DNA of 32,000 nt, taken from NCBI RefSeq assembly GCF_002075285.3, contig NZ_CP021983.2, positions 3,990,001 through 4,022,000 on the forward strand, in the 5' to 3' direction. The notes beneath the pieces were generated by a model, which saw only the letters and a list, made by a program, of their open reading frames with translations, ran no database searches and was not told the origin of the DNA. Within the stretch, counting starts at the first letter, position 1. Every line of letters begins with the position of its first letter. The stretch is from Halomicronema hongdechloris C2206 (lineage in GTDB: Bacteria; Cyanobacteriota; Cyanobacteriia; Phormidesmidales; Phormidesmidaceae). The position numbers and the translations under genes were made by a program. Of the stretch, positions 1 to 32,000 are shown one piece after another.

Positions 1-419
1 ATCACGGCGATAGCGGTCTGGAGATGGAACAGGCCACTGTATCCCAGGAAATGTAAGCGATGAAGATGCCATAGGATAAAAACTGCCAGGAATTAACAAC
101 GTTCAACCTGAACCCTGGCCGAATGTCGATGAACCGGTTCCAGAGGATGAAGAGCAGCGACTCCCTAACCTGCTACTACAGACCTGATTGGGCCCAGATT
201 GGTCCAGAACTGTTGCAGCGAATTAAGGGCATCAACTTAGCAAATAGTCTCCGAATCAGGGCACACCTGTTCCGAGACCTCTCAGTCGATGAGATACCCG
301 CTCTAGCTAACTAGGATGACCATAGGGACAAGACTAATCAGAGGGATACCAGCTCCCCTACAGATTAGGAGGTGCCGCGATAGATTTCCTAGTTGTGTCA
401 AGTAGATTGATATTTTGGA

Positions 420-746
420 GTGAAACTTAGCAGTTACTCAATGGTTAGACGAATTGGGTTAACGATTGTATGGTTAGGCTTCATTCTGTATGCATTTTTG
501 GCCGCCCCACCGGATCATCCCCAAACGCTGGATCTGATTTTGCGCCTGAGTCGTGGCGACTGGCGTGAGATTAACCCAGCCATCGTAGTGCTGCTGGTAC
601 CGACACCGTTGGGGGATGACATGGCCCGGCGGGGCATGAAGGGACGTTGGCCTTGGGCGGTGATGGCCGTACCGATGCTTGGAGCAATTGTCTATCTGAT
701 GCTGCGGCCCCCATTGCCTGCCAACGACTCGGCACTCATCCATTAA
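420..746 (+). CDS. hypothetical small membrane protein (108 aa)
   Basis: The ORF has hydrophobic segments (IGLTIVWLGFILYAFLAA; WPWAVMAVPMLGAIVYLML) consistent with 2-3 TM helices. The opposite-strand ORF 474..743 looks like a shadow. The track start is GTG at 420, with an alternative ATG at 441. I do not recognise a family. Confidence 0.45.
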   Translation: MKLSSYSMVRRIGLTIVWLGFILYAFLAAPPDHPQTLDLILRLSRGDWREINPAIVVLLVPTPLGDDMARRGMKGRWPWAVMAVPMLGAIVYLMLRPPLPANDSALIH

Positions 747-815
747 GCATGATCCTCTCAGACAATTTTCAGCCCATCTCAGTACGCTGAGGCCCAGTCC
801 CTAGTAGAGAACGCC

Positions 816-3113
816 ATGGAATCTCTTCGACCCATTGTTAAAGATCTGGTTCTGCTTGGGGGCGGTCATTCCCATGCCATTGTGCTGCGCCAGTGGGGGA
901 TGCGACCTTTGGCAGGGGTGCAGATCACCTTGATCACCAACCTGGCCGATACTCCCTACTCTGGCATGCTGCCGTCCCATGTGGCGGGTCTCTACGATTT
1001 TGATCAGGCTCATATTGACCTACGGCCCCTGACCCGTTTCGCTCAGGCCCGTCTCTTCATGGACCGAGTCATTGGTCTCGATTTAGAGCGGCGACGGGTC
1101 ATCTGTGCCCACCATCCCCCCGTCGCCTATGATGTTCTGTCCATTGATACGGGCAGTACCCCGGCGATGGTGGCAGTGCCTGGGGCAGCTGATCATGCTG
1201 TGCCGGCCAAGCCTGTCCCTCAGCTATTGCAGGCCTGGGCCAGGGTGCGCCAGCAGCTAGAGGCGTCACCAGAGCGGCCTCTCACCATCGCCGTGGTTGG
1301 TGGCGGCATCGGCGGGGTAGAACTGACCCTGAACATGCAGGCGCGGTTGCAGAGACGACTAAAAGAGCTAGGGCGGCCACAGGATCAGGTCACATTTCAT
1401 CTGTTTCATCGCCGGGCCGAACTGGCCCCGGAGCGGTCTCGGGCCACTCGTCATTATCTGCAGCGACTGTGCCTACGACGGCGAATTCAGCTGCACCTGC
1501 AGCAAACAGTTGCTGCGGTGGAGACTATTGGCGGACCTTTGCCCTATCGAGTGCGCTGTGAGTCGGGGTTGACAGTGGCGTGCGATCGCATATTTTGGGT
1601 CACCCAAGCGGCGGCTCCCGACTGGGTACGACAGTCTGGTCTGGCTAACGATTCCCAAGGGTTCATTGCCGTTGCCGATACCCTCCAGAGTCGCTCCCAC
1701 CCCAATGTGTTCGCCGCTGGAGATGTGGCCACCATGGTTAACCATCCCCGACCCAAGGCCGGAGTCTTCGCCGTGCGTCAGGGCAAACCATTAAGCCTTA
1801 ACCTGCGGCGCCACCTGCAAGGTCAACCGCTACAACCCTTCAGGCCTCAACGGCAATTCTTGACCCTGATCGATACGGGCCGCGGCACCGCCATCGCCTC
1901 CCGGGGGCCTTTCGTGGCCGAGTCCTGTCTATTCCGATACTGGAAAGACCACATCGATCAAAAATTCATGGCTCTGTTCCGCGACTTTCCCGAAATGGGG
2001 GCATCCCGCCCATCCGACGTCGTCGTTCGCTCAGCCTCCTCTCCCCCACCCATGTACTGTGCTGGCTGTGGTTCTAAGGTGGGGCGTCCTGCCCTAGAGC
2101 AAGTTCTACAGCGGATTCAGGCCGATGTCTCTTGGCCTGTAGACACCGCCGATATCCTAGTGGGGTTGACAGCAGCCGAGGATGCTGCAGTGGTGCGAGT
2201 TCCCCATGATCGAGCCATGGTCCATACCGCCGATGGCTTCCGTGCCCTCTTAGCGGATCCGTTTATCTGCGGCCAAATCGCTGTCCACCATAGCCTCAGC
2301 GATCTCTTCGCCATGGGAGCCACTCCCCAGTCAGTGCTAGCCTTGGCTACCGTGCCCTACGCCTTACCTGCCCAACAAACCGAGATACTCTACCAACTCC
2401 TCAGCGGCGTGCAGAAAGCCCTGAGCCAAAGCCACACCCCCCTGGTTGGCGGCCATACCAGCGAAGGTCCCGAGCTCGTCCTCAGTATTGTGGCCAATGG
2501 CTTAGCCCAGCCCCAACGGCTCCTGCGCAAGCAGGGCATGGCTCCCGGCGAGGTGCTGATCCTGACCAAGCCCCTAGGGACTGGCGTCCTATTTGCAGCC
2601 GACATGCGCCGCCAAGCCAAAGGCCGTTGGATCGAGGCCGCCGTTGCCGTCATGGTGCAATCCAATCAAGCCGCCGCTCAATGTTTGATCCAACACCAAG
2701 CCACCGCCTGCACCGATGTCACCGGCTTTGGGTTCATGGGCCATCTCTTAGAGCTGGTACAAGCGTCTCAAGTAGGGGCAGTGCTGACTTTAAACCAGCT
2801 GCCAGCACTCCAGGGAGCACGTCAAGTTCTGGCCCAAGGAGTCCGCAGTTCTCTCCATCCTCAGAATCAGACCGCTGCCCAGGCCATCGAGAATGGGGCT
2901 GATTATATCGATCACCCCGACTGGCCTCTGCTGTTTGATCCCCAGACTTCTGGTGGTCTACTAGCTGCCGTGCCCCCCGATCAAGTGGAGTCTTGTCTGG
3001 CGACCCTGCACCAAGCCGGATATGCCCACAGCCTGGTAGTAGGCCGGGTTATTCCTCGTGACAATCCCACCCAACCCATTAGGATCGAGGAATGGGGGAG
3101 GAGTGAAGAGTAA
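816..3113 (+). CDS. selD: fusion protein: NDH-2-like FAD/NAD(P) pyridine nucleotide-disulfide oxidoreductase domain (N-terminal) + selenide, water dikinase SelD (C-terminal)
   Basis: The 765-aa ORF has two dinucleotide-binding motifs in its N-terminal half (LVLLGGGHSHAIV, IAVVGGGIGGVE). The C-terminal half is SelD-like: an N-terminal CAGCGSK loop at nt 2058-2078 (Cys codon, not TGA), then LTAAEDAAVV, GGHTSEG and CTDVTGFG motifs typical of the SelD/PurM fold. Confidence 0.9.
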   Translation: MESLRPIVKDLVLLGGGHSHAIVLRQWGMRPLAGVQITLITNLADTPYSGMLPSHVAGLYDFDQAHIDLRPLTRFAQARLFMDRVIGLDLERRRVICAHHPPVAYDVLSIDTGSTPAMVAVPGAADHAVPAKPVPQLLQAWARVRQQLEASPERPLTIAVVGGGIGGVELTLNMQARLQRRLKELGRPQDQVTFHLFHRRAELAPERSRATRHYLQRLCLRRRIQLHLQQTVAAVETIGGPLPYRVRCESGLTVACDRIFWVTQAAAPDWVRQSGLANDSQGFIAVADTLQSRSHPNVFAAGDVATMVNHPRPKAGVFAVRQGKPLSLNLRRHLQGQPLQPFRPQRQFLTLIDTGRGTAIASRGPFVAESCLFRYWKDHIDQKFMALFRDFPEMGASRPSDVVVRSASSPPPMYCAGCGSKVGRPALEQVLQRIQADVSWPVDTADILVGLTAAEDAAVVRVPHDRAMVHTADGFRALLADPFICGQIAVHHSLSDLFAMGATPQSVLALATVPYALPAQQTEILYQLLSGVQKALSQSHTPLVGGHTSEGPELVLSIVANGLAQPQRLLRKQGMAPGEVLILTKPLGTGVLFAADMRRQAKGRWIEAAVAVMVQSNQAAAQCLIQHQATACTDVTGFGFMGHLLELVQASQVGAVLTLNQLPALQGARQVLAQGVRSSLHPQNQTAAQAIENGADYIDHPDWPLLFDPQTSGGLLAAVPPDQVESCLATLHQAGYAHSLVVGRVIPRDNPTQPIRIEEWGRSEE

Positions 3114-3144
3114 TGGAGTGGGGGAGTGGGAGAGTGGGGGAGTT
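3101..3144. repeat. imperfect tandem array of GAGT-initiated 7-9 nt units (GAGTGAA GAGTAATG GAGTGGGG GAGTGGGA GAGTGGGGG AGTT)
   Basis: Read directly from the sequence. The first units overlap the last codons and the TAA stop (3111-3113) of the selD fusion. Confidence 0.7.
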
Positions 3145-3154
3145 TTAAGTGCTT

Positions 3155-3186
3155 AGTGTTGAGTGTTGAGTGTTGAGTGTTGAGTT
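3155..3186. repeat. heptanucleotide tandem repeat AGTGTTG x4 plus a partial copy (STRR-like)
   Basis: Perfect copies at 3155-3161, 3162-3168, 3169-3175 and 3176-3182, then a partial AGTT. Confidence 0.95.
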
Positions 3187-3202
3187 CTCTAGATAGTGCT
3201 GC

Positions 3203-3232
3203 AATTCAAAATTCAAAATTCAAAATTCAAAA
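3203..3232. repeat. heptanucleotide tandem repeat AATTCAA x4 (STRR-like)
   Basis: Perfect copies at 3203-3209, 3210-3216, 3217-3223 and 3224-3230, then AA. Confidence 0.95.
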
Positions 3233-3331
3233 CTCACCCCCCCATCTTCCCACCCTATGCCCTCCAGGCAGGCTTCGCCTACGACTTCGCTCAGGGCAAG
3301 TCTCCCCATCCACCTGCCTGAACCGCTGATA

Positions 3332-4384
3332 ATGTCCAAAGCTCTCGCTATCGACGCTTTTCTTGCCGCTCCTGGTCCAATTCTGGATGTACGTAGCCCT
3401 GGGGAGTATGGCCATGGTCACATCCCCGGGGCCATTGAGTTTTCTCTGTTCAGTGATGAGGAGCGGGCTCAGGTGGGGATTTGTTACAAGCAGCAGGGCC
3501 GTAGCGCCGCTGTAGAACTGGGATTTGCGATCGCAGGTCCCAAATTTGCCGACTTCATTGCCCGAGCCCGGATCCTCGCCCCTGACCAACAGTTGCGACT
3601 CCATTGCTGGCGCGGTGGCATGCGCAGTGGCGGCATGGCCTGGGTCTTGGAAATGGCAGGCTTCCAGGTGATCACCCTGGAAGGTGGCTATAAGGCCTTC
3701 CGGCGCTGGGTCAGACGAGTATTGGCACAGCCCCGACAACTCTTGGTACTAGGCGGCATGACCGGCACGGCCAAGACCGATACCCTCCTAGCGCTGGCAG
3801 CTCAGGGGGCGCAGGTCGTGGATTTAGAAGGATTGGCCCATCACCGTGGCAGCAGCTATGGAGGACTAGGTATGCCGCCGCAACCCTCCACAGAACACTT
3901 TGAAAATTTGATTGCCTGGCAATGGGCAACCTTGTCGCCCCATCACCCTGTCTGGATCGAAGCCGAAAGCCGGCGTATCGGCACCTGCCGTGTCCCCGAC
4001 CAGCTATTCCGCCAGATGCAAGCTGCTCCCCTCTTAGAAGTCAGGCGATCATTGCCCGAACGCTTAAATTCCCTGGTCAGGCTCTATGGTGATGCCGATC
4101 CCCAGGCGCTGATCGCGGCTACCGAGCGTATCCGCAAGCGTTTAGGAGGCCAACGAACCCAGGACGCCATCAAGCTGATTCGCCAGGGAGCCCTAAAGGA
4201 AGCCTTTGCCATCCTACTGACCTACTACGACCGCGCCTATCAATACGATTTAGACCGCCGTCAGCAAACCATTACCCCACTGGATGTGGTTGGGTTGTCC
4301 CCTGCCGAAGTTGCTCACCGGTTGCGACAGCGAGCCAAGGGACTACCGGGCCATGGTTTAGCCGCAACGACCCTGGTTCCCTAA
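3332..4384 (+). CDS. selU: tRNA 2-selenouridine synthase (SelU/MnmH/YbbB)
   Basis: It has a rhodanese domain (GHIPGAI and the active-site loop HCWRGGMRSG, Cys codon at 3605-3607) followed by the P-loop GGMTGTAKT. The track ORF opens at 3257, but I prefer the ATG at 3332 (MSKALAIDAFL) because the preceding 25 residues are low-complexity and overlap the repeat-containing spacer. Confidence 0.9.
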   Translation: MSKALAIDAFLAAPGPILDVRSPGEYGHGHIPGAIEFSLFSDEERAQVGICYKQQGRSAAVELGFAIAGPKFADFIARARILAPDQQLRLHCWRGGMRSGGMAWVLEMAGFQVITLEGGYKAFRRWVRRVLAQPRQLLVLGGMTGTAKTDTLLALAAQGAQVVDLEGLAHHRGSSYGGLGMPPQPSTEHFENLIAWQWATLSPHHPVWIEAESRRIGTCRVPDQLFRQMQAAPLLEVRRSLPERLNSLVRLYGDADPQALIAATERIRKRLGGQRTQDAIKLIRQGALKEAFAILLTYYDRAYQYDLDRRQQTITPLDVVGLSPAEVAHRLRQRAKGLPGHGLAATTLVP

Positions 4385-4717
4385 ATCTCGGAGAATCTCC
4401 AGGGGAACGCCTGTCATGGAATTTACCAAGGATTAAATATCCTGCGGCTTAGATTTGCAATTCCTTGCCAGAAATGTCCAGCAGAATCGCTATTCTTGAA
4501 AGGATAGTAAGCCGACGGTGAAAGATTATCGATAGATCCTCAGTAGTTGCACCTGCATACCATGTGTTGAAATATACGTGATTTTTCTCAGGTCGCTGAC
4601 TCCTGCTGTCGATCATCATTAAGAGGCTGATCTCGGGCGAAAGGAGAGCATGCGAGGGGATCGCGCCCTTGCGATCCACCCTAAACCGTCTTCCCGTCCC
4701 GGTAATGCTCGTGTCGC

Positions 4718-4770
4718 TTACGTCTGATTACGTCTGATTACGTCTGATTACGTCTGATTACGTCTGATTA
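4718..4770. repeat. decanucleotide tandem repeat TTACGTCTGA x5 plus a partial copy
   Basis: Five perfect copies at 4718-4727, 4728-4737, 4738-4747, 4748-4757 and 4758-4767, then TTA. The array ends 20 nt upstream of the ATG at 4791. Confidence 0.95.
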
Positions 4771-4790
4771 GTTAACCAGGTGAGAAACCC

Positions 4791-5003
4791 ATGGTCTTTT
4801 ACTGTGTTCCTGCTAGCATCGTTTTTCTAGCCACGGTGCGTGCCTTAATGAAGGATGACTCTACGCCCAATACGGATCAGTTCTCCTGGCTATTGATCGG
4901 GGTGGCTACCTTAGCATGGCCCATTACCCTGCCGATGATCCTGCGCAAGAAGATTGCCGATGCCGCTCAAGCTCGGTCCGTTAGCTCTCTCAATCATGCT
5001 TAG
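4791..5003 (+). CDS. hypothetical small membrane protein (70 aa)
   Basis: Two hydrophobic stretches (VFYCVPASIVFLATV; WLLIGVATLAWPITLPMIL). No recognisable family. Support is ORF plus hydropathy only. Confidence 0.35.
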   Translation: MVFYCVPASIVFLATVRALMKDDSTPNTDQFSWLLIGVATLAWPITLPMILRKKIADAAQARSVSSLNHA

Positions 5004-5124
5004 CAGTGATACGGCAAACGTCTACAGTTTTTTCAGTGCTTTAATCTAGAGAATCAGTGCCATCAATGGCGTTACCGGCACCCGTAAACAACTGGTGTGA
5101 ACAGCGACTATCATGGCAGAGGCA

Positions 5125-5316
5125 TCAGCCATCAGTGGGCTCAGCGGTGACACTAGCTGCCATTGCCTCCTCATCAACAGAGATGTAAAGCGTATTGGGC
5201 TGGCAGCACACCTGGCAATCTTCAATGTATTGCTGATACTCGCCGGCAGTCATATCCACGAAGAGGACATTGGCTTCGCCGCAGTAGGCACAGGAAAATT
5301 CGCTGGTGATCTGCAT
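5125..5316 (-). CDS. CPXCG-motif cysteine-rich small protein (zinc-ribbon-like)
   Basis: The 63-aa ORF has CAYCG near the N-terminus and CQVCCQPN later, which is the pattern of the CPXCG cysteine-rich family. It lies 40 nt downstream of the radical SAM gene on the same strand. Confidence 0.7.
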   Translation of the reverse strand: MQITSEFSCAYCGEANVLFVDMTAGEYQQYIEDCQVCCQPNTLYISVDEEAMAASVTAEPTDG

Positions 5317-5355
5317 AGTGGTTGAGCAAGGGGCTGATATGGCATCGGGCCAATG

Positions 5356-7074
5356 CTACACCAAGGCTGTTGCCCCTGCCGCAGGAGGAGAGTCAGCGGC
5401 TATTTCGCTAGTCTCGAGATGTTTCTTCAGGGTAGCCGCGGGCAGAGGCCCCTGCAAATGCTGCCAGGGTAATGTAGCGTCCAGCGGCCAATGATCGTGC
5501 CCATAAAAGTCTAGGGGAGGTAAGTGACCGCGCAGCGTTTTGAACGCCCGCCGATAACTTCCCAGGGAGTCGCCGTATTGCCGAGTTTGCTCTAACAGAT
5601 GAGATAATCGCCGGTCGCCTCGGGCAATCAATGCCTGGATCACTGACCAGTTATAACTTTCAGGACGGAAATCAATACCGCGCGATCGCAACTGCTTCTG
5701 CAGATATTTCAACCGCTTATTGGCGGCTGGGTTAACGCCGTACCACTGGAAAGGGGTGTGGGCTTTGGGGACAAAGGTACTGCAGCCTAAGGTCAGGCGT
5801 AGGTTGGGCGCCGCTTGCTTTAGGGTCATCATCAAGGCGACGGTCTGCTCTAGGTCTGCCATCTCTTCGCCAGGAATACCGGCCATGCCATAGAGCTTCA
5901 TGGCCTTCAAGCCGCCAGCCTGGGCCCGCATTGCCGCGGTCACAATGTCATCGTTGCTGAGTTTCTTGTTGACAATCTGACGCACCCGCGGGGACCCACT
6001 TTCCACCGCGATGGTAATCGAGCGGGTGCCATGGCGGGTGAGGGTATGGGCCAGCTTCTCATCCACCGTATTGGTGCGCACTGAGGCGATGCTGAGGCGG
6101 ATGGCATCGTACTGGGGGCGATTCAAATGATCCAGTAGGGCTTCGAATTCAGGATGTTGAGTCACGGAAGCCCCCAGCAACCCTAAGCGATCGGTGACCT
6201 GCAGGCCCTGGTCAATGGCGGGAATCAGAGACTCATTCAGGCTAGCAGTGCGGAAGGGTAGGGTCAGGTAACTGGCCAAGCAAAACCGACACAGCTCTGG
6301 ACAGCTGCGCACCACTTCTACCATGTAGATGTTTTCCCAGGCGGCCTGCTCAGTCACCACGGTAGAGGTGGAGAGGCGGTTACCGCGGTAGGTTTGCTTT
6401 TGCACCGTGGCGGGAATATCGGCATCAATGGGATGAATGCTGGCTATGGGGCCATCGTCAGCCGCGTAGGTAACGTCGTAGAGGGCCGGCACATAGATGC
6501 CAGGAATCTGGGCCAGGTGACGCAGCTGAGCCGACCGGGGCCGATCCTGGACCTGTTGGTAGCCCTCGATGAAATTGCCTAGCAGATCTTCTCCGTCGCC
6601 CAAGAGGATCAAGTCAAAAAAGTCGGCGAAGGGCTCTGGATTAGCGGTCAGCACCGGTCCTCCACCAAAGACCAGGGGATGGTCTGAGCTGCGATCGCAA
6701 GCCCGCCGCGATATCCCCAGAGACTCTAAGAGGGTGAGGACATGGCCATAATCCAACTCCCAAGAGAGGGAAAAGCCCACTAGGTCGATGGGATTGGGTA
6801 GAGGCTCGCTCTGATCTGTGAATAAGCGGCTGACAGCCACATCAGACCGTTGAGCTAACGTGGCCCACACCACCTGATAGCCCAAACTGGTGATGCCGAT
6901 GCTATAGGTGTTGGGAAAGGCGAAGACGACCGAGACGGCATCTGCGTCCGGAGCCGCCGGCGTAAATAGCAAACGCTCGGCATGAAAGGGAGACTCAGCC
7001 ACAGGCAATGGAAGACAACTACGACTCGATTGTAACGACTCCAGATCCTGGCGCTGGCCGAGGCCCGGGCTCAT
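5356..7074 (-). CDS. radical SAM protein with an N-terminal B12-binding-like domain (uncharacterised TIGR03960-type family)
   Basis: The 572-aa ORF carries the CX3CX2C cluster motif SCPELCRFCLAS (about nt 6280-6303, minus strand). Overall length and organisation are typical of conserved uncharacterised cyanobacterial radical SAM enzymes. Confidence 0.85.
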   Translation of the reverse strand: MSPGLGQRQDLESLQSSRSCLPLPVAESPFHAERLLFTPAAPDADAVSVVFAFPNTYSIGITSLGYQVVWATLAQRSDVAVSRLFTDQSEPLPNPIDLVGFSLSWELDYGHVLTLLESLGISRRACDRSSDHPLVFGGGPVLTANPEPFADFFDLILLGDGEDLLGNFIEGYQQVQDRPRSAQLRHLAQIPGIYVPALYDVTYAADDGPIASIHPIDADIPATVQKQTYRGNRLSTSTVVTEQAAWENIYMVEVVRSCPELCRFCLASYLTLPFRTASLNESLIPAIDQGLQVTDRLGLLGASVTQHPEFEALLDHLNRPQYDAIRLSIASVRTNTVDEKLAHTLTRHGTRSITIAVESGSPRVRQIVNKKLSNDDIVTAAMRAQAGGLKAMKLYGMAGIPGEEMADLEQTVALMMTLKQAAPNLRLTLGCSTFVPKAHTPFQWYGVNPAANKRLKYLQKQLRSRGIDFRPESYNWSVIQALIARGDRRLSHLLEQTRQYGDSLGSYRRAFKTLRGHLPPLDFYGHDHWPLDATLPWQHLQGPLPAATLKKHLETSEIAADSPPAAGATALV

Positions 7075-7078
7075 GAGC

Positions 7079-7108
7079 GCTAACTGACGCTAACTGACGC
7101 TAACTGAC
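7079..7108. repeat. decanucleotide tandem repeat GCTAACTGAC x3 (GTCAGTTAGC on the minus strand)
   Basis: Perfect copies at 7079-7088, 7089-7098 and 7099-7108. The third copy contains the gdhA stop codon (TAG, 7100-7102, minus strand) and its last two sense codons. The array fills the gdhA / radical-SAM spacer. Confidence 0.95.
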
Positions 7109-8395
7109 ATAGTAGGCCCGGGTCCCTTTGGCATTGAAGGCAGATTCCAGTCGCTTCAGGGCATGGACATAGGCCGCCGTCCGCAGAGGCATGGCCAGCT
7201 CCTGGGCAATGCCCCAAACCTGTTCGGCCTCAGTCACGATCATGTGTTGTAGCCGTTGGTTCACCTCTGGCAGCGACCAGTAGAGACCACTGCGGTTTTG
7301 TACCCACTCGAAATAACTCACGGTGACACCACCAGCGTTGACCAAAATATCGGGAAATACCAGGCTATGCTTAGCTGCCAGGATGCGATCGGCGGCAGAG
7401 GTAATGGGACCATTGGCCACCTCGAAGATGTAACGAGCCTGGACGGCATCGGCATTGGCCTCGGTAATTTGATTTTCCAGGGCCGCTGGCACCAAGATAT
7501 CTACATCTAGGGCTAGCAACTCGGCGTTAGTGAGGGTGTCGTAGTCATTGATCAAGCTACAGACGCTGCCCTGGCAGTACACGGCTTTGATGCTGCGGGT
7601 AGAGGCCTTAAACTGTTGCACGCTGGGAATATCTAACCCTCGGGCACAATAGATACCCCCCTGGGAATCACTCACAGCCACGACGCGGTAACCCGCATCA
7701 AACAGCAGCCGGGCGATGACACTGCCGGCATTGCCGAACCCTTGCACGGCCACGGTAGTCTCTTCAGGGGAACGGCTCAACTTGGCCATCATCGCCTGCA
7801 ACACATAGAAGGCCCCCATCCCTGTAGCGGTGTCTCGGCCCTGACTTCCCCCCAGGCTTAGGGGTTTCCCCGTAATGACGGCGGGAGAACGGCGGCGGCG
7901 AATGATGCTGTATTGATCCATCATCCAACCCATAATCATGGGATTGGTGTAGACGTCGGGAGCGGGAATATCGACATCGGGGCCAATGAAATCTGCGATC
8001 GCATCGATATACCCCCGACTCAACCGCTCCAGCTCAAATTTTGACAGCTCCTTAGGATTCAGGGTGATCCCCCCCTTGGCCCCTCCTAGCGGTAAGTTGA
8101 GGACCGCACACTTAAAGGTCATCCAAAAAGCCAGGGATTGCACCTCGTCCATAGTCACCCCCGGATGAAAGCGAATGCCTCCTTTAGTAGGGCCGCGAGT
8201 ATCGTCATAACGCACCCGATAGCCCTCAAACACCCGCAGGGCTCCATCGTCCAGCCGTATTGGAATTGACACCTTAAGACTCGCCTTGGGGAACTGCAAA
8301 CGTTCGCTGGTATCGTCAGAGATGGGCACATGCTTGAGGGCTTTCTCTAAGCGGCGATTGGCATCTAACAAAAGCGCACGGGACATCGCAGCCAT
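7100..8395 (-). CDS. gdhA: glutamate dehydrogenase (Glu/Leu/Phe/Val dehydrogenase family)
   Basis: The 431-aa ORF has the hallmark motifs KGGIRFHP, LPLGGAKGG and VAVQGFGNAG (Rossmann fold). Confidence 0.93.
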   Translation of the reverse strand: MAAMSRALLLDANRRLEKALKHVPISDDTSERLQFPKASLKVSIPIRLDDGALRVFEGYRVRYDDTRGPTKGGIRFHPGVTMDEVQSLAFWMTFKCAVLNLPLGGAKGGITLNPKELSKFELERLSRGYIDAIADFIGPDVDIPAPDVYTNPMIMGWMMDQYSIIRRRRSPAVITGKPLSLGGSQGRDTATGMGAFYVLQAMMAKLSRSPEETTVAVQGFGNAGSVIARLLFDAGYRVVAVSDSQGGIYCARGLDIPSVQQFKASTRSIKAVYCQGSVCSLINDYDTLTNAELLALDVDILVPAALENQITEANADAVQARYIFEVANGPITSAADRILAAKHSLVFPDILVNAGGVTVSYFEWVQNRSGLYWSLPEVNQRLQHMIVTEAEQVWGIAQELAMPLRTAAYVHALKRLESAFNAKGTRAYYVS

Positions 8396-8491
8396 CCTTT
8401 TCCACAGGGAAACATCAGACCCTTGAGGTAAGCAATCCCTCGATCCTGCCTGTGGTTATCACTTCTATTAAAGCGCTATCTGATAGCGCCT

Positions 8492-8640
8492 CATCCGCAC
8501 CTGGTTGACTGACAAAAGATTCTGCATTGGGCGCGGAAACCGCGCCCTTACCAGATTTCGGATGCTGTAGGGGGCAGGTTCCCTGACCCTTTGGATAGTC
8601 TGGGTTCTAGCAGGTTTTGTCAGTCAATGAGCATCCGCAC
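8492..8640. mobile_element. MITE-like insertion: 131-bp element (8501-8631) with 17-bp terminal inverted repeats, flanked by a perfect 9-bp direct repeat
   Basis: The left end CTGGTTGACTGACAAAA (8501-8517) matches the reverse complement of the right end TTTTGTCAGTCAATGAG (8615-8631) at 15 of 17 positions, with a perfect 13-bp core. The flanking CATCCGCAC at 8492-8500 and 8632-8640 looks like a target-site duplication. There is an internal GC hairpin GGGCGCGG-AAA-CCGCGCCC (8529-8547) and no ORF. Confidence 0.45.
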
Positions 8641-8731
8641 AGACAATAACAGCTGATGCTGTTCTCCTGATAGGCCGCTATTTTGCCTCGCCTAAAGAGG
8701 CTTACCATACTTTATTGAATCAGGCTTTCAT

Positions 8732-8773
8732 AACAAAACTCTCTCCGTCCAAGGCACAGATGAACAGAGAGAG
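8732..8773 (-). terminator. candidate intrinsic terminator for the small minus-strand ORF
   Basis: On the minus strand, a 7-bp stem CTCTCTC/GAGAGAG (plus-strand arms at 8739-8745 and 8767-8773, extendable by G-C, A-U and G-U pairs) is followed by TTTTGTT (8732-8738). It starts about 30 nt after the stop at 8804. Confidence 0.4.
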
Positions 8774-8803
8774 CATGCCGCAAAGGTTGTGTTTTAGATA
8801 ATG

Positions 8804-8947
8804 TTAACTATTGTTGTTGCGGCGCTTCAGCGCTTCCATCATTTGCTGGCGCACAGCTTGAGCCCAGGTATCAAAATCAAAGCTCTCGTCAGCATTAACG
8901 CTCTTTGAGGTGGCAGCACGGGTTGGAGAAAATCGCTCTTTAGGCAT
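8804..8947 (-). CDS. unlisted small ORF, 47 aa (MPKERFSPTRAATSKSVNADESFDFDTWAQAVRQQMMEALKRRNNNS)
   Basis: My own translation, ATG at 8947-8945 and TAA at 8806-8804. It is below the 60-aa cutoff of the track. It has a hydrophilic N-terminus and a helical-looking C-terminus, and is followed by a terminator-like hairpin. No family recognised. Confidence 0.35.
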   Translation of the reverse strand: MPKERFSPTRAATSKSVNADESFDFDTWAQAVRQQMMEALKRRNNNS

Positions 8948-8962
8948 GGCTCTATTAAAAGT

Positions 8963-8988
8963 AGTTCAATGAAGAAGTTCAATGAAGA
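8963..8988. repeat. 13-nt tandem duplication AGTTCAATGAAGA x2
   Basis: Perfect copies at 8963-8975 and 8976-8988. Confidence 0.9.
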
Positions 8989-9142
8989 CAATGCTATTTC
9001 TAGGGTCTCAAAGATGAGCCTGAAACTAGTACCCCTTTGATACAAATTTTAGATATTCCCTAGAAGAGTTATTGTGCTCTAAGACTTGATTAAGCCGACT
9101 CTGTAGGCAGAAATCTTTAAGACATACCCCACAGCCACGACT

Positions 9143-9239
9143 ACAGCGTTTCTGAATCTAGTGAGGTACAAGAGTAGCCATAAAGCCCCTGACCTCAGGA
9201 AACGAGTTGTACCTCGCCCAGAAGGGAAGGAAACGCTGT
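9143..9239. ncRNA. candidate structured RNA element (nested perfect stems); identity and strand unknown
   Basis: The outer stem ACAGCGTTTC (9143-9152) pairs with GAAACGCTGT (9230-9239), a 10-bp perfect match. The inner stem GAGGTACAA (9163-9171) pairs with TTGTACCTC (9207-9215), a 9-bp perfect match. It lies in an ORF-poor spacer of about 1.1 kb. Possible U-G extensions (9142/9240, 9162/9216) only work on the plus strand. Confidence 0.25.
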
Positions 9240-9502
9240 GTAATCATCAACTCTTGGAGTCAATTACTCTTATTATCCCCATGGGGTCTCTAGGACAACA
9301 AGTGTTTTATGCGGCATCTGCATCGGCTTAATGAGCAAATCACATGAAAGTGTGGGTGATTCCTGACAGTGCCAGCAACGGCTGATTATCCTGACAGCCG
9401 TGATTATTCAGGCTATCCAGGGTGCAGCGTAAGTTTAGCGACTGGCCTGTTGGCTGGGCGGCGCCAGGGAGCTGGAAGGGAGGTCACGTCTGCCATGAGC
9501 TA

Positions 9503-12500
9503 CTAGCCCCTCGGTAACGGTGGCTGGTCAGCAATATGGGCCAGGTAATCTTGCAGGGCTTTAACGCTCAGGTCCTGTTGCTGTAGAGAGCGAATCGCCG
9601 CCGCCGTGGCAGTTGCTCCGGCAATGGTGGTAATGGTGGGGATTTTATAGGCTAGGGCCGTGCGGCGGATAATCCGGTCATCTTCTTGGGCTTCTCCACC
9701 CACTGGAGTGTTGATGATCAGCTGGATCTGACCATTTTTGATCCAATCCACTACGTTGGGCCGGCCCTCATGAATTTTAAGAATCCGATCCGCGGTGAGG
9801 CCATTTTCCTTCAAAATGCCCCGAGTCCCCGCGGTCGCCACCAGGGTAAAGCCCATAGTGGCCAAATCTTTGGCCACCGGGACAACGGCAGTCTTGTCCC
9901 GATCATTCATGGAGATGAACACAGTGCCCTGCTGGGGTAAGCGTTGATTAGCGGCTAACTCGGCCTTGGCAAAGGCCCGGCCAAAGTCGATGTCGATCCC
10001 CATGACTTCGCCAGTAGAGCGCATTTCGGGGCCTAGGATGGTGTCGGTGCCGGGGAACTTATCGAAGGGCAGCACGGCTTCTTTAACGGCAATGTGCTGG
10101 GGAATGACTTCTTCGGTCACCCCCAAGGCTGCTAGGGTCTGCCCTGCCATCACCCGCACCGCTACCTTGGCCAAGGGGATGCCAGTGGCTTTAGAGACAA
10201 AGGGCACGGTGCGGGAGGCGCGGGGGTTGGCCTCTAGAATAAAGACATGATCTGCCTGGACAGCATATTGAATGTTCATCAGGCCCACCACGTGTAGTTG
10301 TTGGGCCAGCTTCACCGTAGCTTCGCGGATCGTTTGCAGGGCCGCTTTACTCAAGGAGGTGGTGGGGATAGAGCAGGCCGAGTCTCCGGAGTGAATCCCA
10401 GCTTGTTCGATGTGCTCCATGATGCCACCAAGGACCACCTGGCCGGTGTGGTCTGCGATCGCATCCACATCCACTTCCACGGCATTCTCGAGGAATTTAT
10501 CGATCAAGATGGGGTGTTCTGGTTCCACCTGCACGGCATAGGTCATATACCGCTCTAGCTCGGCGTCAGAGTAAACAATCTCCATGGCCCGTCCCCCCAG
10601 CACATAGCTGGGTCGCACCACCACCGGGTACTTAATGGTTTGGGCCACCTGCAGGGCGGCTTCGTAGCTGCGAGCAATGCCATTGGGAGGCTGTTCAATG
10701 CCCAGTTGCCGCAGGATTTGCTCGAAGCGTTCCCGATCCTCGGCGGTGTCGATGGAATCAGGAGACGTGCCCCAAATCTTAGGGATGGGACCTGAGGGCG
10801 TTGCCTGCTCTAGGGAGGCTAGGTAGTGCTGTAAGGGCACCGCCAACTTCAGCGGTGTTTGCCCGCCAAATTGAATAATGATGCCCTCCGGTTGTTCCGC
10901 CTCGATGATATTGAGCACATCTTCTTTGGTCAGGGGCTCAAAATAGAGGCGATCGCTGGTGTCGTAGTCGGTGGAGACAGTTTCGGGGTTGGAGTTGACC
11001 ATGATCGTCTCAAACCCGTCGGCCCGCAGGGCATAGGAGGCATGGCAACAGCAGTAGTCAAACTCGATGCCCTGACCGATGCGGTTGGGACCGCCCCCGA
11101 GAATCATCACCTTCCGCCGTTGGGAGGGCAACACTTCCGACTCTGCCTCGTAGGTGGAGTAGTAGTAGGGGGTGAGGGCCTCAAACTCGGCGGCGCAGGT
11201 ATCGACGGTCTTGTACACCGGCAACACCCCCAACCCCTGGCGATAGGCTCGCACCTCGTCTTCACCGGCCTTGGTAGCATAGGCGATTTGCCGATCGCTA
11301 AACCCCTGGCGTTTGATGCCGTAGAATTGGGCAGTGGTTAGCTGGTTCAAGGGCGTGCGCTTGAGAAATTTTTCCGTGTCGAGAAGTTCTGCCAGTTTCT
11401 GTAGGAACCAGGGATCAATGCCAGTGAGTTCGTAGATCTCCTCTAGGGTGAGGCCCAGCTGCAGCGCTTGCCGCACGGTAAAGATGCGCTCGGGATGAGG
11501 CGTGCGCAGGCTGGCTTGGACTTGGGAGATGGTGGGTAACTTCTCGGTGCGATCGCATCCCCAACCCGCTCGCCCGGTCTCCAGCGACCGCAGCGCCTTC
11601 TGGAAAGACTCCTGAAAAGTACGGCCAATGGCCATAGCCTCGCCCACCGACTTCATCTGAGTCGTGAGCACCGGTTCTGCCCCCGGAAATTTCTCGAAGG
11701 CAAAGCGAGGTATCTTAGTGACTACATAGTCGATGGTGGGCTCAAAGCTTGCCGGAGTCTTCTTGGTAATGTCATTGGGAATCTCGTCCAGGGTGTACCC
11801 TACCGCCAACTTGGCCGCAAACTTAGCGATGGGAAACCCCGTCGCCTTCGAGGCTAGGGCCGAACTGCGAGACACCCGCGGGTTCATCTCGATCACCACT
11901 ACCTCACCATTCATTGGGTTCACCGCAAATTGGATGTTAGAGCCTCCCGTTTCCACCCCAATTTCCCGAATGATCTTGATAGAGGCATCCCGCAGTCGCT
12001 GATACTCTTTATCGGTCAAGGTTTGGGCTGGCGCCACCGTAATCGAATCTCCCGTGTGAATCCCCATGGGATCCAGGTTCTCAATGGAGCAAATGATCAC
12101 CACGTTATCGGCCAGGTCACGCATCACCTCCAGCTCATACTCCTTCCACCCCAACAAAGACTTCTCAATCAAGATCTGAGAGACCGGACTAGCATCGAGC
12201 CCCACCCGGGCCATCTCTTCGAACTCTTCCTGGTTGTAGGCAATACCACCTCCGGTCCCCCCCAGGGTGAACGCAGGTCGGATAATCAGAGGAAAGGCAC
12301 CGATCTGCTCGGCGATCTGTCGAGCTTCCACCATGGTCTCTGCCAATCCCGACGGACATACCGCCAGACCAATCCGAGCCATGGCCGCCTTGAACAACTT
12401 GCGGTCCTCGGCCATCTCAATGGCCGCTAAGTTGGCCCCAATTAGGGTGATCCCATAGCGCTCCAAGACTCCATTCTTAGCCAGCACTACCGCGATGTTG

Positions 12501-12787
12501 AGAGCCGTCTGTCCACCCATGGTGGGCAGCAGGGCATCAGGCCGCTCCTGAATGATGACCTTTTCCACCAACTCAGGCGTCAGGGGCTCAACGTAAGTGC
12601 GGTCGGCGGTCTCTGGATCGGTCATAATGGTGGCCGGGTTCGAGTTCACCAGCACCACCTCATACCCCTCTTCCCGCAGGGCTTTGCAGGCCTGAGTGCC
12701 AGAATAATCGAACTCGCAGGCCTGGCCAATGATGATGGGACCAGAACCAATCAATAAAATCTTCTCGATGTCGTCGCGACGAGGCAT
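9503..12787 (-). CDS. carB: carbamoyl-phosphate synthase large subunit
   Basis: The 1094-aa ORF has duplicated ATP-grasp halves and canonical CarB sequence throughout ([57 protein letters not shown]...). Confidence 0.97.
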
Positions 12788-13020
12788 AGGCCAACAGCAC
12801 CAGCGCAGCTCATAAAATCCTAGTCATTGTTCTGTAGAACTGATCAAATTGCAATAGCTCCTCGCCGCCACAACCGCTCCTAGAGACGCTACGGAGATTC
12901 ACTACAGAATGTAGTTGCTGCCGATGTCCTGCCTCGGCTGGCGAGGGCGTTTGAACCAACTCAGCCAGCCCTACCACCGGCTCGGTGATCGAGATCACTC
13001 ACTTCTCCAGCAAAGATCAC

Positions 13021-13266
13021 AGGGAGGTTTCAGTAAATCGTCGGCACCAGTCTGAAGCTTTATACAGGTGAACATAAGCACCTCCCCCCTACACAAGGAG
13101 CCAACCCCGGCCATCACTAGCCGTCATAGGCCAGAATCCCCCTAGTCTAGGACGTTGAGTATTGGGCAACGCCCTAGACTATCTGGCCAGCCCCATCAAT
13201 ACCTTCCTGAGACCTCCAAGACAACGTCATACTCCCTTCCGCCCCCGGCTAAGGCCGGGGGTTTTT
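13021..13266 (+). ncRNA. candidate sRNA/ncRNA defined by an orphan intrinsic terminator; 5-prime end not determined
   Basis: No credible plus-strand ORF ends near the terminator. There is a long hairpin GGCCAG..TAGTCTAGG-A-CGTTG [9-nt loop] CAACG-C-CCTAGACTA-T-CTGGCC (13129-13188). GGAGGTTTCAG (13023-13033) can pair with CTGAGACCTCC (13207-13217). Confidence 0.4.
13242..13266 (+). terminator. rho-independent terminator
   Basis: CCCCCGGC (13242-13249), loop TAAG, GCCGGGGG (13254-13261), then TTTTT (13262-13266). It is unidirectional, because there is no T-run on the other strand. Confidence 0.7.
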
Positions 13267-13283
13267 CCTGATGTGTCCCATAG

Positions 13284-13490
13284 TATATAGGTACTACTTC
13301 TCAAGATCTGACTCACCCTTCTATAGCTGAACACCTCGCCCCTAAGAAATCAATAAAAGCCATCGAGACCACAGCAACGATTGACGAAAGCGGACAACTA
13401 ACTCTCGATAATGTCTTGGCCGTTACCAAACCCCAGCGAGTACACCTCATTATTCTCATCGATGTCCGATTGCTCCGATGGGGGGAATGA
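13284..13490 (+). pseudogene. possible degenerate AbrB/MazE-like antitoxin-type ORF lacking a canonical start codon
   Basis: The open frame 13284-13490 translates to ..KSIKAIETTATIDESGQLTLDNVLAVTKPQRVHLIILIDV.. This resembles small cyanobacterial SpoVT/AbrB-like antitoxins (from memory). There is no ATG, GTG or TTG in frame, and a G6 run at 13480-13485 sits just before the stop. Confidence 0.25.
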
Positions 13491-13638
13491 TGTGATTGAG
13501 GATGCGATCTCCCAGTACGAACAAAACCAGGAGACTTAGGTACACTTCTGCAGACAGCTTTTTCTGGTGAGTTGATGGCTGATGGGTGCGATCGGGCTGT
13601 GGAGGGGGTGGGTGCGATCGTGGTGGCGTGACGTCTCG

Positions 13639-13663
13639 ATTGTCTACACACTGCGTAGACAAT
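13639..13663. promoter_or_regulatory. perfect 9-bp inverted repeat ATTGTCTAC-N7-GTAGACAAT upstream of the DUF433-brnT-brnA operon (candidate operator)
   Basis: Arms at 13639-13647 and 13655-13663, about 120 nt upstream of the ATG at 13782. A TAAAAT element lies at about 13745-13750. Confidence 0.3.
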
Positions 13664-13781
13664 TGCCCAATTCACTCCGCCCAACATTTGGAACACACTA
13701 TGTGCACAATGTTTTTTCTTCATCAGTTGGCTGAAGTGCGATCGCCTAAAATCGACCCATAAGCGTAAAAGACTAGCTGCC

Positions 13782-13985
13782 ATGACCGCTGAAGCACCTG
13801 TTATCCATAGGGACCCAGAGATCTTGGGCGGTACCCGCGTCTTTGTGGGCACGCGGGTACCGATGAAAACGCTACTCGATTACCTCGAAGTGGGCGATTC
13901 CCTCGATGAGTTTTTAGACTACTTTCCCAGTGTGGGCAGAGAGCAAGCGATCGCGGCGCTTGAGATGGATGCATCCAAACGCTAA
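13782..13985 (+). CDS. DUF433 domain protein (antitoxin-like, HTH)
   Basis: The 67-aa ORF has the typical DUF433 core DPEILGGTRVFVGTRVPMKTLLDYLEVGDSLDEFLDYFPSV. Confidence 0.85.
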   Translation: MTAEAPVIHRDPEILGGTRVFVGTRVPMKTLLDYLEVGDSLDEFLDYFPSVGREQAIAALEMDASKR

Positions 13986-13987
13986 CC

Positions 13988-14251
13988 ATGCCTACGTTTG
14001 AGTACGATGAAAACAAAAGCCAGTCAAACTTGGCGAAGCATGGCATCGACTTTGTGGAAGCCCAAAAACTGTGGGATGCCCCCAACACCTTTGTGATTCC
14101 TGCTAAAACCGAAGACGAAACCCGATTTTTGATCATCGGTAAGATAGGGGATAAGCATTGGACAGCAGTGATCACCTACCGAGGGCAGAATACGCGCATT
14201 ATTTCCGTTCGGCGATCGCGCAAAGAAGAGGTGGCATTCTATGAAGGCTAA
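13988..14251 (+). CDS. brnT: BrnT family toxin (DUF497)
   Basis: The 87-aa ORF reads FEYDENKSQSNLAKHGIDFVEAQKLW ... RIISVRRSRKEEVAFYE, the canonical BrnT pattern. It starts 2 nt after the DUF433 stop. Confidence 0.85.
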   Translation: MPTFEYDENKSQSNLAKHGIDFVEAQKLWDAPNTFVIPAKTEDETRFLIIGKIGDKHWTAVITYRGQNTRIISVRRSRKEEVAFYEG

Positions 14252-14468
14252 AGACTTCGACCAACAATTTGAGGATGGAGAAGACCTCACCCCCTACCTT
14301 GACCTCTCCCAGGCGAAGCGATTGGGGAGCGATCGGCAAAGCATCAGTATCGATCTTCCTGTCTGGCTGCTAGAGCGCATTAACGAAGAAGCCAACCGCT
14401 TAGGCACCACCGCTCAAGATGTGATTCAAACGTCTCTGGCAGAGCATCTTGCCGCCAGCGAGCCCTAA
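14241..14468 (+). CDS. brnA: BrnA antitoxin (CopG/RHH-like)
   Basis: The 75-aa ORF reads MKAKDFDQQFEDGEDLTPYLDLSQAKR ... IDLPVWLLERINEEANRLGTTAQDVIQTSLAEHL, the typical BrnA pattern. It overlaps brnT by 11 nt. Confidence 0.8.
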   Translation: MKAKDFDQQFEDGEDLTPYLDLSQAKRLGSDRQSISIDLPVWLLERINEEANRLGTTAQDVIQTSLAEHLAASEP

Positions 14469-14490
14469 TAAACTTCAACAATCCTGAAAT

Positions 14491-14724
14491 ATGGCAGAAG
14501 TGAATCAGCCTGAGCCGCATGAAACGCCGACGGAGGAAGCGATTGAAGGTATTCGACAGGGATTGCATGAAGCCTTAAGCGAGCAAACTATCCCTCTCGC
14601 AGATATGTGGAAAGACATTGATGTTGAGATGCCTGAGCGGGTTTCCGGTCTCTTGAAAGGAGAAGTAGGCGACACCTTTTTCGAACCGTTGCCGGAAGAA
14701 ATTCTCCGAGAATGGGAAGAGTAA
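14491..14724 (+). CDS. orphan antitoxin-like small acidic protein (77 aa)
   Basis: The C-terminus LLKGEVGDTFFEPLPEEILREWEE resembles the ..DDFDAPLPEE..W.. tail of DUF2281/VapB-type antitoxins that precede PIN toxins (from memory). No intact toxin follows. Confidence 0.5.
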   Translation: MAEVNQPEPHETPTEEAIEGIRQGLHEALSEQTIPLADMWKDIDVEMPERVSGLLKGEVGDTFFEPLPEEILREWEE

Positions 14725-14747
14725 TTTTGCTGACTGAGCGCCAAAAA

Positions 14748-14830
14748 GTGCTTTAACGCAAATCTCAGTTTGCCTCTACCAAACGCTGAAACGCCCTGAA
14801 ATCAAGCCTAAAGGTGCTTTAACGCAAATC
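14748..14830. repeat. 17-bp perfect direct repeat GTGCTTTAACGCAAATC, two copies 66 bp apart
   Basis: Copies at 14748-14764 and 14814-14830, both preceded by AAA(G). The second ends 9 nt before the hsdR GTG at 14840. Confidence 0.85.
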
Positions 14831-14839
14831 GAGGCAACC

Positions 14840-15554
14840 GTGAACGAAGCCGAAACCCACACTGAACTCATCGACCCCGCCCGCCGCGCTGCTGGCTGGG
14901 ACGTCGTCGAGGGGAGTCGAGTTCGCCGCGAAGTCATCGCCCCTGGTCGCCTCGGCGGGGGAGGCCGCCGGGCCAAGCCCGAATTTGCCGACTACGTGCT
15001 CGTCTATCGCGGCCACAAACTCGCCGTCATCGAAGCCAAAAGGCACGCGAAGGCGTCGGCCAGGCCAAAAAATACGCCCCAAAGCTAGAAACCCGCTTCG
15101 CCTATTCTAATAACGGTGATGGCATTTACCAGATCGATAGGCGCACCGGGGCCAAAGGCACCATCCGCCAGTACCTCACCCCCGCCGACCTGTGGGAGAC
15201 CACCTACAGCGAAGAGAATCGGTGGCGCGATCGCTTCGCCGATGTGCCCTTTGAAGACAAAAGCGGCACCTGGGAAGCCCGCTACTACCAGCACAACGCC
15301 ATTTCCCATGTGCTCGAAGCTATCTGCGAGGGGCGCGACAGAATCTTGCTCACTATGGCCACTGGCACCGGCAAAACCTTCGTCGCCTTCCAGTTCACCT
15401 GAAAACTCTTCCAAGTAAGCTGCCGCAACTCCTAGAGTTGAAGTATTGCGGACTGAAGGATGCCGTCAGGGAATTAGGGAACATATCAACTATCAGTGAG
15501 GTGTTTATCGGATTTCAGAAGTATCTATATTCCCAAGAAGACACCGCTGAATGA
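14840..15554 (+). pseudogene. hsdR: type I restriction enzyme R subunit (HsdR) remnant: frameshift, nonsense codon and large internal deletion
   Basis: There are three pieces in three frames. (a) 14840 to about 15045: MNEAETHTELIDPARRAAGWDVVEGSRVRREV...YVLVYRGHKLAVIEAK, the HsdR N-terminal domain. (b) About 15049-15402 in a different frame: EGVGQAKKYAPKLETRFAYSNNGDGIYQID...ARYYQHNAISHVLEAICEGRDRILLTMATGTGKTFVAFQFT, with helicase motif I. It ends at TGA (15400-15402) where W is expected before KLFQ. (c) 15420-15554 in the third frame: LPQLLELKYCGLKDAVRELGNISTISEVFIGFQKYLY, an EcoEI_R_C-like C-terminal tail. About 715 nt remain of a gene that is normally at least 2.4 kb. Confidence 0.8.
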
Positions 15555-15629
15555 GGCACCATACTATCTAAAGAATCCTCATTATCGATTTGGGTTACGC
15601 CTGTGGGGCTGGGCTATAAAGCTAGCTAG

Positions 15630-15703
15630 GGCGAACGACGGGACTCGAACCCGCGAATGGTGGAACCACAATCCACTGCCTTAACCACTTGGCCACGCTC
15701 GCC
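15630..15703 (-). tRNA. tRNA-His (anticodon GUG) with genomically encoded G-1; CCA not encoded
   Basis: The minus strand reads G-GCGAGCG-TG-GCCAAGTGGTTAAGGC-A-GTGGA-TTGTGGT-TCCAC-CATTC-GCGGG-TTCGAGT-CCCGT-CGTTCGC-C. The acceptor stem has 7 bp (one G-U). The anticodon loop UUGUGGU gives GUG, and G-1 sits opposite the discriminator C73. Confidence 0.9.
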
Positions 15704-15847
15704 GCGATATTGCGTTTCTCACTATAGCATCTTGGTTACAAACTCAGCCATGGCTCCCCAGCAATTGTTAGAGTGACGGTGCTACCGTAGTCACCGATTG
15801 CGGCAGGCGCCCTCGCAAAGGCGGCTATTGCTCCCCAGGAGGGACTC

Positions 15848-16234
15848 ATGGGTAATTTCAAGGTTGGTACTTGGCTCAGCGGCGGCGTTCTGCTGGCTGC
15901 GGCTGCCCTGTTGTTTGTGACAAACCCTGATCAATCCACCTACGAAACCTATGCGGTTAAGCGCCTCAGCACCTACGCCAAGGAAGAGCTCTGCCACGAC
16001 TTACCTGGAACCATTGAGCAATTTTTATCTGAGTCCTGTGAATCTCTAATCGATGAGAATCAGCAGTCCGTTCAAGATGTCATTCGTCAGAGCACGGTCA
16101 CACTCAATTTCGGCTTATTTAGTCTCTATCGGACCCGTTTAGCCGTGCCTGGCGTAGATGTGCTGCCCACCTATGAAGTGGAGACACTGGGCATCTTCAA
16201 TCGATTTTATACCTATCGGGCCGAGCAGCAGTGA
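15848..16234 (+). CDS. DUF4359-like cyanobacterial protein with an N-terminal TM/signal anchor
   Basis: The 128-aa ORF has the N-terminal hydrophobic segment WLSGGVLLAAAALLFV followed by TNPDQSTYETYAV...LYRTRL...LGIFNRFY, which resembles DUF4359 (from memory). Confidence 0.65.
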   Translation: MGNFKVGTWLSGGVLLAAAALLFVTNPDQSTYETYAVKRLSTYAKEELCHDLPGTIEQFLSESCESLIDENQQSVQDVIRQSTVTLNFGLFSLYRTRLAVPGVDVLPTYEVETLGIFNRFYTYRAEQQ

Positions 16235-16475
16235 TGGTGAGTCGTCTGCGCCCAACCCACAACAGACAGATAGTTTGGCGAACGCCAATGATACAGGGGG
16301 CTTTAAAGGATAACAGGGGATGATTTCCCCGGGCAGGTGCTGTCTTCGCTACAGCGGCTTTAATAGGTCTCCTTATAATGGAGGACTTAACGCTAATTTT
16401 GTGCAGTTAGCAAAGGGCTTGCTCACAGGGCCGCTACTGTAGCTCGTCTGCTGTGATGTAACGGGAGGATTTTTC

Positions 16476-17366
16476 GTGCCATCTACCTTACCTACGGCCT
16501 ATCTATTAATTTCTCACGGTAGTCGGGATTTACGCCACCAGACCGCCATGTTTCGGTTAGCCCAGTTAGTGCGAGAGCGCCTGCAATTGCGGCATGGCTA
16601 TCGTCGCTCTAACCGCTCTATTGCCCTAGACAGTAGTGCTCTGGCATCGTTGGCTGGGGGGAACCAGCCCCATCTTTCAGGGCCCCATCTTTCAGGAGTA
16701 GATGCCTATCCCCTATTGGTGGGCACGGCTGCTCTGGAGTGCGGCCTCTTGCCGCTACATCAGCAAATTGCCGAATTTAGTCAGCGGGTACGGCGAACGG
16801 GCATTCGTCGCATCAAGTTGGTGCCGCTATTTCTGTTGCGCGGGGTGCACGTGATGGAGGATATTCCAGCGGAGATAGCTCAGGCAGAGCAGTTGTTAGA
16901 GAATCAGATCCAACTTGAGTTATGTCCTCACTTGGGCAGCCATGGTCAACTCAGCACGCTTCTGGGGCGACGCGCTGCCACTCTGTCGTGCGATCGCACC
17001 CTGCTCCTGGCCCATGGTAGTCGCCGTCCTGGGGGCAATCGCACCGTCGAAGCCATCGCGAAGACGTTGGGTGCCACCGCTGCCTATTGGTCGGTTCCTC
17101 CCGATTTAGAAACTCAAGTCATCGCCCTAATCCAGTCCGGCTGTCAGCGGCTGGCCATTGTTCCTTACTTTCTCTTTGCTGGGGGAACCACTGACGCCAT
17201 CACCCAACTCACGGAAGAGCTGGCCGAGCGGTTTCCTAAAATCACCTTTCGGCTGTTGCCGCCCCTAGGGGCAACCGGTGAACTAGCCGACGTCGTCGTC
17301 AATCTTGTCGATGATCACCACGCTACTCCCCTGGTGCCCTTCTATCGGCTAAGCCGTAGGGCATGA
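16476..17366 (+). CDS. cbiX: sirohydrochlorin chelatase, CbiX/SirB family (two CbiX domains)
   Basis: The 296-aa ORF has two copies of the CbiX signature (YLLISHGSRD; LLLAHGSRRPGGN). The first domain has an internal insertion that contains a PHLSG-PHLSG duplication. The start is GTG. Confidence 0.8.
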   Translation: MPSTLPTAYLLISHGSRDLRHQTAMFRLAQLVRERLQLRHGYRRSNRSIALDSSALASLAGGNQPHLSGPHLSGVDAYPLLVGTAALECGLLPLHQQIAEFSQRVRRTGIRRIKLVPLFLLRGVHVMEDIPAEIAQAEQLLENQIQLELCPHLGSHGQLSTLLGRRAATLSCDRTLLLAHGSRRPGGNRTVEAIAKTLGATAAYWSVPPDLETQVIALIQSGCQRLAIVPYFLFAGGTTDAITQLTEELAERFPKITFRLLPPLGATGELADVVVNLVDDHHATPLVPFYRLSRRA

Positions 17367-18184
17367 TAGATGAATCTGCGTTTCCCGCCTTTCCCGTCAT
17401 GATGCCAGTAATGTCTGAACCTATCCTAGGCAAAGTCTATTTAGTGGGAGCCGGTCCAGGGGACCCAGGGCTCTTTACCCTGAAGGGCAAAACCCTGCTA
17501 GAGTGCGCCGACGTCGTCATCTACGATGCCCTGGTTAGCCCCCCCATTTTGGCCATGGTGAATCCCCAGGCAGAACGGATCGGGGCCGGTAAGCGTCGAG
17601 GTCGCCACTCCATGCGCCAACCAGAGATCACCAAGCTTTTGATTGAGAAAGCTCGCCAGCACGCAGTGGTGGTTCGCCTTAAGGGAGGGGACCCCTTCGT
17701 ATTTGGCCGCGGCGGTGAAGAAATGGCCGATCTAGTGGCCGCAGGCGTTGCTGTCGAGGTCGTCCCCGGTATCACGGCAGGAGTAGCCGTGCCTGCCTAC
17801 GCTGGAATTCCCCTAACCCATCGTGGCTATAGCTCATCGGTGGTATTTGTGACTGGCCATGAAGCGGCGGGTAAATATCGTCCCGATATCAATTGGCAGG
17901 CCATCGCCCAAGGGGCAGAGACCATTGTCATTTACATGGGGATCCATAACCTAGGCAATATCGTGAATGCCCTGCAGACCGCTGGCCTTGCCCCAAATAC
18001 TCCAGTGGCCCTAGTCCGTTGGGGCACCCGGCCAGAGCAGCGTGAGCTAACCGGCACCCTCAGCACCATCTTAGAAACCATGGAGGCCACTAACTTTCAG
18101 GCTCCAGCCATCGCCGTCATTGGTCGAGTGGTGGCCTTACATGATGTCCTATCGGCCTGTCGCCCCCTACCTTTACCCTCCTGA
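17363..18184 (+). CDS. cobA: uroporphyrinogen-III C-methyltransferase
   Basis: Motifs VYLVGAGPGDPGLFTLKG, VVRLKGGDPFVFGRGGEE and VPGITAG. An ATGA start/stop overlap with cbiX (17363-17366) suggests translational coupling. Internal ATGs near 17399-17411 are alternative starts. Confidence 0.9.
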   Translation: MIDESAFPAFPVMMPVMSEPILGKVYLVGAGPGDPGLFTLKGKTLLECADVVIYDALVSPPILAMVNPQAERIGAGKRRGRHSMRQPEITKLLIEKARQHAVVVRLKGGDPFVFGRGGEEMADLVAAGVAVEVVPGITAGVAVPAYAGIPLTHRGYSSSVVFVTGHEAAGKYRPDINWQAIAQGAETIVIYMGIHNLGNIVNALQTAGLAPNTPVALVRWGTRPEQRELTGTLSTILETMEATNFQAPAIAVIGRVVALHDVLSACRPLPLPS

Positions 18185-18279
18185 GCATCATCTCCCATAG
18201 ACAGTAGGTCGGATTGGGTATGAGTTGCTAGGATAGGACTTGGTAAAGCATTTCCTGTTGACAGTTTAAATTTCAGTCT

Positions 18280-18843
18280 ATGACGGCCACCATTCAGGTT
18301 GAGAAGACAAAGCTCAAGCGCCCCCCCCTAGATATTCACGTGCTCGGCGACCGAGTCCTGCGACAGTCTGCTAAGCGTGTGTCCAAGGTGGACGACAACA
18401 CTCGGCAACTGGTGCGTGACATGCTGCAAACCATGTACAGTGCCGATGGTATTGGCCTGGCCGCCCCTCAGGTCGCCGTCCACAAGCAGCTACTCGTCAT
18501 CGATGTCGAACCTGACAATGCGGCTCGTCCCCCATTAGTCTTAATCAATCCCAAGATTATTCGCCACAGTAAGGAGCTAACCGTTGGCCAGGAAGGGTGC
18601 CTGAGCATCCCTGGAGTCTTTCTCGATGTGGTGCGCCCAGCAGCCATCGAAGTGGCCTACAAAGACGAATATGGTCGTCCCCAAAAGCGGCAAGTCAGTG
18701 ATTTACTGGCTCGTTGTATTCAGCACGAAATGGATCACCTAGGCGGTATCATGTTTGTTGATCGGGTCGACAATGCTCTAGCCCTGAATCAAGAGCTGCA
18801 AAAGCACGGATTTTCGGCAAAAGACGTGCAGGTCATTACCTGA
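18280..18843 (+). CDS. def: peptide deformylase
   Basis: All three Def motifs are present: GIGLAAPQV, EGCLSIPG and QHEMDHLGG. Confidence 0.95.
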   Translation: MTATIQVEKTKLKRPPLDIHVLGDRVLRQSAKRVSKVDDNTRQLVRDMLQTMYSADGIGLAAPQVAVHKQLLVIDVEPDNAARPPLVLINPKIIRHSKELTVGQEGCLSIPGVFLDVVRPAAIEVAYKDEYGRPQKRQVSDLLARCIQHEMDHLGGIMFVDRVDNALALNQELQKHGFSAKDVQVIT

Positions 18844-18909
18844 GCACGGTAAGTCTTGCTGATGTAAGGCCCATGCATCGGCAATTTATAGCGTTGCGGT
18901 AATAAGGAG

Positions 18910-19113
18910 TTGGCTGTGACCCTAAAAAGTGGTGTGCTAATTGCAGGTTCGTGTTTGGCTGCGATCGCATCGGTCGGGTCTGTATTTGAATTGTCGTCGG
19001 GGCAACCCGATTGGGGCGTCGGGCCAACCCGATTGATCCTGGGTTTCTGTGTTCCCTTAGTGGTCATCTGCTTCTATGCTGCCGTGCAGAATGCTCGGGC
19101 CAATCAGAAATAA
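18910..19113 (+). CDS. hypothetical small membrane protein (about 65 aa)
   Basis: Two hydrophobic helices (VLIAGSCLAAIASVGSVF; LILGFCVPLVVICFYAAV). A Shine-Dalgarno-like AAGGAG at 18904-18909 favours GTG at 18916 over the track start TTG at 18910. Confidence 0.45.
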   Translation: MAVTLKSGVLIAGSCLAAIASVGSVFELSSGQPDWGVGPTRLILGFCVPLVVICFYAAVQNARANQK

Positions 19114-19148
19114 ATCATGCAATCATCTCCACGTCCAGATCTAGAGTG

Positions 19149-19190
19149 GTATCCAGGGGGTGACTCCAGCTCTCAAGCTGGACTGGATAC
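19149..19190. terminator. nested hairpin between convergent genes (possible bidirectional terminator; no U-tract)
   Basis: GTATCCAG (19149-19156) pairs with CTGGATAC (19183-19190). The inner stem is TCCAGC (19165-19170) with GCTGGA (19177-19182). Confidence 0.3.
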
Positions 19191-19199
19191 AGTGCCTGC

Positions 19200-20057
19200 T
19201 TAGACCCCATCTACCCCCGTACATAGGGAAGACAGCTGCTGGCAGCACTGCTGAAAGGCTATCTGGCCCTGGTGGATGATGGCTGAGGGAAGTGTTTGCT
19301 GGAGAGGCCGCTGGATACGGACGATCCGACCGGCAGTGATATTGCCCTCCGAGTCGCCCACTCCCCGTTGGCCAGTCGTTTTCAGCACCTCATACCGTTC
19401 CGAAAACCCTGTCGGGGTCTGCAGCACCCGTTGCAGGGCCACAAAGACTGCATCGGTACGGTGAATCAAATCAGCGTGGGTGAGCAATAGCATGCGGTGC
19501 GTATCGTTGATCAGGCGACCGTACTCTACCAATGTGGCCAGCCGTTCTTGGTAGTAGGCTAAAACCTGCTCTGGGGACAAATGGGCCTTCAAGGCTAGAA
19601 TGCTGGCCAAGCTGCGCTGCGGCTCCCGCAGCAGAAATAGGGCATACACCTGGGATGAACAGAGGATCTGGCCGTCGAGAATTTTGTTGGTGTGCAGGAG
19701 CTTATCCATGACATAGTCATGGGGCATGCACAGATTGCCTAAATCCTGCAGGGTGCGGAATTCTTGGCCCCGCCAATAGACTCGTTGCAGTAGACGCTTG
19801 AAATCGGCCTCGGTTCGATACTTGAGGTGGGTTTCCCCGTAGCCTAAAATGGCTGGGTTGGCATTGAGAATATGGGTCAGCAGCGAGGAGCCCGAACGCA
19901 TGTGCCCCAGTACCAGCAAGATTTTATAGGGGCGCCCTCGGCCCAGCACTCGATAGGGATCTGGATTTCCCTGAATGCGCCAGCGAAAATAACGCTGCAC
20001 CACCTCATTCTTGCCCCGGCGGAGCTGTTCTCGCGGGGGGTGTACCTCTAGTACCAT
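19200..20057 (-). CDS. sulfotransferase family protein (285 aa from ATG 20057)
   Basis: PAPS-binding 5-prime-PSB-like loop ILLVLGHMRSGSSLLTHIL and 3-prime-PB-like FLLREPQRSLASI. The track ORF extends to 20345, but its first 96 aa are Arg/Pro/Ser-rich and overlap the upstream gene. The ATG at 20057 overlaps the upstream stop (20048-20050) by 10 nt. Confidence 0.8.
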   Translation of the reverse strand: MVLEVHPPREQLRRGKNEVVQRYFRWRIQGNPDPYRVLGRGRPYKILLVLGHMRSGSSLLTHILNANPAILGYGETHLKYRTEADFKRLLQRVYWRGQEFRTLQDLGNLCMPHDYVMDKLLHTNKILDGQILCSSQVYALFLLREPQRSLASILALKAHLSPEQVLAYYQERLATLVEYGRLINDTHRMLLLTHADLIHRTDAVFVALQRVLQTPTGFSERYEVLKTTGQRGVGDSEGNITAGRIVRIQRPLQQTLPSAIIHQGQIAFQQCCQQLSSLCTGVDGV

Positions 20058-21046
20058 AGTTCTGGTTTGAGATCGTAATAGCCAGCCTGCTCCGGCGGGT
20101 ACTGGCCTGCTTCCACCCGGCGGATAATATCGGGCAGGGCTGCAATGAAGGCAGGCCCTCGGGCGACGGGATGAACCGTCCAGGCTAGGGGAGAGGCCAG
20201 GGTGGCGCGGACATAGGCAGTTTGCTCTAACTGGCGAGAGACCATGACTTCCCAGGAATCGAGGGCACCGCGGCCGGTGAGATTGTGGAGCCAGGTAAGC
20301 AGAGAGGCGGGGCCGTGGCGCAACCAAGCGCGCCGATAGCGACACCAGAGGATGGGCAGGGGCAATAGGGATTCAAACTTGCGCCGCTGCAGCAGATATA
20401 CCCGGCTGCCAAAGAACTTGAAGCGGTAAAACCCTGCCGGATCTGGCTCGAAAGGCACCCGTTGGTGTAAAGCCCCGTCCGGGTGGGGCGGACCGGAGAG
20501 GGGCCGCACGAACATCACCTCTGGGCGCCGTTGCAGCAACTGAATCGCCTCCCTGATCCAACTGTGGTCAGGGTGCTGGTAGAGCAGCATGTCGCTGTCG
20601 AAGTGGAGAACATAGTCTCCCGGGACCTTCTCTAGGGAAAAGATGGTGCCCAAAATCGGGTAGCCCTTGTAGTTGTGGGTGGGCTGCAGATAGCGACTGC
20701 CGAAGTGCTTCTGATAGAGGCGGCGGCGATAGGCGGGGCTGTAGTCCATCTCGATCACCTCATCCATCACCCCGTCGTGGATCAACTGCTGGCAATGGTC
20801 TCGCAATTGCTCTAGGGTGCCGATGCCGGGGCGACCCACCTTATCCCCCGACAGGGGGGCGGTGTCCATCACGAGTATCCGGCGCTGAAAGGGAAACCGG
20901 CACATGCGCACCAGATGGGGCAAGGTCTGCATTATGAAGGGGATATCGGTGCGGGCCACCATGATCGAGAGGGTACAGCTTGGTGGTGCGATAGCAGCGG
21001 TATCCATCGGGTCAGCAGCAGTCATTGGGGTTGGCGTTGGCATCAT
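20048..21046 (-). CDS. uncharacterised protein with GT-A-like features (DXD motif); possible glycosyltransferase
   Basis: The 332-aa ORF has a beta-strand-like start TLSIMVARTDIPF, which resembles the opening of a GT2 domain. It also has HFDSDML (DXD) and is Arg/Trp-rich. I recognise no named family. It is translationally coupled to the sulfotransferase. Confidence 0.6.
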   Translation of the reverse strand: MMPTPTPMTAADPMDTAAIAPPSCTLSIMVARTDIPFIMQTLPHLVRMCRFPFQRRILVMDTAPLSGDKVGRPGIGTLEQLRDHCQQLIHDGVMDEVIEMDYSPAYRRRLYQKHFGSRYLQPTHNYKGYPILGTIFSLEKVPGDYVLHFDSDMLLYQHPDHSWIREAIQLLQRRPEVMFVRPLSGPPHPDGALHQRVPFEPDPAGFYRFKFFGSRVYLLQRRKFESLLPLPILWCRYRRAWLRHGPASLLTWLHNLTGRGALDSWEVMVSRQLEQTAYVRATLASPLAWTVHPVARGPAFIAALPDIIRRVEAGQYPPEQAGYYDLKPELWY

Positions 21047-21126
21047 ACCCTAAGTCGCTCTATCTATGACGCTGATCCAGGAGCAGTTGAGCCTGGCTAG
21101 CCTTAGGCACTAGTCTGCCCGGGGAC

Positions 21127-21140
21127 CAGAATCGATTCTG
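21127..21140. promoter_or_regulatory. perfect 14-bp palindrome CAGAATCGATTCTG in the divergent promoter region (candidate operator)
   Basis: Read directly from the sequence. It lies between the minus-strand start at 21046 and the plus-strand start at 21313. A related imperfect site CAGAATCGCTATTCT is at 4482-4496. Confidence 0.3.
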
Positions 21141-21312
21141 ACCTAGGACCGCTCCCTTTATGGCAACTTGATAGTTCCTTAGTCTAGCCCCCATACTCTG
21201 AGGGCAGTCCCTCGATTAGGCTGGGGAAGACCATCGGCGTGGGCAAGCTCATCCTTAGACTGCCCGAATGGGGTACTGTCCTACCAAGGGCTCTGTTGCA
21301 TCGGCTCAGATC

Positions 21313-22492
21313 ATGCGAATTCTCGTGGCCAGCCATACCTATATCGTTGACCTCAACTGTGAGAAGCTGAGGGCATTGGCCCAGTTAAGCCCGGATGTCG
21401 AGGTGACGGTGGTCGTGCCCCGGCGTTGGCGCCCCGGCGGGGTGCAGAATCGCATTATCGAGCCCCCCGCCCTAGAGGACGGAGCGTTTCGGCGGGTGCC
21501 GGTGGCCAATTTCAGCCAGAACAATCAGGGGGCACTCACGTTCGGCGCCGAGCTGATCGGCTGGCTCCGGCGGGTGCGGCCCCAGATCATTCACGTGGAA
21601 CAGGGGGCCAAAGGACTAGCCTACACCCAGATGATTACCCTCAATGGTCTCTTGGGCCTAGGGGCTAAAAATGTGTTCTTTACCTGGTGGAATTTGCCCT
21701 ATGACCTGAAATTCCCGGTGTCCTGGCTAGAGGCGTACAATCTGCACTTTACTCACGGGGCCATTGCCGGCAACCAAGACGGGGCTGATATCTTGCGACA
21801 ACGGGGCTATGGTGGCCCTATCCGGGTGATGCCCCAATTGGGCATCGATGAGGGGCTATTTCGCCCCCAACCCCAGCCGCAGCTGGCCCAGAAGCTGGGG
21901 ATTCGGCCGCAGGAGTTCGTGGTCGGATTCGTGGGCCGGTTTGTGGCGGAGAAGGGCTTGTTTACCCTGGGAGAGGCCCTGGCATCTCTGCGATCGCATC
22001 CTCGCCCCTGGAAATGGCTGTTGCTGGGCCGGGGGGAGCTGAAGCAGCCCCTAATGGATCAGGCCGAGGCGGCTGGCATCTGCGATCGCATGATCTGGGT
22101 GGAGAGCGTCCCCCACGATGAGGTGCCCAACTATATCAATCTCATGGATACTCTGGTATTGCCCTCCGAAACCACCCATGGCTTCAAAACTATGACCTCG
22201 GTGGGGTGGAAGGAGCAGTTCGGTCATGTCTTGATTCGAGGCCATGGCTTGCCGAGTGCCGATCATTGGCTCCGACTCCGGGGAAATTCCCCATGTGATT
22301 CAATCGGCGGGGATGGTGTTTGCCGAGGGCCAGGCTGCGGCCCTGGCCGCCTGCCTGCGCCAGCTGATGGAGCAGCCCCAGCTAGCCGCAGACCTGGCCC
22401 AACAAGGCTACGATCGCGCCCTGAGTCATTACACCAATCGGGCCTTGGCCCAGCAGCAGTTGGACTTTTACCAGGAACTGCTGCAGTCATAG
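21313..22492 (+). pseudogene. glycosyltransferase family 4 (GT-B) gene interrupted by a +1 frameshift near 22237 (or a sequencing error)
   Basis: The N-terminal frame (MRILVASHTYIVDLN...GFVGRFVAEKG...KEQFGHVLI) continues sensibly only in the frame of ORF 22244..22492 ([21 protein letters not shown]...), which restores the GT4 motif [12 protein letters not shown].IGS. Removing one C from ATTCGAGGCC (22234-22243) restores the frame. The in-frame continuation in the track (RGHGLPSADHWLRLRG...) is junk. Confidence 0.75.
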
Positions 22493-22541
22493 GCCATAGG
22501 CCTTGAGAGCCCCCCACTTCGTTAGCCGTCAGGAGCACGCC

Positions 22542-23780
22542 GTGAACCGCCCGAATCGAGACCAGCCCTCTGCAGCATCCCCCCTGCGGGTCTTGCAAAT
22601 CGTCCCTTCCATTTCCCTGGTGTATGGGGGACCCAGCCAGATGGTGCGAGGCTTTTCGGCGGCGTTAGGGGCGGCGGGGGCGGCGGTGACGGTGCTCACC
22701 ACTGACGCCAATGGAGACGTTGGCCAGCCTCCGTTGGCAGTGCCGCTGAACCAGCCGGTGCCTGAGGACGGCTATACAATCTGGTATTTTCACTGCTCTC
22801 CCTGGCGCCGTTATAAGTTTTCCCTGGGGCTATTGCAGTGGTTGGCCCGCCACAGCCAAGATTACGACATTGCCCATGTCCATGCCCTGTTTTCCCCCGT
22901 GAGCACGGCGGCAGCCACGGTGGCTCGCTGGCGGGGACTGCCCTATCTACTGCGGCCCCTCGGCACCCTGGATCCGGCTGATCTACGCAAGAAGCAACAG
23001 CTGAAGCGGCTCTATGGCTACCTATTGGAGCGGCCTAATCTGGCCGGGGCCGCCGCAGTCCATTTCACCAGCCAGCCAGAGGCCGACGTCTCGGAACGGT
23101 TTGGCACCCATGCCCAGGAGGTGGTGATTCCCCTGGGCGTGACGCCGCCGACCACCTTGTCTCCAGAGGCGGTGCAGGAGATGTGCGATCGCAACGCCAT
23201 TCCCCCAGATCGGCCCCGCCTCCTCTACATGTCCCGTCTCGATCCCAAAAAGGGCCTAGACCTGTTGCTCCCCGCTCTAGAGCAACTGCTGCGACACAGC
23301 ATCCCATTTCATTTCATTCTCTGCGGAGCTAATCCCCAGGATCCTGGCTACGAGCACTCAATTCGACAGTGGATTCAGCACTCTCCCCTGGCCCAGCGGA
23401 CAACTATCACCGGCTTTGTCTCCGGAGACGAAAAGGCTGCCTTGCTGCAAGCAGCCGATGTGTTTGTATTGCCCTCCTACTATGAAAACTTTGGCATTGC
23501 CGTGGCCGAAGCCATGATGGCCGGTAACCCCGTGGTGATCACCCGGGGAGTCTATATCTGGCCAGATATCCAACAGGCAGAAGCCGGTTGGCTCTGTGAT
23601 GGCACCGCCGAGTCTCTGGCTCAGGTCCTCACCCAGGCCCTAGGTGACCCCCTAGAGCGCCAACGGCGAGGACAACAGGCTCAAACCCTAGCCAATCAAC
23701 GCTATAGCTGGGATGCAATCGCCCAGCAGACTCTCCAGATCTATTACCAATTGCTCTACCGGCCACACGAGTCCTGGTAA
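22542..23780 (+). CDS. glycosyltransferase family 4 (GT-B)
   Basis: LRVLQIVPSISLVYGGPSQMV at the N-terminus, and PSYYENFGIAVAEAMMAGNPVVIT (the E-X7-E region) at the C-terminus. I prefer the GTG at 22542, preceded by AGGAG (22531-22535), over the track start TTG at 22503. Confidence 0.85.
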   Translation: MNRPNRDQPSAASPLRVLQIVPSISLVYGGPSQMVRGFSAALGAAGAAVTVLTTDANGDVGQPPLAVPLNQPVPEDGYTIWYFHCSPWRRYKFSLGLLQWLARHSQDYDIAHVHALFSPVSTAAATVARWRGLPYLLRPLGTLDPADLRKKQQLKRLYGYLLERPNLAGAAAVHFTSQPEADVSERFGTHAQEVVIPLGVTPPTTLSPEAVQEMCDRNAIPPDRPRLLYMSRLDPKKGLDLLLPALEQLLRHSIPFHFILCGANPQDPGYEHSIRQWIQHSPLAQRTTITGFVSGDEKAALLQAADVFVLPSYYENFGIAVAEAMMAGNPVVITRGVYIWPDIQQAEAGWLCDGTAESLAQVLTQALGDPLERQRRGQQAQTLANQRYSWDAIAQQTLQIYYQLLYRPHESW

Positions 23781-23944
23781 ACTGGGTCCAAGCCTAGGCT
23801 GAGAGACTGCCCTAGGGGCCCTTAACCGATCTCGGACTCGTTTCGTGTCAGAGGAGGAGTATACGAGGGCAAACCAGTTGCATCGACATTTCCCCTTACA
23901 ATAGAAGCTCACGCTTTAACCCTTGTCCTAGCAGCAGTTCTACC

Positions 23945-24643
23945 ATGGCCGAGGAGCAAATCAGCCTCTTTAATAGCGGCGATGAGGCCGCATCCCCAGC
24001 CGTAGATTTCGATAGTATCCCTACCACAGATACCATCCCCATATTGCCCGGGACCTACGATACTATCGAACAGCTGGCAGGGCATTGCCATCAGTGTCAA
24101 CGGTGTAGTCTAGCGCCGGGACGCACCCATGCCGTAGTGGGTCGTGGCAATCCCTCTGCCCCGATTGTGATCATCGGAGAAGGTCCTGGACAACAGGAAG
24201 ATGAGCAGGGTCTCCCCTTCGTCGGCAAGTCAGGACAACTGCTGGAGAAAATTCTGGCCTCAGTGCGCCTGGATAGCAGCAACGATGTCTATATTTGCAA
24301 CATTGTTAAATGCCGCCCCCCTGGCAATCGTGTTCCTTCGGCGGAAGAAATGGCGGCCTGTAAGGGATATCTCCTGGAACAAATTCGATTGATTGATCCC
24401 AAAATCATCCTGCTCACAGGAGCTACTGCCGTGAAGGGCCTAACCGGCGAAAAGCGCGGCATCACTAAAATCAGAGGGCAATGGATGGAGTGGCAAGGAC
24501 GCCTATGTATGCCCATTTTCCATCCCGCGTATCTGCTGCGAAATCCCTCTCGAGAAAAGGGGGCGCCTAAATGGCTAATGTGGCAAGATATCCAGGCTGT
24601 AAAAGCTAAACTTGATGAACTGATGGCTGCCGAGACTCCCTAA
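23945..24643 (+). CDS. uracil-DNA glycosylase, family 4
   Basis: Motif A GEGPGQQEDEQGLPFVGKSGQLL, the Fe-S Cys pattern (CHQCQRC ... CNIVKCRPPGNR), and motif B FHPAYLLRNP. Confidence 0.9.
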   Translation: MAEEQISLFNSGDEAASPAVDFDSIPTTDTIPILPGTYDTIEQLAGHCHQCQRCSLAPGRTHAVVGRGNPSAPIVIIGEGPGQQEDEQGLPFVGKSGQLLEKILASVRLDSSNDVYICNIVKCRPPGNRVPSAEEMAACKGYLLEQIRLIDPKIILLTGATAVKGLTGEKRGITKIRGQWMEWQGRLCMPIFHPAYLLRNPSREKGAPKWLMWQDIQAVKAKLDELMAAETP

Positions 24644-24791
24644 TAAACTGCGACGCCGGGTTTGATTGCCATTATTTAGTGGCAGGGAGGCCAGGGAACT
24701 AGGGAGCTGGGGAACAAAAATGGTCGCTCAACTGCCGCCATGGTGTACTACTTTTTTAAGTGAGCATTGTGCACTCTTATTTTCTCCCCTT

Positions 24792-25235
24792 ATGTTTTTG
24801 GGAAAGCCCATTAAAGTCCTCCTGATTGAGGACGATCCTGGAGACGTTTACTTAACCCAGGAAGCGCTTGATACTAGCCGACTTGCCATTGATCTGCAGG
24901 TGGTTGAGGATGGCAACTTAGCCCTCGACTACGTCTATCAACGGGGAGACTATACCGACGCCGAACGACCTGACTTAATTTTATTGGATCTCAGCTTGCC
25001 AGGTTGCAACGGAGAGGAGGTTTTAGCCAAGATCAAACAAGATCAAGACTTAAAGCGGATTCCAGTGGTCGTCCTCACTGCCTCAAAACTAGACGAGGAT
25101 ATTCTCCAAAGCTATCGCTTAGGAGCCAATTGCTACATCCCTAAGCCGGTTGGGCTAGATCAATTTCTAGAAATCATTCATAGCCTAGAGGATTTCTGGT
25201 TAACGGTGGTCAAGCTGCCAAAGTCTTCTGGGTAA
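24792..25235 (+). CDS. single-domain response regulator (CheY-like receiver, Rcp1-like)
   Basis: KVLLIEDDPGDVYL, DLILLDLSLPGCNG (phospho-acceptor Asp), VVVLTAS and NCYIPKP. I prefer the start ATG at 24792 (MFLGKPIKVLLIEDD); the track ORF opens at 24666. Confidence 0.85.
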   Translation: MFLGKPIKVLLIEDDPGDVYLTQEALDTSRLAIDLQVVEDGNLALDYVYQRGDYTDAERPDLILLDLSLPGCNGEEVLAKIKQDQDLKRIPVVVLTASKLDEDILQSYRLGANCYIPKPVGLDQFLEIIHSLEDFWLTVVKLPKSSG

Positions 25236-25245
25236 TATAGCGCTG

Positions 25246-25305
25246 GCCAGTCAGCTTAGGACATGGTTGATCGTCCAATAGCCCAGTCTAGGGGGGCTGA
25301 CTGGC
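25246..25305. other. 10-bp inverted repeat GCCAGTCAGC / GCTGACTGGC with a 40-nt loop, between convergent genes and flanked by an imperfect 9-bp direct repeat
   Basis: Arms at 25246-25255 and 25296-25305. The flanks TATAGCGCT (25237-25245) and TATAACGCT (25306-25314) match at 8 of 9 positions. Confidence 0.3.
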
Positions 25306-25374
25306 TATAACGCTAGTGCTTCCCTAGGGCGATCCTACCGACGGTAGCAGTAGCTGGAGTCTTCCCCTCGCGGC

Positions 25375-28300
25375 TTAGGGCAACTGCAATTGGGGCCGAT
25401 TCTGGAACTCTGGCAGCTGCACCGGATTCTGGGCCAGTGCCTTCAGAATCAACTCAATGGCCATCTCCAATTGCGGGTCCTTGCCCTGGCCCCAATCCTG
25501 GGGAGAAATTTCCACCAGAATATCAGGGTCAGTCCCGTAGTTTTCTACCTGCCAGCCTACGTCTTCAAACCAGAAGGAATATTCCGGTTGGGTGACAATG
25601 CTGCGATCCACCAAACGGTGGCGCGGGGAAATGCCAATTACACCGCCCCAGGTGCGAGTGCCGACCAGGGGACCTAGGCCCATGAGCTTAAAGCAATGGC
25701 TGAAGATATCACCATCGGAACCGGCGTGCTCATTGGTGATGGCCACCAGCGGTCCCAGCACCGAGTCAGACGGATAGGGTTCTGGCTGCTCCCAGCGGGA
25801 GACATCGTAGCCGATGCGACGACGGGCTAATTTCTCCAGGATTAACTGGGAGACATGGCCGCCCCGGTTGAAGCGCACGTCCACCACCAGTCCCTGTTTG
25901 TGCACCTCGGCAAAGTAGTAGCGATGGAATTCGGCGTACCCGGCTGGTCCCATATCGGGGATATGGACATAGCCTACCCGGCCGTCGGTGGCCTCGGTGA
26001 CTGCCTGGTAGTTTCGTTCTACCCATTCTCGATAGCGCAGTGACTGGTCATCTGCCAGGGTAGTCACCGTCACGGTGCGACGATTTTGGCCATCCCGGTC
26101 GGCCACGGTGAGAGGTACTTGGCAATCAGCCTGGTGGACGAGTCGTTCATGGGGGCCCTGATGTTGGCTCAAGGGCTGGCCCCCCACGGCCAGGAGCAGA
26201 TCGCCGGGGTGCACATTCACACCGATTTGCTGCAGGGGAGAGGCCTGCTCGCTCCAAGAGTCGCCCTGGGCAATGTGGGTAATGCGATAGGCTTGGGCGG
26301 CAGCATCGTACGTAAAGTCGGCCCCCAAAAAGCCCAGGCGGTAGTTGGGTTCTTCTCGATAGTCACCGCCGATTTCATAGGCGTGGGAGGTGCCTAGCTC
26401 CCCTTGCATTTCCCAGACTAGATCGGAAAACTCAGACCGGGTGGCCACCCGATCTAGCAGGGGACGGTAGCGTTGATAGATCCGGTCCCAATCCACCCCA
26501 GATAGATCTGGGGTCCAGAAATGTTCTTGCTGCAGTCGCCAGATTTCTCGCAGCATTTGCTGCCATTCCTGCCGGGGCTGCACGGAAATTCGTACTCGAT
26601 CTAGATCGAGCCAACCGCTTTTACGATTAGGGCTGGTATCGGTCTCGTCAGGAGTTTGATTGGCCTTGGCCAGGCAGACTCGCAGCCGATTGCCAGCCCG
26701 GTAGATCAGGGTGCTGTGGTCTCTAGCCACTTTGAAGTCGGAGATGTTGGGCACTACCAGCTCGCAACTTTGGCTGCTGAAGTCGTAGATTTCGAGTTTG
26801 GCGTCGGCTGCGGGGCGGGACTGCCGCCAGGATCGGCCTAGGCTGCCCTTGATGGGGACGGAGCTGAACAACACCTTGTCTTTCAGGCCCCAGATCTGGC
26901 GATAGCGTCCTTCCGATACTGGGAAGCCGACGATCCGGTGCTCGATGCCATCGATATCAAGGCTCAGGGGTGGGGGGGACGCGTCGCTGTCAGTGGCAGT
27001 GTCGGTGGTAGGCGAGTCTGCTGTCTCGGTTACAGCGGCTTTGCCATTGCCCTCACTCAGGGGCTTGGGCACTGGAATGAAGGGGGAAGGGGTGTCTTTT
27101 TGCAGCGAGATCAAAAATGGGCGGGTGGCCTGGGGAAAGTTGAGGTCGAAATACACGCTGTCGTAGACCGGGTTGAACTCCCGCACCGACAGGAAATAGA
27201 TGAATTTGCCCTGGGGGTCGAAGCTGGGGGCGAAATCGAAGAACCTAGGTGGGGTGAGGCGATGGATCTGGCTGTCGCGGATGCGGCAGAGCTTGATGGA
27301 GGCGGTGTGCTGGGTGTCACTGCAGCTATAGACAACCCATTGCCCGTCGGGGGACCAGTTAAAGCCCCGGATCTCGTGGTAGGGGCTACGGTCGAGAATG
27401 CGGCACTGCTGGCTGCTGAGATCGACCCAGATCAGTTCGTGGCGATGGTTGGAGAGCACCACCTGATCGGCGTTGGGGCAAACCTCCAAGTGCATGGGTC
27501 GCCCCAAATCCAAGTCAGTCAGGCGCATGGGATCGACGCCAAAGTCACTGCTAAGGATTTCTAGGGTTTCGAGGCCTCGCTGCTGAGGAGAATCGTCTTG
27601 GTTGCGATCGCACACCGTCACCAACCGCTGGCCATCGGGCAGCCAACGGGTGAGGCGAAAGCGCCGGCCATCGGGCTGACCCACAGGGACCACGGCTCCT
27701 TCCCAATTGCCGAAGCAGACACTCTGACCGCGGCTGGTCATTACCGTCGAGTGGCCTTGGGGATGGAGATCGTAGTCTTCTAAGTATTTTTCGGCATCGA
27801 TGAATTTGCGTTGTCGCTGCACCTGGGGGCTGTGCCAGGCGATGGGGATCACCTGGACGGCGCCTGAGGCCAGATCGGCCCAGTGCAGATCGGCACCGGC
27901 GTGGTAGACAATCCGCTGTCCGTCGGTGGCGGCATTGCGGACGTAGTAGTCGCGGTGGTGGGTAAAGGGTCGCAGATCTTGGCCGCTGGGGGTGCAACTG
28001 TAGAGATTGCCAATGCCCTCGTGGTCAGAGATGAAATAGATGCGATCGCCAATCCACATCGGGGCGGCCAGGTTGCCGCGAATATCCAGTAGCTTCTGGA
28101 ATTGGCCGCTGCCGCTGGCATCGCACCAGAGCACCCCGACCCGACCGCCGCGATAGCGCTTCCAATAGGCAGGTTCGGCCACGTTGCGCCCCAACACGGC
28201 CCCACCGTTGGGGCCAAAGGCGATGGTGTGGGCCATGCCGTAGGGCAGGGGCTGGGGTAGCCCCCCCGCGGGGCTGATGCGGTAGAGCTGCATCAGGCGG

Positions 28301-28641
28301 GGGAAGGGCTGGTTGGCATTGCTGGCAAAGATAATAGATTGGCCGTCTGGACTCCAGCCGGAGACGGTGGTGTTGGCCCCTAAGAAGGTTAGCCGACGAG
28401 CATTGCCGCCGCTGGCGGGCATGACATAGACTTCGGCATCCCCTTCTTCGCGGCCGATAAAGGCTAGCCGTTCCCCAGCGGGAGACAGGGCTGGATGGCT
28501 GACGGCGCCTAGATTGGCCGTCAGGCGGCGAGGAATGCCGCCCTGAATCGAGACACTCCAGAGGTCATCTTCGCAGACAAAGACGATGCGATCGCACTGG
28601 ACAGTTGGCAGTCGATAATAGCCGGATTGGTGATCTGTCAT
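25375..28641 (-). CDS. tricorn protease homolog (S41 family, beta-propeller + PDZ + peptidase)
   Basis: There is strong colinear similarity to tricorn protease: CDRIVFVCEDDLWSV, YWKRYRGGRVG, WEMQGELGTSHAYEIGG, GYVHIPDMG, VDVRFNRGGHVSQLILEKL, and ITNEHAGSDGDIFSH (catalytic Ser) followed by GTRTWGGVIGI. I prefer the start ATG at 28641 (MTDHQSGYYRLP); the track opens at 28671. Confidence 0.9.
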   Translation of the reverse strand: MTDHQSGYYRLPTVQCDRIVFVCEDDLWSVSIQGGIPRRLTANLGAVSHPALSPAGERLAFIGREEGDAEVYVMPASGGNARRLTFLGANTTVSGWSPDGQSIIFASNANQPFPRLMQLYRISPAGGLPQPLPYGMAHTIAFGPNGGAVLGRNVAEPAYWKRYRGGRVGVLWCDASGSGQFQKLLDIRGNLAAPMWIGDRIYFISDHEGIGNLYSCTPSGQDLRPFTHHRDYYVRNAATDGQRIVYHAGADLHWADLASGAVQVIPIAWHSPQVQRQRKFIDAEKYLEDYDLHPQGHSTVMTSRGQSVCFGNWEGAVVPVGQPDGRRFRLTRWLPDGQRLVTVCDRNQDDSPQQRGLETLEILSSDFGVDPMRLTDLDLGRPMHLEVCPNADQVVLSNHRHELIWVDLSSQQCRILDRSPYHEIRGFNWSPDGQWVVYSCSDTQHTASIKLCRIRDSQIHRLTPPRFFDFAPSFDPQGKFIYFLSVREFNPVYDSVYFDLNFPQATRPFLISLQKDTPSPFIPVPKPLSEGNGKAAVTETADSPTTDTATDSDASPPPLSLDIDGIEHRIVGFPVSEGRYRQIWGLKDKVLFSSVPIKGSLGRSWRQSRPAADAKLEIYDFSSQSCELVVPNISDFKVARDHSTLIYRAGNRLRVCLAKANQTPDETDTSPNRKSGWLDLDRVRISVQPRQEWQQMLREIWRLQQEHFWTPDLSGVDWDRIYQRYRPLLDRVATRSEFSDLVWEMQGELGTSHAYEIGGDYREEPNYRLGFLGADFTYDAAAQAYRITHIAQGDSWSEQASPLQQIGVNVHPGDLLLAVGGQPLSQHQGPHERLVHQADCQVPLTVADRDGQNRRTVTVTTLADDQSLRYREWVERNYQAVTEATDGRVGYVHIPDMGPAGYAEFHRYYFAEVHKQGLVVDVRFNRGGHVSQLILEKLARRRIGYDVSRWEQPEPYPSDSVLGPLVAITNEHAGSDGDIFSHCFKLMGLGPLVGTRTWGGVIGISPRHRLVDRSIVTQPEYSFWFEDVGWQVENYGTDPDILVEISPQDWGQGKDPQLEMAIELILKALAQNPVQLPEFQNRPQLQLP

Positions 28642-28818
28642 AGAAAAGCCACCCCTATAGTCGCCCTTCATGATAGTCAGGGGATGGCGGGGTCGCCCGG
28701 ACCGTTAACGATGCGCAACAACTCTTGTGCAGGCAAATCACCTTTAAGGTGGATGTCAACCCCGATTAATACTCTTTATTATCGAGGCGGTGCATTTAGC
28801 TTGGGCAACACTTACTAT

Positions 28819-28844
28819 GAAGGATCTAGGCGAAGGATCTAGGC
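28819..28844. repeat. 13-nt tandem duplication GAAGGATCTAGGC x2
   Basis: Perfect copies at 28819-28831 and 28832-28844, in the divergent spacer upstream of ORF 28879. Confidence 0.9.
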
Positions 28845-28878
28845 AAGCACTACGTCTTCTGACTGGCTGCGTTGGTTA

Positions 28879-29358
28879 ATGAAACTCTCCCATAAAGAGG
28901 CCCAGATAGAAGCTGACCGCATGCATGATGTCTTGCTATTGCTAGATCATCTCGCCATGCGCGAGGAAGCCACCATAAAAATCATTCTGGATTGTCTATA
29001 CGATATCGGCTCTATCTATCTCATCAACCAGCGCACTAAGGTAAGGCCCCTAAAAGGCTTACTCAACGGCATTGCCAGACTCAGCAAACCCGCCTTTCGC
29101 TTCTTCGCCCTGCGCTGGTTTCAGTCCACCTGTCCTCAATTAATTGCCAACTGGTTGCATGCCCAGGTGAAATTTGGAACACCGTCCCAGGACGACACCA
29201 ACACCATTGAAATTGTGCATGTACAAGACACCCTGCCCGAGCGAGTACAGCAGCAAGCAACAGAAATTAAGACGCTACGCACCCGAATTAAGTGGCTGAC
29301 TGGTGCACTCATCAGCATCGCGGCTCTCTGGGGCAGCACTCTGATGTTAGGCCGATGA
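28879..29358 (+). CDS. hypothetical protein with a C-terminal TM helix (159 aa)
   Basis: A clean ORF with non-repetitive composition and the C-terminal hydrophobic segment LTGALISIAALWGSTLML. No family recognised. Confidence 0.55.
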   Translation: MKLSHKEAQIEADRMHDVLLLLDHLAMREEATIKIILDCLYDIGSIYLINQRTKVRPLKGLLNGIARLSKPAFRFFALRWFQSTCPQLIANWLHAQVKFGTPSQDDTNTIEIVHVQDTLPERVQQQATEIKTLRTRIKWLTGALISIAALWGSTLMLGR

Positions 29359-29481
29359 GGTTAACTCGCTGACCCTTGCCAACCCGCTGCAAGATTTTCA
29401 GCATATTTACGGATACAGATCGTCCTGAGCTAGCTCGAAGCTGACGTAACAAGGACTAGGAGCGCAGAGATTTCTAGTCCT

Positions 29482-29811
29482 ATGAAACTATATTGTCACG
29501 GTTTAACCCTTGGACGAGACCCCATCCCTAAGCCGGCAGTGTTGGCCCTAGTGGCCGGCCTCAGCAGTCTTGGCCTGACTGTCGCTCAGTTTAGCGCCAT
29601 TTCCCTGGCTCAAGATGGCTCTGGGTCTGAGGGGCGTGGTAGTGGTCGCATCACCATGATCTCATCACAGCAAAAGGCTGCATCCCTGGGGTCATCCCCC
29701 CACCGGAAGCTGGCCTTCCGCGGCAGTGGCCGCATCACCACTGAGCCGTCTGTGTCTGAGACATCGACCGCCTTTCGCGGCACGGGTCGAATCAGTCCTG
29801 ACCTAGCCTGA
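29482..29811 (+). CDS. patX: PatX-like secreted RG(S/T)GR-motif protein (three motifs)
   Basis: The 109-aa ORF has the hydrophobic signal-like N-terminus PAVLALVAGLSSLGLTVAQFSAISLAQ. The motifs are RGSGR at nt 29635-29649, RGSGR at 29719-29733 and RGTGR at 29776-29790. It sits immediately upstream of hetR, which is the reported patX synteny. Confidence 0.7.
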   Translation: MKLYCHGLTLGRDPIPKPAVLALVAGLSSLGLTVAQFSAISLAQDGSGSEGRGSGRITMISSQQKAASLGSSPHRKLAFRGSGRITTEPSVSETSTAFRGTGRISPDLA

Positions 29812-29842
29812 GGTTGGGGCTACTATTCTCAATAAGGATTAG

Positions 29843-29983
29843 GGATTGTCGATATTCAAATACCTTAGAATCGTCTAAGCTAAAGCAGCAAACAATCCTA
29901 CTTTCTAGTAAAAAATACTGAATAAGTGATTTACTGGGGGATTGTTGGCCTTATCCCCCGGTTCCCCTTAGGTTAAGGATTGT
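29843..29983. promoter_or_regulatory. hetR upstream region with four GGATTGT motifs and a GGGGGAT-N10-ATCCCCC inverted repeat
   Basis: GGATTGT occurs at 29843-29849 (+), 29939-29945 (+) and 29977-29983 (+), and as AACAATCC at 29891-29898 (-). The inverted-repeat arms are at 29936-29942 and 29953-29959. A further palindrome CTTAGA-ATCG-TCTAAG is at 29864-29879. Confidence 0.35.
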
Positions 29984-30005
29984 GGTTTGCCTGATCGTGG
30001 TATAG

Positions 30006-30950
<945 letters not shown>

Positions 30951-31234
30951 CCTGAACCCCATCTGTCCTGTTCTGTGATCTGAGGCTGGAGTATTCCCAG
31001 AACGCCCACTCTGCTAAGGATGTACCCGCCCAGCATCTAGGCCATTTGTATTCGCTCTGTCATAGCCGCTATGATGGGTAGCCTCCGTCACTATAGCCAT
31101 GGCCCCATTGCTTAGGGCGGTGGCGAGCCAATCAGCCTCCCTAAACTGGGCAATCGAGCGATCAGTAATGTCCTCGGCTGACTGGCCGAAGCTCCAATAT
31201 CGTCGATAGCGGCTGCCCGTCTTGCCGGGGGCCC

Positions 31235-32000
31235 ATGATGTGTATGCAGGAAGTTCTGTACTTAGAAGTTCCCACCCCCAACACCAATGCAGTCAAAGGC
31301 TGGCTGCAGGAGACATTTACTCCTGGCCACGGCCAGAAGATTGTGACTACAGACGGTATCCGCATTGAACCCGATCCATCAACCTCCTCTGTAGCGACGA
31401 CAGGGCTACCCAGAGCCTTGGCCATTGTCACCTGGTCGGCCCAGCGCACCACCTATCTGAAAGCCTTTCGGTGGCAAACTCCCCTATCTCGAGAGACGGC
31501 CTTACTGGAGCAACTGAATCGTCAGATCCGGCAGCATTTCCCCTTGACCCCGCCCCAGTTGCCTGAGATCGATCTCTCCCAACAGACCATCTTCAAGGCC
31601 TTGGCCCCTCACTACCCCAAGACGGTGGCTTACTTTCAACGCATGCCCAACGGTGAGGCTGATCTGAGCCAAGTCTATAGCCGTGAAAAGCGCTGGCGTG
31701 ACTGTGTCAGTACCCTCTCTCAGCCGGCAAAAGTTATTTTTCGCCAAGGAGATCCAGCAGCTCCATCGCGACGATTGTCCGCCAGTGACGAGGATTCCTC
31801 GCCTTCTGATGCCCCTGGACCTGATGACACAGAAGACCACTACGATCTGATTGTCATTGGCGGAGTACTGGGGGTAATTCAAGCGGCTGCTATGGCTCTT
31901 TTGGGCCACCGGGTCCTGGTCATCGAACGACACGCCTTTGGTCAACTCAATCGAGAATGGAATCTATCCCGCTCGGAAGGGCAGACCCTAATCGACTTAG
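31235..32000 (+). CDS. FAD-dependent oxidoreductase, partial (runs off the window); tentatively CruA/CruP lycopene-cyclase-like
   Basis: This ORF is not in the supplied track. My own translation from ATG 31235 stays open to the window end (255 codons): MMCMQEVLYLEVPTPN...DHYDLIVIGGVLGVIQAAAMALLGHRVLVIERHAFGQLNREWNLSRSEGQTLIDL. It has a Rossmann GxGxxG motif and an (E)WN(I/L)SR motif that I associate with CruA/CruP. The frame opens after a TAA at 31166-31168. Confidence 0.7.
   Translation, partial: MMCMQEVLYLEVPTPNTNAVKGWLQETFTPGHGQKIVTTDGIRIEPDPSTSSVATTGLPRALAIVTWSAQRTTYLKAFRWQTPLSRETALLEQLNRQIRQHFPLTPPQLPEIDLSQQTIFKALAPHYPKTVAYFQRMPNGEADLSQVYSREKRWRDCVSTLSQPAKVIFRQGDPAAPSRRLSASDEDSSPSDAPGPDDTEDHYDLIVIGGVLGVIQAAAMALLGHRVLVIERHAFGQLNREWNLSRSEGQTLIDL

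Follow-up and report, generated by a model that had tools for sequence, protein, structure and literature searches.

In the genome of Halomicronema hongdechloris C2206 a DUF433 gene ends two nucleotides before a brnT–brnA toxin–antitoxin pair. This raises the question whether the three genes form a toxin–antitoxin system with a third component or whether an unrelated gene was placed in front of an ordinary pair. We analyzed this locus within a stretch of 32,000 nucleotides (hereafter the window). In our opinion a deletion probably joined an orphan DUF433 gene to the front of brnTA, to which this gene presumably now supplies the promoter, and the arrangement seems to stem from gene shuffling at this locus and not to be a new three-part system.

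The brnT–brnA pair and its decayed surroundings

The preliminary description of this DNA had reported three tightly packed open reading frames for DUF433, BrnT, and BrnA. The coordinates and the Pfam and NCBIfam scores, which lie above the respective cut-offs, bear this out (Table 1), and the 11-nt overlap of brnT and brnA (14241–14251) as well as the 2-nt gap in front of brnT are both found in the sequence. BrnT matches PF04365 over its full length with 92.6 bits (cut-off 34.5, profile positions 1–77 of 77). BrnA scores 88.2 bits with the NCBIfam BrnA equivalog NF047399 (cut-off 60) and 33.6 bits with PF12441 (CopG_antitoxin, cut-off 28). There are homologs of BrnT with 94–97% identity, and the dN/dS values amount to 0.03–0.10 for brnT and 0.06–0.07 for brnA. 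The match of BrnT to the BrnT structure 3U97 is weak (19.7 bits). The RNase activity of Brucella BrnT needs Asp6, Glu7, Lys9, Arg41, and Glu78 (PMC5086665); in the window protein the same motif near the N terminus reads D7-E8-x-K10, and R46 and E80/E81 are candidate counterparts of the other two residues.

Judged by its sequence, the pair is probably an ordinary type II toxin–antitoxin system at the core of the locus. The ribonuclease BrnT would block translation, and BrnA would neutralize BrnT and bear a C-terminal ribbon–helix–helix DNA-binding domain. BrnTA is described as a 2:2 complex that regulates its own expression (PMC5086665, PMC11980606). The arrangement with the toxin gene first and the ribbon–helix–helix antitoxin gene second is likewise that of the overlapping bicistron of Brucella abortus (Heaton et al. 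2012, as related in PMC5086665 and PMC11980606), and the likeness includes a full-length PF04365 BrnT and an equivalog BrnA with a C-terminal ribbon–helix–helix-type region. Unlike in Brucella abortus, brnT of the window has no leader of its own, with the DUF433 gene ending directly before its ATG, and the pair is followed by an open reading frame for the C-terminal half of RelN and sits in a type I restriction–modification locus.

The genes belong to a decayed type I restriction–modification/toxin–antitoxin islet of ∼2.8 kb flanked by carB and tRNA-His, the latter being the sole match in an Rfam search of the window. Neither hsdM nor an intact set of type I restriction–modification genes (hsdM, hsdS, hsdR) was found in the window. 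About the last 29 codons remain of hsdS. The hsdR pseudogene is 80–85% identical in nucleotides to hsdR of L005–L013 and L100–L105 (L numbers denote the loci compared); its fragments match Pfam HSDR_N and ResIII and the NCBIfam EcoAI-type R subunit, and tblastn finds them in two frames. The remnant of a second brnA copy is 73.6% identical to the brnA 3′ end of L017/L102 (blastn). The N-terminal half of relN, 89% identical to residues 1–37 of the full-length RelN of L100, sits 1 kb upstream of the C-terminal half, which is part of a chimeric open reading frame behind brnA. This chimeric reading frame matches the RelN model NF050107 at positions 38–79 only, with 46.2 bits versus a cut-off of 70, and is without partner toxin; a RelN C-half reading frame after brnA is also present in L013, L015, L101, and L102. 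For the antisense reading frames 13313–13852 and 13801–14175 no family match was obtained, and PADLOC gave no match for the window proteins or for the 606-aa and 362-aa proteins occupying the same slot in relatives. The co-oriented chimeric reading frame, the hsdS tail, the hsdR pieces, and tRNA-His are features beyond those listed in the preliminary description.

Table 1. Features of the islet in window coordinates
Feature	Position	Strand	Evidence and remarks
Remnant of second brnA copy, 3′ end	13287–13340	+	tblastn with BrnA residues 54–71, 61% identity
relN N-terminal (AbrB-like) half, cut off from C-terminal half	13353–13463	+	tblastn; NCBIfam RelN positions 2–37
relN-like C-terminal tail fragment (..GNDVIEDAISQYEQNQET*)	13477–13539	+	87% nt identity to L013 3663–3794; translation; tblastn
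hsdS 3′ tail remnant (..FSGELMADGCDRAVEGVGAIVVA*)	13542–13631	+	Stop TGA 13629–13631; blastn and tblastn vs hsdS ends of L005–L012, L017, L100
Private 106-nt stretch	13632–13737		Contains palindrome 13639–13663 and third half-site GTGCACAAT 13702–13710
Conserved DUF433 leader	13738–13781	+	Opens at HIP1 site GCGATCGC 13738–13745; −10-like TAAAAT 13747–13752
DUF433 (COG2442) gene, 67 aa	13782–13985	+	PF04255, 57.5 bits vs cut-off 23.6
brnT, predicted RelE-fold ribonuclease toxin, 87 aa	13988–14251	+	PF04365
brnA, antitoxin, C-terminal ribbon–helix–helix domain, 75 aa	14241–14468	+	NF047399, PF12441
Chimeric open reading frame, 77 aa	14491–14724	+	RelN C-terminal half 14497–14628 and DUF2281-like C-terminal tail 14638–14718
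hsdR pseudogene, N-terminal ∼196 codons only	14840–15414	+	Frameshift near 15025–15043; blastn, tblastn, Pfam, NCBIfam
tRNA-His (GTG)	15629–15702	−	ARAGORN; Rfam tRNA 60 bits; right-hand islet boundary

A DUF433 gene without tail and partner

The DUF433 protein keeps its winged-helix core, and after residue 61 the C-terminal tail is replaced by MDASKR (ending ..EMDASKR). The tail of the paired 74–75-aa members (..LAKEMLTAYANPA; ..ELAKEMLTAYANPA) is missing; from here on the protein departs from 111–116 of 119 relatives, with residues 62–67 rare or unseen among 119 homologs, and the nucleotide homology to other DUF433 genes stops at ∼13964. A profile made from close homologs matches PDB 2GA1 weakly, and a PDB sequence search with the DUF433 protein alone gave nothing.

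The same domain is found in VapB10/VapC10 (ssr2962/slr1767) and in other cyanobacterial DUF433(COG2442)–PIN pairs (PMC3834315, PMC2701414). Close relatives of the window protein (L003, L004; 74–75 aa) are indeed paired in this way, their genes overlapping a DUF5615/PIN_10 gene. Unlike these pairs, the window gene lacks both tail and PIN-like partner, and the next gene, brnT, encodes an unrelated RelE-fold toxin. No remnant of such a toxin gene was detected when the window was searched by tblastn with four queries, three of them DUF5615 proteins and the fourth a PIN protein. Orphan DUF433 genes are frequent in the subfamily (L001, L002, L098, L100), and a tail broken at this position is often seen among the orphans. 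Synechocystis 6803 also has stand-alone DUF433 antitoxin genes, ssr2784a and ssl5025 (PMC4963859), which like the window gene are without cognate toxin; these are solitary, however, whereas the DUF433 gene of the window is coupled to the head of another toxin–antitoxin pair.

It could be argued that the DUF433 reading frame of H. hongdechloris is a decaying relic without protein function and that only its DNA, as promoter and translated leader, matters for brnTA. Tail and partner toxin are gone, the islet around the gene is full of pseudogene pieces, and the protein carries three private substitutions (P19R, A37V, H47Y) at positions that are 97–98% invariant, each unseen in 119 homologs. In addition, the window branch has accumulated four non-synonymous and three synonymous changes compared to one and four on the branch of the sister L102. 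On the other hand, the reading frame is intact, the two branches do not differ significantly (Fisher p = 0.29), so that relaxed selection is suggestive at most, and three deviations at conserved columns are also seen in 6 of 120 homologs and hence are not extreme. The pairwise dN/dS of the gene (0.15 versus L102, 0.12 versus L100) is well below 1. We regard a mere relic as unlikely. Since the sister DUF433 retains all consensus residues and the value versus L102 is as low as 0.15, the gene appears to be maintained for some function in the brnTA context, and this function could exceed a by-product.

The DUF433–brnT junction in this genome and its relatives

At the junction the DUF433 stop codon TAA (13983–13985) is followed by CC and the brnT ATG. 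Homology to brnTA loci without DUF433 begins precisely at this ATG (13985/13988). Most close relatives have either brnT behind hsdS, separated from it by a spacer of 32 nt, or a different small gene in that slot. The spacer between hsdS tail and brnT is homologous in L017, L013, L005, and L101, and to judge from this distribution is the ancestral state. The same islet genes occur in relatives in other orders: hsdS′–DUF2281-like–PIN–brnA′–DUF433–RelN–hsdR in L100, hsdS–DUF2281-like–brnT–BrnA(N35)::570aa–hsdR in L005–L012, and hsdS–362aa–brnT–brnA–RelN′ in L013. One explanation offered in the preliminary description was the capture of a DUF433 gene that had lost its own toxin; the missing tail, the lack of a DUF5615/PIN remnant, the breakpoint at the ATG, and the reordered genes of the relatives all fit this proposal.

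A chance juxtaposition or an assembly artefact limited to this genome has practically no probability left. The first surveys (nine DUF433 loci, 91 BrnT loci, and motif scans) gave no second example and let the adjacency appear unique to H. hongdechloris. This was overturned by the finding of the same junction in one metagenomic lineage, L102–L106, in five independently assembled contigs from JGI and ENA samples, which refutes the artefact. The preliminary description had stated that its claim would fail if the adjacency were unique to this genome, and this is not the case. The lineage is 87.2% identical in nucleotides over 874 nt, contains the same 67-aa form of DUF433, and differs at the junction only in the stop codon (TAG instead of TAA). 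Omega versus L102 is 0.15 for DUF433, 0.08 for brnT, and 0.07 for brnA, indicating purifying selection on all three reading frames. As far as the sequences tell, the junction in both lineages is of single origin.

Beyond this lineage no other DUF433-to-BrnT adjacency turned up in the loci and genomes surveyed. DUF433 is absent in front of brnT in L101 and L005–L015, the BrnT proteins of which are 94–97% identical, as well as in L017 and 80 further BrnT loci; none of the 91 BrnT loci surveyed has an adjacent DUF433 gene, the L102–L106 contigs lying outside the metagenome collection scanned. A degenerate DNA pattern for tight DUF433-to-BrnT adjacency, whose motifs match 117 of 120 DUF433 and 93 of 120 BrnT close homologs and may miss distant members, gave no match in 185,579 genomes in its CAC-His version and one (L016) in its CAT-His version. 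L016 was rejected as a chance match, as a DUF433 domain is missing from its upstream reading frame and the two motifs of DUF433 fall into different frames. The scan gave no self-match, the source genome apparently being outside this collection; it also missed L102, which has KHN in BrnT where the pattern demanded KHG, and the L102 DUF433 was concealed in a 90% cluster represented by P0009. On viral contigs (IMG/VR) both versions gave zero matches, and blastn against a plasmid collection gave two brnT-only matches and no adjacency.

Toxin–antitoxin operons of three components with a separate regulator are known, for example, omega–epsilon–zeta and paaR2–paaA2–parE2. In these operons, as far as is known, the antitoxin is devoid of a domain for DNA binding, and the synteny of the three genes is kept throughout the family. 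The locus resembles them in that the gene of a DNA-binding protein comes first and the toxin–antitoxin pair follows, apparently in one operon; unlike in these systems, BrnA has a ribbon–helix–helix domain of its own, and only a single small clade shows the arrangement. By analogy, the DUF433 winged-helix protein might be a dedicated transcriptional controller or a second neutralizer of BrnTA. VapB10, a DUF433 antitoxin, is proven to bind its own promoter, which it activates (PMC3834315). The 2-nt coupling has been kept in two lineages differing by 13% in nucleotides, under the constraint on DUF433 described above. Moreover, the original brnT leader, the expected site of a BrnA-controlled promoter, is gone and therefore control would have to come from the DUF433 side. 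In addition, three related sequences (P0243, P0247, P0252) join the N-terminal 32 residues of BrnA to a complete DUF433 within a single open reading frame, which hints at a tie of DUF433 to the BrnT system closer than simple neighborhood. Nevertheless, we consider such a module unlikely, as the junction arose once and is missing from the sisters L101 and L005–L015, no true match was found in the genomes and IMG/VR contigs scanned, and the DUF433 protein of H. hongdechloris has changed at nearly invariant positions. A close DUF433 relative (83% aa identity) persists in L100 without brnT beside a destroyed brnTA, and Makarova et al. saw only PIN-family neighbors of COG2442 (PMC2701414). Of the tripartite arrangement raised in the preliminary description there remains that the adjacency is not unique, and a true tripartite system is unsupported. 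We give little credence to the more specific proposal that the DUF433 core was co-opted as transcriptional controller in a clade-specific regulator–toxin–antitoxin module, which sister lineages (P0243, P0247, and P0252) may have taken further to a hybrid antitoxin of BrnA N-terminal segment and DUF433, with the ribbon–helix–helix domain swapped for DUF433.

Upstream signals and the origin of the arrangement

Upstream of the operon there is indeed a perfect 9-bp inverted repeat (ATTGTCTAC-N7-GTAGACAAT, arms of 12 nt matching to 92%), which had been put forward as a possible operator. It is less remarkable than the family assignments, which far exceed chance: counting perfect inverted repeats with arms of 9 bp or more and a spacer not exceeding 10 nt, the window has four versus 1.5 ± 1.6 in shuffles. 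The private stretch that contains it is absent from L102–L106 despite the same operon, and neither the loci compared nor the rest of the window yielded a homolog of this stretch. The motif is also absent upstream of nine other DUF433 genes and six brnT genes, and the palindrome was rejected as a family operator. Homology to L102 starts at 13738, and both L102 and L100 have TAAGAT aligned with the −10-like TAAAAT, which we infer to be a promoter element of DUF433. Neither a full sigma-70 site nor a canonical −35/−10 pair turned up in a consensus scan, and no Shine–Dalgarno sequence is evident before brnT. A leaderless brnT promoter within the DUF433 3′ end was rejected, there being no −10-like hexamer at −12 to −7.

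We come back to the probable fusion of an orphan DUF433 gene to brnTA. In this cyanobacterial clade brnTA occupies the hsdS–hsdR interval of a type I restriction–modification locus, a slot that gathers and shuffles other small antitoxin-type genes as well. In an ancestor shared by H. hongdechloris and the L102 lineage a resident antitoxin gene of the DUF433 (VapB) type would have lost its C-terminal tail by a deletion that also took the gene or genes behind it and the brnT 5′ leader and that left the DUF433 stop codon 2 nt from the brnT ATG; the order of insertion, duplication, and deletion is reconstructed from five or six lineages only. Given this tight packing the three genes most likely form one transcript from DUF433's own promoter, and translation of brnT may be coupled to termination of DUF433. 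The protein, reduced to its DNA-binding core, may still act on this promoter and would then set brnTA expression as a by-product; neutralization of BrnT by DUF433 is not expected. The restriction–modification genes of H. hongdechloris would have decayed afterwards, with hsdM gone and only small parts of hsdS and hsdR left, while the toxin–antitoxin genes stayed intact.

A similar setting is known from the pneumococcal tvr locus, in which phd–doc homologs (tvrAT) inside a type I restriction–modification locus are shuffled through direct repeats (PMC6265443). There, too, toxin–antitoxin genes lie between hsdM/hsdS and hsdR and repeated hsdS-derived sequences border the rearranging segments; in the loci studied here duplicated hsdS 3′ tails flank the cassettes. 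Unlike tvr, the cyanobacterial loci show no recombinase gene, the breakpoints are at HIP1-like GCGATCG sites, and the locus of H. hongdechloris is decayed.

The hsdS–hsdR interval of this clade is thus a shuffling ground for small antitoxin-type genes, with duplicated hsdS tails and HIP1-like sites as breakpoints. The locus is a documented case of modular toxin–antitoxin evolution and no proof of a new kind of system, and its four small genes provide a cheap test bed for cross-regulation between unrelated modules. If the reading we favor holds, it is a clean natural example of toxin–antitoxin genes outliving the defense island that bore them, and an orphan antitoxin gene can turn into the promoter-bearing first cistron of an unrelated toxin–antitoxin pair.

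The three genes and the islet around them

The DUF433, brnT and brnA open reading frames of the window, which is from Halomicronema hongdechloris C2206, have the positions, the 2-nt gap (TAA-CC-ATG) between the first two genes and the 11-nt overlap of the last two that the preliminary description had assigned to them (see the table), and all three products score above the curated cut-offs of their families: DUF433 with 57.5 bits (cut-off 23.6), BrnT with 92.6 bits (34.5) over the whole profile, and BrnA with 88.2 bits (60) against the NCBIfam equivalog. The brnT/brnA pair belongs to the BrnTA family. Antisense open reading frames at the locus had no family match.

The genes lie within a 2.8-kb stretch bounded by carB and a tRNA-His gene, outside of which housekeeping genes are found (DUF4359, CbiX, tetrapyrrole methylase, deformylase, glutamate dehydrogenase). 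This stretch represents a wrecked type I restriction–modification (R-M) locus: hsdS and hsdR are left as remnants, hsdM is absent from the stretch, and pieces of a second brnA and of relN are present. No PIN or DUF5615 remnant was found in the window. The islet (12788–15628) adjoins the tRNA-His gene, a kind of site where islands typically insert, and no integrase remains in the window. The two relN halves (13353–13463 and 14497–14628) are 1 kb apart and flank the hsdS tail, DUF433, brnT and brnA. They probably derive from different copies, as the N-terminal half is 89% and the C-terminal half 68% identical to RelN of the cyanobacterial MAG L100. Wherever brnA is intact and the sequence extends past it (L013, L015, L101, L102), it is followed by a RelN C-half reading frame.

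Features of the locus (window coordinates unless a contig is named)
Feature	Position	Strand	Size or extent	Remark
carB	9503–12787	minus		left boundary
second brnA	13287–13340		3′ end only	
relN antitoxin gene	13353–13463		N-terminal half	
relN-like piece	13477–13539		tail	
hsdS remnant	13542–13631		last ~29 codons	
inverted repeat	13639–13663			ATTGTCTAC-N7-GTAGACAAT
third half-site	13702–13710			GTGCACAAT
candidate −10 element	13747–13752			TAAAAT
DUF433	13782–13985		67 aa	protein identical to XM38_037880
repeat within DUF433	13829–13840 / 13851–13862		12-bp arms	GGTRVFVGTRVP
brnT	13988–14251		87 aa	protein identical to XM38_037890
brnA	14241–14468		75 aa	
reading frame 3′ of brnA	14491–14724		77 aa	RelN C-terminal half joined to DUF2281-like tail
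hsdR remnant	14840–15414		first ~196 codons	frameshifted
tRNA-His gene	15629–15702	minus		right boundary
HIP1-like sites at breakpoints	13588–13596, 13614–13622, 13738–13745, 14327–14335; L100 1958–1962; L005 ~3358			

Origin of the DUF433–brnT junction

The closest BrnT relatives (94–97% identical) are encoded on metagenome contigs, where brnT sits within intact type I R-M operons. The gene orders are hsdM-(GIY-YIG)-hsdS-74aa-brnT-...-hsdR in L005–L012, hsdM-hsdS-362aa-brnT-brnA-RelN′-... in L013–L015, and hsdS tail-brnT-brnA-RelN′-hsdR in L101; in L017 (BrnT 85% identical) hsdS is followed by a 32-nt spacer and brnT. Nucleotide alignments show that this spacer 3′ of the hsdS tail is common to L017, L013, L005 and L101, and we read it as the likely ancestral state. 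The homology of the window to these brnTA loci devoid of DUF433 ends at the hsdS stop codon (13631) and restarts at 13985/13988 with the brnT ATG, so that 355 nt with the palindrome and DUF433 stand in place of the spacer.

In L005–L012 (e.g., L005:3254–5074) brnT is intact and 97% identical, and brnA breaks off after codon 35, where a 570-residue region without Pfam, NCBIfam or PADLOC match takes over; the resulting 606-aa reading frame begins with the BrnA N-terminus and in L008 continues into hsdR. As these loci contain no RHH-type BrnA, the first 35 BrnA residues may be enough to keep BrnT in check.

The preliminary description regarded the module as either a captured DUF433 gene or a tripartite BrnTA system. 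DUF433 adjoined brnT in none of 91 BrnT loci (three had one at a distance of 1.3 kb, within an integrase-linked array), neither 185,579 genomes nor IMG/VR gave a true match to a degenerate pattern for the tight adjacency, and a plasmid search returned brnT matches only. These negative surveys are weaker than first apparent, because a sister lineage escaped them: the pattern required KHG where its BrnT has KHN, its DUF433 was concealed within a 90% cluster represented by P0009, and the metagenome collection behind the 91 loci did not contain its contigs. The adjacency is thus not unique to this genome. The BrnT P0126 (94% identical) is encoded on contigs L102–L106, from five JGI and ENA samples, that differ mutually by 0–1 nt and so represent one population. 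There, a 67-aa DUF433 likewise ending in EMDASKR is followed after 2 nt by brnT and brnA; the junction differs only in its stop codon (TAG in place of TAA), and window positions 13738–14611 are 87.2% identical to L102 2251–3124 over 874 nt. These contigs carry both hsdS and hsdR, and upstream of DUF433 they have a brnA 5′ remnant with a frameshift. In the sister BrnT (L102:2501–2764), the N-terminal motif that is most conserved carries two private substitutions, KHG to KHN as well as A16D; this toxin may be attenuated. A 472-aa Schlafen/AlbA_2 + HATPase_c_4 protein (L102:597–2015) is encoded between hsdS and the toxin–antitoxin genes, upstream of DUF433; the hsdS–hsdR slot has variable occupants, namely this protein and the 362-aa and 606-aa unknown proteins.

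The rearrangement breakpoints fall on HIP1-like GCGATCG sites. These comprise the left end of the L102 homology, the duplicated hsdS tails flanking cassettes, and brnA codons 30–32, which form the junction in L100, L102, L005–L012 and the protein P0243. This suggests microhomology-guided recombination at such sites.

The DUF433 gene and its upstream region

The window DUF433 belongs to a strongly conserved cyanobacterial subfamily (~80% identity across orders). Paired members are 74–75 aa long, and their genes overlap one for DUF5615/PIN_10 (L004, L003), in agreement with the COG2442–PIN pairs of the literature (PMC2701414, PMC3834315). In contrast to these pairs, the window gene has the DUF433 domain without PIN partner and C-terminal tail. 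Orphan genes are common (L001, L002, L098) and are known from Synechocystis (PMC4963859); in many of them the C-terminus diverges directly after ..AALEL, the point at which the window protein breaks, and its residues 62–67 (MDASKR) are rare or unseen in 119 homologs. L100 has a DUF433 83% identical to that of the window in the same hsdS–hsdR islet with a different order, hsdS′-DUF2281-like-PIN-(brnA 5′ remnant)-DUF433-full RelN-hsdR. This makes DUF433 a resident of the islet, able to persist where brnTA was destroyed. In three diverged proteins of the P0009 cluster (P0243, P0247, P0252) a single reading frame covers BrnA residues 1–32, then 12 linker residues, then a full-length DUF433 of the 74-aa type; it is either a putative hybrid antitoxin or a gene-caller artefact spanning the brnA′–DUF433 junction. 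L100 and L102 have this junction too. Near the start of L029, L037 and L038 (~1–3300), a tyrosine-recombinase gene precedes a same-strand array of small toxin–antitoxin genes (N-terminally truncated DUF433, Xre-type HTH, PhD/YoeB, BrnT/BrnA) that looks like cassettes.

Of the DUF433 differences between the window and L102, 9 are synonymous and 5 non-synonymous (omega 0.15; BrnT 0.08, BrnA 0.07), omega against other DUF433 genes is 0.04–0.12, and the L102 protein keeps all consensus residues. DUF433 is accordingly a maintained gene within this arrangement. None of the window substitutions P19R, A37V and H47Y occurs in any of 119 homologs, and 6 of 120 homologs show three deviations at conserved columns. 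Outgroup-polarised changes are 4:3 (non-synonymous:synonymous) on the window branch versus 1:4 on the L102 branch, a contrast without statistical significance (p = 0.29); relaxed selection in H. hongdechloris is no more than hinted at. A 12-bp inverted repeat within the gene owes its perfection to the private P19R change (codon CCC to CGC), which may be a templated, quasi-palindrome-type mutation.

The inverted repeat upstream of DUF433 is perfect, as had been claimed, and is by itself only mildly notable, since the window has four of that size versus 1.5 ± 1.6 in shuffled sequence. Conservation does not support its suggested role as an operator: it lies in a private 106-nt stretch (13632–13737) that has no homolog either in the fetched loci or in the rest of the window, L102 lacks it despite the same operon there, and its half-site was not found upstream of nine other DUF433 or six brnT genes. 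It is thus not the module's conserved operator. A third half-site repeats its right arm directly; three half-sites in 72 nt compare with a density in the loci of roughly one every 16 kb, a figure inflated by the post hoc definition of the motif. Homology to L102 starts with the HIP1 site (GCGATCGC) at 13738. The 44-nt DUF433 leader contains a TAAAAT, aligned with TAAGAT (TAGAT-type) in L102 and L100, as a plausible −10 element; a consensus promoter scan found no full promoter.

Proposed origin and function

We suggest that the ancestor shared by the H. hongdechloris and L102 lineages underwent a deletion by which the brnT leader was lost and a tail-less DUF433 gene was joined to the brnT ATG. 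As the leader would be lost, brnTA transcription would now have to start upstream, most likely at the DUF433 promoter, and brnT translation would be coupled to DUF433 termination. In Brucella, BrnT is a ribonuclease toxin and BrnA an antitoxin bearing an RHH domain at its C-terminus, and both form an autoregulating 2:2 complex (PMC5086665, PMC11980606); the window pair would be expected to work alike. DUF433 keeps the DNA-binding core only, and neutralisation of BrnT by it is not expected. VapB10, a DUF433 protein, acts on its own promoter (PMC3834315); if DUF433 did the same, brnTA levels would be set indirectly. It is improbable, in our view, that DUF433 is now the operon regulator and the BrnA(1–32)–DUF433 reading frames of sister lineages are hybrid antitoxins. 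The module resembles regulator–toxin–antitoxin operons in gene order only; its synteny is confined to one origin and one small clade, and BrnA itself retains a DNA-binding domain. The pneumococcal tvr locus (PMC6265443) is a known case of toxin–antitoxin genes within a type I R-M locus with repeat-guided shuffling. In H. hongdechloris the R-M genes would have decayed later, and the toxin–antitoxin genes remained intact, presumably because of addiction, as loss of the antitoxin would be harmful.
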